64,000 nt of DNA, taken from assembly GCA_964632175.1 (NCBI GenBank), contig CAZWBJ010000002.1, positions 13,878 to 77,877 of the forward strand. Reading direction: 5' to 3'. This stretch comes from Candidatus Hadarchaeota archaeon (GTDB lineage: Archaea; Hadarchaeota; Hadarchaeia; Hadarchaeales; JAWBSP01). The position numbers were made by a program, and so were the translations under genes. How positions within the stretch are numbered: position 1 is the first letter of the stretch; each line of letters opens with the position of its first letter. The notes beneath the pieces were generated by a model. The model had not been told where the DNA came from. It did no database searches and saw only the letters and a list, made by a program, of their open reading frames with translations. Shown piece by piece: positions 1 to 64,000 of this stretch.

Positions 1-90
1 CTCACCCTCCTCTTCTCCTCCCTTTTCCTCCTCTCGTTTTCTGCCCTAGGAAGGAGGCGAGCCGGCCTTCTCCTCCCCTCCCTCCTTCTC

Positions 91-1737
91 TTGCCCCTTG
101 CCCTCCCCCTCTTCCTCTCGGTCGCCGAGCCCGCCGGCGCCGACAGCATGACCGCCTACGTCTCAGGTCTCAGGGTGCTGGTAGTGAGCCCCAACGGCGG
201 GGAGCTCTGGTGGGGGTACAGGACCATCCAGTGGTCGGGCGCTTGCGACCCTCCCGACAACGTCACCTACAGGATAGAGATAAGCGTCGATGGCGGTTCC
301 TCTTGGGGATACGTGGACGAGAAGAGCTTCTGGGAGGAAAACATTCCCGCCCTGCACGAGGTGGTTTTCAACACGACGGGGATAGAGAACTCGACCAAGT
401 GCTTGGTGAGGGTGAGCGCGAAGGCCCAGACTTGGGGATTTGAGAACTCCGACACCTCCGATAACTTCTTCACCATTCAAAACGTCCTCCCCCCACCCCC
501 CCTGACGCCCACCGTCCTGTCCCTCTCCCCCCAGAGCTTCTCCATGAACCCCGGAGAAACCAGGATCTTCACCGCAACCCTCCTTGACAATTCCGGAAAT
601 CCCGTCCGCGATAAGGTCATCACGTGGAGCGCGACTGCCGGTTACTTCTCCATGACCACGTCGGTGACCAACTCCCTCGGTCAGGCTTGGACGGTCTATG
701 TTGCCCCCGATGTCGCGACCGAGACTTCCGTCGTGATAACCGTGTCCTTTGCGGGGGACGAGCAGTACCTGAGCGACAGGACGAGCGCCACGGGAGAGAT
801 CTCCCCGCTTCAAGTGCCCCCGGCGTGGACCCCGACATCCCTTACGCTCTCCCCCGACATCTTCACAATTGAGTCGGGATCGACCATTTCCCTCGTCGCG
901 GTGCTCCTTGACTCCAGTTTCAACCCGCTTGCCGGCAAAACCATCACCTGGACGGCAACGGCCGGGGAGGTCTCACCCGCGACAACGAGCACAAACGCGC
1001 AAGGGAAGGTCACCGTGCTTTACACAGCCCCAGTGGTGGACATCCGGACGGCGGTCATGGTAATCGCCACCTTCTGGGGCGACAACCAGTACCGGGCCTC
1101 CCAAGCTGTTTCCAAGGGCCTGGTGGTTCTTCCCGAGGTGGCCAAGAGCATCGAGAACCTCACAGGCTCCCTCCAGGACCTGAAGTTCTCCGTCGACAAT
1201 CTCGCCCAGGAGATCAGCAAGGTGGCGGGGGCGATTTCTGAGGGGAGGGTGGCGGCCAGCGTGACGGTGAAGGTGGAGGTGGAGACCGGGCGGGTCAAGG
1301 TGAAAAAGGACTTCCAGCACGAGCAGGTTCAGGCCCAAGTTGAGGTGAGGGGGAACAACGTGATCGCGAGGATAAGCTCGGAAAACCGGGAGGGGCGCAC
1401 GGTCATCCTGAACGTGGACAACCGCGTCCTGCCGATTGTCAACATCCGGCACGTGAGGGTAGAGGTAGACGGGCAGGAGATCCCGCTGGCGGACGACTAC
1501 GACGATGTTCTCGACCCGACGAACGACGGCGGGTGGGCGGAGTATCTGATCCTCGTCGGCGGAGAGGGCATCCAAGTCCTGGTCTCCCTTCCGCACTTCT
1601 CCACCCGGACCATCACCATCAGGGGACCGATCACTGGAGGTCCCTCGTATTGGACGCCCGCGCTGGTGGCGGTTAGCATTGTGGTTATCGTGCTCATCCT
1701 CCTTCTCACCCTCAGGAGGAAGCCCGTACCCAGATAG
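91..1737 (+). CDS. Secreted or cell-surface protein. It has a hydrophobic signal-like N-terminus, two tandem ~100-aa Ig-like repeats, several N-glycosylation sequons, and a C-terminal TM helix with an RRKPVPR tail. The start is unresolved: the frame stays open back to window position 1.
   Basis: Hydrophobic LLLPSLLLLPLALPLFLSVAEPAGADS stretch. Internal repeat ITWSATAGYF...TVYVAP / ITWTATAGEV...VLYTAP. Sequons NVT/NTT/NST/NLT. C-terminal VAVSIVVIVLILLLTLRRK. No stop between position 1 and 91. A GGAAGGAGG motif sits at 47-55. Confidence 0.5.
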   Translation: MPLALPLFLSVAEPAGADSMTAYVSGLRVLVVSPNGGELWWGYRTIQWSGACDPPDNVTYRIEISVDGGSSWGYVDEKSFWEENIPALHEVVFNTTGIENSTKCLVRVSAKAQTWGFENSDTSDNFFTIQNVLPPPPLTPTVLSLSPQSFSMNPGETRIFTATLLDNSGNPVRDKVITWSATAGYFSMTTSVTNSLGQAWTVYVAPDVATETSVVITVSFAGDEQYLSDRTSATGEISPLQVPPAWTPTSLTLSPDIFTIESGSTISLVAVLLDSSFNPLAGKTITWTATAGEVSPATTSTNAQGKVTVLYTAPVVDIRTAVMVIATFWGDNQYRASQAVSKGLVVLPEVAKSIENLTGSLQDLKFSVDNLAQEISKVAGAISEGRVAASVTVKVEVETGRVKVKKDFQHEQVQAQVEVRGNNVIARISSENREGRTVILNVDNRVLPIVNIRHVRVEVDGQEIPLADDYDDVLDPTNDGGWAEYLILVGGEGIQVLVSLPHFSTRTITIRGPITGGPSYWTPALVAVSIVVIVLILLLTLRRKPVPR

Positions 1738-1844
1738 GCCCGGGGACATCAAGCCGAAAGCGTTACGAGGGAGAGTAGGTAGGTATATTTCGTTGCTACC
1801 TCCTCCGGAAAGGCAACAAAAATTTTTCGTTGATTGACGAACAG

Positions 1845-1870
1845 AAAAGCTTTTATGCTTTACTATCACC
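1845..1870 (+). promoter_or_regulatory. Putative BRE/TATA promoter of tfb. It is an AT-rich TTTTATGCTTTACTAT element about 30 bp upstream of the ATG, which implies a short or leaderless 5' end.
   Basis: AT-rich 150-bp intergenic region in a ~60% GC context. The TATA-like element sits 30-38 nt before ATG 1889. Confidence 0.35.
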
Positions 1871-1888
1871 TATTGCTTCGGGAAGCAA

Positions 1889-2809
1889 ATGAGAGGAGCA
1901 CCCGAGGCGGAGGAGGCACAGTGCCCCAAGTGCGGGGGAAGGAAATTGATTAGAGATTACGAGCATGCCGAGGTGGTATGCGGGGACTGCGGGTACGTCA
2001 TTACGGACAGGCTACTCGACGCGGGCCCGGACTGGAGGATGATGGGAAGGGACAAGACCAAGGGGAGGACGGGGGCACCCATGACGTTGAGTATTCACGA
2101 CAAGGGCTTGTCTACCATGATAGACTGGAGGGACAAGGACAGCTACGGGAAGGAGCTCACGGCCGGGCGCAGGGCCCAGATCTACAGGCTGAGGAAGTGG
2201 CAGCGCAGGATAAGGATAGGGGACGCGGTTGACCGGAACCTAACCTTCGCCCTCGGGGAAATAGAGCGGATGACGGCCCACCTCGGCCTGCCAAACGATG
2301 TGAAGGAGGCGGCGTGCCACATCTACAGGAAGGCGGTGGAGGAGAGGCTCATAAGGGGAAGGTCCATCGAGGGGGTTGCCGCTGCCGCCCTGTACGCCGC
2401 CTGCAGGCAGTGGCGCATCCCAAGAACCCTGGACGAGATCGCGGAGGTCTCGAGGGTGAGCAAGAAGGAGATAGGAAGGAGCTACAGGTTCATCATCCGA
2501 CAGCTCATGAAGACCCCCTCCAGCTCCCCGGTGGACTACATCCCCAGATTCGCCAGCGAGCTCGGCCTTTCCGGAGAGGTGGAGGCCAAGGCCATCGAGA
2601 TCCTGAAGAAGTCTGCCCCCTACGGCCTCACCTCCGGAAGGGGGCCCACGGGTGTCGCTGCCGCCGCCCTGTATATAGCAACGGTCCTCTGCAACGAGAG
2701 GAGAACCCAGAGGGAGATCGCCAACGTGGCCAGGGTCACAGAGGTCACGGTCAGGAACCGGTACAAGGAGATCGCGGAGAAGCTGGGGCTGGACGTAGAG
2801 CTGGACTGA
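1889..2809 (+). CDS. tfb: Transcription initiation factor IIB (TFB)
   Basis: N-terminal Zn ribbon CPKCGG...CGDCGY followed by two cyclin-fold repeats. Typical TFB length of 306 aa. Confidence 0.95.
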
Positions 2810-2839
2810 TCGGATTTTCCTCCCTAAAGACAGTCTCGG

Positions 2840-3262
2840 ATGGGGGGAGTATACGTTCTCTTCCTGCACGTCCCCTTCTCCATGCCCGCAGTCATCGGCG
2901 GGCTGGGCAGGCTCGAGTTCAGGGGAGGATACTATGCCTACGTCGGGTCTGCCATGGGAGGTCTTGAGCAGAGGATTGGCAGGCATCTACAGCGGGAGAA
3001 AGCCCTCCACTGGCATATAGATTACCTCCTGCTCCGGGCCCTTCCCTACGACGTGGTGGTGGCAGAAACCGGGGAGAGGAAGGAATGCGAGCTGGCGGCC
3101 AAGCTGATGGAGAGGTTTCCCTGCATGGAAGGATTCGGGTCGAGCGACTGCAAGTGCAGGAGCCACCTCTTCTACTCCGCCGAGCCCGCCCCCCTTCTGG
3201 AGGCGGTGCTGAAGGCCATGAAGGAGCTCGGACTCACCCCGCGGAGGCAGAAGATTGTATAG
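2840..3262 (+). CDS. DUF123 family protein (GIY-YIG-like nuclease superfamily)
   Basis: GVYVLFL ... GYYAYVGSA ... RIGRH ... HWHIDYL motifs characteristic of DUF123/GIY-YIG. Length 140 aa. Confidence 0.8.
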   Translation: MGGVYVLFLHVPFSMPAVIGGLGRLEFRGGYYAYVGSAMGGLEQRIGRHLQREKALHWHIDYLLLRALPYDVVVAETGERKECELAAKLMERFPCMEGFGSSDCKCRSHLFYSAEPAPLLEAVLKAMKELGLTPRRQKIV

Positions 3263-3845
3263 GGAAAGGGATGCCTACCGCAGGCTGGCCAGGGAGCGCG
3301 GGTACCGGAGCAGGGCGGCCTTCAAACTCCTCCAGCTGGACAGGAGGTACCACCTCTTTAAACGGGGGGATGTGGTGGTCGATCTCGGGGCGGCACCGGG
3401 TGGGTGGCTGCAGGTGGCGAGGCAGAAGGTTGGGGAGGAGGGATTTGTTCTGGGCGTTGACCTTCTGCCCATTAGGGAGCTACCGCACGGGAACGTTGCC
3501 ACCCTCGTAGCCGACATCACCGAACCGCAGACCGCCTCCCTCATCCTCCAGCTCCTGCCGAGAAAGGCAGATGTGGTGCTTTCGGATGCCTCCCCCCAGA
3601 TTTCCGGCGTTTGGAGTGTGGACCATCTCCGCTCCGTGGAGCTCTGCCGCTCCGCCCTGCAAATCTGCGAAAAAGTACTGAGGAGCGGGGGGAACGCCTT
3701 GATAAAGATCTTCCAAGGGGAGGAGTTCGAATCCTTTTTCTCAGAATTTAAGAGAAGGTTCCAGTTTTCTAAAATACACAAACCCGGAGCCTCAAGAAGG
3801 GGGAGCGCAGAGATATACCTGGTGGGAAAGAACCTTCTAGGATAG
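3255..3845 (+). CDS. rlmE: 23S rRNA (uridine-2'-O)-methyltransferase RlmE/FtsJ
   Basis: YRSRAAFKL...DLGAAPGGW...DVVLSDASP motifs of the FtsJ/RrmJ family. Confidence 0.9.
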   Translation: MYRERDAYRRLARERGYRSRAAFKLLQLDRRYHLFKRGDVVVDLGAAPGGWLQVARQKVGEEGFVLGVDLLPIRELPHGNVATLVADITEPQTASLILQLLPRKADVVLSDASPQISGVWSVDHLRSVELCRSALQICEKVLRSGGNALIKIFQGEEFESFFSEFKRRFQFSKIHKPGASRRGSAEIYLVGKNLLG

Positions 3846-3849
3846 TTGA

Positions 3850-5001
3850 TCACCTCAACTGTTGCTCCAGCGCCTCGAGCGGTGCGTCCGTTCTTATGCC
3901 GTCTGGGGAAAAATGGGTCCTGGTGGCCTGGAAGCCCATCCCTTGCAGCTTCTCAATTATCCTATCTAGTTTGGGTGGGGAAATCCTCATCCGCTCGCAA
4001 AGCTTGTGTATGCTGTAAAAAGTCGGGGGTCCCTCTGCCTCCAACAGGAGGAGCTGCAGGAGCCTCCTCTCCTCCGTGGCCCTCTTGAAGGATCTCCGCT
4101 CCAGCTCCCGGGACATTTCATGGAGGAAATCCCGCTTTCCCAGCTCGCCCAGCCACATCGGGCCCGCGTGCCGCAGGCGGTTGCCACAGGCGCAAACTTC
4201 CTCCACGTTTAAACCCCAGCCCTCATAAACCTTCCTCCGCCCGCATGCGAAGCAGTGGGAAATCATCCCCTGTCGCTTGAGCAACGTATCGGCCAGACTG
4301 CGGCTCCTCCTGGCCAGAAAGCCCACCCTGAAGTAGTGCCTAGTAGCGTGTGAGAAAACGGGTTCGAGCGAGATCCCGAACTTGGCCGCCGTCCTCTGAG
4401 CGGATCCTATCAAAATCCTGAGCCCAATCTCCCTGCAGTATTCCGTTCGCAGGGGCTTGGCAGAGTACTTCCGGAGACATGCCCTCTCCCCCCTGCCGCA
4501 GAGGGGGGCGGTGTCGGTCGCCGTCACTAGGAGGAGGGCCCGGGGTTTCAGGCCCCTGCAGGCCGAATCCAAGAAGGTTGAAGGAGAGCCGAAGGGATCC
4601 AAGTCCACCAAGTCGAACCTGTTGGAGTTCAGCAGAACGTTGGCATCCTCTTTCATGATCTTGACGTTTTCGAGCTTGTTGAGCTCCACGTTCCTCCTCA
4701 GCAACTCTTGGGCGAGCGGCGAGCGGTCGTTGAGCACGGCGGAGGAGACCCCCTCCACCTCCTTGGCGTACCTGAGCCCCCTGACCCCCACGCCCGCCAT
4801 GGGGTCGCAGACCTCGATACTGCATCCCCTCGAAAAGACCGCGCAGGCCAGAACCGAGAGATCCCGACTCAGCTCCATATGAGGATTGTAGAAAACGGGT
4901 GCAAGTGAGGGGACGTAATCCCCGCTGGGTGCTCTATACGAGCTGAGTTCGGGGACCTCAAGCTCCACCAGTCCTTCCCTCACCAGCTGGGTTTTGATCA
5001 T
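3850..5001 (-). CDS. trm1: tRNA (guanine26-N2)-dimethyltransferase Trm1
   Basis: DPFGSP motif, a C-terminal Cys cluster, and Trm1-typical length of 383 aa. Confidence 0.9.
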   Translation of the reverse strand: MIKTQLVREGLVELEVPELSSYRAPSGDYVPSLAPVFYNPHMELSRDLSVLACAVFSRGCSIEVCDPMAGVGVRGLRYAKEVEGVSSAVLNDRSPLAQELLRRNVELNKLENVKIMKEDANVLLNSNRFDLVDLDPFGSPSTFLDSACRGLKPRALLLVTATDTAPLCGRGERACLRKYSAKPLRTEYCREIGLRILIGSAQRTAAKFGISLEPVFSHATRHYFRVGFLARRSRSLADTLLKRQGMISHCFACGRRKVYEGWGLNVEEVCACGNRLRHAGPMWLGELGKRDFLHEMSRELERRSFKRATEERRLLQLLLLEAEGPPTFYSIHKLCERMRISPPKLDRIIEKLQGMGFQATRTHFSPDGIRTDAPLEALEQQLR

Positions 5002-5287
5002 CAGTTTCTTGCCAGGGGTCGAAAACTGTTTTTCGGGTTTGGCAAGTGAGTTCTCGTTTCAACAAGACCTCAGGATAGAATTCGGGGCTCAGTTGCGAAA
5101 AGCAGGAGTTACCGATTGATAAAACCCTGCAGCAGATCCCCGGGACGGAATTTCTCCCCACATTCCGAAAACGGTCGGCTGAATGTCGACCAGTTTTCTG
5201 ATTTTTCCATTGCCCTTTCGTCAAGGATTTAGTATAAACTTCAGTGTCCTTTTAGCGAGGAAAGAAGACTGTGTGTTTTTAAACATA

Positions 5288-6532
5288 ATGCACAAAATAA
5301 TAATGCACAAAATCATAAAGCGTCCAACGGATGTGGACGCCTTCAACAAATTGGGTCCTTGGGTGCTGATTTGCGGTAGGAGGAAAACGGGGAAGACTTT
5401 CTTCGTTCGGGAGTTCCTTGACTGGGACGAATACTTCTTCGTGAAGAGAGGAGGGCGATCGCTGCTTGACGGGGAGGGGAGGGAGCTGAGCTACCCGACC
5501 TTTCTGGAGGTCTTCAGGAGGGATTTTCCAGAAAAGTGCTTCGCCATCGACGAATTCCAGAGACTTCCCGACGATTTCTCCGACCTCCTCCATTCCATGG
5601 GAATGAGGGGGAGGTTGATTGCGGTGACCTCAGCCCTCTCTTTCTCCAAGAAGATGCTGGAAGGCTCTTCTCCCCTTCTTGGGCTTTTCTCCGTTCTCAA
5701 ACTTGGGCTGGTGGACGAAAGGGACATCCTGCTGGGGCTTTCGAGGGAGCTGAAAGGAAGGGAGCTCATCGAGGCATCGGTCTACCTTAGGGAGCCATGG
5801 CTCGTCCCGAGGTTTCGGGGAAGGATGAAGGAGTTCCTCCCATCCTTTCTCTACGAGCAGAGGGGAGCAATCAAGGCGCTGCTCGGCGAGATCTTCACGG
5901 AGGAGGAAAGGGAACTCTCTCTCGTCTACCAGGGAATTCTTGAGGCTGTCGCCATGGGGAAACGGGTAAGCACGGAGATATCCAGCCATCTCTACTCCCT
6001 GGGACTCCTTCCAAAGGACAATCCCGGCGCTATCCAGAGATACCTGGAGGTCCTGGTCGAGACCAATCTCCTCGAGAAGACACCGGTTTACGGATCGAAG
6101 AAGTTCAGATACCGACATGCCTCCCCCCTCCTTGATCTTCACTTCTATCTGGAGGGAAAGTACTCATACACCGAAACGGAAATCCCCGAGCAATTCATCG
6201 GGGAGGTCGTTCAACAGAAGCTACCCGTCCACGTGGAGGAATTCTTCTCCTCCCTTCTCTCCAAACTCCTCGGCCTGAGAAGGGTGGCGGTTGAGGAGCC
6301 ACCCTTAGACATCGCCCTTTTCGAGTTCAAGCGGTTGAAGGTGGTCGGGGAGGTGAAGTGGGGGAAGGTGGAAAAGGAAGAGCTCCAAAGGATAGGAGAG
6401 CGACTGAGAAAATTCGACGCCGAACGGTATCTCATAGTTCCAGAGGATGGGATAGAGCTGGAGGGCGTAAAGGTTCTTGATGTTCCGGCAATCCTAGAAA
6501 TCCTGAAGTCGGGATATCCAAAGGAAGTCTAA
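5288..6532 (+). CDS. Archaeal ATPase family protein (AAA+ P-loop) with a DUF234 C-terminal domain
   Basis: Walker A GRRKTGKT and Walker B FAIDEFQ. The start is probably ATG 5288 or 5303, within a 15-bp tandem duplication that encodes MHKII-MHKII. The six-frame ORF extends back to 5183. Confidence 0.75.
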   Translation: MHKIIMHKIIKRPTDVDAFNKLGPWVLICGRRKTGKTFFVREFLDWDEYFFVKRGGRSLLDGEGRELSYPTFLEVFRRDFPEKCFAIDEFQRLPDDFSDLLHSMGMRGRLIAVTSALSFSKKMLEGSSPLLGLFSVLKLGLVDERDILLGLSRELKGRELIEASVYLREPWLVPRFRGRMKEFLPSFLYEQRGAIKALLGEIFTEEERELSLVYQGILEAVAMGKRVSTEISSHLYSLGLLPKDNPGAIQRYLEVLVETNLLEKTPVYGSKKFRYRHASPLLDLHFYLEGKYSYTETEIPEQFIGEVVQQKLPVHVEEFFSSLLSKLLGLRRVAVEEPPLDIALFEFKRLKVVGEVKWGKVEKEELQRIGERLRKFDAERYLIVPEDGIELEGVKVLDVPAILEILKSGYPKEV

Positions 6533-6583
6533 CGGACCTAGGAGGGAAAGCGCCTTCTTCTCAGGCTGGAAAGTTTTTAGAAA

Positions 6584-6610
6584 AAACGAATGTCTTGAAT
6601 ATTCGTTTTC
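6584..6610 (+). terminator. Perfect 9-bp inverted repeat (AAAACGAAT / ATTCGTTTT) with a 9-nt loop, ending in a T-tract, located 50 nt downstream of the ATPase gene.
   Basis: Read directly from the sequence. It lies inside an unusually AT-rich intergenic region (6533-6754). Confidence 0.4.
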
Positions 6611-6754
6611 TAAGAGAACTAATGTTTGAAGAAGTGAATTTTGTCTTAAGGGGCTGTACCAACCTTTGATGGGATTTTCTGTTGGGGAGGTAATCTAAAA
6701 TTACAAAATTCCATGAACCTAGTCAGCACGACAAACGAAAACCTACAACAAACT

Positions 6755-7738
6755 TCATGGGTAGGGTTTGGTTGAGAGTACTTTCTTCAGCTGGGTTATT
6801 TCCTCGACAGGTGTGGGGTCCACCCCCCTCAACCCAGCCAAGTGATAGGACACGATGTCCCCAAAATATATGAGTGAGAGCATCTCCGCGAGCCGTCCCT
6901 CCCCTTCTCCCCTAAGCTCGATGATGTCTCTTCCCTCAACAAGGCTTTTAAGGAAGTCTATCCTGAGAGAAATCCTTTCCTCCTCTTTTGGACTCCTCAG
7001 AAGGACAAAACAAACGTTGGGGGGCACATCCCGGATACCCACTATCTCATTGTGGCAGAGTTCCGGCAGGAACTCCACCTTGGCGGGCATCTTGCTGTTC
7101 TCGTTGAGCTGGGTCTTGAGCCTGAAGGCCACGGAGGTGAGACCGGGCGGAGCATAGATGAAGGCCATTTTGTTCAACAATCTCACCGCAACCCCTTTCG
7201 CCTCTTCCGCCCTTTCTCTCACACGGGGGAGGAGTCGGAGGCTCTCGGATATTTCACCCTCAAGCTGGGGAGGCACCAACCCGGTGTCCTTCATCACCCT
7301 GACCAGGGAGAAAAAGAGGTAAGGAAAGGCGGACCTTGGGGGGAGACCGGGAGGAACCCGGAGGAAGGGACGATCCCCGAGCAGGTGAGCTAGGCTGCCG
7401 CCGGAGCCTATCCCGACAATCTTTGCCCCCACCGCTTCCCCCTCCCTCGCGCAGTTTAGGGTCTCCTCCGTCTCGCCGGAATAGCTGATCAGAATCAGGA
7501 GCGTGTCCCTCGAAACCCAGCGCGGCAGGTGGTAACCCCTGCAGACTTCAAAGGGGAAGGGAGGATTGAGCCACTCCTTAACCACGTCCCCTGCAATGGC
7601 CGAGCCGCCCATTCCCGCGACCACCACACCCACGACCTCTGTCGGTGCCAAGCCAGAGGAGGAAGAGAACGCCTCCTGGCACATCTCCGGGAACGCCTGA
7701 ATGAGCCTCCACATGTTGCTACGGTCACATTCGTACAT
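6755..7738 (-). CDS. Bifunctional phosphoglucose/phosphomannose isomerase (SIS domain, archaeal PGI/PMI family)
   Basis: SIS-type GMGGS motif and ~300 aa length, consistent with the archaeal PGI/PMI family. The start may instead be the second Met (MWRLIQAFPE) at 7714. Confidence 0.65.
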   Translation of the reverse strand: MYECDRSNMWRLIQAFPEMCQEAFSSSSGLAPTEVVGVVVAGMGGSAIAGDVVKEWLNPPFPFEVCRGYHLPRWVSRDTLLILISYSGETEETLNCAREGEAVGAKIVGIGSGGSLAHLLGDRPFLRVPPGLPPRSAFPYLFFSLVRVMKDTGLVPPQLEGEISESLRLLPRVRERAEEAKGVAVRLLNKMAFIYAPPGLTSVAFRLKTQLNENSKMPAKVEFLPELCHNEIVGIRDVPPNVCFVLLRSPKEEERISLRIDFLKSLVEGRDIIELRGEGEGRLAEMLSLIYFGDIVSYHLAGLRGVDPTPVEEITQLKKVLSTKPYP

Positions 7739-8300
7739 GTATTACACGTTCCTCGGTTACTATAATGTCAACCCGTTCGTCGGTGGGGGATTCGGGGAGC
7801 TCCTCCACCACCTGGAAAGAATACGCCAACCCCACAGCTTTCGCTTTCGGGTTAGCACTTCTCAGCTCCTTCAGAAATCTGTCATAGAAACCCTTCCCGT
7901 ATCCCAACCTCCTTCCTTTTACATCGAAACATATTCCCGGAACTAGAACCAAATCGATTTCAGAGGGGGGGATGAATTTCTTGAACTCCGGGTTTGGTTG
8001 AGGGATCCCGAAAGGCCCGGGGCGAAGTTCGGAGGGGTGCCGAAGGTGTAAGAACCTGATTTCCTCCCCAACCACGACCGGTGCTAGAATCTTTTTCTTG
8101 TCAAGCTGATCCAAAAGCAGGGAGGTGTCCACTTCCCCGCTCCCAGGCTTGGGCAGGTAAATCGCAAGGGAAGTGGCCTGCTGAAACTCCGGCAACCCGA
8201 GGAGATTCTCCTTTATCTGGAGGCTCTTCTCCAGCACCAGGGAAGGGTCCAACTCCGCCCTAAGCTTCTTGAATTTAGACCTGAACTCCTCTCTCTGCAC
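7725..8300 (-). CDS. 5-formyltetrahydrofolate cyclo-ligase (MTHFS)
   Basis: GYGKGFYDRFL motif; 191 aa. Confidence 0.85.
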   Translation of the reverse strand: MQREEFRSKFKKLRAELDPSLVLEKSLQIKENLLGLPEFQQATSLAIYLPKPGSGEVDTSLLLDQLDKKKILAPVVVGEEIRFLHLRHPSELRPGPFGIPQPNPEFKKFIPPSEIDLVLVPGICFDVKGRRLGYGKGFYDRFLKELRSANPKAKAVGLAYSFQVVEELPESPTDERVDIIVTEERVIHVRM

Positions 8301-9138
8301 GCTCCGCCACCAGCACCACGTTGTGTAGCAGCATCGCCCTGGTCATGGGACCCACCCCTCCAGGCACCGGCGTGATGTAGGACACCTTCTCTTTGACTCT
8401 CTCAAAATCCACATCCCCCACCAACTTCCCTCCGATGAAGTTCATCCCGATATCCACGACAACTGCCCCCTCCTTGACCGCCTCCGGGCCCACCACAAAC
8501 TTCGGTCTCCTGCCCACGGCGGTGACGAGTATATCCGCCTCCTTCATCCGCTCCGAGAGTGAGGGGGTTTTGGAGTGGCAGATAACCACGGTGGCGTTCC
8601 GATCCAGCATGAGCTTGGCCAGCGGCTTTCCCACCAGATTGCTCCGGTTGACGATGACCGCGAGCTTCCCCGCAAGTGAAACGGAATAGTAATCTAGGAG
8701 CTTTATTACCCCCTTGGGCGTGCAGGGAAGCAGGTCGCGGTCGAGATCGTACTGACCAAGCCAGAGCTTGCCGACGTTCAGGGGATGGAGCCCGTCAACA
8801 TCCTTTGAAGGATCTATATGCGAAAGAGGCTGATTGGTCAGAGGGGGAGGAAGGGGAAGCTGAACGATTATACCGTGAACGGTGGGGTCGGTGTTGAGCT
8901 CGCGGATGGTGCAGATGAGTTCCTCTTCTTCCGTCCCAGCTGGGAAATGAAGGAGCTGAAAATCTATCCCGACCTCCCGGCAGTCCTTCTCCTTCCCCGC
9001 CACGTAAGTTTTGGAAGCGGGATCATCCCCCACAAGTATCACGGCCAGCTTGGGTGGCCTAGGAAGCTTTCCTATCCTTTCCCTAAGCTCTTTCTTCACC
9101 TCCTCGGCAACCCTTTTTCCGTCAAGTAACGTAACCAT
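8275..9138 (-). CDS. folD: Bifunctional methylenetetrahydrofolate dehydrogenase/cyclohydrolase FolD
   Basis: IIVQLPLP hallmark and tetrahydrofolate dehydrogenase/cyclohydrolase motifs; 287 aa. Confidence 0.9.
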   Translation of the reverse strand: MVTLLDGKRVAEEVKKELRERIGKLPRPPKLAVILVGDDPASKTYVAGKEKDCREVGIDFQLLHFPAGTEEEELICTIRELNTDPTVHGIIVQLPLPPPLTNQPLSHIDPSKDVDGLHPLNVGKLWLGQYDLDRDLLPCTPKGVIKLLDYYSVSLAGKLAVIVNRSNLVGKPLAKLMLDRNATVVICHSKTPSLSERMKEADILVTAVGRRPKFVVGPEAVKEGAVVVDIGMNFIGGKLVGDVDFERVKEKVSYITPVPGGVGPMTRAMLLHNVVLVAERAERGVQV

Positions 9139-10554
9139 TCAGATCGCTCCGAACTTTTGGAGCGTGGGGAGCAACTCCTGTTTCAGCCAAGCTTCGGCTC
9201 TTTCCTCGGCGTCTCCCACGTATTTTTCCACCCTGAGCGCTTCCTCCAACCTTGGCAACTTCCCGATTACGGCATCCTCTTGGAGAAGCCGTAACAGGGG
9301 ATTTTCCCCCCCTTTATCGACTTCCTCCCAAGCCCTCATGCAAAGGCTCCGCAGTCTTTCATGCATCTCCTGCCTACTGTGTCCCCTCTTGACCAGCTCC
9401 ATGAGTATAACCTCTGTGGCCGCAAAGGGAGCAAACCTCCGCAGATTGTCGGAAATTCGCTGCCGGTTCACCTCCAAACCAGAAAGGATCCTCTGGAGCA
9501 GGAGAAGGCACTCATCCAGAGCCAAGAAAGCCTCTGGAAGGATGATCCTCCTGTTCGCCGAGTCGTCCAGCGTTCTCTCGAGCAAGCTCTGGGCAGCGTT
9601 TTCCCATGCCACCTGCGGGAGGACCGAGACGTATCTGCAGAGGGAGCAAATTCTCTCCGACAAAACAGGATTCCTCTTGAAGGGCATGGCCGAGGATCCC
9701 ACTTGCTTCCTGCCCATGGGCTCCAGAACCTCACCCATGGACTGAAGGTGGCGGAGATCCGAGGCAAACTTGTAAAGGCTCTGGGCCAAGCTACTAAGGG
9801 AGGAAAGAAGCACAACGTCCAGTTTTCTGGGATAGGTCTGGGAGGCGATGGGATAGGCTTCTATCCCAAGCTCCTTCATCACCTCTTCCTCAAGCTCTCC
9901 CGCTTTCTCTCCCACAAGTTCCCTGAATCCGGCCGAGGTTCCTACCGCCCCCTTGATTCCCTTTCCCTTCAAGAAGTTTTCCTTCACGAACTCCAACAGG
10001 CGGAGGTCGAGCAGAAGGTCTTGGGCGTAGCCGCAGAGTCGGTATCCTAAGGTGGTGGGCTCGGCTGGCTGTAGATGCGTGTATCCCATGCAGACCAGAC
10101 CCTTGTATTTCTCTATCTGCGTGGCGAGAACCGAGAGGCAGGAAACTATCCTTTTTATGAGAAGGTCCACAGCCTCCCTGAACCTAAGCACGTCTGCATT
10201 ATCCTCAATATCCATGGAGGTGGCACCGGCATGCAACTTCCCGCCAGCCTTGGGGCACTGTTCTGCGTACGTCCTGAGCTCGGCCATCAAGTCGTGCCCT
10301 ATCTCTCTCTCGATCTCCTCTGCCCTCCGGATGTCCACTCTTTCGGCCGCTGCCTTGAGTTCCCTCAACTCCTCCGGCGAGAGGAGCCCATATTTGGCCT
10401 GCGCCTTGGCAAGCGCCAGCCAGACCTTCCTCCAAAGTTTCCTGCGCCGAACCTCGGAGAAAATTTCCCTCATCTCCCTGCTCCCGTACCTCCAAGTGAA
10501 TGCCGAAAGGAAGGTTTCATGAGTGAAGCTCTCCATTGGGAAGTCGGCGGACAT
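9139..10554 (-). CDS. purB: Adenylosuccinate lyase
   Basis: GSSAMPFKRNP fumarate-lyase signature; 471 aa. Confidence 0.9.
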   Translation of the reverse strand: MSADFPMESFTHETFLSAFTWRYGSREMREIFSEVRRRKLWRKVWLALAKAQAKYGLLSPEELRELKAAAERVDIRRAEEIEREIGHDLMAELRTYAEQCPKAGGKLHAGATSMDIEDNADVLRFREAVDLLIKRIVSCLSVLATQIEKYKGLVCMGYTHLQPAEPTTLGYRLCGYAQDLLLDLRLLEFVKENFLKGKGIKGAVGTSAGFRELVGEKAGELEEEVMKELGIEAYPIASQTYPRKLDVVLLSSLSSLAQSLYKFASDLRHLQSMGEVLEPMGRKQVGSSAMPFKRNPVLSERICSLCRYVSVLPQVAWENAAQSLLERTLDDSANRRIILPEAFLALDECLLLLQRILSGLEVNRQRISDNLRRFAPFAATEVILMELVKRGHSRQEMHERLRSLCMRAWEEVDKGGENPLLRLLQEDAVIGKLPRLEEALRVEKYVGDAEERAEAWLKQELLPTLQKFGAI

Positions 10555-10644
10555 CCTTTTAATGGTGGGGGCTCCCCATCAGACCAATGCCAAAGACCTC
10601 CCATCTCGGCATTAAGCTTATTCTTTTTGGGAGGGCTGAAGTTG

Positions 10645-12162
10645 ATGCCCATCCGGAGAGCGCTCATTTCGGTCTCGGACAAAACGGGGCTGGAGGAGCT
10701 GGGGAAGGCCCTGCATGAGCTGGGGGTGGAAATCATCTCCACGGGGGGTACAGCAAGGTTCCTGAGGGAGAAGGGAATCAAGGTTAAGGAGGTTAGCGAG
10801 ATAACTCGGTTTCCCGAGATCCTCAACGGAAGGGTCAAGAGCCTTCATCCCCTCATTCACGCCGCCATCCTTGCAAGGAGGGAAGACCCCTCCCACATGC
10901 AGGTGCTCCGCGAGCTTGGAGTAGAGCCGATAGATCTGGTGGTAGTCAATCTCTATCCCTTTGAGGAGACGATCTCTAGGGGAGCCAACCTGGAGGAGGC
11001 ATTGGAGCAGATAGACATTGGCGGTCCAACCCTCCTCCGCGCGGCCGCCAAGAATTTCAAATCCGTGGCCGTGGTTACGAATCCCAAGACATACGGTGAG
11101 ATCATACGGGAGTTGAGGGAAAAGGGGGACCTTTCGGAGCAGACCAGAGTTCGCCTTGCCAAGGAGACCTTCGCCCTTACCTCCCACTACGATGCGGCCA
11201 TTGCAGGGTACCTAGAGCGGGTTTCCGGTGAGAGGGGTTTTCCCAGCATCCTCTCCCTCCACGCCGAGAAGCTGCAGGAGCTCCGATACGGGGAGAACCC
11301 ACACCAGCCGGCCGCCCTCTACAGATGGGGTTACGGACTTGCCAGCGCAAGAAAAGTGCAGGGGAAGGAGCTCTCCTTCAACAACCTCGTGGACCTGGAT
11401 GCCGCCTGGTCGTTGGTTCAGGAGTTTGAGGAGCCCACGGCCGCAGTGATAAAACACACCAATCCCTGTGGGGTGGCCTCTGCGGGATCCATCTCGGAGG
11501 CCTACAGGCTGGCCAGGGACTGCGATCCCCTCTCGGCCTACGGGGGGATCGTGGGGCTAAACAGGGAGATGGATGCGGCAACGGCTGAAGAGATAACCTC
11601 CACCTTCATAGAGGCGGTGGTGGCCCCCGGGTATCAGGCCGGGGCGCTGGAAATATTGGCCCGGAAACCCAACCTCCGAGCTCTAGAGTTTCCTCTGGAT
11701 CAGCGGGAACCAGACTTCGAGCTGAAGCAAATCTCGGGGGGTTTCCTGGTACAAGGAAGGGATAAGGAACTCCTCCTTGAGAAGAGGGTCGTCACGCGGA
11801 GGGAACCCACGGAGAAGGAATGGGTGGATCTCCTCTTCGCCTGGAAGGTGGTCAAGCACGTGAAATCGAACGCCATCGTGCTCGCGAAGGATAAGCGAGC
11901 GGTGGGGGTGGGGGCGGGGCAGATGAGCAGGGTGGACTCCACGGAGATAGCCATTAGAAAAGCGGGCGAAAGGGCGAGGGGCTCCGTTCTGGCCTCCGAT
12001 GCTTTCTTCCCCTTCCCCGACGCCGTGGAGAAGGCCGCCGAGGCCGGGGTGACCGCCATCATCCAGCCTGGGGGTTCCATAAGGGACCAGCAGGTTATAG
12101 AGACCGCGGACAGGTTTGGTCTGGCCATGGTCTTCACGGGAATTAGGCATTTCAGGCACTAG
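10645..12162 (+). CDS. purH: Bifunctional AICAR transformylase / IMP cyclohydrolase PurH
   Basis: N-terminal MGS-like IMP cyclohydrolase domain (ALISVSDKTGL) and a C-terminal AICARFT domain. The start ATG 10645 is preceded by GGGAGGG at 8 nt spacing. The six-frame ORF beginning at 10075 is an antisense extension over purB. Confidence 0.9.
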   Translation: MPIRRALISVSDKTGLEELGKALHELGVEIISTGGTARFLREKGIKVKEVSEITRFPEILNGRVKSLHPLIHAAILARREDPSHMQVLRELGVEPIDLVVVNLYPFEETISRGANLEEALEQIDIGGPTLLRAAAKNFKSVAVVTNPKTYGEIIRELREKGDLSEQTRVRLAKETFALTSHYDAAIAGYLERVSGERGFPSILSLHAEKLQELRYGENPHQPAALYRWGYGLASARKVQGKELSFNNLVDLDAAWSLVQEFEEPTAAVIKHTNPCGVASAGSISEAYRLARDCDPLSAYGGIVGLNREMDAATAEEITSTFIEAVVAPGYQAGALEILARKPNLRALEFPLDQREPDFELKQISGGFLVQGRDKELLLEKRVVTRREPTEKEWVDLLFAWKVVKHVKSNAIVLAKDKRAVGVGAGQMSRVDSTEIAIRKAGERARGSVLASDAFFPFPDAVEKAAEAGVTAIIQPGGSIRDQQVIETADRFGLAMVFTGIRHFRH

Positions 12163-12268
12163 TCCTGGCGACTCATTCGAGGGTTTCTGCAAAAATCGAT
12201 CTTGGATCAAAACCTCAAGGAAGACGAATAGGAAATGTTATTTCAGTCAGGATTAGATGAAAACCGAC

Positions 12269-13800
12269 ATGATAATGGTCTTGGATTTCGGCGGCCAGTA
12301 CTCCCACCTCATCGCTAGGAGGTGAGAGAGGAGAACGTTTATGCCGAACTGGTGGAACCGGAAATAGAGCCGGAGAAGATAACGACTTTCAGTGAAGAAC
12401 ATTCCGTAAAGGGGATCATCCTTTCGGGAGGGCCGTCCAGCATTTACGCGAGGGGTGCTCCCAGGTGCGACAGGAGAATTTTGGAGCTGGGCATTCCCGT
12501 CCTGGGGATATGCTACGGACATCAACTCATCGCTCACCATCTGGGAGGAAAGGTAGAGAGGGCGAAGAAAATGGAATACGGCGTGACGGAGGTGACGGTT
12601 GACAGGTGCGGAAAAATACTCAAGGGGTACGGGAGAAAGGAGAGGGTGTGGGCAAGTCATGGAGATTTGGTGCTCAGCCTACCGGATGATTTTGAGGTTC
12701 TGGCGCACACCGAAAACTGCCCCATCGCCGCCTTCAGGCACAAGGTGAAGCCCATCTACGGGATTCAGTGGCACCCCGAGGTCGTCCATACTTCGAAGGG
12801 CCAGCAAATCCTGAGGAACTTCATCTTCGATATATGTGGTTGCAAGGCCACCTGGACCCCCGAGAACCTTGTCGAAAGGAGTATTAGGGAGATAAGGAAG
12901 GAGGTGGGAGACGGAAAGTGCATAATAGCACTCAGCGGTGGGGTTGACTCCAGCACGACCGCAGTGCTGGCCGCCAAGGCCGTGGGCAAAAACTTGACCG
13001 CGGTGTTCGTGGATCATGGCTTCATGAGGAAGGGGGAGCCGGAGGAAATCAACGCTACTTTCTCCAAGTTTAACCTGAACCTTATCTGCCTAGACGAGCG
13101 GAAGAGGTTTATAAGAAAACTCAGGGGTGTCACCGACCCCGAACTCAAGAGGAAAATAATCGGTGAGGAATTCATCCGCGTATTTGAGAGAAAAGCGGAG
13201 GAAATCGGCGCGGATTATCTCATACAGGGGACGATTTATCCGGACAGAATAGAATCTGGAACCAGAAAACACTCCGAGAAAATAAAGACCCATCACAACG
13301 TTGGCGGGCTCCCATTGAAAATCAAATTTAAAAAAATAGTGGAACCGCTCAAAGACCTGTACAAAGATGAGGTTCGAAGGGTTGCGAGAGCACTCGGTCT
13401 GCCGGAAAAAATCGTTGAAAGACAGCCCTTCCCCGGGCCGGGACTCGCCATAAGAATAACGGGAGAGGTGACGGAGAAAAAACTGGAGATCCTCAAACAC
13501 GCCGACGAGATAGTGAGGGAGGAAATCCAGAGATGGGATTCTGGGAAGCGCCTTTGGCAGTACTTTGCCGTCCTGCTCGACACCAAATCTACCGGGGTGA
13601 AGGGTGATTCAAGAGCATATGGATATACTTTGGCCATACGTGCCGTGGAGAGCACCGACGGTATGACGGCAAGCTACGCCAAACTACCCCACGAGCTGCT
13701 TGAAAGGATATCCACGAGGATAACAAACGAGATACCAGAGGTCAGCCGGGTTGTTTATGATGTGACCCATAAACCTCCAGCCACGATAGAGTGGGAATAA
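12269..13800 (+). CDS. guaA: GMP synthase (glutamine-hydrolysing), fused GATase and ATP-PPase domains. There is an apparent -1 frameshift near codon 18, at 12320-12325.
   Basis: The N-terminal [18 protein letters not shown] (12269-12322) ends at TGA 12323-12325. The remainder ([10 protein letters not shown]... with the SGGVDSS PP-loop) continues in the -1 frame from 12322. The spliced sequence matches the bacterial GuaA N-terminus ILDFGSQYTQLIARRVRE. Confidence 0.8.
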
Positions 13801-13827
13801 ACCGTTTATCAAAAATCGGCGCGAGGC

Positions 13828-15297
13828 CTAGAAGCCGCCCACGCTCTCCGTGGGAAGCAGTACATCGTGTGGCCTGGTTTCCTGAACCCCCAGCGCCGTG
13901 AGGCATTCGAACCTCGCCTTCTCCCAGAGCTCCCTTATGTTGCGGGCCCCCGCATAGCCCATCGCCGCCCTGAGGCCCTCTGCCAGTTCATGCACCAAGG
14001 CCGAGACCTCCCCCTTGTAGGGAACCCAGCCCTCCACCCCCTCGGCGATGCCCTTTGCCGGTATGCTGTATCTATCCAGTGCGTACCTCACCTGCATGGC
14101 GGAGGGGGAGCCCATCCCCCTGTACTGCTTGTAGTACCTCCCTCCTATGGCCATGAGCGTCCCAGGAGCCTCTTTACACCTGGCGAAGAGATTGCCCATG
14201 ATGACCGCGGAGGCCCCAGCCGCGAGCGCGAGGGCAATGTCCCCAGCATTTCTTATCCCACCGTCCGCGAGGATGGGCACGTCCGACCCGTAGTCCCTGA
14301 CGGCGTCTGCCACCTGACAGGTGGCGAAGAGGGTTGGGGCACCTGCGGCCAGCGTGTCCGAGGTAATGCAGATAGATCCCGAACCCATGCCCACCCTCAG
14401 GCCCGCTATACCCTCAATGGAGAGAGCCGCTTCAGCCGCCTCGTAGGTTCCGATGTTCCCCACCACCACATCTGCCTGCACTTCTTTCACGAGTCTCTTG
14501 GTGGCCTCTATCATGTTCCTGTTGTGGAAGTGTGCCACATCCGTCACCAGAAGGTTCACGTATGGATCAAGCTTTTTTGCCCTTTCTAGATCGAGGGGGG
14601 AAATGGCCGCCGCACAGAGCAGCTGCCCCTTTTCATCCCTGGCGGCGTTGGGGTACTTCCCCTTGAGGGAAATATCCTTGAAAGTTATGAGCCCCTTCAG
14701 CCTGCCCTGCTCATCCACCAGCGGGAGCTTCTCTATCCTGTGGGCGTGGAGGATGCTCACGGCCTCCTCTATGGTGATACCATCTCTCGCGGTTACGACC
14801 TCCTTTGTCATGACCTCGCTCACCTTTTGCCCCTCGCTGGCGAACCTGACGTCCCTGCCCGTGAGGATCCCCACCAGTTTCTCCCCCTCCACCACCGGAA
14901 GGCCGGAGATGTTGTGGCTCCTCATGATCCTCAGGGCCTCCCCCACGGTGGTTCCCGGCTCGACCGTCACCACCTCCCTGATGACCGTTGCCTCCGCCCT
15001 CTTGACCTTCTTGGCCATCTCTACCTGCTTCTCCACGGGGCAGTTTCGGTGGAGGATCCCCAGCCCCCCCTCCCTAGCAAGGGCGATGGCCATCTCGCTC
15101 TCCGTCACCGTGTCCATGGGGGACGAGACGAAGGGGACATTGAGCCTGTAGTTTTTGCTCACCCTAGTCGTGATATCGATTTGGCTGGGTTCCACCTCGC
15201 AGAAACCGGGAAGAAGTATGACATCTTGGAAAGTTAGGGCGACCTCCGCATTTTTAAACTTACTCCTGAAAAACCCGGCTGTTTTGTTTCCCCCCAT
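13828..15297 (-). CDS. guaB: IMP dehydrogenase with CBS pair
   Basis: GLRVGMGSGSICIT catalytic loop and tandem CBS domains; 489 aa. Confidence 0.9.
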   Translation of the reverse strand: MGGNKTAGFFRSKFKNAEVALTFQDVILLPGFCEVEPSQIDITTRVSKNYRLNVPFVSSPMDTVTESEMAIALAREGGLGILHRNCPVEKQVEMAKKVKRAEATVIREVVTVEPGTTVGEALRIMRSHNISGLPVVEGEKLVGILTGRDVRFASEGQKVSEVMTKEVVTARDGITIEEAVSILHAHRIEKLPLVDEQGRLKGLITFKDISLKGKYPNAARDEKGQLLCAAAISPLDLERAKKLDPYVNLLVTDVAHFHNRNMIEATKRLVKEVQADVVVGNIGTYEAAEAALSIEGIAGLRVGMGSGSICITSDTLAAGAPTLFATCQVADAVRDYGSDVPILADGGIRNAGDIALALAAGASAVIMGNLFARCKEAPGTLMAIGGRYYKQYRGMGSPSAMQVRYALDRYSIPAKGIAEGVEGWVPYKGEVSALVHELAEGLRAAMGYAGARNIRELWEKARFECLTALGVQETRPHDVLLPTESVGGF

Positions 15298-15307
15298 CTA
15301 AAAACCG

Positions 15308-15475
15308 CTACTTCGCTTTATATTCGGTGTAACCACACTTCCCACAGGAAAATCTATCTTCGTGCTCCGCCATGAACGTCCCCACCCCGCATCTGGGGCA
15401 GAAAGGCCTGAGGTGGACAAGCCTCTTATCCAGCTTGTAAAGCTTGGAGACCCTCGCCTTCTCTTTCTCCTTCAC
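15308..15475 (-). CDS. rps27ae: Ribosomal protein S27ae (eS31), Zn-ribbon
   Basis: Manual translation gives [55 protein letters not shown] (55 aa). It is not in the ORF track because of its GTG start, which overlaps the S24e stop codon (GTGA). Confidence 0.8.
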
Positions 15476-15816
15476 TCTTTCTTCCCCTCCGCCTTCTTTT
15501 CTTCTGGCTTCTTTTCCTCTGGCTTCTCAGCCTTCTCTTTTGGCTTCCCTCGCTCCAAGAGGTGCTTCGGCTCGACGGAGAGGAGCCTCTCCATTCTCTG
15601 GTAGATGTGGGCGAGCCCGGAAGAGTAGCTCCTCCCGTGCAGGGTGGAAATCCTCCTTATGACCACCAGCTCAGGCTTCACCCCAAGCTTCTTCGACAGG
15701 AGCTCCAGAACCTCCGCCCTTCTGGGTGTGGCCGCGTTTGGATGGGAGATCCTGAACTGCACTTCCTTCCTCTCCAGCAGTGGGTTTTCCTTCTCCTCTA
15801 GGATTTCCACCTCCAT
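15472..15816 (-). CDS. rps24e: Ribosomal protein S24e
   Basis: S24e family sequence with a K/E-rich C-terminal tail. Confidence 0.85.
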
Positions 15817-16383
15817 TTAAAGAAACTTCTCAAACAGCCTCAAAAACTCCTCCCTTTTCTGCGCCGTTACCTCAACCGCCACCACTCCCTTCCCGGGCTG
15901 GCCGTAGAGGATGACCGCTCCCTCTGGAAGGAGGAACCCGCAGGCTAGGGTTGCCAGATCTTCCTCACCCTCCACCTCTATCCTCAGCGGCGTCGGGAGC
16001 TTGAGGGCCTCCATCAGCTCCCCTGTGAGAGTTCCGGGCGGGTTCCTGACCGTCACCGTTCTGGTCGGCCACTTGAGCAGGGCCTTCATCTCCTCCGAGA
16101 TGGGTTCCCGCATTATCCGATGGTCCACCACTGCAAGGTCGGGCGTGATACCTCTCCTTATCAGCTCACTGGTAACGGCGTCCCCCACCGAGGCTAGGAG
16201 CTTGGGCTTCCCGATGGCCTGCAGCGCCTGGTCCACCCCCTCGAACAGATGGCCCAGCGGGCACCTGAGAACGGGTCTAAGTTCCTCGGGCAGCCTTCTC
16301 ATTTTGAAGGAAGTGTATGGTTTCGATTGCCGCCGTCTGGGGGTCTGGCCAGGGAAGGATTTCCGCCGAGACGAAGCCTCCAA
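15817..16383 (-). CDS. DUF359 protein, predicted GTP-dependent dephospho-CoA kinase (archaeal DPCK)
   Basis: Conserved VGD...VVDHR motifs. It shows the classic gene context immediately upstream of rps24e-rps27ae. The true start is probably the internal Met at 16302. Confidence 0.6.
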   Translation of the reverse strand: MEASSRRKSFPGQTPRRRQSKPYTSFKMRRLPEELRPVLRCPLGHLFEGVDQALQAIGKPKLLASVGDAVTSELIRRGITPDLAVVDHRIMREPISEEMKALLKWPTRTVTVRNPPGTLTGELMEALKLPTPLRIEVEGEEDLATLACGFLLPEGAVILYGQPGKGVVAVEVTAQKREEFLRLFEKFL

Positions 16384-17080
16384 ACTTCATGGACCGGAGG
16401 GTGGAAAAGATCTCCTGAAAGCTCAGGTGACCCCTTCCGGGAGCCAGCCTGTTGCTGTCGGCTAGGTGCAGATGATGTAGCTTTTCCCCGGCCTTGAGAA
16501 GGGCTTGGGTCAGCGAGACCTCCTCAATGTTCATATGAAAGGTGTCGGCCAGAAGCTTGCAGCCCTTCAGGTCGCGGATGAAGTCCAGGGCCTGCTCCAC
16601 CGTGTTGATGAGGTTGGTCTCGTACCTGTTCATGGGTTCGAGAAGCAGAACGGTCGAGCGCTCCTCAGCGTGGGCCTGACATTCTTGAAAGCACTCCCTG
16701 AGATGTTGGAGGCCCTCATGCCTCCTCTCACACCTCCCCCTGACCGATCCGACTATCACAGGTGCCGAAAGCTTGGAGGAGAGTTCGATGTACTCCTTAA
16801 ACCTCTCCACGGCCTTCCTCCTAACCTCCGGGTCGGGGGAACTAAAGCTCAGGCCCAAGCGGGTGTAAAGGAGGCCCGTCCCCACTGCCGAAACCTCCAG
16901 CCCATACTCCTTCCTCTTCCTGTTGAGCCAGTCCGCCCTGATGGAGGAGGGATTCAGGAGGAAGAGTTCAAAGCCGTCGTACCCCAGGTTGGAGAGGAAC
17001 TTGAGGTTGCGCTCTAGGTCTCCCGAAAGCCCCAAGGGTTCCACCCCCTCCTCGAACGCAAGTACTATGGAGGTCCGCAA
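16277..17080 (-). CDS. Sugar phosphate isomerase/epimerase (xylose isomerase-like TIM barrel)
   Basis: AP-endonuclease-2 / xylose-isomerase-like TIM barrel pattern; 267 aa. Confidence 0.65.
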   Translation of the reverse strand: MRTSIVLAFEEGVEPLGLSGDLERNLKFLSNLGYDGFELFLLNPSSIRADWLNRKRKEYGLEVSAVGTGLLYTRLGLSFSSPDPEVRRKAVERFKEYIELSSKLSAPVIVGSVRGRCERRHEGLQHLRECFQECQAHAEERSTVLLLEPMNRYETNLINTVEQALDFIRDLKGCKLLADTFHMNIEEVSLTQALLKAGEKLHHLHLADSNRLAPGRGHLSFQEIFSTLRSMKFGGFVSAEILPWPDPQTAAIETIHFLQNEKAARGT

Positions 17081-19162
17081 CTATCCGACCTTCTGCAGGA
17101 CCTTCTGCTTGAAGCTCTCGTAGGCCTCCTTGAACTCCTTCCGGGTCTTCTGAACCGCCCCGAAAGCTGGCCAGCTCTCTGGAGGCAACCCCCCACTCCC
17201 AAAATCTACCTCCACCCCTGCCTCGCGCAACACTTGAATGAGTCCGGGGGTGAGTTCCAGAACCTTCCTGCACTCCTCCCCCACCTCATACCGCTCGAGT
17301 CTGCGGAGAATCTCCTTGTCTACCTCCCAGGCTATAGACTCGCGGAAACTCATGGGATCGAAGTTTGGAGAGAGACTCTCCTCGAAGACCAGCGCTTGGA
17401 AGTTAGGGAATTCGGTGTTAGTAACATGCTGGCGCGAGAGGGTTAGAAGAGTTTCCCTAGGCTTTCTCTTGGAAGCGGGAAGCATGTCTATGCCGCGCAG
17501 CACTTCCTCGGCCTGCTCTTCCGAAAGTCCATACTTCCTAGCTAGATAAGAGACCCACTTCTTCCTGTTCTCCGGACTGAAGAAGATCCGATACACCCGC
17601 TTGGTCACGAGAATCCCCACATGGGTCAAATCGTCGTCTATCACCTTCAGCTTTTCCTCAACCTCCGCCGGAGAATTTCCCAGCACCCCCGCCTTGGCGA
17701 GTAGCTTCACGAAGGGCTCCTTGTGGATCGGCCTTAGATACTTCCTGTCGCAAGCCAGCTCGATTTTTTCCTCCACGCTTTCATCTCCTTTTACTTTCAC
17801 CCCGAGCCCCTCGAGCAACTCGTTGAGCGCTCCCTCACCCAGGACCGCCAGCGCCCTCCGAAGCAGGATTTCCGCCTCAACCTCTCGGAGGTGGTCATCG
17901 AGCCTCCCTATCATGGTGGTTTCGTAAACGGTGGTCAGTTTCACCCCTCTCCTCACGGCCATTGCCCTCCCCTCCATCTTGGCCAGGATGAGGTGGGTCT
18001 CCTGAGAAACGCTATAGGTCTCCGTATTGTTGGTTCCTATACCCAAGCTCTCCAGCTCAGCGGTAATCCTTATGGAGGCTGGACTGTTCCCGGCGACCTT
18101 GAACACCAAGTTCGGCCTCCCCCTTTCCAGCGAGGGGGAGTACCCCCAGAGAAGGTAGGAATCGTATTTCACAAGAAAATCCGTGGCGTCGGAGTATATT
18201 TTAAGGGCATCCCTGAGGCTCGCCTCCACACTGTCCGCCACGAAGGGGTTCAGCTGATAGCTGATCATTCCGTGCTCGTACCCAGAGCCGATGAAGATGG
18301 GTCTAAAAACCGCCAGATTGGGGAAGACCGAGACCTCGGTGGCCAGCATGGTGAGTTCATCCGGGTTCTTGACACCCCTTTCAGCCCTCGCGGTCTTGAG
18401 ATCCGGACAGAAGCTCTCCCCGGAGAATCCTTCCCAGAGAGCCGGCTCATCCTCGTAGGCGCACGCGGCCAGAACGGGATTGGTGGAGACCTGGACGAAA
18501 CCCAGATGTCTGAGCCATCGGAGCCCCAGGGCGTAATCGTTTCCAAACTTCCCCAGACCAGAGAAACTGAGTTTGTAGTAAATATTGGACTGAAATTCCT
18601 CCCGGCCCGCTTCTAGGAAGCTCTCGAACAGATTCCGATCATCGAGCCTTTCGCGAATCCTATCGGCCATCCTCGAGAGCATGGAGCCAGGAGGCCGGTA
18701 GTAAACGGACATGGGCTTCTTCATGTCCGAGAGAAGGGCTTCCACAACCTCTCTTGAAACGGGCAGGTCTGGATCGGCCTTTCTTTCCCACTCCTGCCAG
18801 CTCTTCAAGGTTTCCCGAAGGAGCCGTATGGAGGCGGCCACTTCTTCCTCGTCCAGTCCTACCCACTTCCTTTCCACCCCGATGAGGTTAAAGTAAAGCT
18901 GGGCTAGGAAGTCATAGGACCGCAACCACTCCAGAATCCCCCTCTCGTCCCAGTAGCAGGAGGCTCTCCTCACCACTAAGGTCAGTTCCCTGAGGGTCTG
19001 GGCCACCACCTCCGGTAGTGGGAGCTCTCGGTGCAGGAAGTGGTCGGCCGCCAACTTGGTGTGGCCACTTAACACCAGGGCGCTGACAAGCTCCGCATGA
19101 CCGCTGGCCTTCGGCGGAAGCGGCAGGGGAGCGGGTGCGGAAGTTTTTTGGAGCATTACCAT
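17081..19162 (-). CDS. Large (693 aa) uncharacterised protein whose central region is transaldolase-like
   Basis: FVQVSTNPV resembles the transaldolase TTNP signature. VFKVAGNSPASIRITAELESLGIGTNNTETYSVSQ matches the Schiff-base lysine region KIP.T..GI.A...LE..GI..N.TL.FS..Q. The long N- and C-terminal extensions are unassigned. Confidence 0.5.
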   Translation of the reverse strand: MVMLQKTSAPAPLPLPPKASGHAELVSALVLSGHTKLAADHFLHRELPLPEVVAQTLRELTLVVRRASCYWDERGILEWLRSYDFLAQLYFNLIGVERKWVGLDEEEVAASIRLLRETLKSWQEWERKADPDLPVSREVVEALLSDMKKPMSVYYRPPGSMLSRMADRIRERLDDRNLFESFLEAGREEFQSNIYYKLSFSGLGKFGNDYALGLRWLRHLGFVQVSTNPVLAACAYEDEPALWEGFSGESFCPDLKTARAERGVKNPDELTMLATEVSVFPNLAVFRPIFIGSGYEHGMISYQLNPFVADSVEASLRDALKIYSDATDFLVKYDSYLLWGYSPSLERGRPNLVFKVAGNSPASIRITAELESLGIGTNNTETYSVSQETHLILAKMEGRAMAVRRGVKLTTVYETTMIGRLDDHLREVEAEILLRRALAVLGEGALNELLEGLGVKVKGDESVEEKIELACDRKYLRPIHKEPFVKLLAKAGVLGNSPAEVEEKLKVIDDDLTHVGILVTKRVYRIFFSPENRKKWVSYLARKYGLSEEQAEEVLRGIDMLPASKRKPRETLLTLSRQHVTNTEFPNFQALVFEESLSPNFDPMSFRESIAWEVDKEILRRLERYEVGEECRKVLELTPGLIQVLREAGVEVDFGSGGLPPESWPAFGAVQKTRKEFKEAYESFKQKVLQKVG

Positions 19163-19185
19163 TTTTTAGCAAGGACAGTTATTAA

Positions 19186-20100
19186 ATGGTCGGTATCAAG
19201 AGGTACCTCAAGCTTGGGATCGTGCATTTCATGGCTTTCCCCCAGACGATGCGTGGGGAGGGTCCAATCCTCGAAACGTTGGAGAAAATTGCCAATGACC
19301 CCTTTTTTGACCTTGTGGAAGTGGGTTGGATAAAGGACCCGGAAACGAGGAGGCGGGCACGAGAAATCTTGGAGGTTTCGGGACTCGAAGTGGGGTATGG
19401 GGTTCAACCGCGCCTCCTGATGCAGGGGCTGGATCTTAACACCACTGACGAGGTGCGGAGAAAGGAGGCCGTCGGGGTGCTGAAGGAAAGTGTTGAGGAC
19501 GCGCTGGAGCTGGGGGCCAAAAGGCTGGCCTTCCTCAGCGGTAAAGATCCCGGACCGGAAGGAAGAGGGAGGGCCAAGGAACTCCTTGCAGATTCCATAC
19601 AGCAAGTGTGCGATTATGCCTCCTCCCTCGATCGGGACTTCAAGATAATCTTGGAGATTTTCGATAGGGACATCGATAAGCGTTGCCTGATAGGCCCCAG
19701 CAGGGAGGCACGCGAAGTCGCCGAACTGGTGGGGAGAGACAACTTCGGCCTCATGCATGACCTCTCTCACCTTCCGCTCCTGCAAGAGAAACCCCTAGAG
19801 GCGCTGAGCGAGGTCAAGAGGTACCTAATCCATGCACACCTGGGAAACTGTTGCTTGGAGAAGGGAAGCGAACTTTACGGAGATCAGCACCCGCGCTTCG
19901 GCATTAAGGGGGGCTGCGTGGGCGTGGAGGAAGTGGTGGAGTACCTGGAGGCTCTCAAACAGGTGGGTTATATGGACGGGAGGAAGCCCGTGCCGCTGAC
20001 CATCGAGGTGAAGCCGGCAAAGGGTGAGTCGAGCGAGCTCGTGATAACCAACGCCAAGCGGACCCTCCTCAAGGCTTGGGAGAAGTTGGGCCTCCAATGA
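19186..20100 (+). CDS. Sugar phosphate isomerase/epimerase (xylose isomerase-like TIM barrel), second copy
   Basis: Xylose-isomerase-like TIM barrel pattern; 304 aa. Confidence 0.65.
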   Translation: MVGIKRYLKLGIVHFMAFPQTMRGEGPILETLEKIANDPFFDLVEVGWIKDPETRRRAREILEVSGLEVGYGVQPRLLMQGLDLNTTDEVRRKEAVGVLKESVEDALELGAKRLAFLSGKDPGPEGRGRAKELLADSIQQVCDYASSLDRDFKIILEIFDRDIDKRCLIGPSREAREVAELVGRDNFGLMHDLSHLPLLQEKPLEALSEVKRYLIHAHLGNCCLEKGSELYGDQHPRFGIKGGCVGVEEVVEYLEALKQVGYMDGRKPVPLTIEVKPAKGESSELVITNAKRTLLKAWEKLGLQ

Positions 20101-21083
20101 AGAAAGTTCTCGTCACCAGGATCCTGCCCGGCCCCGCCATAGAGATCCTCAAGCAGAGATGCGAAGTTGAGCTGAACCAAGAGGATCGCGTAATCAGTAG
20201 AGAGGAACTGATGAGAGCGGTAAGCGGCAAGGACGGGCTTCTCTGTCTGCTCACAGACAAGATAGACGCGGAGGTGATGGATGCTGCTGGTCCCAACCTA
20301 AAGGTGATTTCAAACTATGCGGTGGGATTTGACAACATCGATGTGGCGGAGGCAACACGGAGGGGGATAGCCGTTACCAACACGCCGGGTGTTCTCACGG
20401 AGACTACGGCGGATCTCACCTGGGCTATCCTGATGGCTGTGGCTAGGAGGATTGTGGAAGCCGACAATTTCCTCAGAACTGGGCAGTGGAAGGGCTGGGC
20501 GCCCTGCCTGATGCTGGGGCACGACGTCTATGGTAAAACTCTGGGTATTGTGGGGCTGGGGAGGATAGGCAAGGCCGTCGCTAGGAGAGCGAAGGGCTTC
20601 GACATGAGGGTACTGTACTATGACATCAGGAGGGACGAACAGGCGGAAAGGGAACTCGGGGTTGCTTACGCTCCCCTTGAGGATCTTCTCAAGGAATCAG
20701 ACTTCGTCAGCATTCACGCCCCCCTCACCGAGAAAACTAGACACCTCATCGGCGAAAAGGAGCTCAGGCTGATGAAACCTACGGCCTTTCTGGTGAATGT
20801 CGCCAGGGGCCCGCTGGTGGACGAGGCAGCCCTCATCAGGGCCCTCAGGGAGAAGTGGATAGCCGGCGCGGCTCTAGACGTTTTTGAGAGGGAGCCCCAT
20901 GTCCCGCCAGAGCTCATTCAGATGAAAAATGTGGTGCTGGTGCCGCATATAGGAAGCGCAAGCGTGGAAACCCGGAGCAAAATGGCCATGATGGCAGTGG
21001 AGAACCTGCTGGCAGTTCTTGAGGGTAAGATCCCCCCCAACCTAGTAAACCCCGAGGTCATCCAAAGGCTGAAACTTGCCTAA
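20097..21083 (+). CDS. D-2-hydroxyacid dehydrogenase (glyoxylate/hydroxypyruvate reductase, GyaR-like)
   Basis: NAD-binding GLGRIG motif and the catalytic R...E...H triad region. ATG 20097 overlaps the upstream stop (ATGA). Confidence 0.85.
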   Translation: MKKVLVTRILPGPAIEILKQRCEVELNQEDRVISREELMRAVSGKDGLLCLLTDKIDAEVMDAAGPNLKVISNYAVGFDNIDVAEATRRGIAVTNTPGVLTETTADLTWAILMAVARRIVEADNFLRTGQWKGWAPCLMLGHDVYGKTLGIVGLGRIGKAVARRAKGFDMRVLYYDIRRDEQAERELGVAYAPLEDLLKESDFVSIHAPLTEKTRHLIGEKELRLMKPTAFLVNVARGPLVDEAALIRALREKWIAGAALDVFEREPHVPPELIQMKNVVLVPHIGSASVETRSKMAMMAVENLLAVLEGKIPPNLVNPEVIQRLKLA

Positions 21084-21100
21084 CGGGCTTAAAGAACTGA

Positions 21101-22099
21101 CTAGATATTTTGGGAAACTTCCACCAGGTCCGAGAGCAACGCGCTCGAGGTCTCTCTCGGCCCAGCCCCAAAACCGGTGATGGTGACTTCCCTGCCGTAC
21201 TCCAGCTCGAAGCACACGGCGTTGAGGGTTCCACTTACAGCCAAGGGATGATCGAGGGGTACGAGAGAGGGACGCACGCTCAGCCCCTTGGAATCGGCAC
21301 TCCCAACCAGCTTTATGGTGTATCCTGCCTCCTTCGCCAGCTTCAGGGCCTCTGGGGTTATCCTGGAGATTCCCAGCACGCGGACATCTTGGAGGGTGGC
21401 ATCCAACCCGAGCGTTGCATTGGCCAAAATCACAAGCTTGCAGGCCGTATCAACCCCCTCGAGATCGAGCGTTGGATCCTTCTCCGCTATCCCCAGTTCC
21501 TGGGCTTCCCTGAGCACGATGTCCTGGGGGAGCCCCTCCCTCTCCATCCTCGTCAGGATGTAGTTGGTGGTTCCGTTCAGCACCCCCCTGATGGCGAGGA
21601 TTCGGTCGCCCAAGGAAAGCCTCTTCGCCAGCGTCAGCACGGGGATGGCCCCGCCCACCGTTGCCGAGTACCGGAACTGAACCCCCTGCCTGCGAGCAAG
21701 CTCCGAGAGCTCCCTAAAGGCCACCACCAACGGACCCTTATTTGAGGTCACCACATGCCTCTTGAGCTTCATCGCCTCCCTGATATGGGTGAGTCCAGGT
21801 TCCCCGGTTCGTATGTTCGTGGGGGTGAGTTCAAGAACCACCTCTGCCTCCGTTTCCCTTATGACCTCTACAGCCGAAAGCCCGGGCCGGCCGAGCGATG
21901 CGACGGTGCCCTCTCTCTCGGCAGTCTCCAGCACCTTCCCCAGCTCCAGCCCCTTCTCATCCACTACCCCTCCCCTATCATCCGCGACCGCCACCACTTT
22001 CACCTCGGTCCCCTGTCTTTGGAGCGGGTTATTGGGCTGGAGAAGTGCCCTAGCTAGGCCCCTCCCCAAGTTCCCGAAACCGACGAAAATCACCCTCAT
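21101..22099 (-). CDS. hom: Homoserine dehydrogenase
   Basis: MRVIFVGFGNLG Rossmann start and the Hom catalytic domain. The six-frame ORF has a spurious 85-aa N-terminal extension. The Met at 22099 overlaps the stop of the upstream ACT gene. Confidence 0.85.
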   Translation of the reverse strand: MRVIFVGFGNLGRGLARALLQPNNPLQRQGTEVKVVAVADDRGGVVDEKGLELGKVLETAEREGTVASLGRPGLSAVEVIRETEAEVVLELTPTNIRTGEPGLTHIREAMKLKRHVVTSNKGPLVVAFRELSELARRQGVQFRYSATVGGAIPVLTLAKRLSLGDRILAIRGVLNGTTNYILTRMEREGLPQDIVLREAQELGIAEKDPTLDLEGVDTACKLVILANATLGLDATLQDVRVLGISRITPEALKLAKEAGYTIKLVGSADSKGLSVRPSLVPLDHPLAVSGTLNAVCFELEYGREVTITGFGAGPRETSSALLSDLVEVSQNI

Positions 22100-22602
22100 T
22101 GACCCACGACCCTGACGGACAGTAACTCCATTTTCGAGGCCATCTCCTCCACGAGGGATAGGGCCTGGGAGAGGCGCTCGGAGCTCTCGGCCACCAAGCT
22201 CATCCTCGCGGCGGACTCCATCCCCGGGCCCCTCATAGCCAGACTCAGATCCGAGACCCTCACACCGCCCATCGTGTTTAGGGCGTCTATGAGCTTCTGC
22301 AGGTCGGAGTGGACAACGTGGCCTAGGAGGAGGATGGTAGTCTTGGCGGTCCACTCCCTCTCCCCCACCTGCGTGATTCTTATTCCCATACCCCTGAAGG
22401 TTTCGAGGAGCCTCTCGAGTTTCTCCCTGTCCGGAATCTCAAAGACTACGGTGACGGGCAGCCTCCCCAACGGTGTCTTTTTCTCCCGCAGGTGGACCAC
22501 GCTCTGGATGTTGCCCCCGAACCTAGCGACGGGCTCTAGAACCCTCACGAGCTGCCCCGGTTTGTCCTCTAACTCCATCTCTACCCTCACCAGCATCCCC
22601 AC
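22096..22602 (-). CDS. Protein with two ACT domains (amino-acid-binding regulatory protein), co-transcribed with hom
   Basis: Two ACT-like beta-alpha-beta-beta-alpha-beta units; 168 aa. Confidence 0.65.
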   Translation of the reverse strand: MGMLVRVEMELEDKPGQLVRVLEPVARFGGNIQSVVHLREKKTPLGRLPVTVVFEIPDREKLERLLETFRGMGIRITQVGEREWTAKTTILLLGHVVHSDLQKLIDALNTMGGVRVSDLSLAMRGPGMESAARMSLVAESSERLSQALSLVEEMASKMELLSVRVVGQ

Positions 22603-22635
22603 CTCGGGCTGGGAGGTTTTATCCGAGTCAGTCAG

Positions 22636-23226
22636 CTACCCCAGGAGCTCCTCCTCTTCCTCCGAGTAGAGGCAACCCTCTCTGGAGTAGTAGGGACACT
22701 CCGGGCAGCAATCGTTCTTTTCCTCACATTCGTAGTAATATGGGCAGTGGTGGCAGCACGGCATTTTAGGGTTTTCAGATGGTATATTTAAATCTTCGCA
22801 AGCTCCAGTCGGCGGTTTCTCTCTCATCCTTTGCCAAGCTTCGTTAGAGCACTCGGCAGCTCTCTTGCAAGTTCGGCCCCATGCTTCCATGTCGCTAGGA
22901 GGGTCGGCAGGGTCTCGTATATCTGCACCCCCTTTTGATTCCGGGTGTCCTACGATCCTGCCGTTGGTCGACTCCACCCGGATTCCGTCACAAAGGTGAA
23001 CCAGTGGGTACCCTCTCCGGTTTTTTTCGGCGAACTTCCGCGCCACCGCTCCCCCGCGTCTCTTCGTCGTCCTGAGCAACTTGCGCTCCGCGGAGAAGGC
23101 TCCTTCCCCGAGGGTCTTTTTAAGCGCCAGCCTGCGCCTCAGCTTCCGCTTTATCTCGAGATCGGTTTCTCGCGCGCCAGCCTCTCGATCTCCTCCCTCG
23201 GGCAGTTCTCCTCCCAGATTCCACAC
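22636..23226 (-). CDS. Hypothetical protein with a basic N-terminal region and a Cys-rich acidic C-terminus. It may actually be only a 42-aa Cys-rich micro-protein (22636-22764).
   Basis: Long ORF with a GTG start. The C-terminus is MPCCHHCPYYYECEEKNDCCPECPYYSREGCLYSEEEEELLG, with an internal CCxxCPYY repeat. A canonical TATA box (ATTTAAATATA, plus coordinates 22783-22793) lies 19-28 nt upstream of the internal ATG at 22764. Confidence 0.25.
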   Translation of the reverse strand: MWNLGGELPEGGDREAGARETDLEIKRKLRRRLALKKTLGEGAFSAERKLLRTTKRRGGAVARKFAEKNRRGYPLVHLCDGIRVESTNGRIVGHPESKGGADIRDPADPPSDMEAWGRTCKRAAECSNEAWQRMREKPPTGACEDLNIPSENPKMPCCHHCPYYYECEEKNDCCPECPYYSREGCLYSEEEEELLG

Positions 23227-23440
23227 CGCTGGCAGATCATTTCACGATGATGGTACGCTCTCTCTTGCCTAGGTACTCCTTGGGGCAGTCGACCTTGGTC
23301 TGTTTCCGAAGGGCGTGACAGTTCTCTCCAGAAATCCCAGAATCTGGTCTTCCAACGTGAGTCTCTCCCCGTTCAGGACGATTTTTCCTCATGGGGGTAA
23401 ATCGTATATCCTAGCTTAATACATACTCGCCAAGAGATAG

Positions 23441-24346
23441 ATGCCGACGATATTGGTTTCCGACCATCTGCATCCGGACGGCGTGGAGGAGCTTAAGAAG
23501 CTGGGGGAGGTGAGGGTGAAAACGGGTCTTCCCCCGGCAGAACTCCTGAAAGAGGTCGCGGATGTGGAGGTTCTGGTGGTCAGAAGCGCCACCAAGGTGA
23601 CCAGGGAGGTGATAGAAGCGGGAAGGAGGCTCAAGATTGTGGCGCGGGCTGGGGTGGGCTTGGACAACATCGATCAAGAAGCGGCCAAGGAAAGGGGAAT
23701 AAAGGTGCTTAACGCCCCCGAGTCGGTCAGTGTGGCGGTGGCGGAGTTAACCCTAGGGTTGATGCTCAGCTGGTGCAGAAAAATCCCAGCGGCGGACATG
23801 AGCATGAGAGAGGGGAAGTGGGAAAAGTCCAAGTTCATGGGGTCTGAAATGCGTGGGAAAACGCTGGGAATCGTGGGCACCGGCCGAGTAGGCTTGGAAG
23901 TGGCCAAGAGAGCCCAAGCCTTTGGCATGCGGCTACTGGGGTATGATATCGTTCAAAACAGGGAGTTCTTGGCTCTGGGGGGGAAATACGTGGACTTGGA
24001 GACCCTGCTGAGAAATTCCGACTTCGTTTCCCTGCACGTCCCACTCACGGACCAAACCAAAAACCTGATCGGAGAAAGGGAGCTGAGGATGATGAAACCG
24101 ACAGCCGTGCTGGTGAACACCTCGAGGGGTGCGGTTGTGGACGAGGGGGCTCTCGTGAGGGCGCTTCAAGAGGGTTGGATCGCTGGGGCCTGCCTAGACG
24201 TTTACTGGAAGGAACCCCTAGGGGAGCACCCGCTGTGTAAACTGCCCAACGTGATCCTCACCCCCCACCTCGGTGCCTCCACAGAGGAGTCACAGAGGGA
24301 GGCTGCCCTGCTGATCGCAGAAAAAATAAAACGAGAGCTCGAGTAG
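23441..24346 (+). CDS. serA: D-3-phosphoglycerate dehydrogenase-like 2-hydroxyacid dehydrogenase (short form, no ACT domain)
   Basis: GTGRVG NAD-binding motif and the D-isomer-specific 2-hydroxyacid dehydrogenase catalytic region; 301 aa. Confidence 0.8.
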   Translation: MPTILVSDHLHPDGVEELKKLGEVRVKTGLPPAELLKEVADVEVLVVRSATKVTREVIEAGRRLKIVARAGVGLDNIDQEAAKERGIKVLNAPESVSVAVAELTLGLMLSWCRKIPAADMSMREGKWEKSKFMGSEMRGKTLGIVGTGRVGLEVAKRAQAFGMRLLGYDIVQNREFLALGGKYVDLETLLRNSDFVSLHVPLTDQTKNLIGERELRMMKPTAVLVNTSRGAVVDEGALVRALQEGWIAGACLDVYWKEPLGEHPLCKLPNVILTPHLGASTEESQREAALLIAEKIKRELE

Positions 24347-24349
24347 TAA

Positions 24350-24829
24350 GTGTACAGATACCTACGCGAGGCCAATCTGAACCTCGACAAAAAAATGATG
24401 GAGTGGAGGAAAGGTCCAGCTGTGACTAGGATCGCCCGCCCCACCAACCTGAGAAGGGCTAGAGAACTGGGGTACAAAGCCAAACAGGGGGTGGTGGTGG
24501 TCAGGGTAAGGGTAAGAAGGGGGGGAAGGAGAAAACCGAGACCGTGGAGGGGCAGAAGACCAAAGAGGATGGGTGTCCTCAAACTCACCCCCAAGAAAAA
24601 CCTTCAGTGGATAGCAGAGGAGCGGGCCGCAAGGAAGTTCCGCAACCTTGAGGTTCTGAACTCTTATCAGGTGGGGGAGGACGGAAAATACAAGTACTAT
24701 GAGGTCATCCTTGTGGACCCTCACCACCCCGCCATAGCTTCGGATCCACGGCTCTCCTCCCTTCAACGAGGGCGGGTTTTCAGGGGTCTCACCTGCGCGG
24801 GCAGGAGGGCCAGGGGCTTACTCCGGTGA
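24350..24829 (+). CDS. rpl15e: Ribosomal protein L15e
   Basis: L15e family sequence with [14 protein letters not shown]-terminal signature. Confidence 0.85.
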
Positions 24830-25275
24830 GGCTGCTTCGCGAAGCTTCCGTGAGAGTTTTCGTTCACGCCACCGAATCAGAGGAAAAAGTTAGGGAGATC
24901 TTGCTCCACCTCCTGCCGGAAGGGGTGAAACTCACGAGCACGAGACTCAAGGGACACTTCAGCAATCCCATCATTACCCTAGACGCCCACCTCACCGAGG
25001 AAGAGCAGGTCCTAGAGCTCTGGAGGAGGATTTCTGCCGGGCTCTCGGGGGTGGAAAATCTCCCTCAGGAGTTAGGGAAGAGGATGGAGGGGAGTTCCCT
25101 CTACCTCAGGCTGGACAAGCAGCTCGCCGCGGGTGGCAGATTTCTCCTCACCGAGGGAGGGGACGCCATACACATAAGACTGAGGTTAGGGGGATCGCCC
25201 TCCCAGCCATCAGAGGAGAAAATCAGGTTACTGTTGCGTGAAGCTCAGAAAGAGGTACGTGGTCCTGCGGTTTGA
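24826..25275 (+). CDS. DUF54 / COG1325 family protein (predicted exosome-associated RNA-binding protein)
   Basis: [14 protein letters not shown]-terminal motif. Its position between rpl15e and pop5 matches the archaeal superoperon. Confidence 0.5.
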
Positions 25276-25495
25276 GGGGGAGCTCGAGGAGGTCTGCGAG
25301 CTCCTCCGCCCCTCTCTCGCCTACCCTGACTTTCTGAAACCCATCCTGCGTGCTGGAAACCTTGGCATCCTCAGGTGCGCACACTTAGATCTGGAGGCGG
25401 TAAGGGAGGCGCTGAACAAAAGAAAAATCTGGGTAGTGGGCGTCTCCGGGACTCTCAAAAAGGCAAAAGGGAAATACCTTCGAAAAGTAGGTTAA
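25238..25495 (+). CDS. RNase P protein component Pop5 (Rpp14), short form
   Basis: [12 protein letters not shown] Pop5-like start. Conserved position upstream of psmA. GTG start. Confidence 0.5.
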   Translation: MKLRKRYVVLRFEGELEEVCELLRPSLAYPDFLKPILRAGNLGILRCAHLDLEAVREALNKRKIWVVGVSGTLKKAKGKYLRKVG

Positions 25496-25515
25496 ATGCG
25501 GAAGTAAGATAAATA

Positions 25516-26223
25516 ATGTTCGTCCCACCGAGTGCGGGATACGATAGGGCCATAACCGTCTTCAGCCCTGACGGCAAGCTTTTCCAGGTTCAGTATGCCC
25601 AGGAGGCAGTAAAACGGGGGCTGACGGCCCTGGGGATCAAGGTGAAGGAGGGGGTGGTCCTTGCCGGGGAGAAGAAGAGGGGCAAGCTACTCGAGGAGGT
25701 CTCCATCGAGAAAATCTTCGAAATCGATGAGCACATCGGGGTAGCCGCCTCTGGGCTCATCGCGGATGCTAGGGTCCTGGTGGAGACGGCGAGGCTGGAA
25801 GCCCAGTTGAACCGCCTGAGGTATCAGGAGCCCATCTCCGTCGCCTCCCTCGCCAAGTACATCGGCGACATCAAGCAACTTTACACCCAGCACGGGGGAG
25901 TGAGGCCCTTTGGTGTTAGACTCTTAATCGGGGGCGTGGATACCTCCCCCCAGCTCTACGAAACGGATCCCAGTGGCGCGGTAGCCAGCTATAGAGCTCA
26001 CGCCGTGGGGGCCGGGGCGGAAACGGTTATTGAGATGTTGGAGAGAACCTACCAGGAGGAGATGAGCCTGAACGATGCCGTGGTTCTTGCCCTGAAGGCC
26101 CTCAAACTGGTCGGGGGCGAGATAACCCCGGAGGTGGTGGAGGTGGCAGTTATCCCCCTCTCTCGAAAGTTTAGGATGCTCACCAAGGAGGAAATCTCCA
26201 AGTATCTCGAGCAGGTGAAGTAG
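25516..26223 (+). CDS. psmA: Proteasome subunit alpha
   Basis: YDRAITVFSPDGKLFQVQYA N-terminal signature; 235 aa. Confidence 0.95.
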   Translation: MFVPPSAGYDRAITVFSPDGKLFQVQYAQEAVKRGLTALGIKVKEGVVLAGEKKRGKLLEEVSIEKIFEIDEHIGVAASGLIADARVLVETARLEAQLNRLRYQEPISVASLAKYIGDIKQLYTQHGGVRPFGVRLLIGGVDTSPQLYETDPSGAVASYRAHAVGAGAETVIEMLERTYQEEMSLNDAVVLALKALKLVGGEITPEVVEVAVIPLSRKFRMLTKEEISKYLEQVK

Positions 26224-26231
26224 GTGAAAAG

Positions 26232-26924
26232 ATGGTAAGGCTGGAAGAGGCAGTCATAGCGAGAGTCGAGGTTCAGGGGATGAACTTCGAGCTTCTAGTA
26301 GATCCTGAGCTAGCCCTAGCCCTAAAGCAGGGGAAGCAGGTGAACCTGCACGAGATGCTGGCCGTTGAGAAGATTTTCAAAGACGCGAAAAAGGGGGAGG
26401 AAGCCCCCCAGAAGGCGGTGGAGGCGGCTTTTCACACCACGGACATTCTCAAGGTGGCGGAGGAAATCGTGAAAAGGGGGCAGGTTCAGTTCACCACCGA
26501 GATGAGGAGAAAAATGCGGGAGGAAAAGTTGAGGCAGATAGTTTCCCTCATCTCCAAGAGGGCGGTGAACCCACAAACGGGAACCCCCCACCCGCCCTCA
26601 AGGATCGAGGCCGCCCTGGAGCAGGCTAAGGTGAAAATCGACGAATTCAAGAGCGCGGAGGAACAACTGCCCACCATCCTCAGGGCACTCTCAGCCGTCC
26701 TTCCCCTCGCTGTAGAGATGAAGAAGATAGAAGTCAGAATCCCCCCCTCCTATGCGGCCAAGAGCTACGGAACACTCAAGGGCTACAAACCTGTTCGCGA
26801 GGAGTGGCTGCCCGATGGTACCTTAAAGGTGGTGGTGGAAATCCCGGCCGGTCTCCAAGCGGAGTTTTTCGACAGGCTCAATCAGCTCACCAGAGGGGAA
26901 GCTCAGGTGAAGGCGTGCGAGTGA
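26232..26924 (+). CDS. Ribosome maturation factor SBDS/Sdo1
   Basis: SBDS family: FYSH domain plus C-terminal domains, 230 aa. It sits in the conserved position between psmA and rrp4. Confidence 0.85.
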   Translation: MVRLEEAVIARVEVQGMNFELLVDPELALALKQGKQVNLHEMLAVEKIFKDAKKGEEAPQKAVEAAFHTTDILKVAEEIVKRGQVQFTTEMRRKMREEKLRQIVSLISKRAVNPQTGTPHPPSRIEAALEQAKVKIDEFKSAEEQLPTILRALSAVLPLAVEMKKIEVRIPPSYAAKSYGTLKGYKPVREEWLPDGTLKVVVEIPAGLQAEFFDRLNQLTRGEAQVKACE

Positions 26925-27628
26925 TCCACGTCCGAAACCGGGACCTCGTGATTCCTGGGCAACTTCTGGCGGAGGGGAATCTGAGAGTGGGGAGGGGGGC
27001 GTACAGAGAGGGGGATAGAATTTTCTCCTCCGTGGTGGGGCTCGCAGAGGTGGAGGAGAGAGGGGTGAGCGTGATAGCGCTGGAGGGCTGCTACGAACCC
27101 AAGATGGGGGATGATGTGGTCGGCGTAGTCTCCGACTCGCACCTCTACGGGTGGACGGTGGACATTAATTCTCCTTACATGGGGGACCTCTTCGCCCAAG
27201 AGCTACTGGGGAAGGTGGATGTTTTCAAGGTGGAACTTGGCGCCTATCTGAGAGTGGGGGACCTGATCTTCGCCAAAATAGGGGAGGTAAGTACCCTCAG
27301 AAAGGTGAAACTACTGGCACGGGGACCAGGTTACGGGAAGCTGAAAGGGGGAAGGCTGGTGGAGATCACCCCCGTGAAAACGCCCAGGGTCATTGGGAAA
27401 CGCGGATCAATGCTTAGCATGATTCAGACCGTCACGGGCTGCACCCTAAAGGTGGGGCAGAACGGCAGGGTGGTGATCATGAGCGAGGAGGAGGAGAAAG
27501 TTTCGGCAATAACCGAGGCCCTGAGGATGATAGAGAGGGAGGCGCACACCTCTGGGCTCACGGACAGGGTTAAAGCCTTCTTAGAGGAGAGGCTAAAGGA
27601 AAATGGAGGAAAAGAAGCTTCTAATTGA
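26921..27628 (+). CDS. rrp4: Exosome RNA-binding subunit Rrp4 (S1 and KH domains)
   Basis: S1 and KH domains. GTG 26921 overlaps the SBDS stop (GTGA). The ORF-track start at 26804 is an upstream extension. Confidence 0.9.
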
Positions 27629-28331
27629 CGGCAGGAGGCTGGACGGCAGGGCTCCCAACGAACTCAGACCCGTCAAGCTGAAGGTGGGGGTGCTGAAGCG
27701 GGCGGATGGCTCAGCGTACATAGAGATGGGGGACAACAAAATCCTAGTGGCGGTTTACGGTCCCCAAGAACTTCACCCCCGGCATCAGCAACAACCGGAG
27801 ACAGCTGTTTTGAGGTGCAGATACAACATGGCTCCCTTCTCCGTGGTGGACAGAAAAAGACCGGGACTGGACAGAAGATCGGTGGAGATTTCGAAAGTGG
27901 TGAGAGAGGCACTCGAACCCGTGCTTTTCCTAAACCTCTATCCCCGCTCGGTGATCGACCTCTACATCGAGGTTCTACAGGCAGACGCCGGGACTCGAGT
28001 AGCCGGGGTGACAGCTTGCTCACTTGCGCTCGCTGACGCGGGGATACCTATTCGCGACCTAGTGGCAGGGGTTTCCGTGGGGAAGGTGGACGGGACCCTG
28101 ATTCTGGATCTGAACGCGGAGGAAGACCAGTACGGTGAGGCCGACATGCCGGTCACCATGACAGGAAGGGACAAGCGCATCACCCTACTCCAGATGGATG
28201 GACATCTGACGCGGGAAGAATTCAGGAGGGCCCTGCAGCTCGCCGCGGAGGGGTGCGAACGGCTCTACGAACTTCAAAAACAGGCCCTGCGAGAAAAGTA
28301 CGCCTCCGCCCCCAAGGAGGTCACGGGATGA
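27603..28331 (+). CDS. rrp41: Exosome RNase PH subunit Rrp41
   Basis: RNase PH domain with the DGR..NELRP motif. Confidence 0.9.
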
Positions 28332-29095
28332 TAGAGAAACAGAGAATCCTGTCCCTCCTTAAGAGGGAACCTCTCCTGAAATTGTTAGAGCAAGGGAGGA
28401 GAGTGGATGGGAGAGCTCCGGATCAGTACCGCCCCCTCTCCATTGAGAAGCGAGTGATAAAGTCCGCAGAGGGCTCGGCGCTGGTGAGACTGGGAGACAC
28501 CACCGTTCTCGCGGGGGCAAAACCAAAGAAGATGCCCCCCTTCCCTGACTCGCCAGAAGAGGGTGCGCTGATAGTAGGAGCAGAACTCCGCCCCCTAGCC
28601 TCCCCTACTTTTGAACCAGGACCTCCCGACGAGAACTCCATCGAGCTCGCAAGGGTAGTGGATAGAGGGCTAAGGGAGTCGAAGTGCATAGACTTCCGCG
28701 AGCTTTGCATCGAGGCGGGGAAGGAGGTCTGGGTGATTTATGTGGATGTGCACGTTCTGGACCATGGGGGGAACCTCATAGACGCCTCCATGCTCGCCTC
28801 CATTGCCGCACTGCTGGACATGAGGGGTCCGGAAGATCCTGCTTGGAAAAAAGAATTCTCGCTCAAATTCAAACCCGTCTCAGTGACCATAGCAAAACTC
28901 GGAAACAGCCTCTTAGTAGATCCTTGCCTTGAGGAGGAGGAAGTTATGGATGCGAGACTCACCTTCTGCGTGCGTGAGGACGGGGTGATTTCGGCTATAC
29001 AGAAGGGGGGGAGCGGTTACTTTGAAAGCGGGGAGATCCTCCGGGCTGAGGAACTGGCCTTCGCCTGCGCCGAGAAGCTGAGGAGGATGCTCTGA
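28328..29095 (+). CDS. rrp42: Exosome subunit Rrp42 (inactive RNase PH)
   Basis: RNase PH-like fold. ATG 28328 overlaps the rrp41 stop (ATGA). Confidence 0.9.
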
Positions 29096-29313
29096 TGGGG
29101 AGAAAGAAAAAAGTTGGAGCTGCTGGGAGGTTCGGCCCGAGATACGGGCTGCGGGTGAGGAGAGAGTTCCTGAAGGTTGAGGAGAAAAGGAAGGGCTGGC
29201 ATAGATGCCCGGCATGCGAACAGAAGCGACTAAGGAGAGAAGCGGTCGGAATTTGGAGATGTCGATACTGCGGTGCAAAATTTGCCGGCCCGGCCTATGA
29301 ACCACCCGCCTGA
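29095..29313 (+). CDS. rpl37ae: Ribosomal protein L37Ae (eL43)
   Basis: CPACEQ...CRYCGAKF Zn ribbon; 72 aa. Confidence 0.9.
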   Translation: MGRKKKVGAAGRFGPRYGLRVRREFLKVEEKRKGWHRCPACEQKRLRREAVGIWRCRYCGAKFAGPAYEPPA

Positions 29314-29609
29314 TGTTCGAGTGGAGCAAGTACGGCTGCAAGGTCTGTAAGCGCACTTTTGTGCTGATGAAGTTGTCAGAGGAGGAGGAAAAGGGAAAGT
29401 TTTTAAAATGCCGCTTCTGTGAGACCAAAAACAACCTGACGAGGGAGAACCTCTCCAGCGGGAGGGTGACCTGCGGGGGCTGTGGCTCCATTCTCCTCTT
29501 CACCCCCGAGTCTAGGGAGGAGCTCCTGTCTCCTAGGTGCGTTTACTGCGGACAGAGGATCATCTACAAGCTCCGGCCGAAGAGGAAGAAAACCGTAAAA
29601 GCTGTGTGA
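29313..29609 (+). CDS. rpoP: RNA polymerase subunit Rpo12/RpoP with a duplicated zinc ribbon (98 aa; normally ~48 aa)
   Basis: C-terminal half VTCGGCGS...SPRCVYCGQRIIYKLRPKRKKTVKAV matches the RpoP consensus RCPYCG.KIL.K.RPK..VKAI. The N-terminal half YGCKVCKRTF...KCRFCE is a second CxxC-x17-CxxC ribbon. Confidence 0.7.
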   Translation: MFEWSKYGCKVCKRTFVLMKLSEEEEKGKFLKCRFCETKNNLTRENLSSGRVTCGGCGSILLFTPESREELLSPRCVYCGQRIIYKLRPKRKKTVKAV

Positions 29610-29666
29610 GGCTTGGCCGGAAGGTATCTGTGGCGGAGTGCTTAAGAGAGGCGTTCTGGTAATTAG

Positions 29667-29921
29667 ATGGGAAGAACTAGTCCTGGAAGGAGAAACTTTC
29701 CATGGGGCGAGATTGAGATTTGGCTACCACCCAAGCTAGCGGAGGCCGTGTACCAGTCACTGAAACCGGAGGCGGTGCTCCCGGCCGCAAGGGTGAAGCT
29801 GAGAAGGGGAAGAACCCTCCGGATGAGGGTGGAAGGAAAAGACTTGGGTGCGCTTAGAGCCGCCTTCAACTCCCTTTTGCGTTGGACAAGTGTGGCCATG
29901 GGGGTGGTAGGAAGTGAATGA
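29667..29921 (+). CDS. KEOPS complex subunit Pcc1
   Basis: ~80 aa. ALRAAFNSLLRW resembles the Pcc1 motif. Conserved position before prefoldin beta. Confidence 0.55.
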   Translation: MGRTSPGRRNFPWGEIEIWLPPKLAEAVYQSLKPEAVLPAARVKLRRGRTLRMRVEGKDLGALRAAFNSLLRWTSVAMGVVGSE

Positions 29922-30264
29922 ACTTTCCCCGCAAGCCCGCCACCAGCTAGAGCAATTCCAGCAGGCGCAACAACAGGCGCAGGCGCTGGCGGCGCAAAGA
30001 GCCCAACTTCAGAGTCTCATCACGGAGATCGAGGAAGCACTTGAAGAACTCTCAAAAGTGGGTGAGGAAACCCCTGTCTACAAGGCGGTGGGGCGCCTCC
30101 TCATCAAGCACGCCAAAGGGGAGATGGAAAAGGAACTCCGGGAGGAGAAGGAAACACTGGAGCTGAGGGTGAAGGTGCTCTCCAGACAGGAGGAGAGGGT
30201 GGTGGAGAGGATGCAGGAGATAAGGCAGAAGTTACAGGAAATGCTCAAAGCTTCCGCGAAATGA
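29914..30264 (+). CDS. pfdB: Prefoldin subunit beta
   Basis: Coiled-coil / beta-hairpin / coiled-coil architecture; 116 aa. Confidence 0.85.
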   Translation: MNELSPQARHQLEQFQQAQQQAQALAAQRAQLQSLITEIEEALEELSKVGEETPVYKAVGRLLIKHAKGEMEKELREEKETLELRVKVLSRQEERVVERMQEIRQKLQEMLKASAK

Positions 30265-30273
30265 GCTCACCCC

Positions 30274-31248
30274 ATGAAGGAGATTGCCCGCCTGCTGAAG
30301 GAGGCTACCAGTAAGGGGGAGAGAATCCTCGTGTTGTGCCATGAAAACGCTGACGTTGATGCCGTCGCTTCGACCACCGTCACCTGCGAGGCTCTGAACT
30401 CTCTGGGAGGGAGGGCTTGGGCTGGATGCGAGAGCCTCAGCAAACTGGCGGAGCATGTGCTCTCCTTGACAGGGAGACAAATCCAAACCGAACCCTCCTT
30501 CGATGCCGATCATTTCCTGCTTCTGGACACCTCCAGCCTAGAGCACTTGGGCAGCAGATTCGGCGAAAAGCTGAGAAACACCAGGATCCTCATGGTGGAT
30601 CATCACAAGCCCGTGGAGGAGGCGAGGCAACAGGCCCTGAGCGCCTACATTGATGAGACCTCCACCTCCGAGGCCGAACTCGTCCTGAAGCTGCTGAAGG
30701 AGCTGGGGGTCAGGCCCTCTCCCGATCAGAGCACCCTCCTGCTGGCTGGAATTCTGACAGACACTGCGGAGCTCAGGCTGGCAAAACCAGAAACGTTTGG
30801 TGCCATCCTAGAACTCCTTCAGCTGGGAGCTGACTACCAGCGGGCACAGGAGCTGATAAGGATACCGGAGGAAATCTCTAGAAAAATAGCCATGATAAAG
30901 GCCGCGAAGCGTGCCGAGATGGAGGAAATAAAGGGTTTCCTAGTTCTGTTCTCCGAAGTGGGATCTTTTGAGGCCGACGCCGCCGTGGCCCTACTTAAGC
31001 TAGGGGGCGATCTGGCCTTCGTTGGTTCACAAAGTGAGGGAAGGGTGAGGGTTTCGGCCAGAGCTAGACCAGAGGTTTGCGAACGCACGCGGTTACACCT
31101 CGGCCAGCTCATGATAGATTCTGCCAAAACCTTTAACGGCACGGGCGGGGGGCACGCAGGAGCAGCCAGTTTCACGGGCAAGGCCTCTCTGGCGGAAGTG
31201 AAGAACTGGCTGGTGAACAAACTCTACGAGCACCTTCTCCCCAAATAG
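30274..31248 (+). CDS. DHH/DHHA1 family phosphoesterase (NrnA-like)
   Basis: DHH motif (MVDHH) and DHHA1 GGGHAGAA motif; 324 aa. Confidence 0.8.
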   Translation: MKEIARLLKEATSKGERILVLCHENADVDAVASTTVTCEALNSLGGRAWAGCESLSKLAEHVLSLTGRQIQTEPSFDADHFLLLDTSSLEHLGSRFGEKLRNTRILMVDHHKPVEEARQQALSAYIDETSTSEAELVLKLLKELGVRPSPDQSTLLLAGILTDTAELRLAKPETFGAILELLQLGADYQRAQELIRIPEEISRKIAMIKAAKRAEMEEIKGFLVLFSEVGSFEADAAVALLKLGGDLAFVGSQSEGRVRVSARARPEVCERTRLHLGQLMIDSAKTFNGTGGGHAGAASFTGKASLAEVKNWLVNKLYEHLLPK

Positions 31249-31339
31249 AACCGCTCGTGACATTCGATTGGTCTAACTGCGCTCGAAAGACGTTCTGACC
31301 TGCCGCTGTAAAGGTTTCTAATCCCTCACTTCAGTAAAG

Positions 31340-32743
31340 ATGTACCTGATCCTAGGGTGCAATGAACTCGGCTATGAGGTGGCTGAGAGACTGAGAAAGG
31401 AGGGAGCGGAGCTTCTGCTCATCGACCCCTCCCAAGAAAAACTCTCGGAACTTAGAAACCTGAACGTGAGGGTGGGAGACTTCTACGACCCGGAGTTCCT
31501 CAAACAGGTGGCGGAAATGAAGAGAGCCACTACCATCTTCATCTCCACGCCGGAGTTCGACAGAACCCTTGAGACCTTGAAGGCGATCAATCAGGCTAAG
31601 AAGGAGCTAAAAATAGATCCCGTGATTCTGGTGCTAACCCCCGATGCCTTTGTGGAAAAAGAGTTGAAGAGATTGGGGGCCACGGAGGCAGTCCCCATCC
31701 CACAGGTTTTGGGCGAGACCATCTTCAAGGAGTTTGAGAGAGCCAGAGAGAGGGCGGCTGAGGCGCGCCTGAGGAGTCTAGTGCAGGAGACCCGAGGCAG
31801 GATGCTCATCCTCACTCACACCAACCCTGATCCCGACGCTATAGCCAGTGCGGTTGCCCTGAAGACTTATGTCAAAGCCTTTGGAGTGGATGCAGACATT
31901 GCCTATGACGGAGAGATGGGATACCCCCAGAACAGGGCAATGTGCAACCTCCTTCAGGTGGAGTTGCGCGGGGTGGAGAAAGTAAACTTCAAGGATTACC
32001 TTAACTTCGCTCTCGTTGATGTGGCAACCAGGGGCTACTGTGCTCTGCCCAAGGAGATCACCCCCACCATCGTCATAGACCATCACTCCGTCCCACCCAG
32101 CGAGGTCTCTGGGAGGATGGTGGAGCTCGCTCCCGTGGGTGCCTGCTCAACCATCTTGGCCAACTATCTGGAGTATGCGGGGATACCCGCTCAGGGGCCT
32201 CTAGCCTCCGCTCTCGTGCTGGGGATCTTAACCGACACCTCCAACCTCTCCAGTGCCACTCCCCCCGATGTGGAGGCCTACTGGAAGCTGAGGAAATCCT
32301 CGGACCCCCAAGTTCTAAGGGCGATCCAGCAGCCACCCTATTCACGGGGGATGCTCTCCGCCCTTCCCACCGCCCTGAGAAAAGAAAAAATAATTGGCTC
32401 CTGCCTCATCACCAGCGCCGGGGAAATCGAAGAGGAGGATACCGTCTCTCAATTGGCTGACTTCCTCCTTGCAAGAGAGGGGGTGACGACGGTCCTTGTC
32501 TATGGGGTGATGGGTGAAAAAGTCAGAATCTCCGCTAGGACAACCGACTCCACCATTCATTTGGGTAAAGCCTTCTCCGAGGCCTTCGGCAGATTTGGGG
32601 GAGGTCACCAAAGCATGGCGGGAGCAAAGATACCCTTCCCCCAGAAACCAACTCAGACCCAGATAAACTCCTTGGTCAGAAAATTCCTGCAAGCGGTGGG
32701 GCTGAAACCAAAACGTGGGAGAGTTTCTAAAAAGGGCCCTTAA
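31340..32743 (+). CDS. TrkA-N (Rossmann/RCK_N) domain fused to a DHH/DHHA1 phosphoesterase
   Basis: N-terminal LILGCNELGYEVAERL...LLLIDPS Rossmann fold. VIDHH and GGGHQSMAG in the C-terminal part; 467 aa. Confidence 0.75.
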   Translation: MYLILGCNELGYEVAERLRKEGAELLLIDPSQEKLSELRNLNVRVGDFYDPEFLKQVAEMKRATTIFISTPEFDRTLETLKAINQAKKELKIDPVILVLTPDAFVEKELKRLGATEAVPIPQVLGETIFKEFERARERAAEARLRSLVQETRGRMLILTHTNPDPDAIASAVALKTYVKAFGVDADIAYDGEMGYPQNRAMCNLLQVELRGVEKVNFKDYLNFALVDVATRGYCALPKEITPTIVIDHHSVPPSEVSGRMVELAPVGACSTILANYLEYAGIPAQGPLASALVLGILTDTSNLSSATPPDVEAYWKLRKSSDPQVLRAIQQPPYSRGMLSALPTALRKEKIIGSCLITSAGEIEEEDTVSQLADFLLAREGVTTVLVYGVMGEKVRISARTTDSTIHLGKAFSEAFGRFGGGHQSMAGAKIPFPQKPTQTQINSLVRKFLQAVGLKPKRGRVSKKGP

Positions 32744-33533
32744 GGGAATCCTGCCTGCGGAGGTTCTGGGAAAACTGGGCGGATACGAAGTAGTAGGGCA
32801 CGTTGCCATTTTGAGGCTTCCAGAAGAACTCTCGCGCTGGAAGGAGCCCATCGCGGCTGCCCTCCTGAAAAGAGGTGGAATAAAGACGGTGGTCCTCTGG
32901 AAGGGAACGGAAGGAAGAATGAGACTTCCACAGGTGGAGGTGATAGCGGGGGAGAGCACCGAGACCGTACACAGAGAAAACGGGTGCCTCTTCAAGTTGG
33001 ACGTTTCTAAGGTTCTTTTCTGCCCGGGAAACTTGTATGAGAGAATGCGTCTGCCAAAGCTCGTGAAGGATGGAGAGGTAGTGGTGGACATGTTCGCCGG
33101 TGTGGGACAGTTCACCATCCCGGTAGCCAAGCACGCGAACCCCTCCCTAGTTTACTCCATCGAGCTGAATCCGGTGGCCTACTCCTACCTTTGCGAAAAT
33201 GTGAGGATCAACAGGGTGGGGCACCGGGTCAGACCTCTGCTGGGGGATTGTGAAAGGGTGGCACCGAGAGGGGTGGCAGACAGGATAATTCTAGGCCTCC
33301 TCCACCTCTCTCCCCTCTATCTTCCCCTCGCGATAGAGGTGCTGAAGCCCGAGGGGGGTGTAATTCACTACCACGAGAGCGTGCCTTGCGCGGTTAGGTT
33401 TGAGAGACCCGTAAAAAGAATCCTGGAGGCGGCAGGGGGGAGAAAAGTGGAGATCTTGGGAAAGAGGGTGGTCAAGAGCTACTCGCCGGGGGTGGATCAT
33501 GTCGTCATCGATGCGAGCATCGGTTCCAACTGA
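32715..33533 (+). CDS. Met-10+ family tRNA methyltransferase (Trm5 / Taw2-like)
   Basis: DMFAGVGQFTIP SAM-binding motif; 272 aa. Confidence 0.75.
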   Translation: MGEFLKRALKGILPAEVLGKLGGYEVVGHVAILRLPEELSRWKEPIAAALLKRGGIKTVVLWKGTEGRMRLPQVEVIAGESTETVHRENGCLFKLDVSKVLFCPGNLYERMRLPKLVKDGEVVVDMFAGVGQFTIPVAKHANPSLVYSIELNPVAYSYLCENVRINRVGHRVRPLLGDCERVAPRGVADRIILGLLHLSPLYLPLAIEVLKPEGGVIHYHESVPCAVRFERPVKRILEAAGGRKVEILGKRVVKSYSPGVDHVVIDASIGSN

Positions 33534-33984
33534 AAAGGAACTCCAGAGGTTGAGAGCAGTGGCGGACTACCAGTTCGACCGCGGTGTGGGTGAGGCACTC
33601 TTCCGGGGGGAGCTGAGGGTGATAAGGGGAAAAGGCGGAAAAATCAGGCAGGTTTGGGCAGAGGGAAAGCCGCTCTGCTCCATCAGGGCCTCGGACGGCT
33701 TCATAGTCCTGAACAGGGAGGGGGCGGCTAGAGTGCACTCGGTGCTCAAGTTCCCTAGGCTCAGGGTGGTGATAAAGGAGGAAGCCGTGCCCTTCGTGGA
33801 GAAGGGTAGGGATGTCTTCGCCAAGCACGTGGTGGAAGCCGACCCAGAAATCAGACCCGCCGAAGAAGTGCTGGTGGTAGATCAGGGAAACCGACTCCTC
33901 GCCTCGGGGAGGGCGGTGCTCACGGGAGAGGAAATGAAGGCCTTCAAAGTGGGCGTCGCTGTTAAGGTGAGGAGGTCGCTCTAG
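33499..33984 (+). CDS. PUA domain-containing RNA-binding protein
   Basis: C-terminal PUA-like region (EEVLVVDQGNRLLASGRAVL); 161 aa. Confidence 0.55.
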   Translation: MSSSMRASVPTEKELQRLRAVADYQFDRGVGEALFRGELRVIRGKGGKIRQVWAEGKPLCSIRASDGFIVLNREGAARVHSVLKFPRLRVVIKEEAVPFVEKGRDVFAKHVVEADPEIRPAEEVLVVDQGNRLLASGRAVLTGEEMKAFKVGVAVKVRRSL

Positions 33985-34646
33985 AAGATTTCCCAGCCCT
34001 CCACGTGTCCCCCGCAGTACTTCCTCAAGTAAAGAAGTGCGTCCCTCACCGCGGCCTCCACCCTTTCCCTCCCCACACCAGGTACATTCCAAACTACCAG
34101 TAGGACTCTGGAGGTCTTGGGGGTCACCATGGTCACCTTGCTGTCACCAGAGGTAAAGGCAGCAAGTATCTTGGCCTCATCCCTCAGAATTACTTCCCCA
34201 GGCTTGGTTGTAACCCTCCTGCCGTCGATGAGTTGCAACTCCTCAGCTCTTTCCGCCAGCGTTGTGGTAACCGTTCCAGTGATCTTCTCTAGGTCATACA
34301 CTCCCGCGACCACCATGTGCTGAACCGATGCTAAGAGACAGGAATCTACCACATTGTTAATGGATGGAAAGCGGTCCTCCAGTGCCCTTTTAAGGAGATA
34401 TTCCGGTGCTGGCTTGAAGCTCGATGGATCCACCCCAACGGCCTTAAAAAATTCCCTGTAACGGGCCACCTCTGGAAGCTGGGAGATTTCTACCCCGCCG
34501 TACTTAATTTTCAGCTCAGAGAAAACTTGGTGCTTCCTTTCAACTAGACCCTCAACCAGCTGCTCCACAGTGACACCGCTGACATGTCCGTACCCCGCAC
34601 AAAATCCTGGGTATTTTTCCACCACCTTGGAATCCAGTCGCCACAT
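33981..34646 (-). CDS. B3/B4 tRNA-binding domain protein (PheT B3/4-like)
   Basis: B3/4 domain pattern; 221 aa. Confidence 0.65.
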   Translation of the reverse strand: MWRLDSKVVEKYPGFCAGYGHVSGVTVEQLVEGLVERKHQVFSELKIKYGGVEISQLPEVARYREFFKAVGVDPSSFKPAPEYLLKRALEDRFPSINNVVDSCLLASVQHMVVAGVYDLEKITGTVTTTLAERAEELQLIDGRRVTTKPGEVILRDEAKILAAFTSGDSKVTMVTPKTSRVLLVVWNVPGVGRERVEAAVRDALLYLRKYCGGHVEGWEIF

Positions 34647-34714
34647 GAGAAATTCCCACCCTGTCTATAAAAACAGTCCTTCACCGATAGATTTTTCCAG
34701 ACTGCATAAATTAA

Positions 34715-35548
34715 ATGATGAGAGTTGGCGACGTCATGACAAAAAATGTTAGATGGGTCGAGGTCCCTGGATCCAGAGAGAGTGCTCTAGAACTTCTTAA
34801 AACGCTGGAGGTCAGCGCCATCCCCGTGCTCAAAAGCGAAACGGGTGAGTTCGTGGGCATGATCTCGCTCCGCAAACTTCTAGAAAACCCGGACGAGGAT
34901 CAGCTGGCCATGCTGGTTGATAGGGAAACGCCCACGATCTCACCCGAGGACGAGCTAAATGTGCCCGCAAGGCTGATGGTGGAGAGGCGCCTGAGGAGGT
35001 TGCCGGTGCTGAAGAATGGCAGGCTCGTGGGGATGATCACGGTCAGAGATATCGTGTACAGGGTGCTCACCCAAGGCTTTCCTCAGCCTTCCATCAACTT
35101 CGTGCACCCCACCACCGTGGCCTTGTGGGAAGGAACACCCCTCAGAGCTGCACTGGAAATCATGTCCCTTGCAGGAGTTAGGGGATTGCCCGTTCTGGAT
35201 TCCGAGGGAAGGCTGGTGGGTATGGTGGATGATTCCGACATCGTGAAAGTTTGCGAGGTTGAAACCAGCTCGAGGATGAGCCAGATGACCGGCAGAACGG
35301 AGGGGGACAGCTGGACTTGGGACACCGAGGACAGGATCTACATTACTAAAAAGGTTCTCAAGCTGCCCGACAAGACGGTGGCGGATGTCATGAGCAGGGA
35401 AGTTATCACCATCACCCGCAAAACCTCCGTGAGTGAGACCGCTTCCCTGATGAAGGAGCACAGGATTGAACAGGTGCCCGTGGTCTCGGCCGAGGGTCGC
35501 CTCGCCGGAATAGTGTACGACGTGGACCTCCTCCGAGTACTGTTTTAG
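34715..35548 (+). CDS. Protein with four CBS domains
   Basis: Two CBS pairs; 277 aa. Confidence 0.8.
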   Translation: MMRVGDVMTKNVRWVEVPGSRESALELLKTLEVSAIPVLKSETGEFVGMISLRKLLENPDEDQLAMLVDRETPTISPEDELNVPARLMVERRLRRLPVLKNGRLVGMITVRDIVYRVLTQGFPQPSINFVHPTTVALWEGTPLRAALEIMSLAGVRGLPVLDSEGRLVGMVDDSDIVKVCEVETSSRMSQMTGRTEGDSWTWDTEDRIYITKKVLKLPDKTVADVMSREVITITRKTSVSETASLMKEHRIEQVPVVSAEGRLAGIVYDVDLLRVLF

Positions 35549-35567
35549 ACACTGCCCCGATTCTTAG

Positions 35568-37091
35568 ATGCAGGCAGAGCTGGCGGAGATGCTCCGGAGG
35601 AGAGGCTTCCTTTGGCCTTCCTTCGAGATATACGGTGGGGTGGGTGGCTTCTATGATTTGGGCCCGATGGGCTCCCTACTCCGGGACAATCTCATCACGA
35701 AATGGAAGAAGTGGTACATCCAGCAGGAGGGATATCTCCAGCTCGAGACCCCCACCATCCTACCTTTTGAGCTCCTGAGGGCCAGCGGGCACGTGGAGCA
35801 CTTCACCGACCTTATGGGAGAGTGTCGCTCGTGCGGGGGGGCCTTCAAAATGTCCGAACTCATGAAGGAGAGGGGAGTCGAAATCGAGGGGCTACCGCTG
35901 GAGGAGGCCAGAAAGCTGGTGAGCGAAAAGGGGGTGAGATGCCCGGACTGCGGGGGTGAGTTGAACCTCTCGGATTTTAACATCATGTTCTCCACCTCGA
36001 TCGGTCCCGGCTCCTCCAAGCGTGCGGGATTCCTGAGACCAGAGACTGCCCAGCAAATCTTCATTGCCTTCAGAAGACTCTTCCGGCATGCTAGGGGAAA
36101 GCTTCCCTTCGGGGTGGTGACGGTAGGGAAGGGGTACCGAAACGAGATCTCACCAAGGCAGGGTGTGATAAGGCTAAGGGAGTTCACCATGGCCGAGGCC
36201 GAGGTTTTCTTTGACCCCCAATCCCCACGTCCACCGGACTTCCAAAAAATCGAGGGAGAGAGACTCAGGCTTTTCAGAGCCAATGGCGAGACCGTGGAGC
36301 TGACCGCCGGGGAGGCGGCGGGGAGAGGTTTGGTATGCAACGAGATGATGGCCTACCAGCTCTCCCTAGCCAAGCGCTTCTTGTTGAGCCTGGGAACCAA
36401 GGAGGAGTGCATGAGGTTCAGAGAGCAGAAGCCGGCCGAAAGAGCCCATTACTCCTCGGAAACCTGGGATCTGGAAATCCTCACCCAGCAGTTTGGATGG
36501 GTGGAGGTGGCGGGAATAGCGTACCGTACGGATTACGACCTCTCCAGGCACAGCTTATTCAGCGGGGTAGATCTCTCGGTGACGGTGAACGGCAGGAGGT
36601 TCTTCCCGCACGTGCTCGAGCCCTCCTTTGGGATAGACCGAATCCTATACTGTGTTATTGAGCAGGCCTACACCTGTGAGGGGAAGCGAAGGTTCCTGAA
36701 GCTCAGGGCAGATCTTGCGCCCTTCCAGCTAGGCGTCTTCCCCCTCATGCCCAAAGAGGAACTCTCCCAGAAAGCCCACCAAATTTATCAGACGCTCAAG
36801 AGGCATTTTTCCGTCATCTATGACGAGAGCGGCTCCATCGGCAGGAGATACCTCCGCGCGGACGAGATAGGAGTTCCCTACTGCGTGACCATCGATTACC
36901 AAACACTGCAGGACGGGAGCGTCACCGTGAGGGATAGAGATACCACCAGGCAGGTGAGGGTGAAACGCGAACTCGTACCGGTCCTTTCAGGCCTGCTGAG
37001 CGGCGAACTAAAATTTGAGGAAGCCGGGTCCCCCTTCTCCTCAAAGGAGGAAGAGGAGGAAGGAGAGAAGAGTGAGCACGAAGATAGTTAG
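35568..37091 (+). CDS. glyS: Glycine--tRNA ligase (archaeal/eukaryotic-type class II)
   Basis: Class II aaRS motifs, an insertion Zn ribbon CRSCGG...CPDCGG, an anticodon-binding domain and an acidic tail; 507 aa. Confidence 0.9.
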   Translation: MQAELAEMLRRRGFLWPSFEIYGGVGGFYDLGPMGSLLRDNLITKWKKWYIQQEGYLQLETPTILPFELLRASGHVEHFTDLMGECRSCGGAFKMSELMKERGVEIEGLPLEEARKLVSEKGVRCPDCGGELNLSDFNIMFSTSIGPGSSKRAGFLRPETAQQIFIAFRRLFRHARGKLPFGVVTVGKGYRNEISPRQGVIRLREFTMAEAEVFFDPQSPRPPDFQKIEGERLRLFRANGETVELTAGEAAGRGLVCNEMMAYQLSLAKRFLLSLGTKEECMRFREQKPAERAHYSSETWDLEILTQQFGWVEVAGIAYRTDYDLSRHSLFSGVDLSVTVNGRRFFPHVLEPSFGIDRILYCVIEQAYTCEGKRRFLKLRADLAPFQLGVFPLMPKEELSQKAHQIYQTLKRHFSVIYDESGSIGRRYLRADEIGVPYCVTIDYQTLQDGSVTVRDRDTTRQVRVKRELVPVLSGLLSGELKFEEAGSPFSSKEEEEEGEKSEHEDS

Positions 37092-37934
37092 GGAATAGGG
37101 TCTTGAGTCTAGTTCGAGGGACTGCGCGAGGATGAGGTTAAAGAAGGACGGCGGCATCAGGGAGAGGTAGAGGGCGGGGCGAACTATACTCTTCCCCACT
37201 CCCAGCAAGTGACAGGTGGCGAGCGTCACGAGCGGGCAGAGGAGAAGCCTCAGGAGCCCCACTACTGGGAGATGCCTAGCGTATTTCCTCGAGGTCTCAA
37301 TTCTCAGATGATACCCCACTTGAAGAAGGAGGAGCAGGAAGAAGGTGGGAAAGATCCTCTGCGTGAAAAAATTATAGAGGTCCTGTGGAAGGGGGGCCCG
37401 CAGGTAGACCAAGAGGAGGGCCAGGAGCAGGAGGGCCACAGCCGGGAAGGTGAAGGTCTGGGTGAAGATCTGCCGGAGGCTTGGGCTTTTGGTTATGAGG
37501 AAGTGCATGAGGAGGGTTCCCAGAAAGAGGTTGAGCACTGCCACCGTCACCGCGTACAGAACGGCGGGGGGCATGAAAGCACTCCCAAGCTTGGCATAGA
37601 TCACCGGGAGACCGAGATGGGCAACGTTCATGAAGGAAGAGTTCAGCACCAAGGCCACCCCCTCTTCCTTGGGCAAGCGGGAAGCGAGGAAACAGGAGGC
37701 AAAGAAGCAGGCGGCCACACCCATCACCGCCGCTATCACAGCCCCCCAGAGAGCTATCACCTGTGCAGGTACAAGGGCGCTCACATACACGAAGGCAATG
37801 AGAGGGAGAATGATCAAGGTGGTGAAGATTCTGAGGAAGTCGAAAATCTGGCGGAGGACCCCAAGCCTCCGCAGTGCTGCACCCGCCACTATGGGGGAGA
37901 AGAGGAAGAGCGCCAGAGTGAGGGTGGGATTCAT
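37041..37934 (-). CDS. Membrane transporter (AEC / auxin-efflux-carrier-like family)
   Basis: Polytopic membrane protein. Start placed at MNPTLTL, because the six-frame ORF extends over the glyS 3' end. Confidence 0.5.
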   Translation of the reverse strand: MNPTLTLALFLFSPIVAGAALRRLGVLRQIFDFLRIFTTLIILPLIAFVYVSALVPAQVIALWGAVIAAVMGVAACFFASCFLASRLPKEEGVALVLNSSFMNVAHLGLPVIYAKLGSAFMPPAVLYAVTVAVLNLFLGTLLMHFLITKSPSLRQIFTQTFTFPAVALLLLALLLVYLRAPLPQDLYNFFTQRIFPTFFLLLLLQVGYHLRIETSRKYARHLPVVGLLRLLLCPLVTLATCHLLGVGKSIVRPALYLSLMPPSFFNLILAQSLELDSRPYSLTIFVLTLLSFLLFLL

Positions 37935-37960
37935 TTCCCCATGCGATAGATGAGTTAAAC

Positions 37961-38917
37961 ATGCTCCTCCTCTTACCCATTCTCCTCCTCGCCCTCTCCA
38001 TCGGCGCAGGGGATACCTCCAACTCCATCTCAACCCTCGTGGGGAGCAGACTCCTCACCCTCCGCCGTGCCCTCCTCCTCTCCACCCTCTTTTTGGTGCT
38101 GGGGTTACTGGTGGAGGGGTGGAAGGTGGGGGAAACTGTGGCTAGAGGACTCGTAACGGGGGGGCGTGGATTCCTCGAACAGATGCCTAGGGCCGTGTTC
38201 CCCATCTGCCTCTCCACATTCATCTGCTCCATTCCCTTCCTCCTTCTCGGCTTTCCGATCTCCACCACTCAGGCCCTCCTGGCCTCGCTGGCCGGAACCG
38301 GGATAATGCTGAAGGGGAGCCTCAGCCTCAAGCTGGAGGTGGGAAAGTTTGAGCTACTGTTGGCATGCTGGGCACTCTCCCCCGTGCTCTCCCTCCTCCT
38401 CTCCTTTTTCCTCGCACGCCTCCTCTTCCGGGCCCTGCGGGGAGTGAAGAACCTGTTGGCTCTCAACCGAGTGCTTGCCCTTCTCCTCCCGCTCGCCTCG
38501 GCCTACGTTGCCTACACCAACGGTGCCAACGATGGCGGGGCCCTCTTGGGCATCGCCACCGCCATAGGGTCAAACCCGCTCTTCAACCTCTGGTTGGGGC
38601 TCATGGTGGCCACAGGCTCCCTCCTCCTAAGCAGAAGGGTGGTCATGACCGTGGGGACGAGCCTTACCCACCTCGATCCCCTCACCGCCCTCCCAGCCCA
38701 GCTCGCGGCCGCCCTGACCGTCTGGGGCTTCGTTCAAACGGGCTTTCCCGTCTCCCTCACCCAAGCCCTCACGGGTTCCGTGGTTGGGGTGGGTCTGACT
38801 AGGGGGACTGCCGCTGTGAACCTTCCCAAGATGAGAAAAATCCTGATCGTCTGGATTCTCTCCCCGCTGGTGGGTTTCGGGCTCTCCCTTCTCCTCTCCC
38901 TCCCGCTCAGCCCTTGA
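37961..38917 (+). CDS. pitA: Inorganic phosphate transporter, PiT family
   Basis: Duplicated GAND-type motifs (SIGAGDTSNS and YTNGANDGG); 318 aa. Confidence 0.85.
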   Translation: MLLLLPILLLALSIGAGDTSNSISTLVGSRLLTLRRALLLSTLFLVLGLLVEGWKVGETVARGLVTGGRGFLEQMPRAVFPICLSTFICSIPFLLLGFPISTTQALLASLAGTGIMLKGSLSLKLEVGKFELLLACWALSPVLSLLLSFFLARLLFRALRGVKNLLALNRVLALLLPLASAYVAYTNGANDGGALLGIATAIGSNPLFNLWLGLMVATGSLLLSRRVVMTVGTSLTHLDPLTALPAQLAAALTVWGFVQTGFPVSLTQALTGSVVGVGLTRGTAAVNLPKMRKILIVWILSPLVGFGLSLLLSLPLSP

Positions 38918-39578
38918 GCCCTGAGACCAGCCTCAAGAGAACATCCCCTGTGTCCTCGGCCGCGTCCGAAATGGAACCCAGCCTTCTCACGAGTCCCTCC
39001 AGCTGAACCACGCTCAGAGCATCCAGCCCCTTCTCCAGCTCCGCAAGCGACGCGGTGAATTCGGCCTCGAGCAGATCAGACTCATGCTCCAATTTCTGTA
39101 TCTCGTCCACTTTGGGGATGACCTGGTTTATGTCCACAAAGAGGAGGTTCACCGCTCCCACGAGAGAATCCACCACTTCCCTCGACTTCCCAGCCACCTT
39201 CCTAAGTCCCTCCCCCACCTCCTTAGTCCTCTTCCCCAGTTTCTGAAGGAGGCCTTCCCTTAGGAGTATGCACTTGGAGGTTTCCTCTATGGCATCGGCA
39301 ACTTTATCCATCCTCTCCGCGAGCTCCACTAGGTCTCCCCTCATCGCGGGAAGGAAGGCACCATCATATAACTTTTGTATAAACTTCCTCCTAGCCTCAT
39401 CCGCCTCGGACTCCAACTCCGCGATCTTTTTTCCCAAAGCCTCGGCTCTCCTGAGATCCCCCTCCACAAAAACCAGCCCAAAAAACTCCTCGCACCGGGC
39501 TCCCATTTCGGAGAGCTTGGAGCATGCCTCCTTCAGGATGCTCACGGCCTCCTTCTCCCTCCCTCCCCTGATTTTCAT
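38907..39578 (-). CDS. DUF47 / PhoU-like phosphate transport regulator (Pit accessory protein)
   Basis: DUF47/TIGR00153-like helical repeats. It sits next to pitA. Its start overlaps the nob1 stop (ATGA). The 349-aa six-frame ORF 38907-39956 is a merge with unrelated upstream frame. Confidence 0.7.
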   Translation of the reverse strand: MKIRGGREKEAVSILKEACSKLSEMGARCEEFFGLVFVEGDLRRAEALGKKIAELESEADEARRKFIQKLYDGAFLPAMRGDLVELAERMDKVADAIEETSKCILLREGLLQKLGKRTKEVGEGLRKVAGKSREVVDSLVGAVNLLFVDINQVIPKVDEIQKLEHESDLLEAEFTASLAELEKGLDALSVVQLEGLVRRLGSISDAAEDTGDVLLRLVSGLKG

Positions 39579-40066
39579 TCTATACCTCCTCCGTGAATAT
39601 ATTTCGCGGGCTTCCTCTTGAGCTTGTGACCGCAGAATCTGCATTCCTGCTCGGAAGGGGGAAAACTCCTCCCGCAAGAGGGGCAGACCGAAATCCACCT
39701 GAAGACCTTTTTTATACCCTCCTCGCCCACTCCGGAGAACCCCACCCCCAAGACCCTCGCAAGGTTCTGAATGGAGTAGTCGTCCGTTAGAATCTCCGGA
39801 TTCTTTCCCTCCCTCTTCACATCCAGCGCAAGCGCCAAGAGCTTCACGTCCGTTTTGGAAAGCCTGTCCCCGGTCTTCCTTATCGATCTCTCCACTTCCC
39901 CCAGTGAGGTGGCCGAGGGCTCCAGAACCTTCACAGAATCTAGGGAACTTCTCCACTTGGCAGTAAGACTCTTAGCCTCCTCAAGCACCTCCCTAACCGT
40001 CAGACCCTCGAGCGGACCGGGATGGGAGATGAAGGCGGAGGTGTCCAAGATGCGCACCTTTTCCAC
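39575..40066 (-). CDS. nob1: Ribosome biogenesis endonuclease Nob1 (PIN domain plus Zn ribbon)
   Basis: ILDTSAFI PIN motif, TDDYSIQNLARVLG, and C-terminal CPSCG...CRFCG ribbon. Confidence 0.8.
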   Translation of the reverse strand: MEKVRILDTSAFISHPGPLEGLTVREVLEEAKSLTAKWRSSLDSVKVLEPSATSLGEVERSIRKTGDRLSKTDVKLLALALDVKREGKNPEILTDDYSIQNLARVLGVGFSGVGEEGIKKVFRWISVCPSCGRSFPPSEQECRFCGHKLKRKPAKYIHGGGIE

Positions 40067-40122
40067 TCTAATCTCGGTTCCGCGGCTTAAGAAAGATTTT
40101 TTAGCCGGAGGTGAAGAGGCAA

Positions 40123-40521
40123 ATGGGAGTAGAGCTAACCGAAATAGGGAAGCTACGGGAGGGGAAGTTCATTATCATCGATGGTGAGCCCTGTAAGATC
40201 TTGAGCTTCAGCACCTCCGCTCCGGGCAAGCACGGGCACGCGAAGGCTAAGATAGATGCGGTGGGGCTCTTCGACGGGCAGAAGCGCAGCATAGTCCGGC
40301 CCACCAGCGCTAAGGCTGAGGTTCCCATAGTTGAGAGGGGAAGTGCACAAGTTCTAGCCATCGTGGAAAGCTCCGCCCAGCTGATGGACCTCTCCACTTA
40401 TGAGAGCTTCGAGCTGCCCATCCCGCTGGAACTCAGGGGGGAGGTAAAGGAAGGAGTGGAGGTGGAATACATTCAGGCGCTGGGGCGGAGAAAAATAGAG
40501 CGAGTGAAAGTAGGCGGGTGA
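40123..40521 (+). CDS. eif5a: Translation initiation factor 5A (aIF5A)
   Basis: Hypusination loop STSAPGKHGHAK. ATG 40123 is preceded by GGAGGTGA at 9 nt spacing. Confidence 0.9.
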   Translation: MGVELTEIGKLREGKFIIIDGEPCKILSFSTSAPGKHGHAKAKIDAVGLFDGQKRSIVRPTSAKAEVPIVERGSAQVLAIVESSAQLMDLSTYESFELPIPLELRGEVKEGVEVEYIQALGRRKIERVKVGG

Positions 40522-40642
40522 ATCACCCCCAAGTGTGCACGGTGGGTCTGATTCCTGAAACTCGGAAGAAACCTATCCTCTAGTTGTCTAAAAATAACCG
40601 GAAATACTCCTGCCGTCTCAAGGCCACCCAATAGGTGTCAGC

Positions 40643-40852
40643 TCAGCCCGAGACCACCACCAATTTGAGGTCGTCGGCGGAGACGGTCTTCCTGCCAGTA
40701 GATTTAGCGGAGGCCACGGCGGCCTTTGCGACCGCCGAAACTATTTTGTTGACGGCCTCCGGGACGTCGCTGCTAACTCTCTCCGCTCCGACGCTCTTAA
40801 ACAACCTCACGATGGTGGCACTCGGAAGCTTAACCTCTTCTTTCTTGGCCAT
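40643..40852 (-). CDS. Archaeal histone (HMf-like histone fold, single 69 aa)
   Basis: Histone-fold pattern with AERVS...AGRKTV; 69 aa. Confidence 0.9.
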   Translation of the reverse strand: MAKKEEVKLPSATIVRLFKSVGAERVSSDVPEAVNKIVSAVAKAAVASAKSTGRKTVSADDLKLVVVSG

Positions 40853-41564
40853 GATTCACCTCCTTTCTGTCCTTCTCGACCGGTTTAAAAAGCCTGCAGT
40901 AACCAGCCAGCGGGCATTCGCCGTGCCTTTCTCTTCTGCAGTACCGCCTCCCCAGCCTCGAGAGGGCAACCTCTATCCTGACCAGATCTTGACCAAAGAG
41001 TTGCTTGAGTTCCATTAAGGCCCTCAACCCCTTTCCCCTAATGAGACCCAGATTTCTCGCCGCTATGAGCACCGGAGGCTGGGGGAGTGGGTCCGCCTTT
41101 GCCCACACTCCCCGCATCTCCCTCAGAAAGATGGAAGCCGTCACCGGCCCCACACCCTTGAACTCCATCAGCCTTCGCTCTAGGTCCATCGGATCCCTTG
41201 CCTCCTCATGTAGCCTGTTCAGATCCCCTCCATACTTGCGCAGGAGAAGGTCGCAGGCCTCGAGGAGCTGGCTCGCCGTGGAGAAGTCGTACCTCACATA
41301 CCCTCCCCTGTCCAGCACCGCCACCAGCCCCGACCAGCCCCTGGCGATGATGGCTCTGGGCGAGAGCAGCCCCTCCTTCTCAAATTCCTTGTAGGTCCTG
41401 GCCGCAATCTCCTCAGAAATCCTAGCACCGAAAAGAATGGAGGCCAGAAACCATTTAAACACCTCCCCGCTTTCTCCAGAGCGGAGGTCTATCCCCAGCT
41501 GTGCATGATAAGGTTCACCCAGCTCCCCCAGCTTACGGAGGACTTTACTCGTAACTCTGCTCAA
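40830..41564 (-). CDS. HhH-GPD superfamily DNA glycosylase-like protein (base excision repair)
   Basis: GVGPVTASIFLREM helix-hairpin-helix and a C-terminal Cys cluster C-x7-C-x5-C; 244 aa. Confidence 0.45.
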   Translation of the reverse strand: MSRVTSKVLRKLGELGEPYHAQLGIDLRSGESGEVFKWFLASILFGARISEEIAARTYKEFEKEGLLSPRAIIARGWSGLVAVLDRGGYVRYDFSTASQLLEACDLLLRKYGGDLNRLHEEARDPMDLERRLMEFKGVGPVTASIFLREMRGVWAKADPLPQPPVLIAARNLGLIRGKGLRALMELKQLFGQDLVRIEVALSRLGRRYCRRERHGECPLAGYCRLFKPVEKDRKEVNHGQERRG

Positions 41565-42339
41565 GGGTGGGGAACCTCCCTCCCTTCACCTCCTCCCTGA
41601 ACTCCCTCAAGCACCTCAGCATCTCCTCCCTCAGATTCGCGTACTTCTTCACGAACTTCGGAAGACGGGGAGTAAGACCTACCAAATCGTGCAGGACGAG
41701 AACCTGACCGTCGCAGTAGGGCCCGGCTCCGATTCCTATGGTGGGAACGCGCAGCTCCTCCGTCAGGCGTTTGGCGAGCTGCCAAGGAACACACTCCAGC
41801 ACGAGCGAGAAGATTCCCGCCTCCTCCAACTCCTTCGCCTCCTCCACAAGCCTTTCCGCAACTTCCTCCTCCCTCCCCACCACCCTGTAGCCTCCCAGCT
41901 GGTGCACCTTCTGTGGGGTGAGACCCAGATGCCCCATCACCGGAATTCCCTGCTCCACAATCGCCCTCACCTTACCAACCACCTCCTTCCCCCCCTCAAG
42001 CTTCACCGCCTGCGCCCCGCCCTCCTTGAGGAACCTACCGGCATTCTTGATTGCCTCACCCTCGCCGGCTTGATAGGACAGGAAGGGCATGTCCCCCACT
42101 ACCAAGCACCTCTTGGCCGCCCTCGCTACCGCCTTGGTGTGGTGGAGCATCTCCTCCATGGTCACGGGGAGAGTATCCTCATACCCCAGCATGACGTTCG
42201 CCACCGAATCTCCTACAAGGATGATCTCCACGCCGGCCTCCTCCACCAGCTTCGCGGTCAAATAGTCGTAGGTGGCGACCATGACGATTTTCTCCTTCTT
42301 CTTCATCTGCACGATGTCGGGAACCGTCAGGCGCTGCAT
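41545..42339 (-). CDS. panB: 3-methyl-2-oxobutanoate hydroxymethyltransferase
   Basis: PanB family motifs (VGDMPF, GGAQAVKLEGG, HLGLTPQ). Confidence 0.9.
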   Translation of the reverse strand: MQRLTVPDIVQMKKKEKIVMVATYDYLTAKLVEEAGVEIILVGDSVANVMLGYEDTLPVTMEEMLHHTKAVARAAKRCLVVGDMPFLSYQAGEGEAIKNAGRFLKEGGAQAVKLEGGKEVVGKVRAIVEQGIPVMGHLGLTPQKVHQLGGYRVVGREEEVAERLVEEAKELEEAGIFSLVLECVPWQLAKRLTEELRVPTIGIGAGPYCDGQVLVLHDLVGLTPRLPKFVKKYANLREEMLRCLREFREEVKGGRFPTLEQSYE

Positions 42340-42448
42340 CGAAAATACCGGAACAAGGATTTGATAATTCTACCACGACCCCAAATATCCGAGGCAGTGG
42401 ACTAACTTTTTCTCGGCAAGTATAACCGTTTTTTGAGCAGTAGAATGA

Positions 42449-43732
42449 ATGAGGCTCGAAGTAAGGCCGTCAGAGGTGGGAGGAAAGGTCGCCGCCCCCC
42501 CTTCCAAAAGTTACACCCACCGGGCCTTGGCCATCTGCCTGCTCGCGAGGGGTAGGGGGAAAATCGAACAGCCTCTTCTCAGCCTCGATACCCTAGCCAC
42601 CTTGGAGGCCTGCAAGCTTCTCGGTGCCGGCGTGGAGGTGGATGGGGAAACCTACTGGTTGAGGGGAACGGCCGGGAAACTCAAGCCCACCGGTGAGGTT
42701 ATAGACGCGAGGAACTCGGGAACCACCATCCGTTTCATGACCGCCATCTGCTCCCTTTCCCCCAAGCCCATCAAGCTGGTGGGTGACGAGTCCCTTTCAA
42801 AAAGACCCATGGGAGCCCTTGTTGATGCCCTAAACGCGCTAGGCGTGAAAGCCAGGTGCGAGGGGAAGAACGGCAGGCCTCCAGTGGTGGTGGAAGGCGG
42901 GGGACTTCGGGGGGGAGAGGTGGAGCTGGAGGGAGGGATCAGCTCACAGTTCCTCTCTGGCCTCCTGATTGCCTGTCCGTACGCCTCCGGCGACGTTAGG
43001 ATCTCGGTGGAGGGGGAGCTGAAATCCAAACCCTACGTCGAGATGACCCTCAAGTACCTAGAGGAGGCAGGAGCGAGGATACGGAGAAACCCTGCGCTGA
43101 GCAGGTTCGAAATCCCCGGTCAACAAACCTTCAGGCCCCTCAGGCTGAAAATCCCCGGGGACTTCTCCTCCGCCGCCTTCCTTCTAGGAGCGGCGGCACT
43201 CGCAGGAAAAGTGAGGGTGGAAAACCTCGATCCCCAAGACCCGCAGGGGGATAGGAGAATCATAGAGTTGCTGAGGGAGTTCGGCGCCGAGGTCAGGACC
43301 GGGCCGGGTTGGGTGGAGGTGGAGAAGGGCGGGCTGAACGGGATAGAGGTGGACTGCGGAGACAATCCGGACCTCGTTCCGATACTGAGCGTGCTCGGGG
43401 CGGTGGCGGATGGAACCACCCTGATCTCCAATGTCCCGCATCTGAGGTACAAGGAGACCGACAGGCTGGCGGTGCTCTCCCACGAACTCCCCAAGATGGG
43501 GGCGAAGGTGACGGAGCTGGAGGACGGGCTGAAAATTACAGGAGTTAAGGAGTTGAAAGGGGCAAGGGTGGACTCCCACGGGGATCACCGGATGGCCATG
43601 GCCTTCGCCGTGGCGGGACTGGTGGCCAAGGGCAGAACGGTCATCGAAGGGGCGGAGTCCATACCCGTCTCCTACCCCAACTTCATCCCCCACATGCGGG
43701 GGCTTGGAGCCAAGCTCAGAGAGCTGGCCTGA
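42449..43732 (+). CDS. aroA: 3-phosphoshikimate 1-carboxyvinyltransferase (EPSP synthase)
   Basis: PSKSYTHRA motif; 427 aa. Confidence 0.9.
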   Translation: MRLEVRPSEVGGKVAAPPSKSYTHRALAICLLARGRGKIEQPLLSLDTLATLEACKLLGAGVEVDGETYWLRGTAGKLKPTGEVIDARNSGTTIRFMTAICSLSPKPIKLVGDESLSKRPMGALVDALNALGVKARCEGKNGRPPVVVEGGGLRGGEVELEGGISSQFLSGLLIACPYASGDVRISVEGELKSKPYVEMTLKYLEEAGARIRRNPALSRFEIPGQQTFRPLRLKIPGDFSSAAFLLGAAALAGKVRVENLDPQDPQGDRRIIELLREFGAEVRTGPGWVEVEKGGLNGIEVDCGDNPDLVPILSVLGAVADGTTLISNVPHLRYKETDRLAVLSHELPKMGAKVTELEDGLKITGVKELKGARVDSHGDHRMAMAFAVAGLVAKGRTVIEGAESIPVSYPNFIPHMRGLGAKLRELA

Positions 43733-44958
43733 TGGACGTTGAGGGGCTGGTGGAGGGTGCACGCGCGGTACTGGATAGGAACACCAAGAGGTTTCGCGGG
43801 CAGGAAATTGTAGTTCCCGCACTTAAGGCCTATCCCGTTCCCTACTGCTGGGACACGGCCTTCCACGTGATGGCTCTCGTGCACCTTGACGCCGGCAGGG
43901 CAAGGCAAAACGTGGAGGCCCTCCTTTCCCTGCAGCGTCCGGATGGGATGATTCCCAACGCGCCGCTGAAGGCCGGCGACCAGGACCTCAGGAGCCAGCC
44001 GCCCATCATCCTCCACGCGGCTAAACGCTACCTCGAACTCACAGGAGACCGTGGGAGCGTGAAACGGTGGTTTCCCAAACTCGCGCTCTTCTACCAATGG
44101 TGGGCTAGGCGCGGGGATCCTGAGGGCTCGCTTCCCAGACTGGTAGCCCCCTTTTCCGGGGTGAGGCTGAGAACCCGACTCCTCTCCTCCCTAGCCGGGG
44201 GGCTGGGAGTTAGGAGGGAAAGATTCGCGGGCCCGGCAGTGCTGGCAATCTGTTCCACTGGAATGGACAACCACCCCATCTACGACTTTGCAGAGGGAAG
44301 AACGGTTAGAGAGGGCGCTCTCTACTACCTGCCGCTGGAGGATCTGCTACTCAACTCCGCCCTGGTGGCGGGTGCGGAGGCCCTGAGAGAGCTCGCCAAT
44401 ATCCTAGGCATGAGGGAGGAAGCGAAGAAGTTTGAGGAGGAGCGCAAGAGGAGGGCCGAGCTAGTGGACCAAAATATGTGGTCAGAGGAGGAGGGCTTCT
44501 ACTTCCCTGTGCAGTGGAGCGGGGTAAAGGTGAGGGTGAAGTCGGTTCAGGCGTTCGCTACCCTTTGGGCGGGCATCCCGGACAGGAAGAAGGCCTCAAA
44601 GTTGATCGACCACCTGAGCTCCCCACGCGAGTTCTGGGGGAGGTACGGGATCCCCACCGTGGCCTTCGACGATCCAAAGCATCTGACGCCGCAGCCTGCC
44701 TGGATGTGCTCGAAAGATCCCTATTACTGGAGGGGAACCATCTGGGCTCCCACCACCGTGCTGACTTTTGAGGGGTTGAGGCGCTACGGGAGGAAGGATC
44801 TGGCCCGCAGGCTTGCCCTGAAATGGATGGAACTTGTGGAGAAATCAGGTTTCGCGGAATACTTCTACCCCGAAGGGAGACCTGGAAGGGCGAACCCTGA
44901 GGACTTTGGCTGGACCGCCGCGGCTACCATCTATCTGGCACGAGAGATCCTCTCGTAG
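43732..44958 (+). CDS. (alpha/alpha)6-barrel glycoside hydrolase-like protein (trehalase/GH63-like)
   Basis: PYCWDTAFH, YWRGTIWAPT and GFGWTAAATIYL motifs resemble the GH37/GH63 six-hairpin glycosidase family. ATG 43732 overlaps the aroA stop. Confidence 0.55.
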   Translation: MDVEGLVEGARAVLDRNTKRFRGQEIVVPALKAYPVPYCWDTAFHVMALVHLDAGRARQNVEALLSLQRPDGMIPNAPLKAGDQDLRSQPPIILHAAKRYLELTGDRGSVKRWFPKLALFYQWWARRGDPEGSLPRLVAPFSGVRLRTRLLSSLAGGLGVRRERFAGPAVLAICSTGMDNHPIYDFAEGRTVREGALYYLPLEDLLLNSALVAGAEALRELANILGMREEAKKFEEERKRRAELVDQNMWSEEEGFYFPVQWSGVKVRVKSVQAFATLWAGIPDRKKASKLIDHLSSPREFWGRYGIPTVAFDDPKHLTPQPAWMCSKDPYYWRGTIWAPTTVLTFEGLRRYGRKDLARRLALKWMELVEKSGFAEYFYPEGRPGRANPEDFGWTAAATIYLAREILS

Positions 44959-45562
44959 AACTCCGAAGACCCAGTTCCTTCACCACCCTTCCAAGCTTCT
45001 CGAAGTCCGAAATCAGAAGATCCTTGACCGAACCGCTGTAGAGACCAGCCGCGGGGTGGAAGGTGAGGAAGAGCTTGAATCGCAACCCTGCGAAGGTACA
45101 GTCCAGCAACTTGCCGTGCTCGGCCGTCATGCTCACGTTCCTCCCCAGCAGCTCTCCTGCCGAGATCCTGCCCAAAGCCACCACAAGCTTGGGCTTGAGA
45201 AGAGAAAGTTGCCCTATCAAGAAGGGTTTGCAGGCCTCCACCTCCTCCGGAAGCGGGTCCCTGTTTCCGGGGGGCCTGCACTTCAGCGTGTTGCAGATGT
45301 AAACTTCCTCCCTTTTCAGACCGGCTCTTTCCAGCAGGGAGTTGAGGAACTTCCCAGCTGCACCCACGAAGGGCCTGCCCTGCTTGTCCTCCCAGTAACC
45401 TGGGGCTTCTCCAACAAAAACTATCTTGCCGTGCGTCCCGTCCCCGAAGACCAACTTCGTCCTCGTCCTGTGAAGGGGGCACCTCTCGCACCTCTCCGCT
45501 TCCTTTTCGAGCTCATCCAGAGTCTTTGGGTTTAGAAAACCCCAGAGGGGGGCCTGCATCAA
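44924..45562 (-). CDS. udg: Uracil-DNA glycosylase, family 4 (thermostable, Fe-S)
   Basis: CERCPL...GEAPG motifs; 212 aa. Confidence 0.85.
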   Translation of the reverse strand: MMQAPLWGFLNPKTLDELEKEAERCERCPLHRTRTKLVFGDGTHGKIVFVGEAPGYWEDKQGRPFVGAAGKFLNSLLERAGLKREEVYICNTLKCRPPGNRDPLPEEVEACKPFLIGQLSLLKPKLVVALGRISAGELLGRNVSMTAEHGKLLDCTFAGLRFKLFLTFHPAAGLYSGSVKDLLISDFEKLGRVVKELGLRSSTRGSLVPDRW

Positions 45563-45609
45563 AAGGTGAAGGTGCCGTTAGAAATGCACCTTTCAGGCTG
45601 CGGCCCCAC

Positions 45610-46344
45610 TTACCAAAAAATGAGCCCGACACCCACCGAAGCTATGACCACGCCCAACACCATTTTCAGTATGCGCGCCGGTGCCTTCTGGGAGATCCGC
45701 ACGCCCACCTGTCCGCCCAGCATACAGCCAACTGCAAGAAAGAGGGCATGGGGGGGTGAGAAGTGTCCCAAGAAAAGGTGGGGAAAGAAAGCTGCTCCCG
45801 TGGTTAGGGCCATTCCAAACATGGCCGTCCCGGCCGAGAGCTTGATGGACATACCAAGCGCTAAAAGCATGACGAGTTCGTCCACTATTCCTCCGCCGAT
45901 GCCGAAAAAACCCGAAACCAGCCCGCTCGCGAAGCTCCCCAGCACCGTGGCGAGAATGAGGGTTACCGTGAGGGGAGGAAGGGAGGTGATGCCCTCCCTC
46001 TTCCGTAAAATCAAGTAGAAGGAAACACAGAGCAGAAAGATCCCGAAGGCGGTTCTGAGGAAGCGAGCGGAGAAGAGAACGGTCAGGTAAGCTCCAAGAA
46101 TTCCCCCCGGGACGTCCAAGGAGTCGAGGAGGAGCCCAACTCTGTAATCTATTCTCCGCTGGAGGGCGTAGCCGACGGTGGCGGAGAAGGAGGTCACCCA
46201 GATGGCGAAGAGGCTCGTGCCGATGGCCTGATGGATGGGGAGACCTGACCAGAGGAGGAGGGGAACCAGAAGCATGCCTCCTCCCAGCCCAACGGAGGAG
46301 AAGACGGAAGAAATCAGAAGAGCTGCAAACGGGAGCTCGATCAT
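45610..46344 (-). CDS. TauE/SafE (DUF81) family membrane transporter
   Basis: Duplicated 4-TM units containing GxGGG motifs. Confidence 0.75.
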   Translation of the reverse strand: MIELPFAALLISSVFSSVGLGGGMLLVPLLLWSGLPIHQAIGTSLFAIWVTSFSATVGYALQRRIDYRVGLLLDSLDVPGGILGAYLTVLFSARFLRTAFGIFLLCVSFYLILRKREGITSLPPLTVTLILATVLGSFASGLVSGFFGIGGGIVDELVMLLALGMSIKLSAGTAMFGMALTTGAAFFPHLFLGHFSPPHALFLAVGCMLGGQVGVRISQKAPARILKMVLGVVIASVGVGLIFW

Positions 46345-46520
46345 TCAGTGTTTAGGTTAGAAACCCTGCTCGCCAGCATGGGCGTCCCGGTCCCAACCAC
46401 CTTCGCGATCTGCGGCAGATGAGAGCGATGAAGAAGACGAAAGAACGTTCAAGGAGGATGAAAGCAAGACTTCTCCAAACCCGCGGGACCTCATATTTTA
46501 ATCCGCAGAAGAAGGAAAGC

Positions 46521-47324
46521 ATGTCGGAGATAGGAAAGAGGATAAGGCTGGAGCGCATCATCAACAGGGAGACGCACCGGACGGTCATCGTCCCCATGGA
46601 TCATGGGCTGAGCATGGGTCCCATTCAGGGGCTGGAGAACATGGTTTCCGCCGTCGATCAAGTGGCGGAGGGGGGGGCGAACGCGGTTGTCCTACACAAG
46701 GGGATTGTTAGAGCCGGCCATCGCGGGTTCGGAAGGGACATCGGGCTGATCATCCACCTCTCCGGAAGCACCTCCCTCTCCCCGGACCCCAACGCTAAGG
46801 TGCAGGTGGCCTCGGTGGAGGAGGCTGTCAGGCTTGGTGCCGACGGGGTCTCGGTGCACGTCAATGTCGGTGCGCCCAACGAGCAGGAGCAACTGAGGAT
46901 GATGGGGGAGGTGGCGGAGGCCTGCTCTTACTGGGGAATGCCCCTCTTCGCCATGATGTACCCGAGGGGACCCAAGGTGGAGAAGGGTAAGGAGCACGAT
47001 CCCGAACTGGTGGCGCTGGCGGCGAGGGTGGGGGCGGAACTCGGGGCGGACATCGTGAAGACCGTATACACCGGGGACCCGGACTCCTTCGCCAAGGTGG
47101 TCAGGGGATGTCCGGTTCCGGTGGTGATTGCTGGGGGGCCGAAGATGAACACGGACAGAGAGGTGCTGGAGATGGCGGCGGGGGCCATCCAAGCCGGTGC
47201 CATCGGGGTTTCCATAGGGAGGAATATCTTCCAGCACAGGAATCCTACTGCCATGACGAGGGTGCTGGTCAAGATAGTCCACGAGGACGTCCCCGTAGAG
47301 CAAGCACTGAAAGAGCTGGCTTGA
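46521..47324 (+). CDS. DhnA-type class I aldolase; by context the archaeal ADH synthase (2-amino-3,7-dideoxy-D-threo-hept-6-ulosonate synthase, AroA')
   Basis: DhnA-family pattern (VIVPMDHG, Schiff-base Lys region). It lies immediately upstream of DHQ synthase II. Start placed at [10 protein letters not shown] (46521), preceded by a TATA-like ATATTTTAA element. Confidence 0.75.
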
Positions 47325-48424
47325 GGAAGCGGTTCTGGGTAAGGGCTGATTGGAGTGCCTCCTGGGACGAGGTGAAGCCCTTCGCCCTAGCAGCCTTGGA
47401 GACCGGATGTGACGTCCTAGTGTGCAGGAGCGAGCACATCCAACGCATTCTGGAGATGGGAAGCCTCTCGCTCGCCACCGCTGAGCCTTCACCCGCCGGA
47501 TGGGTGCTCCTCAGCGCCAGGAGTCCCGAAGAGATCAGGAGGGCTGCCGAAAGAGCGGGAGAACTCAGGAGGGAAAAGAAGGTCGCCCTAGAGGTGGAAA
47601 TCTCCGGCAGGGAGGTGGAGAAAGCGACGGTCGAGCTGGCAGGCAACTTCGACACCCTTCTCATCAAGACCCCCGACTGGAAGATTATCCCCCTCGAGAA
47701 CCTAATAGCCAACCTACACGGGAAGGTGCCCCTCGTTGCCGAGATCAGAAACGCCGAGGAGGCACGCCTGGCCCTCCAGACCTTAGAGCTGGGCACCGAT
47801 GGCGTTCTGCTGGACCCAAGAGAGAGGGGAGTGGAAGAGGTGAAGAAGGTGGCGGAGGAGCTGGAGGGTGCCCCCGAGAGGATCGAGCTCAAACCGGCGA
47901 AGGTGACCGCCCTGAAACAGGTGGGGCTGGGGGAGAGGGCTTGCATCGACACCGTCACCCTCATGTCCGTGGGAGAGGGGATGCTGGTGGGGAACCAAGC
48001 CGAGGGGCTCTTTCTGATTCATTCCGAGACCCTTCCGAGCCCCTTCGTTGAACCCCGGCCCTTTAGGGTGAACGCCGGGTCCGTTCACTCTTACATAAGG
48101 ATTCCGAGGGGCAAGACCAAGTACCTCTCCGAGCTCTCCTCGGGGGATGAGGTTCTGGTGGTTGATGCGAAAGGGAGAGGACGGGGGGTCGCCGTTGGGA
48201 GGGTGAAGATAGAGCGAAGACCGATGATCCTGGTGGAAGCGGAATGCGAGGGAAGGAAGTACGGGGTGATACTCCAAAATGCCGAAACCATCAACCTAGT
48301 GTCCAAGGACGGGAATCCGGTTTCGGTGACTAGGCTCAAACCCGGGGATGAGGTGCTCCTCTACCAAGAAGCTGGAGGCAGACACTTCGGCGTGAGGGTG
48401 GAGGAGACGGTGACGGAAAGATGA
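47321..48424 (+). CDS. 3-dehydroquinate synthase II (archaeal type, AroB')
   Basis: DHQS_2 family. The N-terminus is reconstructed from TTG 47321 ([17 protein letters not shown]), as in archaeal DHQ synthase II. The six-frame ORF begins at 47108 inside the upstream gene. Confidence 0.85.
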
Positions 48425-49125
48425 AACTGGGGAAGGTGGAACTTTCAACTCCGGCCCTTTGCGGGTGCATCACGGGCTCGGATCCCGCCGAGATGCTGGA
48501 GGGGATGAAGAAGGCCAAGAAACTGGGCGCGGACTGCGTGGAGCTCCGGATTGACTGGATGGAGAAGAGGGAAAGATGGGAGAGGCTCCTCTCTTGGGAT
48601 TTTCCAAAAATTCTCACCAACCGTCCCTTGCGGGAAGGCGGAAAGTTCGATGGCCCTGAGGAGGAGAGGACTGCTGCCCTCCTCCGGGGGATAGAGCTGG
48701 GGGTCGATGCCGTGGACGTGGAGGCCTCCACGCCTTCCCCGCTGCTGAAGGAGGTTCTAAAAAAAGCCAGAGAAAGGGGGACAAGCACCATCCTCTCCTT
48801 CCACGATTTCAGCGGGACCCCCTCCCTGAGCCAACTCCAGAAAAGAGTGAGAGAACTCTCCAAGAGCGGAGCAAATTACCTCAAAATCGTCACCATGGCC
48901 AAGAAACCCGAGGACTCCGTCACCATTTTAAACCTGCTGGTCTCTCACCGGGGAAAACCGCTCATCGCCTTCTGTATGGGGGAGGAGGGTAGAGTTTCTA
49001 GACTCTCGGCAGCGCTGTTGGGGTGCCCACTTGTGTACACCTCGGTTGAAAATCAGACCGCACCTGGACAGTTGGAACTTCGCCTCATGAGGGAACTTCT
49101 ACAAAAGTTGGGGGTGAGGAAGTGA
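48421..49125 (+). CDS. aroD: 3-dehydroquinate dehydratase, type I
   Basis: Type I DHQase pattern; 234 aa. Confidence 0.85.
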   Translation: MKLGKVELSTPALCGCITGSDPAEMLEGMKKAKKLGADCVELRIDWMEKRERWERLLSWDFPKILTNRPLREGGKFDGPEEERTAALLRGIELGVDAVDVEASTPSPLLKEVLKKARERGTSTILSFHDFSGTPSLSQLQKRVRELSKSGANYLKIVTMAKKPEDSVTILNLLVSHRGKPLIAFCMGEEGRVSRLSAALLGCPLVYTSVENQTAPGQLELRLMRELLQKLGVRK

Positions 49126-49982
49126 TAACGGGATCCACGGGGGTCATCGCACTCATAGGGGATCCAGTGGAGAAGAGCCTCTCCCCTGCCATCCACAACT
49201 CGGCCTTCAACTCCCTGAGGCTCAACTATGTCTACGTCGCGTTTAGAGTCCCCCGCGAAGCACTCCCCAAAGCGGTGGAGGCAGTAAAGACTTTAGGGCT
49301 AGTGGGCCTAAATGTTACCATCCCCCACAAGGTCTCTATCGTGGATCTCCTCGACACGCTGGAGAAATCGGCCTCCACCGTGGGGGCGGTCAACACCGTG
49401 AAGAACGAGGGAGGGAAGCTGATTGGTTACAATACAGACGGGAGGGGGGCGGTGGAAGTGCTGGAGGAGAGGGTAGGGTCGCTCGCCGGGAAAAACGTGC
49501 TGTTGCTGGGTGCGGGCGGTGCCGCGAGGGCTATTGCCTTCGCCCTGGCGGAAAGGGGTGCTTGCCTGACCATTGCCAACCGAACCGTGGGGAGGGCGAA
49601 GGAACTCTCGGTGGGGCTGGAGAGAAAGCTGGGGGTGAAGCCGAAGGTAACTGGAATCAAACCCTGGATGTTAGCGGGGGTCCTGAAAGGGGCGGACATC
49701 CTAATCAACGCCACGGCGGTGGGAATGTATCCGAGAACCAAGGAAACGCTCGTCACAAGCAAAATGATGCACCCCAACCTCACAGTCTTCGACATCGTCT
49801 ACCAGCCCCCCTACACAAGGCTCCTGAGGGAGGCAAGGGAGGCGGGGGCGAAAACCATCACCGGGTTGGAGATGCTGGTAAGACAGGCGGCCTTGTCCTT
49901 CGAAATCTGGACGGGAAAGCAGGCCCCGCTTGAAGTCATGAGACAGACTGCATGGAGGCTAGCGAGAAGATGGAGGTTCTAG
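49122..49982 (+). CDS. aroE: Shikimate dehydrogenase
   Basis: SLSPAIHN motif and NADP-binding GAGGAARA; 286 aa. Confidence 0.9.
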   Translation: MITGSTGVIALIGDPVEKSLSPAIHNSAFNSLRLNYVYVAFRVPREALPKAVEAVKTLGLVGLNVTIPHKVSIVDLLDTLEKSASTVGAVNTVKNEGGKLIGYNTDGRGAVEVLEERVGSLAGKNVLLLGAGGAARAIAFALAERGACLTIANRTVGRAKELSVGLERKLGVKPKVTGIKPWMLAGVLKGADILINATAVGMYPRTKETLVTSKMMHPNLTVFDIVYQPPYTRLLREAREAGAKTITGLEMLVRQAALSFEIWTGKQAPLEVMRQTAWRLARRWRF

Positions 49983-50785
49983 TAATCGGGGCGGGGGCCA
50001 TGGGCGGATGGTTCGCCCGCCGCTTTAAGAAGTGGGGGTGGGAGGTTTGGTTGACGGATGTTGATCGGAAAAAGTCATCCGCCCTGGCGAGGGAACTAGG
50101 CGTGAAAACCGGCGATGAAATCCTGCCTCAGGCCGATCTCGTGCTGGTGGCCGTGCCCATCTCCTCCACCCCTGCCGTCGTGAGGGAGGTCTGCGGGAGG
50201 ATGAAGAAGGGGGCGCTCTTGATGGAGATCTCATCCGTGAAGGAGCAGGTGGTGTCCACCATGCTCGAGCTGAAGTCTAATCCCGTAGAACTCGTGGCCC
50301 TCCACCCTCTCTTCGGTCCCGGCGCCGAAAGTCTCAAGGGGGAGAGATTCGCCTTCATTCCGATAAGGGCGGGAAGGATCTTCGGTGAAGTCAGGAGCAG
50401 GCTCGAGGGAGAGGGAGCCACTCTTATAAGGACGGAGGCCGACGGGCACGACTCCGCCATGGCGCGTGCACAGGCGTTAACTCACCTCCTCCTACTCTGC
50501 TATCTCCGGCTGTGCGAACGAGGGGAACTCCAGACGCATCTCTCCAGGACTCTCCTAGAGCTGGCCAAGGCTGTGCTCGCGGGGAATCCTTCTGTATATT
50601 ATGAAATGCAAACCCTCAACCGCTTCTTCCCAAAAATCAGACGGGAATTCCTGCGGACCTGGGGGCAACTTGAGAAGTTGATAGAAGAGGAGAAAAGAGA
50701 GGAGTTCGAAAAAACCTTCAAGAAGCTGAAGAGAGAATTCGGAAAGGAAGTGGAGATAGCCTACAGGAGGCTGTACGCCTCATGA
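49952..50785 (+). CDS. tyrA: Prephenate dehydrogenase
   Basis: N-terminal Rossmann VIGAGAMGG and the TyrA family C-terminal domain. Confidence 0.85.
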   Translation: MEASEKMEVLVIGAGAMGGWFARRFKKWGWEVWLTDVDRKKSSALARELGVKTGDEILPQADLVLVAVPISSTPAVVREVCGRMKKGALLMEISSVKEQVVSTMLELKSNPVELVALHPLFGPGAESLKGERFAFIPIRAGRIFGEVRSRLEGEGATLIRTEADGHDSAMARAQALTHLLLLCYLRLCERGELQTHLSRTLLELAKAVLAGNPSVYYEMQTLNRFFPKIRREFLRTWGQLEKLIEEEKREEFEKTFKKLKREFGKEVEIAYRRLYAS

Positions 50786-51597
50786 AGATCGGAGTGCTGG
50801 GGCCGAGGGGGACCTACAGCGAACTCGCGGCCAGAGCGCGGTACGGGGAGCAGCACGAGTTCATCTACTACCCCACCATCACCGAGGTCGGGAAAGGAGT
50901 GGAGAGAGGAGAGGTGGAGGTGGGGGTGGTCCCCTTGGAGAGCTTGCGGGAGGGGAGCGTGGGGGAAACCCTCGACCTGCTGGCCTGGGGAAACCTGAAA
51001 ATAGGGGAGGAGATAGTCCTACCCGTTTCCGTCTCCCTCCTAGGAATCCCTGGCACGAAACTGGAGGAAATCTCCCAAATCCTTTCACATCCTCAGATCT
51101 TCGCCCAGTGTCGTGACTTTCTCCTGAAGTTCCCGAGGGTGGAGCTGGTGGAGGTGAGCAGCACCGCTAAGGCCGCAGAGCAGGTTGCCAAGGCCGGCAG
51201 ACCGCAGATAGCATGCCTCGGACCAAAAAGCCTGGCCCCAATATACCAGCTCGAGTCCCTCCTAGACGACATCCAGGGGGAGATAAACCTCACAAGGTTC
51301 CTGGTGCTCGCCCACGCCGACAGTCCGCCCACGGGATATGACAAAACCTCCATCGTCTTTTACACTGCCGAGGACAGGCCGGGAATTCTCTGGGAGATCC
51401 TAGGGGAATTTGCCTCCAGAAAGATAAACCTCACCAAGATCGAATCGCGGCCCTCAAAGAGAGCGCTTGGAGACTACCTCTTCTTCTTGGATTTCGAAGG
51501 GCACCGGGAAGAGGAGAGAGCTAAGGAGGCGCTGGAGGGTGTGAGAAGGAAGACCGCCATGCTCAAGATCTTGGGCTCCTACCCCAGGAGGTTCTGA
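50782..51597 (+). CDS. pheA: Prephenate dehydratase (PDT plus ACT domain)
   Basis: TRF motif region and ESRP ACT signature; 271 aa. Confidence 0.85.
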   Translation: MKIGVLGPRGTYSELAARARYGEQHEFIYYPTITEVGKGVERGEVEVGVVPLESLREGSVGETLDLLAWGNLKIGEEIVLPVSVSLLGIPGTKLEEISQILSHPQIFAQCRDFLLKFPRVELVEVSSTAKAAEQVAKAGRPQIACLGPKSLAPIYQLESLLDDIQGEINLTRFLVLAHADSPPTGYDKTSIVFYTAEDRPGILWEILGEFASRKINLTKIESRPSKRALGDYLFFLDFEGHREEERAKEALEGVRRKTAMLKILGSYPRRF

Positions 51598-52352
51598 TGG
51601 AAGAAACTGAGAAGAAACTGCTTGACTTCATAAGAAAACAGGTTGAAGCTGCTGGGGCAAAGGGGGTGGTGGTCGGGATGAGCGGGGGATTGGATTCATC
51701 AGTGGTGGCCGCTCTTTGCGCTAGAGCTATCGGGCCTGAGAGGGTGCTGGGGTTATGCCTGCCAGACAAAGTTACAGACCCCTCAGACGTGGAGGATGCA
51801 GAAAACCTTGCTCAAGAGCTTGGGATAAGGTTCAAGAAGATAGAAATCACTCCCATAATCGAGGCCCTGCACAGGTGTTTGCCAGACTTCGATCCCAGTG
51901 CCAGACTGCCGCTGGCAAACCTGAAGGCGCGGGTTAGGATGATCATCCTTTACTACTACGCCAACCTGCACGGTTATTTGGTGGCGGGTACGGGCAACCG
52001 AAGTGAGCTGAGAGCAGGTTACTTCACCAAATGGGGGGACGGAGCGGCGGACTTCCTGCCCTTGGGGTCGCTCTACAAAACACAGGTTAGGGAACTTGCC
52101 AGATACCTCGACATCCCGCGCACCATTCTGGAAAAAGTCCCCACCGCCGGGCTATGGCCGGGGCAAACCGATGAGGGGGAGCTCGGGATCTCCTACGAGA
52201 AACTGGATAAGATATACATGGGACTGGACGCCGGAAAATCGCCGGAGGACGTCGCGAAGATAGCAGGGGTGGAGGTGGGGCGAGTGAGGGAGTTCATGGA
52301 GAGGGAAAGGAAAACCCAGCACAAAAGGCTTCCACCTCCTCGTCCAGAGTAA
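51597..52352 (+). CDS. nadE: NH3-dependent NAD+ synthetase
   Basis: SGGLDSS PP-loop; 251 aa. Confidence 0.9.
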   Translation: MEETEKKLLDFIRKQVEAAGAKGVVVGMSGGLDSSVVAALCARAIGPERVLGLCLPDKVTDPSDVEDAENLAQELGIRFKKIEITPIIEALHRCLPDFDPSARLPLANLKARVRMIILYYYANLHGYLVAGTGNRSELRAGYFTKWGDGAADFLPLGSLYKTQVRELARYLDIPRTILEKVPTAGLWPGQTDEGELGISYEKLDKIYMGLDAGKSPEDVAKIAGVEVGRVREFMERERKTQHKRLPPPRPE

Positions 52353-52384
52353 CCCTACCCGCCGGCAAGGGCAACGGTATGGAT

Positions 52385-52519
52385 TTAGTACTCCACCGCC
52401 CCGCCGTTGTAGTCTATTCCCATCTCGCTCAAGGGCTTCCCGCAGTGCTTGCAGCGGAGCCTGCCCTCCACCAAGACGCAAGCAACCCGAAGCGGGAGCC
52501 CGCAGTTGGGACAGTTCAT
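52385..52519 (-). CDS. 44-aa zinc-ribbon micro-protein immediately downstream of nrdD
   Basis: MNCPNCGLPLRVACVLVEGRLRCKHCGKPLSEMGIDYNGGAVEY, with CxxC-x15-CxxC. GGGGGTGA lies 5 nt upstream of the ATG. It starts 4 nt after the nrdD stop. The 118-aa six-frame ORF is an upstream extension. Confidence 0.4.
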   Translation of the reverse strand: MNCPNCGLPLRVACVLVEGRLRCKHCGKPLSEMGIDYNGGAVEY

Positions 52520-52523
52520 CTTC

Positions 52524-55500
52524 TCACCCCCTCGTGAAGCTTTTCCTCTGCCTGAACTCCTCCTGCTTTCCCTCGTTCCAGTTCCGAACGGGCCTGAAGT
52601 AGCCCACCACCCTAGAGTAGACCTCGGTCTCATGACCGCAGGAGGGGCAAAGTGGATAGTTTCCCGGGAGGTATCCGTGATTTGGGCAAATCGAATATGT
52701 TGGAGTAATGGTGTAGTAGGGTAGCCTGGAGCGCTCGGCAATCTTCCTCACCAGATTCTTACAGCTCTCGCCGTCCTCCAGGCTCTCCCCAAGGAAGATG
52801 TGAAAGACCGTTCCCCCCGTGTAAAGAGACTGCAGAGGCTCTTGGTGTTTGATAGCCTCCCAAAGATCAAGGTCCGCATCCACGGGAAGCAGGGTGGAGT
52901 TGGTGTAATAAGGGACGTCTTTTCCGGCGGTGATGATATCGGGATACATTCGCTTGTCGATCCTTGCGAGCCTGTAGCTGGTCCCCTCGGCGGGGGTGGC
53001 CTCCAAGTTGTAAAGATGGCCCGTCTCCGCCTGGAATTCCCTGAGCTTTTTGAGCATGAACCTCAGCGTTCGTATAGCAAAGTTCCTTCCTTCCTGCTCC
53101 GCGATGCTGCAACCAAGCAGGTTGAGGCAAGCCTCGTTCATCCCGACCAACCCGATGGTGGAGAAGTGATAATCCAAGGTGCCCAGATATCGTTTGGTGT
53201 AGGGGAGGAGGCCCGAATTCATTTTCCTCGTGACCTCCTTCCTCTTTATCTCGAGAGATATCTTCGCTAAGTTCATGAGGCGCTCCAGATTTTCAAAGAA
53301 CTCGTCCTCGTTCTCCGACAAGTATCCTATTCTAGGCATGTTGATCGTGACCACGCCCACGGAACCCGTTTTATCACCGGCGCCGAAAAGTCCCCCCGTG
53401 ATGTTCCTCCGCAACTCCCTCAAATCGAGCCGGAGATGGCAACACATTGACCTGACATCGCTGGGCCTGAGGTCGGAATTGATGAAGTTCTGGAAGTAGG
53501 GAAGTCCATATTTGGCAGTCATCTCGAAAAGGAGGGAGGAAACCCCGTCGTCCCACTTAAAGTCCCTAGTTAGACCAAAGGTGGGGATGGGAAAAGTGAA
53601 GGGCCTCCCTTCGGCATCCCCTTCCGTCATCACCTCGATGAAGGCCCTGTTGATCAGTTCCACCTCCTCCTCGAACTCCTCGTACGTCCTGTCCAGTGGC
53701 TTGCCCCCCACGATGGCGGGAGTTCTCGCTAGGTCATCGGGCACGGTAAGGCTGAGGGAAATATTGGTGAAGGGGGTCTGCCCTCCCCAGCGAGAAGAAA
53801 TATTCAGGTTGTAGACAAATTGCTGGAGCTTCTGCTTGACTTCCTTGTAGGTCAGCCCGTCCACCTTAACAAAGGGTGCAAGCAGGACATCCACAGCATT
53901 AAAGGCCTGTGCCCCTGCCCATTCGTTTTGAAGCGTTCCCACGAAGTTCGCCATCTGCAGGAGGGCTGTGTCGAGGTGCCGGGGAGGGGTGGAGGAGACC
54001 TTTCCCGGAACCCCATTGAACCCCTCCAGCAGGAGCTGCTGCAGCGACCAGCCCGCACAGTTACCGGACCAGACAAGCTTACCGTTCCTCTCCACGAGCA
54101 GGGTTCCGTTGGGCACGGTCAGATCGTAAACTTTTCCCCTGTACGATACAACTTCCGGTAAGCCGCGGAATTCAGGGGTGAGCTGGTGGTTCTCCACATA
54201 GACGACGTAACCGGTTTTCCTCTTCCTTATCGTACCGCATCTGCCAGTCTTCACCAAGCACTCGACCACATCTTCCGCGAGCCTCTTTGAGGAAGTGTAA
54301 TACGCGATGAGCCTGTCCCCCTTCACCCTCCCGTCCCCTTTAAACAGCTCCCCTAGGAAGGCCGAGAGGAGCTTCGGGTTCAGACGCTTCACTTCCGGGG
54401 GGATGAATTTCTCCCTGCTTCTACCCAGCCTCTTGACGTAGTCAAATACCTGTTTTGAGTAGAAGGTTACGTGAGATTTGGTTATCACAGGTTCAAAGCC
54501 CAACTGCCTGATTATTCTGGCAATCCGGCGCTGGTTACGCTTGTTGACCTGCGAGATGGAAATCCGGTATCCTCCTTTTGAAACGTCGCAGTTACCCTCC
54601 GCTATGTACCACCCCAGGAACCGCACAAAGGTCTCGGTGGGTGGGTCAACGTTTTTGAAGGTCCCTCCCTGCCCGTCAGAATGTACTTCCGGGAGACGCA
54701 ACTCTCCCTCCCCTTCCCAAACGGCATCCTTTCTGAACTCTATCACCCTCCTGTTAGAAAGTTCCGAAGCGGTGACAAACTTCCACTCTGGATCACAGTC
54801 TCCCGGTGCCCTCGGCTTCCTTCCCCGATAAATCCATTCGCTCACAGTCCCCTCGGGGATGCCGATCTCCTTGGAGATCCTGCGGGAGCCCCAACCCCTC
54901 TCCCTGTGTAACTTTAGTGCCTGGAAGTACTTCTGCAGCCTTGTTTCCATCTCTCCGCGCTTCTGCATCCTCCTGCGGATCTTTGTGCGGTTTGGCGGGA
55001 TTCTAACAAGCATGCGATGCTCGGGCGTCACAAGCAGATCGATGCTCCTGTTCCTCCAGTGATACATCGGACCGTCCCAGTCGAAAACTTGCTTGGCTAT
55101 GGGATGCTGAAACTCCAGCCTGCCCGTCTTTAGGTTAAGAGTTGCAACCCTATCGCTTGGTGTCACATCCTTGAAGTATTTGAACCCTTCCTCCGTCAGA
55201 ACCCTAGTTTCCTCATCGAAGCAATAGCCACACAGACCCATTCCCAGATCATGGATGTGGAAGTCGCCGGACACGTGAGCGGCCGCCACCTCAGGTGGGT
55301 AAACCTTTTCGAGAGTGTACCTTGCAATCACCGAGGTTCCAATGTGGAAGAGGAGGCCGGAAAGCGAGTAGCCCATGTTGCTGTTCTCCTTCACCCTCCA
55401 GTCGCTCAGGCTGAGGTAGTCATCCACGAGCTTCCTGACCTGTAGCTCGGCCCTCAGCTTCCTGAGCTCCTCCCTCTGCTTCCGGTAGATGATGAAGGCT

Positions 55501-55763
55501 TTGGCCGTCTTGGCGTGACCACGCTCGATCAGGATCTTCTCGATGGCATCTTGGATCTGCTCCACGTGCGGCGGGTTTTCCGAACCGAAGCCCTGTTTTA
55601 CGAGATAGTTCTCGACCTCCACAGCCAGTCTCTCGGCCCTCCGCTTGTCCCTCCCCCCCACCTCCTGGGCCGCCTTCCAGATGGCGTTGACGATCCTTTC
55701 CCTCTCGTAGGCGACGACCGTTCCATCCCTTTTGATCACCTTGGTCAGAACCATCTCAAACAC
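52524..55763 (-). CDS. nrdD: Anaerobic ribonucleoside-triphosphate reductase (class III RNR) interrupted by a 388-aa intein
   Basis: N-terminal ATP-cone, a C-terminal Zn ribbon CPNHG...CPSCG, and the glycyl-radical motif RVVGYF. The extein is 691 aa; the intein spans aa 181-568. Confidence 0.9.
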   Translation of the reverse strand: MFEMVLTKVIKRDGTVVAYERERIVNAIWKAAQEVGGRDKRRAERLAVEVENYLVKQGFGSENPPHVEQIQDAIEKILIERGHAKTAKAFIIYRKQREELRKLRAELQVRKLVDDYLSLSDWRVKENSNMGYSLSGLLFHIGTSVIARYTLEKVYPPEVAAAHVSGDFHIHDLGMGLCGYCFDEETRVLTEEGFKYFKDVTPSDRVATLNLKTGRLEFQHPIAKQVFDWDGPMYHWRNRSIDLLVTPEHRMLVRIPPNRTKIRRRMQKRGEMETRLQKYFQALKLHRERGWGSRRISKEIGIPEGTVSEWIYRGRKPRAPGDCDPEWKFVTASELSNRRVIEFRKDAVWEGEGELRLPEVHSDGQGGTFKNVDPPTETFVRFLGWYIAEGNCDVSKGGYRISISQVNKRNQRRIARIIRQLGFEPVITKSHVTFYSKQVFDYVKRLGRSREKFIPPEVKRLNPKLLSAFLGELFKGDGRVKGDRLIAYYTSSKRLAEDVVECLVKTGRCGTIRKRKTGYVVYVENHQLTPEFRGLPEVVSYRGKVYDLTVPNGTLLVERNGKLVWSGNCAGWSLQQLLLEGFNGVPGKVSSTPPRHLDTALLQMANFVGTLQNEWAGAQAFNAVDVLLAPFVKVDGLTYKEVKQKLQQFVYNLNISSRWGGQTPFTNISLSLTVPDDLARTPAIVGGKPLDRTYEEFEEEVELINRAFIEVMTEGDAEGRPFTFPIPTFGLTRDFKWDDGVSSLLFEMTAKYGLPYFQNFINSDLRPSDVRSMCCHLRLDLRELRRNITGGLFGAGDKTGSVGVVTINMPRIGYLSENEDEFFENLERLMNLAKISLEIKRKEVTRKMNSGLLPYTKRYLGTLDYHFSTIGLVGMNEACLNLLGCSIAEQEGRNFAIRTLRFMLKKLREFQAETGHLYNLEATPAEGTSYRLARIDKRMYPDIITAGKDVPYYTNSTLLPVDADLDLWEAIKHQEPLQSLYTGGTVFHIFLGESLEDGESCKNLVRKIAERSRLPYYTITPTYSICPNHGYLPGNYPLCPSCGHETEVYSRVVGYFRPVRNWNEGKQEEFRQRKSFTRG
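54060..55223 (-). mobile_element. Intein in nrdD with a LAGLIDADG homing endonuclease domain
   Basis: Starts with Cys (CFDEETRVLTEEGF, block A). LAGLIDADG-like motifs FLGWYIAEGN and LSAFLGELFKGDGRV. Ends in ...LVWSGN followed by the +1 Cys (CAGWSL). The penultimate residue is Gly, not the usual His. Confidence 0.8.
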
Positions 55764-55793
55764 CTGCCTCCGCGAAGACTCGAGCGAAGAAAC

Positions 55794-56501
55794 TCATGCT
55801 CTCACCCTGCAGACTCCAAAGTGGGGGGAGATCTGCTTCCTCAGCTCATGGAGGAACTCCAGTGGATAGGGCTTGACCGAGGAAAAGGTGGGATCAACCA
55901 ACCTCGGCTCTGGTCTGAACTGTTGCAAGTAGTATCTCTGGGCCCCCTTCAGCTCCTGCGCTATTTGGAGGATGTCCTCTCTGGAGACCAGCCCCGGCAC
56001 CACGGTCGTCCTGAACTCGTAGGGGATGGAGGAGGACATGAGGATTTCCGCCGCCGTCCTCACCTCCCCGACCCCGTCACCTTGGGAAAAAAGGCGGTAC
56101 TTCTCGGGGGTGAGCGGTGCTTTCACATCCAAGGCCACGTAGTCCACCAAGCCCCCACCCACGAGCTTTTGCAGCAGGAGGGGATTCGAGCCGTTGGTGT
56201 CCAGCTTCACCGCGTACCCGAACCCCTTAATCCACTCAAGGAGCTGGGGAAGATCTTGGTGGATGGTGGGCTCCCCCCCGGAAATCACAACCCCGTCCAG
56301 CCAGTCCTTCCTAGAGCGGAAGAACCTATCGAGGTCCTCTTGGCAGGGAGAGGGCAGTGAGGAGGGGTTGAGGACTAAGTCGGCGTTGTAGCAGTAGGGA
56401 CACCTGAAGTTGCATCCCCCCAAGAAAAGTACCGAGGCTATCTTCCCCGGAAAGTCGATTAGGGAAGTCTTGAGAAACCCCTTTATGTTTTCAAAGATCA
56501 T
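55794..56501 (-). CDS. nrdG: Anaerobic ribonucleotide reductase activating protein (radical SAM)
   Basis: CNFRCPYC radical-SAM cluster motif; 235 aa. Confidence 0.85.
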   Translation of the reverse strand: MIFENIKGFLKTSLIDFPGKIASVLFLGGCNFRCPYCYNADLVLNPSSLPSPCQEDLDRFFRSRKDWLDGVVISGGEPTIHQDLPQLLEWIKGFGYAVKLDTNGSNPLLLQKLVGGGLVDYVALDVKAPLTPEKYRLFSQGDGVGEVRTAAEILMSSSIPYEFRTTVVPGLVSREDILQIAQELKGAQRYYLQQFRPEPRLVDPTFSSVKPYPLEFLHELRKQISPHFGVCRVRA

Positions 56502-56510
56502 CAGACCCCC

Positions 56511-56632
56511 CGTTACACTTCTGGTAACACTCCTTAAAAGTGTTACGGTTCTTGTAACGATTTAAAAGGAAGGACTTTTTGAGCTTGATTTTTCTTCGGA
56601 CCGCAACTTATAAATGTTACGGTTTACATAAC
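56511..56632. promoter_or_regulatory. Divergent promoter region with three copies of the palindrome GTTAC-N7-GTAAC (56512-56528, 56542-56558, 56616-56632) interleaved with TATA-like elements (56534-56540, 56561-56569, 56608-56616)
   Basis: Read directly from the sequence. Site 1 is GTTACacttctgGTAAC, site 2 is GTTACggttcttGTAAC, and site 3 is GTTACggtttacATAAC. Sites 1 and 3 overlap the expected transcription start sites of nrdG and the wHTH gene respectively. Confidence 0.5.
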
Positions 56633-56640
56633 AAATAACA

Positions 56641-57333
56641 ATGGAGGAAGTGAGGAGGGAGAAAGCCCCCGAGATCCTGGCTGCTCTGCTCTCGAGACCC
56701 AGGGGGGTGAGGGAACTATGGCAGGCAGTGGGGGGGAGTCCCAACACCGTCGAGCTGAGGGTGAAGGAGCTCCAGAGGGCGGGCTTGATCCAAGAGGGAC
56801 AATCGGAGACTTGGCCCTATAAAAAAGTCCTTTCCCTCACGGACAAGGGAAGGAGGGTGGCGGAGATGCTCAGACTCCAGACCTCCCTAACGGGACCCCT
56901 AAGGAGACCCACGGAGGAGGAACTCAAGGAAAGGGGAAAATGGCTCCTCTCCCTTCTTCACGTGCTGGGTGGGAGCCTGGAGGGCGCGGTCAGACTCCAG
57001 AAGCTCGTCTTCCTCATGAAGAAGGAACTCGGAATGGAGGTGCCCTACCAGCATGTGCCCTTCCAGCATGGACCCTTCTGCGGGGAGATCTACGAGGACC
57101 TGATGGATTTGGAAAGCGCCGGCTGGGTGAGCGTGGTGAGGGAGTTGGCCGAGCCCGTTCTGGTCTCGCTGACGGAAGAGGGGAAGAGGGTCGCCGAAGA
57201 GACCTTCCACTCCCTATCCAAGGAAGCCAAGGGGAACTGGGAGAAGCTGAAAGAGTTCAACCGGATGCCACTCTCGCAGCTGCTGGAGTACGTCTACACG
57301 CGCTACCCGAAGGAAAGCAGGATGCTGGGCTAG
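56641..57333 (+). CDS. Winged-helix DNA-binding domain fused to a DUF4065 (Panacea-like) domain; putative transcription regulator
   Basis: N-terminal wHTH (TVELRVKELQRAGLI). The C-terminal region LQKLVFLMKKELG...FQHGPFCGEIYEDL matches the DUF4065 consensus KLQKLLYFA...WKYGPVVPEVYEEL. Confidence 0.55.
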   Translation: MEEVRREKAPEILAALLSRPRGVRELWQAVGGSPNTVELRVKELQRAGLIQEGQSETWPYKKVLSLTDKGRRVAEMLRLQTSLTGPLRRPTEEELKERGKWLLSLLHVLGGSLEGAVRLQKLVFLMKKELGMEVPYQHVPFQHGPFCGEIYEDLMDLESAGWVSVVRELAEPVLVSLTEEGKRVAEETFHSLSKEAKGNWEKLKEFNRMPLSQLLEYVYTRYPKESRMLG

Positions 57334-57953
57334 GGCCTGCCCGTCTCCCTCATCTTCTTGAGGTCCTCAAACAGGGGCGGGGCCACTTGGTAAACTAGGT
57401 CAAACATCTTTTGGGCCATCCTCCTTATTTCCCACTGGGATTCCTCATGCAGCCTCAGCCTGAAGAAGTGCCTGAGTTCGCGGGCATTCACCGTCCAGTA
57501 CATCTTGGTCTCGGTGGCGTTCGTCAGCACGTACCGGGCGTCCTCCTTCCTCACCCCGGCTGCCACCAGCCCCCTGTAGAGCTCGAAGGACTTCCTCACG
57601 AACTCCTCCATCTTCTCCCTCTGCTCCCGCCTCACCTCCTCGGGGAGGTAATCGAGCGGGGGCAGCACGTACCTCCCCTTCCCCTCATCCACCCTCCTCT
57701 GACTGCGCTGGGTGAAGGAGCAGACGCGGTGCCTGACCCACTGGTGACTGAGGGCCCTCGAGATCCCCTCCACCCTGAAGGTGAAGGAGGCGTGCTCCAA
57801 GATGCTCTCGTGACCCAGCCTGATGATTTTCTGCACGAAGGCCCCGTAATCCTCTTTTTCCTCCTTGTCGTAGGAGACCCCCGCCGCCCTCCCGCAGACC
57901 TCCACCGGGTTAGGCGTGTAGGCCACCAGCTCAACCTTCAACTCGGCTTCCAT
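57330..57953 (-). CDS. thyX: Flavin-dependent thymidylate synthase
   Basis: ThyX motif SHQWVRHRVCSFTQRSQR (RHR...S); 207 aa. Confidence 0.9.
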   Translation of the reverse strand: MEAELKVELVAYTPNPVEVCGRAAGVSYDKEEKEDYGAFVQKIIRLGHESILEHASFTFRVEGISRALSHQWVRHRVCSFTQRSQRRVDEGKGRYVLPPLDYLPEEVRREQREKMEEFVRKSFELYRGLVAAGVRKEDARYVLTNATETKMYWTVNARELRHFFRLRLHEESQWEIRRMAQKMFDLVYQVAPPLFEDLKKMRETGRP

Positions 57954-58929
57954 GCCTCCTCACCTCAAGCAGCTTCTTCTTGTAGGACCCCGTATCTTCT
58001 TTCACCCAGTCCTCCACATCGAGTTTCAGAATGGATCCGTCGGCCCTCTTTATCACCACCCTCTTTATCCCGGCGTTGATGAGCACCCTTTTGCACCGGT
58101 CGCAGGGCCTCCCCTCCACCAAGCTCCCGTCCCTATAGTCCTGCCCGTAGAGGTAGAGGGTGCCACCTAGAACGCTCGCCCCGTGCCTCGCCGCGTTGAT
58201 GATGCAGTTCTCCTCCGCGTGGACACCGATGCACCACTCGTATCCCGTGTAGTGCGGAACCTTCATCTCCTCCTTAAGACAGCCGACCTCCATGCAGTTC
58301 ACCACCCCCCTCGCGGGGCCGTTGTACCCCGTGGAGACCACTACGTCCTCCTTCACCACTATCGCCCCGAACTGGCGCCGGATGCAGGGTGACCTCTGGG
58401 CCACGGACTTGGCTATCCCCAAGTAATACTCATCCTTGCTGGGGCGAGTGTCCATCTTCACCTCCCCCACGATTACCTTTCCCTCCGGAGTTATCTCCCC
58501 CCGCCTCACCCTCTCGGAAGAGATGGGAAGCCCGTCCTCCGCCAGCACCCAAGGGATCACCACGATATCGAGCGGCTTCAGCCCCCTCTCCCCCCGCAGC
58601 TTGTTTATCTCTCGGGCGGCTGGCTCCGTTTCCTCGCTCACCACGATGGCCTCCAGCTCCGGGTCCTCGGGCGCTGGCCCAAAAGGATCCTCCAAGGTGA
58701 AGACGATGGCCCTTTCCTCCCAGCCCCTCGAGCGCAGAAAGTCCCTGACGTTCTGGGTCCTGAGTTCCAGAGATTGGGTGACCCCCTTCCTGCTGGCAAG
58801 CTTCTCGCCCGAGATACCCAAGAGAACCTTCTCCCCGAGCTCGAAGGCCTTGGAGAGGAGGGCTTGGTGCCCCCGGTGGAAGTGCTCAAAGGTGCCACCC
58901 ACCGCCACCTTTCTGTACTTAGCCTGCAA
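57931..58929 (-). CDS. Continuous ORF fusing an N-terminal archaeal phosphopantetheine adenylyltransferase (PPAT) to a C-terminal dCMP deaminase
   Basis: aa 1-158: VAVGGTFEHFHRGH, IVVSEETEP, ISSERVRRGEI (archaeal PPAT, COG1019). aa 159-332: MDTRPSKDEYY...HAEENCIINAARHG...PCDRCKRVLINAGIKRV (dCMP deaminase Zn motifs). There is no stop codon between the two parts. Confidence 0.75.
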   Translation of the reverse strand: MQAKYRKVAVGGTFEHFHRGHQALLSKAFELGEKVLLGISGEKLASRKGVTQSLELRTQNVRDFLRSRGWEERAIVFTLEDPFGPAPEDPELEAIVVSEETEPAAREINKLRGERGLKPLDIVVIPWVLAEDGLPISSERVRRGEITPEGKVIVGEVKMDTRPSKDEYYLGIAKSVAQRSPCIRRQFGAIVVKEDVVVSTGYNGPARGVVNCMEVGCLKEEMKVPHYTGYEWCIGVHAEENCIINAARHGASVLGGTLYLYGQDYRDGSLVEGRPCDRCKRVLINAGIKRVVIKRADGSILKLDVEDWVKEDTGSYKKKLLEVRRHGSRVEG

Positions 58930-59677
58930 GCTCCCTCGCCCTCTCCCAGGCCTTCCTGATGGCCTTCCTCAGGGGTTTCACCTCCCCCAGCTCCCTCAAC
59001 CCCGCCTCCGTGGTTCCACCCGGGGAGGCCACGCTTTCCACAATATCCTCCGGGTCTCTTCCCTCAAGCACCTCCCCCCCGACCCCCCTCATCGTCTGGG
59101 CCGCGAGCTCTAGGGCCCGCTCCTTCGGCAAGCCCAGTCTAACTGCCTCCTCCACCGCGGCTTCCAGAAGGCGGGCGAAGAAAGCCGGGCCGCTCCCGCT
59201 TAAGGCCGTGACCGCATCCAGCTGCCCCTCCTCTACCTCCACCACCCTACCGAGTTGGGAGAGGAGTTCCCTCACCACCTTCACGGAACGCGCATCCGCC
59301 CTCCCGGGGCAAAGGGCCATGGCACCCTCCCTCCTTCTGCAAAGGATGTTGGGCATGACCCTGAAAAGCTTGGCCCCCTCCAGCCGCTCGAACTCCTTCA
59401 GCGGGACACCGGCGGCCACCGAAACGAGGATGTTCCGAAAGCCAGAGATCCCCTCCAGCACCTCCCTCACCTCCTTGGGCTTCACGGCGAGAAAGACCAC
59501 CTCGCAGGCTAGGACTCCCTCCTTCGGGGCCACCCTCACACCCAACGACCTCATGCGCTCCAGCTTGCCCTCATCCTTGTCGCTCACCCATATATCACGC
59601 GCCCTGATCCCGGCCCTGAGCAATCCCTCCACCAGCGCCGAGCCCATCCTTCCCGCCCCGATGATCCCAATCTTCAA
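58919..59677 (-). CDS. proC: Pyrroline-5-carboxylate reductase
   Basis: IGIIGAGRMG start and ProC family C-terminal region; 252 aa. Confidence 0.9.
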   Translation of the reverse strand: MKIGIIGAGRMGSALVEGLLRAGIRARDIWVSDKDEGKLERMRSLGVRVAPKEGVLACEVVFLAVKPKEVREVLEGISGFRNILVSVAAGVPLKEFERLEGAKLFRVMPNILCRRREGAMALCPGRADARSVKVVRELLSQLGRVVEVEEGQLDAVTALSGSGPAFFARLLEAAVEEAVRLGLPKERALELAAQTMRGVGGEVLEGRDPEDIVESVASPGGTTEAGLRELGEVKPLRKAIRKAWERARELAG

Positions 59678-61002
59678 GAGAGGAACCTCCTCCTGACCTC
59701 CTCCCAGTCGGTCGCAAGGGGCTGGTGCAGAAACTTTTTCCTCCCCTCCACATAGTCCGCCACCACCTGCCCGCTCCCGATCACGTAATACTTGGTAGTG
59801 GTGAGGCCCTCCAACCCCACCGGTCCCCTTGCGTGTAGCTTCCCCGTGCTTATCCCCACTTCCGCACCCAACCCATACCTGTAACCATCACTGAAGCGCG
59901 TGGAGGCGTTCCACATCACGGAGGAAGAGTCCACCCCCTCCAGGAACTCTAGGGCGGCCTTCGCATCCTCTGTCACTATCGCGTCAGTGTGCTTGGAACC
60001 GTGGGCGTTTATGTGGTCGACGGCCTCCCGCAGACTCTCCACCACCTTCACGGTGACCACGAGGTCCAGGTACTCGGTGTCCCAATCGACCTCCGTTGCC
60101 CTCTTTGCCTTGATGATCTTGAGTGTCTTTGGGCATCCCCTGATTTCCACACCCGCCGAACCCAGCCTCTCAGCCAACATAGGGAGGAATTTGCCGGCCA
60201 CAGAGGAGTGCACGAGGATCTTTTCCACCGCGTTGCAGACGGCCGGATACTGCACCTTGGCGTCGTAGCAGATTTCGAGAGCCTTCTTCAGCTCGGCACT
60301 AGCGTCGACATATATGTGGCAGATCCCCTCGGCGTGCCCGAGAACGGGAATCCTGGTGTGGGTCTGGATGTATTTTATAAATTCCTTGCTGCCGCGTGGA
60401 ACGAGCAGATCGATGTATTCATCGAGTTCCAGCATCTCCCTCACCTCCCTCCTCTCCTCTATGAGCTGCATCCATCCCGCGGGCACGCCCTCCGCCTCCG
60501 TGGCCTCCTTCATTATGGAAAAGAGGATCCGGTTTGACTCGGAGGCTTCCCTCCCCCCCTTCAGCACCACCGCGTTTCCCGACTTGAGGCAGAGGGAGGA
60601 AATCTGGGGAAGGACATCGGGCCTGGACTCGAAGATCGCCCCGATGACCCCTATCGGACAGGTTACCTTATAGACCTCCAGCCCCTCATCCAGCTTCATG
60701 GCGTAGACCGTTCTTCCCAGAGGGTCGGGAAGGGAGGCCACGCTCCTCAGGCTCTCCACGATGGAGTCCACCTTCTTATCAGACAGCTTCAGCCTCTCCA
60801 GCAGGGGTTTAGAAAGTTTTCCTTTTTTTACGAGCCGCTCCCCTCTGGACACGTCCAGCTCGTTGGCCTTCAGAATTTCCCGCTTCCTTTCCGCCACCTC
60901 CCGTGCGGCACGCCTCAGGGCGCCGTTCCTCACCTCGAGCGACAAGGTGGTCATGTGTAGGGCCGCTCGCCTGGCCTCCTTTACTTTCTGCAGGACGCTC
61001 AT
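59674..61002 (-). CDS. proA: Gamma-glutamyl phosphate reductase
   Basis: ProA (ALDH-like) family; 442 aa. Confidence 0.9.
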   Translation of the reverse strand: MSVLQKVKEARRAALHMTTLSLEVRNGALRRAAREVAERKREILKANELDVSRGERLVKKGKLSKPLLERLKLSDKKVDSIVESLRSVASLPDPLGRTVYAMKLDEGLEVYKVTCPIGVIGAIFESRPDVLPQISSLCLKSGNAVVLKGGREASESNRILFSIMKEATEAEGVPAGWMQLIEERREVREMLELDEYIDLLVPRGSKEFIKYIQTHTRIPVLGHAEGICHIYVDASAELKKALEICYDAKVQYPAVCNAVEKILVHSSVAGKFLPMLAERLGSAGVEIRGCPKTLKIIKAKRATEVDWDTEYLDLVVTVKVVESLREAVDHINAHGSKHTDAIVTEDAKAALEFLEGVDSSSVMWNASTRFSDGYRYGLGAEVGISTGKLHARGPVGLEGLTTTKYYVIGSGQVVADYVEGRKKFLHQPLATDWEEVRRRFLS

Positions 61003-61784
61003 CGCCTAGGTAGGAAGAGGGTTCCGAGTTCCTCACCGGCGAGAATTCTCTTCAGCACGTCCTTCTCCGCTGAGTTCGCCAGCACGGTGGGAATCCCGTG
61101 GGAGGTCGCCATCTTGGCCGCAAGCACCTTGGTGTACATCCCGCCAAACCTTTTTGAACTCCTGCCGACAGCCTCCTCCAGTTCCGGCGAGATCTCCTCC
61201 ACCAGCCTCACCAAGCGCGCGCCCGCACTGCTCCTGGGATCTTCGGTGAAAAGACCGTCCACATCGGAGAGGATGAGCAGGAGATCCGCGTTGGAGTGAA
61301 CCGCGACCTGCGCGGCTAGGAGGTCGTTGTCTCCTATCTTTATCTCCTCGGTCGCCACTGTGTCGTTCTCGTTGATGAGAGGTATGACGCCCCAGAGCAA
61401 GAGATTTTGGAGAGTGGCCTGAAGGTTCCGGAGCCTCTCGGGGTGGGTGAAGTCCTCGGCGGTGAGGAGAAGCTGGGCTACCGGCTGACCGTACTCGGAG
61501 AAAAACTTCTCGTAGGTCTGCATGAGAATGCCCTGCCCCACCGCTGCCGCCGCCTGGAGCAAGTCCAACCTGTCCGGCCTCTCCTTGAGGTTCAGCCTTC
61601 CCATGCCCGCCCCTATAGCGCCAGAAGTTACAACTAGGATTTCCCTTCCTTCCCTCACCGACATGATGTCGTGGACGAACTTTCCCACCTTGCGCTCGTC
61701 CAGCCTAGATCTCTCATCCGTGAGGCTGCTGGTTCCTATTTTCACCGTTATCCTGCGCACTCCCGAAAAATCCCGCCCCATCAT
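60999..61784 (-). CDS. proB: Glutamate 5-kinase (short form without PUA domain)
   Basis: Amino-acid kinase fold with ITVKIGTSSL...VVTSGAIGAG; 261 aa. Confidence 0.9.
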   Translation of the reverse strand: MMGRDFSGVRRITVKIGTSSLTDERSRLDERKVGKFVHDIMSVREGREILVVTSGAIGAGMGRLNLKERPDRLDLLQAAAAVGQGILMQTYEKFFSEYGQPVAQLLLTAEDFTHPERLRNLQATLQNLLLWGVIPLINENDTVATEEIKIGDNDLLAAQVAVHSNADLLLILSDVDGLFTEDPRSSAGARLVRLVEEISPELEEAVGRSSKRFGGMYTKVLAAKMATSHGIPTVLANSAEKDVLKRILAGEELGTLFLPRR

Positions 61785-62320
61785 AGTGTAGAAGCCTCGC
61801 TTTTAGTCGCGACCACAAAGACGTCCTCACACTCAGGCGGATCCAAGGCCTCCAGCACCCTGAAGCCCGACCGCCCCACCATTTCCGCCAAGAGGGGCAA
61901 CGGGTGCTTCTTCTTCAGAGAACTCAGGACGAGCCTTCCGCCAGCCCGCAGAACCCTGCTCATCTCCGCCAGCGCCCTGAGAGGCTCGGGGAAGTTCTGG
62001 AGGGCGGTGATGGAGAGCACCTGGTCGAAGACGCCGTCTCTGAAGGGTAGATGCTCCGCGTCCGCCAGCACGAGCACCCCCCTCGCCTTCCCCAGCATCC
62101 TCTCCGAGAAGTCCACCCCTACCACCAGCTCCGCAAGCCGCTGGAGCTCCCGCAGGTAGAGACCTGTCCCGCACCCCACCTCCAGGAGCCGCTCACAGGG
62201 GAGGAGATACCGTCGCGCAAGCTCGTACTTCCCAAGCTGGATCTCGCGGTACCTCCGCTCGTAAAAGTCGGCAGTCTGGTCGTAGAGTTCCCTCAGCTCC
62301 GCTTTCCTCCCCTCCCCCAT
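61781..62320 (-). CDS. Class I SAM-dependent methyltransferase
   Basis: LEVGCGTGLY motif I; 179 aa. Confidence 0.7.
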   Translation of the reverse strand: MGEGRKAELRELYDQTADFYERRYREIQLGKYELARRYLLPCERLLEVGCGTGLYLRELQRLAELVVGVDFSERMLGKARGVLVLADAEHLPFRDGVFDQVLSITALQNFPEPLRALAEMSRVLRAGGRLVLSSLKKKHPLPLLAEMVGRSGFRVLEALDPPECEDVFVVATKSEASTL

Positions 62321-62388
62321 CTAGAAATCCGGCTGAATTTTGAAGCCGTGAAACGGGCGCCCCAACAGCTCCCTAACTTTTTAGACCC

Positions 62389-63441
62389 TTGTTTTTAATG
62401 ATCCGAGCGCGCCTCTCTGGGCTCCGGGAGAAAATCGCCGCCGAGAAGCTGGACGCTTTCCTTGTAAACAAGAGCGTTAGGTACTTCGGCCTTCCCTCCG
62501 GCAGCCTTCTGGTCCCGCTCGATGGCTCCCCCATCGTGCTCTCAAGCAGGATGGACTACGAGCTCCTAAAGAAGGGCCCCTTCAAGGAGGTCAGGGCCTT
62601 TTGTGAGGCGGAGGTCCAACTGCGCAAGGGGGAAAGTCCCTTCGTGGGGGAATTCTGGCAGTTTCTCCTCTCCGTCCTGCAGGAGCTCAAGCTGAGAAGA
62701 GTGGGGATGGAGAGGGTCTCGCTCCTCCTGCTCAGGAAGCTGGGAGCGGAGGGGGTGGAGTGCTTGGAGCTCCCGCTGGTTGAGGAGCTGAGGATGGTAA
62801 AATCGCGCGAAGAAATCGAGCTGCTGAAACGAAGCGCCAAAATAGCGGTCGAGGGGATGAAGGTGGCCTCCGAACTCATGGAGCCAGGAAGGACGGAGAG
62901 GGAGATAGCCGCCGAGGCCGAGTACGCGATGAGGAAGCTCGGATCGGACGGGACCCCCTTCCCCACCATAGTCGCCTCTGGCCCCAACTCTTGGTTCCCC
63001 CACGCCTCCTCCACGGACAGGGCCCTGCAGAAGGGGGAGCATGTGGTGGTGGACTTGGGGGCGACCTACCAGGGTTACGCCTCGGACGTGAGCAGGACCT
63101 TCAGGGTGAAGAAAGGGGAGTCTAGCCTCATCAAAAAAGTGAGGAGGGTGCAGGGGGAGATCGTCAAGCAAGTGAAGGAGGGGGTCAGGGCCAGCGAGCT
63201 GGACGCACTGGCGAGGAAAAAGTTCGGGGGGGACGCCAAATTCTTCATCCACGGGCTCGGTCACGGGGTGGGCCTCGAGGTCCACGAGCGCCCCAGCCTG
63301 AGCCCCTCCTCCAAGGACATCCTCCAGTCTGGAATGGTGATCACCATCGAGCCAGGGCTTTACCTTCCGGGCAAGGGAGGGGCGAGGTGGGAGGACACGG
63401 TTCTGGTCAGGAGGGACGGCTGCGAGGTGCTGACGGCTTGA
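62389..63441 (+). CDS. Xaa-Pro aminopeptidase / prolidase (M24B family)
   Basis: [13 protein letters not shown] metal-binding motif; 350 aa. Confidence 0.85.
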
Positions 63442-64000
63442 AGGATTTTACCGACTGGTTCGAGCGCGCTCTGGTGGAGGCCGAACTGGTGGACGCGAGG
63501 TACCCGGTGAAGGGGATGTGCGTCTGGCTTCCGTACGGGATGAAGCTCAGAACCCTCGTGCTGGGCATCCTCAGGGACCTGCTGGAGCAGAGCGGGCACA
63601 GGGAGGTGCTCTTCCCGCTGCTGATCCCCGAGGACCAGCTGGCCAAGGAGGCCGAGCACATAAGGGGTTTCGAGAACCAGGTGTTCTGGGTGACCAGAGG
63701 GGGAGGAGAGGATCTGGATGTCAAGCTCGCCCTCCGCCCCACCAGCGAGACGGCCATGTACCCCATGTTCTCCCTCTGGATCCGCTCCCACACTGATCTG
63801 CCCCTTAAGGTGTACCAGGTGGTGAGCGTTTTCAGGTGTGAGACCAAGATGACCAAGCCCCTCATCAGGGTGAGGGAGGTCACCACCTTCAAGGAGGCAC
63901 ACACCGTCCACGCCACTGCCGAGGAGGCGGAGAGACAAGTGAGAGAAGCTGTTGAGATATACAAAAAGTTTTTCGACTCGCTCGGCATCCCCTACCTCAT
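63438..64000 (+). CDS. proS: Proline--tRNA ligase (archaeal-type), 5' part truncated by the window end
   Basis: [17 protein letters not shown]...[12 protein letters not shown] class II motif region. A probable TTG start overlaps the upstream stop. Confidence 0.85.

Follow-up and report, generated by a model that had tools for sequence, protein, structure and literature searches.

Four open reading frames lie between positions 16277 and 21083 of the window, the 64-kb stretch of DNA analysed here, and all four are present where the sequence-only reading had placed them. They encode an IolO-like ketose 3-epimerase, a transaldolase-fold protein of 693 aa, a second TIM barrel of the xylose-isomerase-like kind, and a glyoxylate/hydroxypyruvate reductase. 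These genes and the parts of the 693-aa protein are as follows.

16277..17080, minus strand: IolO-like ketose/keto-uronate 3-epimerase, 267 aa (AP_endonuc_2, Pfam 139 bits)
17081..19162 including the stop codon, minus strand: 693-aa long transaldolase-like protein of the Q/M-type TAL clade (TAL_FSA)
18563..19162, minus strand: all-helical N-terminal domain, residues 1-200 (DSSP gives helices only up to residue 200)
17891..18556, minus strand: barrel strands 1-6, residues 203-424 (strand positions in the model)
17498..17890, minus strand: helical insertion between strands 6 and 7, residues 425-555 (model helices H418-556)
17081..17497, minus strand: barrel strands 7-8 and C-terminal helices, residues 556-693
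19186..20100, plus strand: divergent xylose-isomerase-like TIM barrel, 304 aa (AP_endonuc_2, Pfam 60.7 bits)
20076..21083, plus strand: GyaR-type D-2-hydroxyacid dehydrogenase (glyoxylate/hydroxypyruvate reductase), 335 aa

The stop codon of the transaldolase-like (TAL-like) gene immediately abuts the start codon of the 267-aa IolO-like gene, and the 304-aa barrel gene is transcribed divergently, 23 bp from the TAL-like start. The AP_endonuc_2 and 2-Hacid_dh matches bear out the earlier description, in which a xylose-isomerase-like TIM barrel stands on either side of the large protein and a D-2-hydroxyacid dehydrogenase comes next. With 264 bits, the 267-aa protein stays under the cutoff of 300 set for the NCBIfam IolO model NF041099, and its top PDB match is TM0416 (IolO; PDB 2zvr, E 2.4e-54). 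The 335-aa protein exceeds the cutoff of the NCBIfam glyoxylate reductase model NF009714 (468 bits, cutoff 455) and matches the Pfam 2-Hacid_dh families with 226 and 120 bits, the higher score being that of 2-Hacid_dh_C. The 304-aa barrel has weak NCBIfam matches only (IolO 36 bits, hydroxypyruvate isomerase 21 bits), and the sequence search returned no meaningful PDB match for it. Its identification by sequence as a hydroxypyruvate isomerase (Hyi) was rejected, as the 21 bits against TIGR03234 compare with a cutoff of 353 and the BLASTP E-value with the Hyi-like protein from locus L090 was no better than 0.008. UxaE, IolG, IolM, IolN, and IolB were not found within the 64-kb window. The genes around the four are housekeeping genes for purine synthesis, ribosomal proteins, and the proteasome.

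This housekeeping surrounding, together with the absence from the window of the rest of any recognisable pathway, would fit four genes that are neighbours by chance and form no functional unit. Such a chance adjacency is highly improbable, since the same four-gene arrangement is seen in locus L015 of the Hadarchaeales, whose TAL-like protein is 73% identical to that of the window, AP_endonuc_2 and 2-Hacid_dh neighbours recur in varied gene orders in Nitrososphaeria, Thermoprotei, and Desulfurococcales, and the TAL-like and IolO-like genes abut. Orthologues of the 267-aa protein adjoin the TAL-like gene in L011, L015, L079, and L084, and orthologues of the 304-aa barrel adjoin 2-Hacid_dh or IolO-like genes in L008, L011, L015, L061, L069, and L072.

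Membership of the 693-aa protein in the transaldolase family, claimed from the letters alone, is supported by a significant though marginal match to Pfam TAL_FSA (PF00923; 28.6 bits, gathering cutoff 27, E 1.2e-6), in which residues 222-429 cover positions 20-171 only of the 285-position profile. No NCBIfam transaldolase model came near its cutoff, the best being PRK03343 with 18 bits against 367. Both strings quoted in the sequence-only reading, VSTNPV and KVAGNSPASIRITAELESLGIGTNNTETYSVSQ, occur in the translation. In the AF2 model (pLDDT 92.3; strands and helices assigned by DSSP), the protein is a complete transaldolase-type (beta/alpha)8 barrel. Its fold is nearest to the transaldolase type of about 350 aa from Neisseria gonorrhoeae and actinobacteria (PDB 3clm, 3r5e), with which, as with TalB of E. 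coli, it has in common the Schiff-base Lys of strand 4, an Asn on strand 2, a Thr on strand 5, and an anion site formed by an Arg of strand 6 and a Ser-x-Arg of strand 7. Unlike the 3clm/3r5e type, the protein is twice as long, owing to a 200-residue N-terminal domain and to an insertion between strands 6 and 7 that exceeds its counterpart in the 350-aa relatives by about 100 residues; the distance from R420 to S564 is 144 residues, as compared to about 45 in P0252 and TalB. The architecture is indeed unusual, as had been noted. Of the long N- and C-terminal extensions described earlier, the N-terminal one holds as a separate domain (residues 1-200), whereas the C-terminal part belongs to the barrel, as it carries strand 7 (558-563, LPASKR) and strand 8 (580-584, TEFP) of the model. 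Pfam matched nothing in the N-terminal domain, where an AADH motif (D40, H41) is invariant. The A1 profile aligns from about position 63-124 onward in the 580-aa relatives, so that this domain is partly common to both.

Three methods, hmmsearch, hhalign, and a MAFFT alignment of several families, gave the residue equivalences; the TalB sequence used had been checked as identical to 1ucw. K355 (codon 18098-18100), the lysine of VFKV on strand 4, corresponds to the Schiff-base lysine K132 of TalB and K85 of FSA, and so the catalytic lysine is not lost. N378, T380, and T415 correspond to TalB N154, T156, and S176 (hhalign, MAFFT). At the anion (phosphate) site, R420 on strand 6 corresponds to TalB R181, and ASKR (S564, K565, R566) on strand 7 aligns with TalB ASFR (S226, R228) and FSA ASFK; all phosphate-binding residues of TalB are kept. 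Two positions differ from both the 3clm/3r5e type and TalB. Q303 (codon 18254-18256) stands where TalB has the catalytic E96, and M417 (codon 17912-17914) where TalB has F178 and FSA its catalytic Y131. E. coli FSA (PDB 1l6w), which belongs to the same superfamily, also has Gln at the transaldolase Glu position (Q59). Q303 is kept in all relatives of this type, and the Q/M signature (Q303, M417) marks a broad, unnamed, and uncharacterised clade. D209 (codon 18536-18538) directly follows the strand 205-208, and its spacing to N228 is 19 residues as compared to 18 for D17-N35 in TalB, in a region that MAFFT mis-gapped for TalB and FSA. D209 equates with TalB D17 and FSA D6 by position only. Fifteen active-site positions are 100% invariant across 81 of 81 species, which indicates an active enzyme and not a relic. 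D209, N228, Q303, K355, N378, T380, Y413, T415, M417, R420, S564, K565, R566, T583, and E584 are all invariant. From its sequence, the protein is predicted to be catalytically intact.

The gene neighbourhood was analysed in 83 loci, 76 of which have at least 5 kb of flank, and seven associated families were scored within 8 kb: IolG/GFO, IolM/Zn-ADH, IolN/creatininase, AP_endonuc_2, UxaE, IolB/KduI, and 2-Hacid_dh. The linkage recurs among orthologues, with genes of the same families (AP_endonuc_2 barrels, 2-hydroxyacid dehydrogenases) nearby in many lineages. At least one associated family is present in 46 of the 76 loci and at least two in 33, while 30 have none. These families make up 16% of the genes less than 3 kb from the TAL-like gene and 6% of those more than 6 kb away, an enrichment with an odds ratio of 3.1 (p 1e-6) when phylogeny is ignored. 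In 22 of the 83 loci, 2-Hacid_dh is encoded no more than 8 kb from the TAL-like gene. The conserved neighbours belong to the catabolism of inositol and keto-uronates in non-phosphorylated form. In L079, IolG (372 bits, cutoff 355), IolM (521, cutoff 450), and IolN (241.5, cutoff 245) are accompanied by IolO-like, UxaE, and TAL-like genes and by GyaR (600 bits, cutoff 455); in L011, IolM (546 bits) and IolN (301, cutoff 245) stand with IolO-like, TAL-like, UxaE, and 2-Hacid_dh genes and an ABC sugar transporter. In Bathyarchaeia, IolB (TIGR04378, 232 bits, cutoff 205) is encoded immediately downstream of the TAL-like gene. The cluster had been taken for a sugar-phosphate one, which it probably is not, given that IolG, IolM, IolN, IolO, UxaE, and IolB are its conserved neighbours.

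The inositol pathway of Thermotoga maritima (TM0411-TM0416) proceeds through IolG, IolM, IolN, and IolO, then UxaE (cited in PMC5931981, PMC12632266, PMC3750489). Archaeal loci resemble it, with Thermotoga-type inositol genes (IolG, IolM, IolN, IolO-like) and UxaE beside an orthologous TAL-like gene in L079, L011, L076, and L084; the window has only the IolO-like member. In Thermotoga, fructuronate proceeds via UxuB, UxuA, KdgK, and KdgA, whereas the archaeal clusters are without these genes; the TAL-like gene is present instead, along with a 2-hydroxyacid dehydrogenase and one more TIM barrel. UxuA, UxuB, and KdgA, which determine the usual fate of fructuronate, were not found in clusters L079, L011, and L084.

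Retention of the Lys, Asp, Asn, Thr, and phosphate-binding Arg/Ser/Arg would equally be expected of an ordinary pentose-phosphate transaldolase (S7P + GAP = E4P + F6P) with unrelated neighbours. The extra helical domains would then serve oligomerisation, thermostability, or regulation. The gene is widespread and mostly single-copy, many Bathyarchaeia loci place it in a conserved housekeeping context with hydrolases, DHH, and prefoldin, and transketolase is adjacent in two contexts, L005/L006 and a distant 583-aa relative located between APE2/GFO genes and UxaE plus transketolase. This explanation is nevertheless unlikely, because the catalytic Glu is Gln in every member, the best NCBIfam transaldolase score is far below cutoff, ribose-5-phosphate isomerase and ribulose-phosphate epimerase are not among the recurrent neighbours, and inositol/keto-uronate enzymes are enriched there. 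Moreover, in one distant relative of the long form, P0225 (1084 aa), UxaE is fused to a TAL domain of the Q/M type; the gene that follows that of P0225 is hydroxypyruvate-isomerase-like (303 bits). [quoted passage not shown]

The shared Gln and the conserved phosphate site are also consistent with an FSA-like aldolase that would split F6P, or another ketohexose 6-phosphate made by a kinase, into dihydroxyacetone and glyceraldehyde 3-phosphate. L082 and L085 have a PfkB gene directly upstream, L061 and L072 an FGGY gene, and the IolO-like proteins (tagatose/psicose 3-epimerase relatives) and UxaE, which also acts as a fructose 4-epimerase, could act on neutral ketoses. Such an activity is distinctly unlikely: every member has Met in place of the catalytic FSA Tyr, the hhalign comparison with FSA gave no significant match (probability 0.4%), kinases occur in a minority of loci (PfkB in 9 of 83, FGGY in 6 of 83), and IolM and IolN indicate acid rather than neutral intermediates. 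Besides, the homologous Thermotoga cluster has a PfkB that acts as an inositol kinase (PMC5931981). Since both the transaldolase Glu and the FSA Tyr are missing, F6P, S7P, and E4P, the assay substrates named in the sequence-only reading, may be the wrong ones to begin with.

The unique active site, with Q303/M417 and invariant Y413, K565, and E584, and the large additional domains could also belong to a Schiff-base enzyme with another substrate or reaction, for instance one that acts on an amino- or sulfo-ketose or on a C7/C8 keto-acid, or that catalyses an enamine epimerisation or isomerisation without net cleavage. Recurrent neighbours of the TAL-like gene also include DegT-type aminotransferases (7 loci), GlmS, and cyclophilin-like genes. 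These are rarer, however, than the Iol/UxaE/2-Hacid_dh set, and the strand-1 Asp required for C3-C4 cleavage is invariant, which makes this alternative very unlikely.

The gene neighbours suggest instead that the 693-aa protein splits carboxylated keto-sugars derived from inositol and uronic acids and does not serve the pentose phosphate pathway, the context of the 3clm/3r5e-type enzymes and TalB. Tentatively, and with a little less than even confidence, D-fructuronate or 5-deoxy-D-fructuronate may be cleaved into a dihydroxyacetone unit and tartronate or malonate semialdehyde. Gene neighbourhood, chemical logic, and one fusion are the basis of the substrate assignment. In a non-phosphorylative sugar-acid route, the protein would be the class I (Schiff-base) enzyme that cleaves the C-C bond. 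The substrate would be a ketohexose bearing a C6 carboxylate, and its C2 keto group would form an imine with K355; the candidates are D-fructuronate, formed from D-tagaturonate via UxaE, and 5-deoxy-D-fructuronate (5-dehydro-2-deoxy-D-gluconate), formed by IolB. The UxaE and IolB products are ketohexuronates with the 3S,4R configuration required by TAL/FSA enzymes. D209 would deprotonate the C4-OH, and breakage of the C3-C4 bond would free the semialdehyde of tartronate or malonate. The dihydroxyacetone unit left on the enzyme would either depart (aldolase mode) or be transferred to an aldehyde, for example, glyceraldehyde 3-phosphate (transaldolase mode, known from sulfofructose transaldolase). 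In the window, the right keto-uronate epimer would come from the translationally coupled IolO-like epimerase, while the second TIM barrel and GyaR would clear the C3 acid, from tartronate semialdehyde via hydroxypyruvate to D-glycerate; the isomerase role of the 304-aa barrel in the first of these steps is proposed.

An analogous cut at the same C-C bond of the IolB product is made in Bacillus by IolJ (5-dehydro-2-deoxyphosphogluconate aldolase) with IolC, giving a C3 ketone unit and malonate semialdehyde. IolJ is a metal-dependent class II aldolase and needs prior ATP-dependent phosphorylation by the IolC kinase, whereas in the proposed reaction the acid would be unphosphorylated and the chemistry of Schiff-base type. 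One member of the TAL family is already known to take a C6 anion other than phosphate: SftT / BmSF-TAL (6-deoxy-6-sulfofructose transaldolase; PDB 8bc3) cleaves a fructose analogue of this kind, and its C3 acid-aldehyde product is processed by a co-encoded dehydrogenase (PMC7491151). The logic proposed for the 693-aa protein is the same, with carboxylate instead of sulfonate. Some observations speak against the keto-uronate reading. Without UxaE, which the window does not have, the IolO products (5-keto-L-gluconate, D-tagaturonate) are not 3S,4R; the retained TalB phosphate-site residues fit a sugar phosphate equally well; and a sizeable share of loci (30/76) is without associated families, with PfkB/FGGY kinases or transketolase beside some TAL-like genes.

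A possible extension of the keto-uronate reading, with odds somewhat short of even, is that the long Q/M-type proteins constitute a new class of the TAL superfamily, namely, keto-uronate aldolases/transaldolases of a non-phosphorylative route, independent of ATP, that leads from inositol and hexuronates to a triose unit and D-glycerate. If so, a textbook enzyme family would gain a reaction type, cleavage or transfer on carboxylated ketoses, with a distinctive Gln/Met active site in place of Glu/Phe or Gln/Tyr and with proton-transfer chemistry as yet unexplained. Bathyarchaeia, Thermoproteota, Hadarchaeota, and some Asgard archaea would gain an unrecognised use of inositol-containing lipids or solutes, and archaeal GyaR a physiological role. 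For subsurface and hot-spring archaea, which are abundant and mostly uncultured, the missing downstream inositol/uronate steps would be supplied, and metabolic reconstructions, in which the gene is now tagged merely “transaldolase” or “hypothetical,” would improve. Thermostable aldolases joining dihydroxyacetone and acid aldehydes would be of interest for biocatalysis.

The long form is found in at least 218 species genomes of Bathyarchaeia, Thermoproteota, and Hadarchaeota and is thus widespread among archaea that are uncultured. The family is large, databases already label it “transaldolase family protein,” and among the 120 homologues listed, nearly all carry a precomputed PF00923 assignment.

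The sequence-only reading placed a gene cluster at 16277-21083, in which two xylose-isomerase-like TIM barrels flank a large transaldolase-like (TAL-like) protein and a D-2-hydroxyacid dehydrogenase is also encoded. The four ORFs are found where they were placed, and the profile searches agree with these assignments, both barrels being AP_endonuc_2 proteins in Pfam.

16277-17080, minus strand: IolO-like AP_endonuc_2 (xylose-isomerase-like) barrel, 267 aa (Pfam, NCBIfam)
17081-19162, minus strand: TAL-like protein, 693 aa (Pfam TAL_FSA)
19186-20100, plus strand: divergent AP_endonuc_2 barrel, 304 aa (Pfam; no specific assignment in Pfam or NCBIfam)
20076-21083, plus strand: glyoxylate/hydroxypyruvate reductase (GyaR type), 335 aa (NCBIfam NF009714)

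There is no gap between the stop codon of the gene for the 693-aa protein and the first codon of the IolO-like gene, and only 23 bp lie between the divergent genes for the 693-aa and 304-aa proteins. The 267-aa protein scores 264 bits against NCBIfam IolO (5-keto-L-gluconate epimerase; cutoff 300), and its best PDB match is TM0416 (E 2.4e-54). The dehydrogenase reaches 468 bits against NF009714 (cutoff 455). For the 304-aa barrel a role as hydroxypyruvate isomerase finds no support in sequence comparison, as the protein is not Hyi-like. The surroundings are archaeal: a proteasome alpha subunit and ribosomal proteins of the S24e/L15e type are encoded nearby. The nearest genome locus belongs to a Candidatus Hadarchaeales MAG, whose large protein is 73% identical.

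Membership of the large protein in the transaldolase family is borne out by the TAL_FSA profile, albeit marginally (28.6 bits, cutoff 27); the score is weak because the Pfam model spans strands 2-6 only. AlphaFold2, run with 27 homologues, gives a confident model (pLDDT 92.3, pTM 0.92), whose best 49 Foldseek matches in the PDB are all transaldolases (49/49). In the model the barrel strands are 205-208, 222-227, 299-303, 352-357, 376-382, 412-416, 558-563, and 580-584, and the protein is thus predicted to form a complete transaldolase barrel. The long N- and C-terminal extensions claimed earlier stand only in part. Residues 1-200 form a helical N-terminus, which the model presents as the sole true added domain, while the C-terminal part holds strands 7 and 8. 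A helical insertion precedes them; it exceeds its counterpart in 350-aa relatives by about 100 residues. Against PDB sequences, phmmer gives the single protein a best E of 0.17, and the family profile finds 3r5e at E 6.5e-5. Alignment by hhalign to the single sequence of E. coli transaldolase TalB is weak (E 0.0016), yet it places the key residues correctly; against fructose-6-phosphate aldolase (FSA), hhalign gives no significant match.

Residue equivalences were taken from the profile search against the PDB, from hhalign against TalB (reference sequence identical to 1ucw), and from a multi-family MAFFT alignment.

Active-site residues of the 693-aa protein and their equivalents
N228: TalB N35
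Q303: TalB E96; FSA Q59
K355: TalB K132; FSA K85
N378: TalB N154
T380: TalB T156
T415: TalB S176
M417: TalB F178; FSA Y131
R420: TalB R181
S564: TalB S226
R566: TalB R228

D209 falls where strand 1 ends and is spaced as an equivalent of TalB D17 would be, a correspondence that is positional only. Fifteen positions are 100% invariant in 81 proteins, each from a different species genome: D209, N228, Q303, K355, N378, T380, Y413, T415, M417, R420, S564, K565, R566, T583, and E584. The catalytic lysine is therefore kept on alignment, as the sequence-only reading expected (81/81). This invariance rules out a pseudoenzyme and points to an active Schiff-base enzyme. The protein lacks both the transaldolase Glu and the FSA Tyr. 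An ordinary pentose-phosphate transaldolase is unlikely, as Q303 replaces the Glu of true transaldolases, although the anion site would suit phosphate just as well as carboxylate. An FSA-like ketose-phosphate aldolase, with which Q303 would agree, is quite unlikely, as M417 takes the place of the FSA Tyr.

At least 898 proteins match the query, of about 700-750 aa and with ~50% identity over the full length; their database names are “transaldolase family protein” or “hypothetical”. Clustering at 50% leaves only ~15 full-length representatives. Relatives occur in at least 218 GTDB species genomes, from Bathyarchaeia, “Nitrososphaeria”, Thermofilaceae, Thermoproteales, Desulfurococcales, Pyrodictiaceae, Hadarchaeota, and a few bacterial MAGs. 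The same profile search finds more distant relatives of ~350, ~460, and ~580 aa, together with 770-aa and 1084-aa forms. All of them share the Gln and the Met and carry similar motifs (GNDYA, SLQVNP, FKLPAT, MNGRL, ASLR, TVFP); none, including P0179, P0193, P0213, P0220, P0240, P0252, and the proteins of loci L091-L093, scores as high as the cutoff of an NCBIfam transaldolase or FSA model. This Q/M-type clade is a conserved, widespread group within a known kind of enzyme. No characterized member was found, and literature searches on the long archaeal protein, on a fructuronate-cleaving transaldolase, and on archaeal IolG/M/N pathways returned no paper describing any of these. The 462-aa form is flanked by genes for a LacI regulator and an MFS transporter and is for that reason probably bacterial. 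The archaeal-type long protein is also present, at 43-57% identity, in MAGs labelled Anaerolineae, Aerophobetes, and Dehalococcoidales (L010, L063, L071, L080), by either horizontal transfer or binning error.

ORFs were called and neighbours clustered in 83 non-redundant loci. As calling followed a crude greedy longest-ORF method and labels came from phmmer against few references, the neighbour counts are lower bounds: across lineages, 2-Hacid_dh occurs in at least 22 of the 83 loci, AP_endonuc_2 in 19, GFO/IDH/MocA in 17, Zn-ADH in 15, UxaE and KduI/IolB in 12 each, creatininase-like proteins and PfkB in 9 each, and GDPD in 5, each figure being a minimum. Metallo-beta-lactamase, alpha/beta-hydrolase, DHH, and prefoldin genes represent synteny specific to the Bathyarchaeia. 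Among the 76 loci whose flanks reach at least 5 kb, to which the statistics are limited, 46 have one or more of seven core families and 33 have two or more. These families are three times as dense within 3 kb as they are beyond 6 kb (p 1e-6, ignoring phylogenetic non-independence). No associated family is present in 30 of the 76 loci. That the four genes of the window are neighbours by chance is highly improbable.

Some loci are richer. In a Thermoprotei locus (L079), IolG (372 bits, cutoff 355), IolM (521, cutoff 450), and IolN (241.5, cutoff 245; all NCBIfam) accompany IolO-like and UxaE genes, followed by the TAL-like gene and GyaR (600 bits, cutoff 455). A second locus (L011) combines IolM (546 bits), IolN (301, cutoff 245), and IolG-like, IolO-like, and TAL-like genes with UxaE, 2-Hacid_dh, a barrel of the 304-aa type, and an ABC sugar transporter. 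In Bathyarchaeia, IolB (232 bits, cutoff 205) often lies directly downstream of the TAL-like gene, sometimes with UxaE. UxaE and transketolase genes lie on one side of a 583-aa relative and GFO/AP_endonuc_2/DegT genes on the other; PfkB, FGGY kinases, and transketolase are occasional neighbours. The cluster, earlier read as a sugar-phosphate one, was interpreted rightly in outline, and the label sugar-acid or inositol-linked fits it better.

The link to UxaE extends to a fusion. P0225 (1084 aa, L090:5379-8633, contig ERZ23486233 scaffold_3778) joins a Q/M-type TAL domain to a UxaE domain, and P0275 (1262 aa) is another member of its cluster. The hydroxypyruvate isomerase model gives the gene after P0225 (L090:8676-9452) 303 bits (cutoff 353). 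Arf-like and Roadblock/LC7 genes on the contig suggest an Asgard archaeon.

IolO is described as a 5-keto-L-gluconate 4-epimerase (PMC12632266), and UxaE as a tagaturonate-fructuronate epimerase (as cited in PMC3750489). The Iol and UxaE neighbours in L079 and L011 are those of the inositol route of Thermotoga maritima. UxaE yields D-fructuronate, and IolB, the 5-deoxy-glucuronate isomerase, yields 5-dehydro-2-deoxy-D-gluconate, or 5-deoxy-D-fructuronate when numbered as a ketose. Each product is a 2-ketohexose that has a free hydroxymethyl group at C1, a C6 carboxylate, and the 3S,4R stereochemistry needed by TAL/FSA enzymes. The TAL-like protein may thus be a keto-uronate (trans)aldolase, a tentative hypothesis with a concrete substrate, favoured over the alternatives. 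K355 would form an imine at C2, and D209 would initiate C3-C4 cleavage with departure of tartronate semialdehyde or malonate semialdehyde. The dihydroxyacetone enamine would then be protonated and released, or handed to an aldehyde acceptor. Binding of the carboxylate would fall to the conserved Arg/Ser/Lys/Arg site. Isomerization of the C3 acid to hydroxypyruvate would precede its reduction by the co-encoded GyaR-type dehydrogenase; isomerization is a plausible role for the Hyi-like gene beside P0225, and a hypothetical one for the 304-aa barrel of the window.

Neither UxaE nor IolG, IolM, IolN, or IolB is encoded in the 64-kb window, where, as in the Hadarchaeales relative, the core set is only the IolO-like gene, the TAL-like gene, the 304-aa barrel, and GyaR; IolO by itself yields no 3S,4R keto-uronate. 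UxuB, UxuA, and KdgA, the usual downstream enzymes for fructuronate, are in none of the clusters examined. Another substrate or another reaction is considered very unlikely. The proposed keto-uronate reaction has a precedent in sulfofructose transaldolase, which belongs to the TAL family, splits the 6-sulfonate analogue of F6P, and passes dihydroxyacetone to GAP or E4P; its C3 product is handled by a co-encoded dehydrogenase (PMC7491151).

Other neighbours were also recorded. GDPD genes adjoin the TAL-like gene in Desulfurococcales and Pyrodictiaceae (L082, L084, L085, L005), with PfkB adjacent in L082 and L085, which hints at glycerophospho-inositol or di-myo-inositol-phosphate-type compounds as the inositol source. 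A cyclophilin-like protein (PF04126/PF18050) is encoded at L079:13324-14052, at L005:13040-13408, and by the “242>” genes of L076, and recurs within TAL-like/2-Hacid_dh/AP_endonuc_2 clusters of distant archaeal lineages. In some Bathyarchaeia (L014, L021, L023, L031), URO-D-like (MtaA/CmuA-type methyltransferase-like) genes lie on both sides of the TAL-like gene, and an RACo corrinoid activase is near it in L067; this setting has no relation to sugar acids.

Within the window, the PurH ORF (695 aa, 10075-12162, plus strand) and the DUF359 ORF (188 aa, 15817-16383, minus strand) run far upstream of their conserved domains, and the true start codons probably lie inside them. As called, the DUF359 ORF overlaps the IolO-like gene by 107 bp at the 3′ end of the latter, and this overlap is therefore likely an ORF-calling artefact. 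A predicted ORF of 196 aa (22636-23226, minus strand) ends in a tail unusually rich in cysteine (CCHHCPYYYECEEKNDCCPECPYYSREGC), after which comes an acidic run.

Follow-up and report, generated by a model that had tools for sequence, protein, structure and literature searches.

Does the Cys-rich 42-codon frame on the minus strand of this Hadarchaeales (Hadesarchaea) metagenome contig, whose source samples are from hot springs (study of ERZ27245635), encode a protein of its own, or is it only the end of the longer GTG-initiated frame that contains it, and what could so small a protein do? The Hadarchaeales lineage is anaerobic and, to our knowledge, had no cultured member until recently; enrichment cultures of Hadarchaeota are now on record (PMC10811742, PMC11297162). 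Small proteins are systematically missed or mis-annotated. The locus was analysed in a window of 64 kb, meaning the whole stretch of 64,000 nucleotides, and compared with the loci of relatives (L numbers). Its features are collected in Table 1.

Table 1. Features around the micro-protein gene, in window positions
Feature	Position	Strand	Remarks
Micro-protein CDS	22636..22764	minus	42 codons + TAG; ATG 22764-22762, stop 22638-22636
Internal tandem duplication	22686..22758	minus	encodes two CCxxCPYY half-sites, 16 codons apart
TATA box TTTAAATATA	22783..22792	minus	18 nt upstream of the micro-protein ATG
BRE-like, purine-rich GCGAAGA	22793-22799	minus	directly before the TATA box
196-aa GTG ORF	22636-23226	minus	mechanical ORF; ends in the micro-protein frame
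Lineage-specific insert, ~620 bp	22801..23425	minus	separates the serA-like start from the micro-protein promoter
Apparent degraded DUF2080 (PF09853) gene	23237..23392	minus	inside the insert; frameshifted
29-codon ORF MICQRCGIWEENCPREEIERLAREKPISR	23151..23240	minus	ATG overlaps the DUF2080 stop (ATGA)
ACT-domain protein gene	22096..22596	minus	Pfam ACT; called gene in L001; 39 nt downstream of the micro-protein stop
A/T box GATAAAAC	22616..22623	minus	conserved; 19 nt upstream of the ACT ATG (22596)
Homoserine dehydrogenase gene	21101..22099	minus	called gene, 332 aa
serA-like D-2-hydroxyacid dehydrogenase gene	23441..24346	plus	divergent; TATA box common with the micro-protein gene in relatives

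The 42-aa frame is present as the initial annotation described it, with eight Cys, an acidic C-terminal tail and an internal CCxxCPYY repeat, and it translates as MPCCHHCPYYYECEEKNDCCPECPYYSREGCLYSEEEEELLG. The Cys, 19% of the residues (8/42), stand at positions 3, 4, 7, 13, 19, 20, 23 and 31 in the pattern CC-x2-C-x5-C-x5-CC-x2-C-x7-C, which includes CC and CxxC motifs. Six residues are aromatic, the pI is about 4.1, and there is no signal peptide. The repeat is also visible in the DNA as two 25-nt copies (22686-22710 and 22734-22758) that are 72% identical and spaced by 48 nt. Six-frame translation of the window gives 872 ORFs of 40 aa or more. Only 3 of them, this frame included, have at least seven Cys within a 42-aa stretch; its two rivals are antisense or of low complexity and were rejected as comparable genes. 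The codon score of the frame is 0.41 bits per codon, as against 0.46-0.58 for the window's genes.

The frame is more than a chance ORF because it is conserved in relatives. Stand-alone orthologues occur in L003, L004, L008, L011-L013 and L019-L025, and the stop-to-stop frame around the orthologues spans only 50-61 codons. Clustering at 90% identity divides the family into 34 clusters, and at 50% identity 8 representatives are left; the members are stand-alone proteins of 39-59 aa. Every source name that bears an organism reads Hadarchaeales, Hadarchaeum, Hadarchaeaceae or Hadesarchaea, one record being labelled 'subsurface metagenome' only; as far as labelled records go, the family appears confined to Hadarchaeales. 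In an alignment of 32 sequences, down to 31% identity, no column is invariant except those of the eight Cys. Against its relatives the micro-protein has a dN/dS of 0.00-0.06, and the synonymous sites are close to saturation (pS 0.57-0.97, pN 0.00-0.05), the comparison with L011 giving 21 synonymous changes and a single non-synonymous one. The protein is 98% identical to those of L011 and L012, whereas the flanking genes are only ~72-75% identical (DNA). The 42-codon ORF is a genuine, independent and conserved gene under strong purifying selection. The proposal of the initial annotation that this could be an independent gene with its own promoter is borne out by the stand-alone orthologues, the invariant Cys, the dN/dS and a conserved TATA box. 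Two groups of apparent relatives were set aside, namely five Cas6-like proteins (L014-L018), with which only the 9-mer DCCPECPYY knuckle is common, and the large proteins P0036 and P0066, whose presence in the peptide's clusters is clustering noise.

The TATA box had been placed 19-28 nt upstream of the ATG, which is essentially right: ATTTAAATATA lies at 22793-22783, or -29 to -19. The 64-kb window contains a single TTTAAATA, both strands counted, where 0.26 would be expected. In its sequence, its purine-rich BRE and its conserved position, the box (-28 to -19) agrees with archaeal BRE/TATA elements, which have a TTTAWATA-type box some 20-30 nt before the transcript start. An identical box lies 18-19 nt from the ATG in four lineage-A relatives (L003, L011, L012 and L013), L019 has the near-identical CTTAAATATC at the same place, and five lineage-B loci carry a TATA box and a Shine-Dalgarno (SD) sequence 42-45 nt upstream of the gene. 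In every locus examined a TATA box stands at a workable distance, and in the relatives that carry the window's box it is also 16 nt from the divergent serA-like start. The mRNA would be leaderless or nearly so in the window's lineage, and would have a leader bearing the SD sequence in other lineages.

Taken as a whole, the best explanation, which we give a probability of about 0.6, is that the gene has a consensus BRE/TATA promoter of its own, from which it is transcribed, and encodes a cytoplasmic, stand-alone protein of a previously unnamed family. The protein would be abundant and folded by metal-thiolate bonds, with two tetra-Cys sites that arose by internal duplication, and would be neither an enzyme nor a secreted protein nor a leader peptide. 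Metal binding is plausible, and we infer it together with the site topology, the expression level and the partners. The metal fold is suggested by the 19% Cys, the two CxxC knuckles, the fixed spacings, the missing signal peptide, the pI and an AF2 model (pLDDT 67) that lacks a core and shows nothing but a helix at the C-terminus and a short hairpin. The first 31 residues make too short a chain, with too few aliphatic side chains, to fold unaided. The eight Cys may be read as two tandem half-sites, CC-x2-C-x5-C and CC-x2-C-x7-C, and the chain would fold around Zn(II) or Fe, held either in two tetrathiolate sites or in a single small cluster with thiolate bridges. In the simplest split, the C4/C7 and C20/C23 knuckles would form one site and C3/C13/C19/C31 the other. 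The acidic tail with its predicted helix could be a surface that contacts a partner, and the whole, made in abundance, could be a small module for metal-dependent binding or redox chemistry.

Candidate partners come from synteny. In 11 of 12 distinct loci the ACT and homoserine dehydrogenase (hom) genes are on the strand of the micro-protein gene, at a distance of 0-3.7 kb, which points to the ACT/homoserine-dehydrogenase/threonine-synthase cluster as one possible partner. In the window the hom frame is a 417-aa GTG ORF, over-extended with respect to the called gene. An Hsp20-like chaperone is the other candidate, its gene being adjacent or near in 7 of the 12 loci; L023 has Hsp20 and thermosome genes near the micro-protein gene and no hom gene nearby. 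Neither an Hsp20-like nor a radical-SAM homologue occurs in the 64-kb window.

Profile searches with the peptide against Pfam, NCBIfam, PHROGs and PADLOC gave no match (best zf-UDP, E 0.33), nor did a PDB profile search with E up to 10. The predicted model matched no fold among solved structures, and no description of an eight-Cys Hadarchaeales family was found in the literature. The micro-protein is not a categorically new kind of system. The archaeal C(P)XCG zinc-finger micro-proteins, such as HVO_2753, HVO_0758 and others of Haloferax volcanii, likewise have their own genes, are shorter than 70 aa and show paired CxxC knuckles as their sole recognisable feature; as a rule they act by binding or regulation and not as catalysts (PMC11241148, PMC10716476, PMC6562870). 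At 42 aa (39-59 aa for the family), the micro-protein is within their size range (<=70 aa). In contrast to them, the Hadarchaeales family has eight Cys instead of four, two CC doublets, no sequence similarity and a restriction to one order. The C(P)XCG motif itself is absent, since the knuckles read CC-H-H-C-P and CC-P-E-C-P or, in other lineages, CCxxC[DE] (CHHCP and CPECP in the window, CxxC[YPDE] in relatives), and Gly never follows.

Other small metal proteins resemble the family in part. In rubredoxin and desulforedoxin two Cys knuckles hold one metal, and desulforedoxin uses an adjacent CC pair. The micro-protein is similarly small and acidic, with two Cys knuckles followed by aromatics as in these Fe(Cys)4 proteins, but its knuckles are only 12 residues apart, its Cys are twice as many, and it matches no solved fold. 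Membership was rejected, as no profile matched and two CxxC knuckles alone are not diagnostic. Fungal Zn2Cys6 proteins (Gal4 type) hold a two-metal cluster in ~30 residues with the pattern C-x2-C-x6-C-x5-12-C-x2-C-x6-8-C, and by analogy the micro-protein pattern C-x2-C-x5-C-x6-C-x2-C-x7-C may be seen as such a duplicated CxxC...C half-site. Its first half has x5, not x6, however, and PF00172 was unmatched; it also has two extra invariant Cys, is acidic where the fungal proteins are basic and DNA-binding, and comes from another domain of life. Eight Cys also hold two Zn in the cysteine-rich domain of DnaJ and in small DnaJ-like co-chaperones, which carry CxxCxGxG repeats. The micro-protein shares the number of Cys, and has an Hsp20-like neighbour in lineage B and Hsp20 and thermosome in L023, but it has no such repeats or sequence match, and the chaperone link is one of neighbourhood alone and absent from the window. 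A 2x[4Fe-4S] clostridial ferredoxin was discarded, the CxxCxxCxxxCP motifs being absent and Fer4 unmatched.

The family could instead be a metallothionein-type buffer, that is, a highly expressed and partnerless thiolate sponge that sequesters Zn, Cu or Cd where geothermal fluids are rich in metal. Its 17-19% Cys, the CC and CxxC motifs and the tiny size are all metallothionein-like, a label that the initial annotation had offered as one possibility, and the TATA box, the window's strongest consensus one, suggests abundance. However, metallothioneins have few or no aromatic residues and low conservation outside Cys, whereas each family protein has 3-9 aromatics, the Cys spacing is fixed and conservation is strong outside the Cys as well. 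With E up to 10, all 32 members failed to match a metallothionein Pfam family. We regard a metallothionein as rather unlikely.

An even count of invariant Cys would also suit a metal-free mini-protein stabilised by four intramolecular disulfides, and thermophilic archaea can keep cytoplasmic disulfides. We hold this to be improbable. Paired CxxC knuckles followed by aromatic residues, as found here, are typical of metal sites, the protein has no signal peptide, and the lineage is anaerobic (PMC10811742).

Another proposal, the modified-peptide precursor of the initial annotation, would make the protein a ranthipeptide/SCIFF-like RiPP precursor matured by a radical-SAM enzyme that is encoded divergently in some lineages. 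The peptide is indeed Cys-rich and about as long (~45 aa) as SCIFF precursors (TIGR03973), and in L004, L008, L009, L022 and L024 its upstream neighbour is a divergent radical-SAM gene, which in L025 is found nearby. That lineage-B enzyme is PA0069/SPL-like, below family cut-offs, and matches no SPASM-type maturase, and no homologue of it stands beside any lineage-A micro-protein gene or elsewhere in the 64-kb window. The first Cys is at residue 3, and therefore the micro-protein has no leader. Neither SCIFF nor any other NCBIfam model matched with E up to 10, and no conserved protease or transporter gene was found. Typical RiPP cores are also not so conserved along their whole length, while here conservation is extreme over the full length. 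A RiPP precursor is very unlikely.

The position of the gene could suggest a regulatory uORF, whose Cys-tRNA-sensitive translation would tune the downstream ACT-hom-thrC genes. In the window, as in L003, L019 and L022, it precedes ACT by 22-39 nt on the same strand, and the window has no oligo-T run between the two. In addition, tRNA-dependent Cys synthesis begins with SepRS, an enzyme reported as common in Hadesarchaea/MSBL1 (PMC5424206). The close spacing to ACT does not hold throughout: in lineage B something else stands between the gene and ACT, whether an Hsp20-like gene, an oligo-T run (as in L021) or a convergent gene (as in L020 and L025), and L023 lacks the hom neighbour. ACT also has its own conserved A/T box, with [GA]ATAAAA[CTG] found 17-19 nt before its ATG in the window, L003, L011, L012 and L019, so that GATAAAAC may be the own promoter of the ACT-hom operon. 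As for the features of amino-acid operon leader peptides, there are no runs of Thr, Ile or Met codons, no conserved alternative hairpins of the terminator/antiterminator kind, no conserved hairpin or T-run in the 22-39-nt gap, and no Rfam element, the search of 22000-24000 giving only a chance lncRNA match. The invariant Cys spacing and the conserved non-Cys residues indicate a folded product. We find a leader peptide highly improbable.

There remains the 196-aa frame, which is open and was annotated by the gene caller on the source contig, fusing the real 42-codon gene to 154 junk codons. Its N-terminal 154 codons are supplied by the insert. Homology to L003, L011, L012 and L013 ends at ~23436-23454 and restarts at 22796-22801; these relatives have only 7-24 unaligned bp in place of the ~620 bp, and in them the micro-protein frame stays open for only 8-17 codons before the ATG. 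No homologue of the 196-aa ORF was found in a 5.8-billion-protein index, in GTDB genomes or in viral contigs, which agrees with the earlier remark that its N-terminal part has no recognisable family. The codon score of the frame is positive from 23229 to ~23000 and negative from ~22960 to 22780. Because the insert is lineage-specific and without homologue, and the coding score is lost before the ATG, the 196-aa ORF is, by these sequence criteria, an artefact of a recent lineage-specific insertion that reads by chance into the micro-protein. That the peptide is the mere C-terminus of a 196-aa protein, as first offered in alternative, is barely conceivable, the upstream codons being missing in the four relatives and without homologue, the coding signal being negative for ~220 nt before the ATG, and the conserved TATA box falling within the ORF.

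The insert itself has no second copy in the 64-kb window and no convincing terminal repeats or target-site duplication. It holds what is, judged by its profile scores, a degraded member of DUF2080, a validated antitoxin domain (PMC10440598). The frame is broken twice, by a +1 frameshift in the A-run 23382-23386 and by a compensating -1 near 23300, and the central part of the protein is garbled in consequence. As encoded the protein scores 19.1 bits, under the Pfam gathering threshold of 21.5, and 44.8 bits (E 1.1e-11) with both frameshifts undone. The MICQRCGIWEENCPREEIERLAREKPISR ORF is probably the truncated start of the inserted cassette's second gene, running on in the 196-aa frame; neither this ORF nor the second gene rebuilt across its frameshift matched a family. 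The locus illustrates that a cassette insertion can split a shared bidirectional promoter with both genes surviving.

The micro-protein belongs to a family that is among the most strongly constrained sequences of its neighbourhood and yet is known from one archaeal order. Neither Pfam nor NCBIfam names the family, which is a possible lineage marker, and its eight-Cys signature, without a solved-fold match, offers a compact target for structural and metal-binding work. A further-reaching version, which we consider doubtful, is that eight Cys within 29 residues form a new minimal metal-cluster fold, having either two metal sites or one small cluster of the Fe-S or binuclear thiolate type, and acting as a Hadarchaeales-specific redox or metal-sensing subunit. 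If this were true, such a subunit would link the thiol or metal state of the cell either to the synthesis of Asp-family amino acids (ACT/Hom/ThrC) or to the stress system of Hsp20 and the thermosome.

The 42-codon frame on the minus strand runs from ATG 22764 to a TAG stop (22638-22636) and encodes MPCCHHCPYYYECEEKNDCCPECPYYSREGCLYSEEEEELLG, with 8 Cys at residues 3, 4, 7, 13, 19, 20, 23 and 31, so that direct reading of the window bears out the Cys-rich ORF of the initial annotation. The internal CCxxCPYY repeat that it had described is likewise present, its two CC-x2-C-P-Y-Y halves being offset by 16 residues and visible in the DNA as direct repeats of 25 nt that are 72% identical and spaced by 48 nt. 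At least 7 Cys per 42-aa stretch were found in 3 of 872 six-frame ORFs of at least 40 aa in the window, the micro-protein included; the remaining two are antisense or low-complexity frames. The upstream TATA box was also correctly recognized: TTTAAATA occurs once on both strands of the 64-kb window (expected 0.26). The observation of a Cys-rich ORF with its TATA box is thus non-trivial, given the uniqueness of the box and the rarity of such Cys-dense ORFs.

We consider the 42-aa frame to be a real independent gene, with a probability of about 0.97. It had alternatively been proposed that the peptide is the C-terminus of a 196-aa protein, whose frame is found as an identical copy on four contigs. 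BLASTN of the window against four close relatives shows that homology stops at 23436-23454, the start of the divergent serA-like (D-2-hydroxyacid dehydrogenase) gene, and restarts at 22796-22801, just 5' of the TATA box; the unaligned DNA between amounts to 7-24 bp in the relatives versus ~620-650 bp in the window. The upstream part of the 196-aa frame is thus insert DNA, and it has no homologue in a 5.8-billion-protein index, GTDB genomes or viral contigs. The codon score in this frame is negative over ~220 nt 5' of the micro-protein ATG (-0.25 to -0.35 bits/codon) and rises sharply to 0.4-0.5 within the 42-codon gene, against 0.46-0.58 for the genes of the window. In addition, orthologues stand alone in related loci. 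In L003 (Hadarchaeales JZ-1 bin), ~200 bp separate the serA-like gene from the ACT-domain protein gene and contain the ORF MPEMPCCHQCPYYYDCEEKNDCCPECPYYSTEGCLYSEEEEELLG; L004 encodes MPRCCPRCYAYYECDHQNGCCRECEYYAGDECLLSEEYPELEEKF, and the orthologues found by metagenome scan in L011, L012 and L013 lie in stop-to-stop frames of just 50-59 codons. The C-terminus reading is therefore refuted, and the 196-aa frame was rejected as a gene. The micro-protein itself is conserved, with 93-98% identity across close relatives whose flanking genes share ~72-75% at the DNA level. It differs between the window and L011 by 21 synonymous changes and 1 non-synonymous change, and six pairs gave pS 0.57-0.97, pN 0.00-0.05 and a purifying-type ratio of 0.00-0.06.

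Two promoter architectures precede the gene. In lineage A (window, L003, L011, L012, L013, L019), a purine-rich stretch is followed by TTTAAATATA, which is replaced by CTTAAATATC in L019, 18-19 nt 5' of the conserved ATG. By the usual archaeal spacing of ~26 nt from TATA centre to start, the mRNA would be leaderless or nearly so; the lineage A spacing is 1-2 nt below this textbook value. In L003, L011, L012 and L013, a single box probably serves both the micro-protein and serA-like genes, being only 16 nt from the serA-like start codon. The deposited 45-aa annotation of the L003 protein (P0001, MPEM...) begins at an ATG 9 nt past the TATA box and is probably over-long by three codons, the conserved start being MPCC.... 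In lineage B (L004, L008, L020, L021, L022), the TATA box is found 42-45 nt 5' of the gene, whose ATG follows a Shine-Dalgarno sequence (GGAGG/GGTGG). Each locus examined has a predicted promoter within workable reach of the gene, in one architecture or the other; this supports independent transcription and, together with the stand-alone orthologues and the pN/pS ratios, an independent gene.

The insert is unique within the window. Two compensating frameshifts, a +1 in the A-run 23382-23386 and a -1 near 23300, disrupt the middle of its DUF2080 gene; as encoded, this gene scores 19.1 bits against a Pfam cut-off of 21.5, and with the frameshifts corrected 44.8 bits (E 1e-11). DUF2080 is a validated antitoxin domain of type II toxin-antitoxin pairs (PMC10440598). 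A second ORF, MICQRCGIWEENCPREEIERLAREKPISR, for which no family was found, starts in overlap with the DUF2080 stop (ATGA, 23237-23240) and appears to run on, past a frameshift, along the 196-aa reading frame, which has a positive coding score between 23229 and ~23000. We interpret the insert as a cassette of two genes that has decayed; neither terminal repeats nor a target duplication could be recognized. After insertion, a different A/T box precedes the serA-like gene, which in the relatives uses the common TTTAAATATA at 16 nt instead. A HepT/MNT toxin-antitoxin pair occupies the equivalent intergenic spot in L019, and an IS66-type transposase gene lies upstream of the micro-protein gene in L020. 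Taken with the window's insert, the divergent promoter region seems to be a recurrent landing site for small mobile cassettes. Elsewhere in L019, a TnpB/Cas12f-like gene (MJ0013 and Cas12f1-like_TNB domains) separates the L15e and RNA_binding-domain genes, adjacent in the window.

Positions of the features in the window and in related loci (L numbers)
Feature	Locus	Positions	Strand	Remark
Micro-protein gene	window	22636-22764	-	
TATA box ATTTAAATATA	window	22793-22783	-	18 nt to ATG
196-aa frame	window	22636-23226	-	GTG start
Box GATAAAAC	window	22616-22623	-	19 nt 5' of ACT ATG
Lineage-specific insert	window	22801-23425	-	~620 bp; splits bidirectional TATA promoter common to both genes in relatives
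DUF2080 gene	window	23237-23392	-	ATG 23392; first gene of insert
A/T box CTTAATACATA	window	23415-23425	+	15 nt from serA-like ATG
Mechanical homoserine dehydrogenase ORF	window	21101-22354	-	417 aa, GTG
Called homoserine dehydrogenase gene	window	21101-22099		332 aa; 4-nt overlap with ACT stop
P0001 annotated start	L003	5834-5842		
TnpB/Cas12f-like gene	L019	201-1634		
HepT/MNT pair	L019 (GCA_964474885.1)	3172-3793		
IS66-type transposase gene	L020	2651-3577		
Hsp20-like gene, 185-212 aa	L004	1666-2304		
Hsp20-like gene, 185-212 aa	L008	6210-6818		
Hsp20-like gene, 185-212 aa	L021	4223-4825		
Hsp20-like gene, 185-212 aa	L024	4215-4823		
Hsp20-like gene, 185-212 aa	L020	4878-5435		
Hsp20-like gene, 185-212 aa	L025	4936-5505		
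Hsp20 and thermosome genes	L023	1717-3921		before micro-protein gene
Cas6-like proteins	L014-L018	~4500-5480		

The window gene is flanked on one side by the serA-like, L15e, proteasome alpha and exosome subunit genes and on the other by the ACT and homoserine dehydrogenase (hom) genes; the mechanical ORF for the latter over-extends into the ACT gene. By exact protein match, the window maps to a metagenome contig of 99 kb (ENA ERZ27245635). The closest genome relatives of the ACT protein come from Candidatus Hadarchaeales/Hadesarchaea MAGs (74% and 56% identity). The order micro-protein, 22-57 nt gap, ACT, hom is shared by the window, L003, L011-L013, L019 and L022, the last with thrC-type PALP and SHMT genes beyond hom. 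A 200-212-aa gene (followed by an ApgM-like gene in L024) intervenes before ACT-hom in L004, L008/L009, L021 and L024, while L020 and L025 show a convergent gene, a 185-189-aa homologue of the 200-212-aa gene, an ApgM-like gene, a methyltransferase gene in some cases, and ACT. In L023, which encodes the most divergent member (P0009), the order is Hsp20, thermosome, micro-protein, with hom not nearby. The 185-212-aa proteins align over their full length with the L023 Hsp20 (PF00011), and one has a weak NCBIfam Hsp20 match. Same-strand ACT-hom thus lies within ~3.7 kb in 11 of 12 distinct loci, and 7 of the 12 have an Hsp20-like gene next to or near the micro-protein gene; none was found in the 64-kb window. 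Gene order makes a link to a stress or chaperone system possible, and we rate a functional tie to either group of neighbours as less likely than not. ACT-hom may be transcribed from a leaderless-type promoter of its own, given that [GA]ATAAAA[CTG] is conserved 17-19 nt before the ACT ATG in five lineage A loci, as well as by read-through from the micro-protein promoter; lineage A also has a Shine-Dalgarno-like element there, and no T-run separates the two genes in the window. A leader-peptide role is contradicted by the structural conservation of the micro-protein and by intervening genes or a terminator before ACT in lineage B (an oligo-T run 3' of the gene in L021); that neither regulatory codon runs nor an RNA switch was found also speaks against it.

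Searching 1.84 billion representatives by profile returned eight clusters with E <1e-3, every protein being 42-56 aa and matching end to end, and a word-indexed search with a 12-sequence profile yielded 34. Members of 39-59 aa were retained for alignment; the 89-aa P0030 was omitted because its N-terminus looks over-called. Two unrelated large proteins listed in the 90% clusters of P0023 and P0019 (P0036 and P0066), namely a cytochrome P450 of 445 aa and a SerB/SerA-like protein of 629 aa, were rejected as clustering noise. All sources with a named organism are Hadarchaeales, Hadarchaeum, Hadarchaeaceae or Hadesarchaea, and one is labelled just "subsurface metagenome". In the 32-sequence alignment, the eight Cys are the only invariant columns, with the fixed spacing CC-x2-C-x5-C-x5-CC-x2-C-x7-C (x9 in one member). 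P2 is nearly invariant, and there is a strong preference for N17, for two aromatics following the second knuckle and for a tail rich in Glu. Every member has exactly 8 Cys, 3-9 aromatic residues and a pI of 4.05-4.7, and the motif was never seen as a domain within a larger protein in the family clusters. Cas6-like proteins (~310 aa) from hot-spring metagenomes share the 9-mer DCCPECPYY, with two further Cys after it; the resemblance is probably that of analogous zinc knuckles and not homology.

The initial annotation had suggested a modified-peptide precursor or a metallothionein-like protein, and neither label was supported. For a RiPP precursor, a radical-SAM gene does neighbour the micro-protein gene in lineage B; however, it is PA0069/SPL-like rather than a SPASM maturase and is missing from lineage A, and the micro-protein has no leader and no SCIFF match. 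The Cys content fits a metallothionein acting as a generic metal sponge, but the protein is aromatic-rich, its Cys spacing is fixed, non-Cys residues are conserved and no family matches it. A disulfide mini-protein is possible but less likely, the host being an anaerobe.

The eight Cys fall within 31 residues with almost no aliphatic core, a segment that cannot fold alone, and no signal peptide was found; a metal-thiolate fold in the anaerobic cytoplasm would be the economical reading. A metal-dependent fold is accordingly likely on sequence grounds. Zn(Cys)4 and Fe(Cys)4 sites are classically built from paired CxxC knuckles with aromatics. Knuckles C4/C7 and C20/C23, each followed by aromatics, could supply such a putative site, and the symmetric remainder (C3, C13, C19, C31) a second one, or bridges for a small cluster. 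The acidic tail, predicted to be helical, is an obvious candidate partner-binding surface. No profile or fold matched, solved structures included, and the AF2 model is of low confidence; the duplicated C-x2-C-x5-C / C-x2-C-x7-C resembles Gal4 Zn2Cys6 in logic but differs in detail. In Haloferax, zinc binding is reported to be lacking in several proteins for which Cys zinc-finger motifs are predicted (PMC11241148). Members of the family carry no annotation beyond "hypothetical protein", neither Pfam nor NCBIfam has a model for them, and the literature searched does not mention them. The micro-protein belongs with the small Cys-rich, presumably metal-binding archaeal micro-proteins, and its signature is new and restricted to one order.

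Follow-up and report, generated by a model that had tools for sequence, protein, structure and literature searches.

Among the closest described counterparts of the genes analyzed here is PyaPDE of Pyrococcus yayanosii, a TrkA_N-DHH-DHHA1 protein described as a c-di-AMP phosphodiesterase; knockout of the PDE of Thermococcus kodakarensis reportedly tripled c-di-AMP (Jin et al. 2023, as related in PMC12699388). The diadenylate cyclase DacZ has been described as confined to Euryarchaeota. Members of the arCOG01566/COG0618 group, designated 'nanoRNase/pAp phosphatase (c-di-AMP/oligoRNAs hydrolase)', include the haloarchaeal HVO_1690-type 'nrnA' and the solved structure PDB 3LLV, which is the N-terminal domain of a member of the Archaeoglobus type. 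The bacterial DhhP/NrnA set comprises Thermotoga maritima TmPDE (TM1595), Mycobacterium tuberculosis Rv2837c/CnpB, Borrelia DhhP, Staphylococcus aureus Pde2, and Bacillus subtilis NrnA. Finally, PyapApase (PYCH_17540) of P. yayanosii is an archaeal NrnA-like DHH-DHHA1 protein with strict specificity for pAp, encoded in a sulfate-assimilation cluster (PMC8268124).

Two adjacent genes encoding DHH/DHHA1 proteins, ORF A and ORF B, were identified on the + strand of the window (the whole 64-kb stretch of DNA that was analyzed, assigned to Hadarchaeales from its nearest relatives), in agreement with the original prediction. The features of the locus are as follows.

29667..29921, + strand: Pcc1 (KEOPS subunit) gene (Pfam Pcc1, E 3.6e-12, 47 bits), which opens the Pcc1–prefoldin β–DHH module
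29914..30264, + strand: prefoldin β gene (Pfam Prefoldin_2, E 8.6e-26), with its stop codon 9 nt before the start of ORF A
30274..31248, + strand: ORF A, 324 aa, predicted DHH-DHHA1 phosphoesterase (NrnA/DhhP type, stand-alone) whose gene closes the exosome/proteasome superoperon
30322..30753, + strand: DHH domain of ORF A (aa 17-160, motifs I-IV; Pfam, alignment A2)
31009..31194, + strand: DHHA1 domain of ORF A (aa 246-307, containing VRVSARA and GGGH; Pfam, alignment A2)
31249..31339, no strand: 91-nt spacer between ORF A and ORF B, at the junction of two conserved gene blocks
31340..32743, + strand: ORF B, 467 aa, TrkA_N–DHH–DHHA1 (Pfam), of the euryarchaeal family with the reported c-di-AMP/pApA phosphodiesterase PyaPDE
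31343..31693, + strand: TrkA_N (KTN/RCK_N) Rossmann domain of ORF B (aa 2-118), with a degenerate P-loop (G6-C-N-E-L-G11) and D29 kept at the end of β2
31697..31789, + strand: long helix of ORF B (aa 120-150) connecting TrkA_N to the catalytic domain (AlphaFold model, H120-150, pLDDT ~90)
31802..32227, + strand: DHH domain of ORF B (aa 155-296; Pfam), with invariant N162 P163 D164 P165 D166, D247 H248 H249, and D299
32408..32656, + strand: DHHA1 domain of ORF B (aa 357-439; Pfam), containing S398/R400 and G421-G422-H423
32705..32740, + strand: Lys/Arg-rich disordered C-terminal tail of ORF B (KPKRGRVSKKGP; residues 458-467, pLDDT <50)
32715..33533, + strand: TYW2/Trm5-type tRNA methyltransferase gene (Pfam TYW2_N_2 and TRM5-TYW2_MTfase, E 2.2e-59), overlapping the end of ORF B by 29 nt
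33499..33984, + strand: TGT_C2–PUA domain gene (Pfam and synteny), part of the B–TYW2–PUA–B3_4 block

We favor, with a probability of roughly 55%, the reading that these genes encode two anciently diverged phosphoesterases, ORF B acting on c-di-AMP/pApA and ORF A being of the nanoRNA type, and that they became neighbors by the joining of two gene blocks.

All catalytic domains were recognized by Pfam above the cut-off. ORF A contained DHH (E 5.4e-13, 49.8 bits vs. a cut-off of 28.1) and DHHA1 (E 8.2e-8, 33.1 bits vs. 25.9), and ORF B contained DHH (E 5.9e-9) and DHHA1 (E 6.7e-11, 43.0 bits vs. 25.9). The DHH and GGGH motifs predicted earlier were found intact in both proteins. The motifs of ORF A are HENADVD, LLLDTSS, VDHH (109-111), GILTDT, VRVSARA, and GGGHAGAAS (GGGH at residues 291-294), and its motif I-IV residues D27, D29, D85, D109-H110-H111, and D163 are invariant or nearly so in alignment A2. 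The ORF B set consists of HTNPDPD (162-166), LVDVAT, IDHH (247-249), GILTDT, VRISART, and GGGHQSMAG (GGGH at residues 420-423), with D164, D166, D227, D247-H248-H249, and D299 invariant or nearly so in alignment A1. These motif sets far exceed chance.

The AlphaFold model of ORF A (pLDDT 92.9) has a two-domain DHH–linker–DHHA1 fold that superposes on NrnA, TmPDE, and Rv2837c (E 1e-23 to 1e-15, TM 0.72-0.81), and its best Foldseek matches were TmPDE TM1595 (E 1e-23, TM 0.80) and Rv2837c (TM 0.80). ORF A shares size, two-domain fold, and catalytic motifs with the bacterial DhhP/NrnA enzymes (TM 0.77-0.81), but the sequence identity is just 15-23%, and it belongs to an archaeal clade with members in Hadarchaeota, MSBL1, Thermococcales, and some Nitrososphaerales. 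Fold and motifs place ORF A among the stand-alone enzymes of the NrnA/DhhP type, for which activity on 2-5 nt RNA, pApA, or pAp would be expected. HAN was rejected as its identity, since HAN carries DnaJ-Zn/S1/OB domains, and so was PyapApase, whose DHH motif lies at residues 77-79 instead of 109-111 and whose gene does not adjoin prefoldin β. The catalytic part of ORF B likewise matched bacterial DhhP/NrnA enzymes in structure.

The original prediction placed both proteins in the nanoRNase/pAp phosphatase/cyclic-dinucleotide phosphodiesterase class, to be given up if they clustered firmly with RecJ-like exonucleases. The predicted structures bear this placement out, matching the NrnA/DhhP/GdpP class; RecJ structures ranked low, and neither protein clustered with RecJ. 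Some observations point toward RecJ/GAN/Cdc45-like ssDNA exonucleases, or toward family II pyrophosphatases/exopolyphosphatases, namely weak NCBIfam matches to the RecJ_archaeal and Mn-dependent pyrophosphatase models, a match of the DHH domain of ORF B to family II PPases in a PDB sequence search (E 1.7e-8), and the label 'exopolyphosphatase-related' in old annotations. Every one of these NCBIfam scores was, however, far under the curated cut-off: 43.6 bits (ORF A) and 24.1 bits (ORF B) vs. 360 for RecJ_archaeal, 15.9 bits vs. 850 for the GAN model, and 55.5 and 32.2 bits for the two proteins vs. 283 for PRK05427, the Mn-dependent pyrophosphatase type. No NCBIfam equivalog reached its cut-off for ORF A or ORF B. 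In addition, the C-terminal domain of both proteins is DHHA1 with GGGH and not DHHA2, OB-fold and CID domains are missing from both, and their length is insufficient. We regard these identities as very improbable.

The N-terminal TrkA-N domain that had been predicted for ORF B was confirmed by a TrkA_N profile match (Pfam, residues 2-118, E 4.6e-12, 46.7 bits vs. a cut-off of 23.8) together with a KTN Rossmann fold. The domain superposes on 3llv at 1.4 Å and also matches KTN domains solved with NAD(H). In ORF B and its 7-cluster clade, the dinucleotide loop reads GCNELG, with Asn in place of the middle Gly, whereas GxGxxG is present in 176 of 221 relatives; the P-loop is degenerate in 3llv too. 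An NAD/ATP site combines GxGxxG with an acidic residue that closes β2; ORF B retains just the latter, as D29. Classic NAD/ATP binding by this domain has probably been lost or altered, judging from its sequence. The original prediction of a ligand-gated phosphodiesterase is supported in part: the phosphodiesterase part agrees with the c-di-AMP role reported for the PyaPDE architecture, and gating by NAD/ATP is doubtful because the Rossmann GxGxxG loop is degenerate in the clade. ORF B also differs from GdpP, the bacterial membrane c-di-AMP phosphodiesterase, whose regulatory part is TM-PAS-GGDEF and not TrkA_N.

ORF B resembles PyaPDE and the T. kodakarensis PDE in combining TrkA_N, DHH, and DHHA1 in a euryarchaeon, a likeness drawn from architecture and a second-hand description of those proteins, and differs from them in its GCNELG loop and in the lack of a visible DAC partner within 80 kb. 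The ORF B family (arCOG01566 type) was found at 578 or more genomic loci, in Hadarchaeota, Methanofastidiosa, Hydrothermarchaeota, Archaeoglobi, Methanosarcinales, Methanomicrobiales, Methanocellales, and Halobacteria, with 239 representatives at E<=1e-30. Members from Haloferax, Methanosarcina, Archaeoglobales, and Hydrothermarchaeota align with ORF B over the full length at 30-38% identity. No Thermococcales protein was found among the best matches, including those of a protein search seeded with a Methanofastidiosales homologue. Named entries among 20 family representatives that were looked up came from Poseidoniales and Halobacteria, with no Thermococcales.

A diadenylate cyclase motif scan gave no hit in the window or in the loci compared, neither a DAC motif nor DisA_N turned up across the window and contig positions 5851-85746 (80 kb, Pfam lists), and Pfam detected no DAC in 30 further ORFs of the window. 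A literature search for c-di-AMP in Hadarchaeota returned no paper. A PDB search with the DAC domain of Listeria monocytogenes CdaA retrieved the entry 7dfx/7dg0 ('DAC domain-containing protein'), which might be archaeal.

The DHH/DHHA1 enzymes of the NrnA/DhhP/GdpP class are notorious for promiscuity or variable specificity. The substrate therefore cannot be read from the fold alone, as the pAp-only PyapApase illustrates. It is possible, though less probable than the favored reading, that both proteins are housekeeping nanoRNases/pAp phosphatases (NrnA-like) without a role in c-di-AMP turnover, with the TrkA_N domain of ORF B as a mere oligomerisation scaffold. For the folds of ORF A and ORF B, NrnA, Pde2, and Bacteroides Nrn are as good a match as the PDEs, and this reading also draws on the empty DAC search over 80 kb, the degenerate P-loop shared by ORF B and 3llv, the RNA and tRNA genes adjoining ORF B, and the plain name 'nrnA' given to a haloarchaeal ORF B-type gene in a study of PRC-barrel proteins. 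Against it, a member of the same architecture reportedly hydrolyses c-di-AMP and a knockout raises c-di-AMP, according to PMC12699388, and the recovered ORF B-family matches are almost all euryarchaeal, as DacZ is said to be.

If the two proteins are anciently diverged phosphoesterases, as we prefer, both would be two-metal DHH/DHHA1 enzymes cleaving very short nucleotide substrates. ORF B would most likely yield AMP from c-di-AMP, from the linear pApA that arises from it, or from both, in line with the reported activity of PyaPDE; its DHH domain would hold an Mn2+/Co2+ pair and its DHHA1 domain (GGGH, S-x-R) the nucleotide. The KTN-like N-domain, connected through the 31-residue helix, would probably serve in oligomerisation or regulation. 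ORF A would most likely clear the di-/oligoribonucleotides that RNA decay leaves behind; pApA or pAp may be further substrates.

The TYW2 gene lies directly downstream of the ORF B homologue in 13 Hadarchaeota-type loci, within a B–TYW2–PUA–B3_4 block, and the neighbors in Hadarchaeota are tRNA-modification genes and not K+ or osmolyte genes. Haloarchaeal arCOG01566 members instead lie tail-to-tail with a PRC-barrel (CdpB1-type) gene. This block, the 29-nt overlap with the TYW2 gene, and the basic C-terminal tail, a frequent feature of Hadarchaeota homologues (alignment A1), would fit an RNA-processing phosphoesterase that acts on RNA or tRNA ends with the TYW2/Trm5 methyltransferase and the TGT_C2-PUA protein, and not a second-messenger enzyme. 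Nevertheless, among the loci compared, ORF B had no neighbors common across phyla, only lineage-specific ones, and the linkage to TYW2 is gone outside Hadarchaeota; therefore, it may be inherited gene order only. Moreover, every one of the nearest solved folds has mono-, di-, or nano-nucleotides as its substrate, and we consider a role on RNA ends improbable.

ORF A and ORF B share 24% identity, and the catalytic half of ORF B is much nearer (33-38%) to other stand-alone proteins of 340-360 aa than to ORF A, which rules out tandem duplication. Their adjacency was seen, among the loci compared, in the contig of the window itself and in a single close relative (L005) and nowhere else; being specific to this lineage, it also rules out a conserved operon of the two genes. 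On sequence comparison, ORF A and ORF B are best described as old paralogues and not as a functional pair, brought side by side when the window's lineage joined its exosome block to the B–TYW2–PUA block. No terminator-like site was found in the 91-nt spacer by a bacterial promoter/terminator scan, which is uninformative for an archaeon, and ORF B may have a promoter of its own there. Rfam and tRNA searches of the window gave no matches.

On the side of ORF A, the Pcc1–prefoldin β–DHH order was repeated in four further loci (L085, L088, L089, and L090). Orthologues of ORF A follow Pcc1/prefoldin β in Hadarchaeota (L085), MSBL1 (L088), Pyrococcus furiosus (L086), Thermococcus gorgonarius (L089), and L090, and the module is located at the 3' end of the archaeal exosome/proteasome superoperon. 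This context occurs in most of the contexts examined for the ORF A clade and is absent from bacterial DhhP/NrnA. The conserved link to the superoperon suggests that ORF A is an exosome-associated nanoRNase, which is the mildly new point of this analysis.

The removal of nanoRNAs is well defined in bacteria, where Orn and NrnA/B/C perform this step. A literature search found no assigned archaeal enzyme for nanoRNAs derived from the exosome. The Pcc1–prefoldin β–DHH module provides a concrete candidate for the enzyme clearing them, and the genetically tractable T. kodakarensis is suited to a test of this candidate. A bolder and rather doubtful proposal is that the ORF A clade represents the long-missing archaeal nanoRNase/dinuclease that finishes RNA decay by the exosome, and that, in the window's lineage, it forms a local 'small-nucleotide clean-up' cluster with the c-di-AMP/pApA phosphodiesterase ORF B, whose sensor domain would have lost its nucleotide loop. 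The clade concerned would consist of NrnA/DhhP-like proteins of ~325 aa whose genes immediately follow those for Pcc1 and prefoldin β in Hadarchaeota, MSBL1, and Thermococcales.

The reading of TrkA_N-DHH-DHHA1 proteins as c-di-AMP phosphodiesterases is already known biology, and the present finding is largely ordinary: the uncultured phylum Hadarchaeota gains one more representative of a family with a described architecture and likely activity. If Hadarchaeota carry DacZ, c-di-AMP signalling would extend to a deep-subsurface phylum; if they are without DacZ, the widespread TrkA_N-DHH-DHHA1 family would, in some archaea at least, have to do something different from turning over c-di-AMP. Additionally, public assemblies contained an identical copy of ORF B (P0001), as well as identical stretches of ORF A and ORF B.

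Two adjacent DHH/DHHA1 genes, the second fused to a TrkA_N domain, were confirmed by Pfam matches and intact motifs, in agreement with the original prediction:

ORF A, 30274-31248, 324 aa: DHH (Pfam E 5.4e-13) and DHHA1 (E 8.2e-8)
ORF B, 31340-32743, 467 aa: TrkA_N, DHH (Pfam E 5.9e-9), and DHHA1 (E 6.7e-11)

The N-terminus of B (residues 2-118, E 4.6e-12) passed the Pfam TrkA_N profile (46.7 bits, cut-off 23.8). All motif residues were intact in A (D27/D29, D85, D109-H110-H111, D163, R259/R263, and G291-H294) and B (N162-PDPD-166, D227, D247-H248-H249, D299, S398/R400, and G421-G422-H423), and the metal- and substrate-binding residues were invariant or nearly so across homologue alignments. 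In both proteins, the DHHA1 domain would hold very short nucleotides, and the DHH two-metal centre would cut their phosphodiester (or 3'-phosphomonoester) bonds. Additionally, residues 456-467 of B (window 32705-32740) form a Lys/Arg-rich disordered tail; basic C-terminal tails of up to approximately 40 residues are found in Hadarchaeota B homologues, and acidic ones in haloarchaeal homologues.

None of the curated NCBIfam models scored above cut-off for A or B, including RecJ_archaeal (43.6 bits for A and 24.1 for B, cut-off 360), GAN (15.9 bits, cut-off 850), and Mn-pyrophosphatase (55.5 and 32.2 bits, cut-off 283), the last of which led us to reject a pyrophosphatase reading. The AlphaFold models were of high confidence (pLDDT 92.9 for A and 90.2 for B), and that of A superposed on TmPDE and Rv2837c (TM 0.80 each), with RecJ, RecJ-Cdc45, GAN, and the HAN DHH domain ranked far lower. 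Because of these low scores and rankings, a RecJ-like DNA exonuclease was rejected for both proteins; neither this grouping nor a failing TrkA_N profile, either of which would have spoken against the prediction, was found.

B falls within a large family of euryarchaeal proteins that share its TrkA_N–DHH–DHHA1 architecture. A genome scan yielded at least 578 confirmed loci, the best 80 of which were examined for taxa and neighbours and covered Hadarchaeota, Methanofastidiosa, Hydrothermarchaeota, Archaeoglobaceae, Methanimicrococcus, Methanomicrobiales, Methanocellales, and many Halobacteria. Further members, from Methanosarcina, Methanoperedens, and Archaeoglobales, came from a second protein search. 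Among 1.84 billion cluster representatives searched exhaustively with HMMER, 239 matched the family at E<=1e-30 and 1239 at E<=1e-10. Full-length 471-aa B-type proteins were also observed on contigs binned as Desulfobacterales, Thermodesulfobacteriota, or 'Deltaproteobacteria' (loci L022 and L024; proteins P0272 and P0280), reflecting either horizontal transfer into bacteria or archaeal contigs mis-binned in bacterial MAGs.

The architecture, family, and plausible activity of the B type are already in the literature. As summarised in a 2025 paper (PMC12699388), Jin et al. (2023) inactivated the sole phosphodiesterase of T. kodakarensis and cellular c-di-AMP tripled, so that the phosphodiesterase function proposed for B was already in print for this architecture. 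B is putatively orthologous to the characterised Pyrococcus yayanosii enzyme PyaPDE, as judged by shared architecture rather than by a measured sequence comparison. By this analogy, B most likely degrades c-di-AMP and/or pApA as PyaPDE does, with a probability of about 0.5; a general nanoRNase or pAp phosphatase is the less likely alternative. No diadenylate cyclase motif was found in any frame of the window, and DisA_N, the Pfam domain of this enzyme, had no match in thirty additional window ORFs and was absent from precomputed Pfam lists for contig positions 5851-85746, a small part of the genome. No diadenylate cyclase was present around B homologues in the best 80 of the at least 578 loci, and our literature search found no paper treating c-di-AMP in Hadarchaeota.

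The ligand gating that had been proposed for B fared less well. Of 221 family members, 176 had the canonical GxGxxG dinucleotide loop; B and its six closest clusters had GxNxx[G/S] (GCNELG in B itself), and some other Hadarchaeota members GxD/T/SxxG. In a Rossmann fold, replacement of the middle glycine normally causes a clash with the dinucleotide pyrophosphate. With Asn at this position, NAD/ATP gating of B appears doubtful. PDB 3llv derives from the B family itself, as indicated by its match (E 2.8e-24) to the N-terminal part of an Archaeoglobaceae member, and its loop reads GSEAAG. Loop sequences thus point to recurrent loss of the middle glycine, 3llv included, despite its entry title, 'NAD(P)-binding domain of an exopolyphosphatase-related protein'. 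The TrkA_N domain and the 31-residue connecting helix of B may have a role in oligomerisation.

B has a 100% identical copy on a 99-kb ENA metagenome contig, and both proteins have their nearest named relatives in Hadarchaeales/Hadesarchaea MAGs; the closest genomic locus, L005, shows 69% (B) and 72% (A) identity. Upstream of A lie genes for proteasome α, SBDS, Rrp4, Rrp41, Rrp42, L37ae, a Zn-ribbon ORF, Pcc1, and prefoldin β, and downstream of B those for a TYW2/Trm5-type methyltransferase, a TGT_C2-PUA protein, a B3_4 protein, a CBS protein, and GlyRS, which places the pair at the 3' end of the archaeal exosome/proteasome superoperon. Two small ORFs in this region were observed:

29313-29609 (+): 98-aa ORF between L37ae and Pcc1 with four CxxC pairs (multi-zinc-ribbon), 76% identical in L005, no Pfam family above cut-off
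29667-29921 (+): 84-aa ORF, Pfam Pcc1 47 bits, without a gene call in the public contig record and probably a missed gene

A and B are not a functional pair. Among the best 80 of the at least 578 B loci, just two place A next to a B homologue, the window's own contig and L005, while B heads a B–TYW2–(PUA)–(B3_4) block in 13 Hadarchaeota-type loci. B and TYW2 overlap by 29 nt in the window; outside Hadarchaeota, the loci examined had no universal neighbour of B and the TYW2 link was lost. The 91-nt spacer between A and B is the seam of two gene blocks. Over the catalytic region, A is 24% identical to B, and the catalytic half of B is closer to other stand-alone proteins of 340-360 aa (33-38%) than to A; from these identities, A and B are judged to be old paralogues. 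Wyosine-pathway genes recur directly after DHH genes, which may be inherited gene order:

L085, 9639-9923: Wyosine_form fragment after the A orthologue in one Hadarchaeon
L088, 7036-7962: Taw1 (Radical_SAM + Wyosine_form) after the A orthologue in MSBL1
Window, 32715-33533: TYW2-type methyltransferase after B, likewise in 13 loci

Orthologues of A are approximately 50% identical across Hadarchaeota and 43% in MSBL1; those of Thermococcales, with 327-330 aa and annotated NrnA, are 33-36% identical. The A orthologues directly follow Pcc1 and prefoldin β in L085 (a distant Hadarchaeon, where the module comes after Rrp4-Rrp41-Rrp42), L088 (MSBL1), L086 (P. furiosus), L089 (T. gorgonarius), and L090, with a DUF3194 gene inserted before the A orthologue in Thermococcales; this context was not found in one Nitrososphaerales genome. 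In the window, the gap of 9 nt after prefoldin β suggests that A is co-transcribed with the superoperon. From this gene context, A most likely clears di-/oligoribonucleotides left by the phosphorolytic exosome. No close solved structure was found for the P. furiosus orthologue. Since HAN has extra DnaJ-Zn/S1/OB domains, and PyapApase differs both in the position of its DHH motif (residues 77-79) and in the location of its gene (a sulfate-assimilation cluster), both were rejected as identities of A. Taken together, A and B extend a described kind to an uncultured phylum. Modest additions are the degenerate P-loop, in the clade of the window's B, and the Pcc1–prefoldin β–DHH module, which is conserved and nominates a testable candidate for an archaeal nanoRNase.

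At haloarchaeal loci and one Hydrothermarchaeota locus, the B-family gene is followed after 6-530 nt by a PRC-barrel gene (Pfam E 3.2e-13) in tail-to-tail orientation (L048, L051, L053-L055, L062, L064, L067-L069, L071, L075, and L077), in agreement with the published PRC-barrel study reporting cdpB1 adjacent to 'nrnA'. Cell-division genes were reported to be up-regulated in a c-di-AMP-reduced Haloferax strain, so it is perhaps worth testing whether c-di-AMP is linked to cell division. The window has no PRC-barrel gene.

Other features of the window were as follows:

91-1737 (+): large protein with bacterial Ig-like Big_1/invasin D3 repeats just upstream of TFIIB (680 aa in L091, 7807-9849), probably a surface protein
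5183-6532 (+): 449-aa ORF, no Pfam match
17081-19162 (-): 693-aa ORF whose sole Pfam match is marginal and transaldolase-like, flanked by two xylose-isomerase-like TIM-barrel genes
52524-55763 (-): NrdD (ATP-cone + NRDD, anaerobic ribonucleotide reductase), interrupted by a LAGLIDADG-type insert (Pfam LAGLIDADG_3 E 2e-10, residues 467-519) that is probably an intein
55794-56501: NrdD radical-SAM activase, adjoining NrdD
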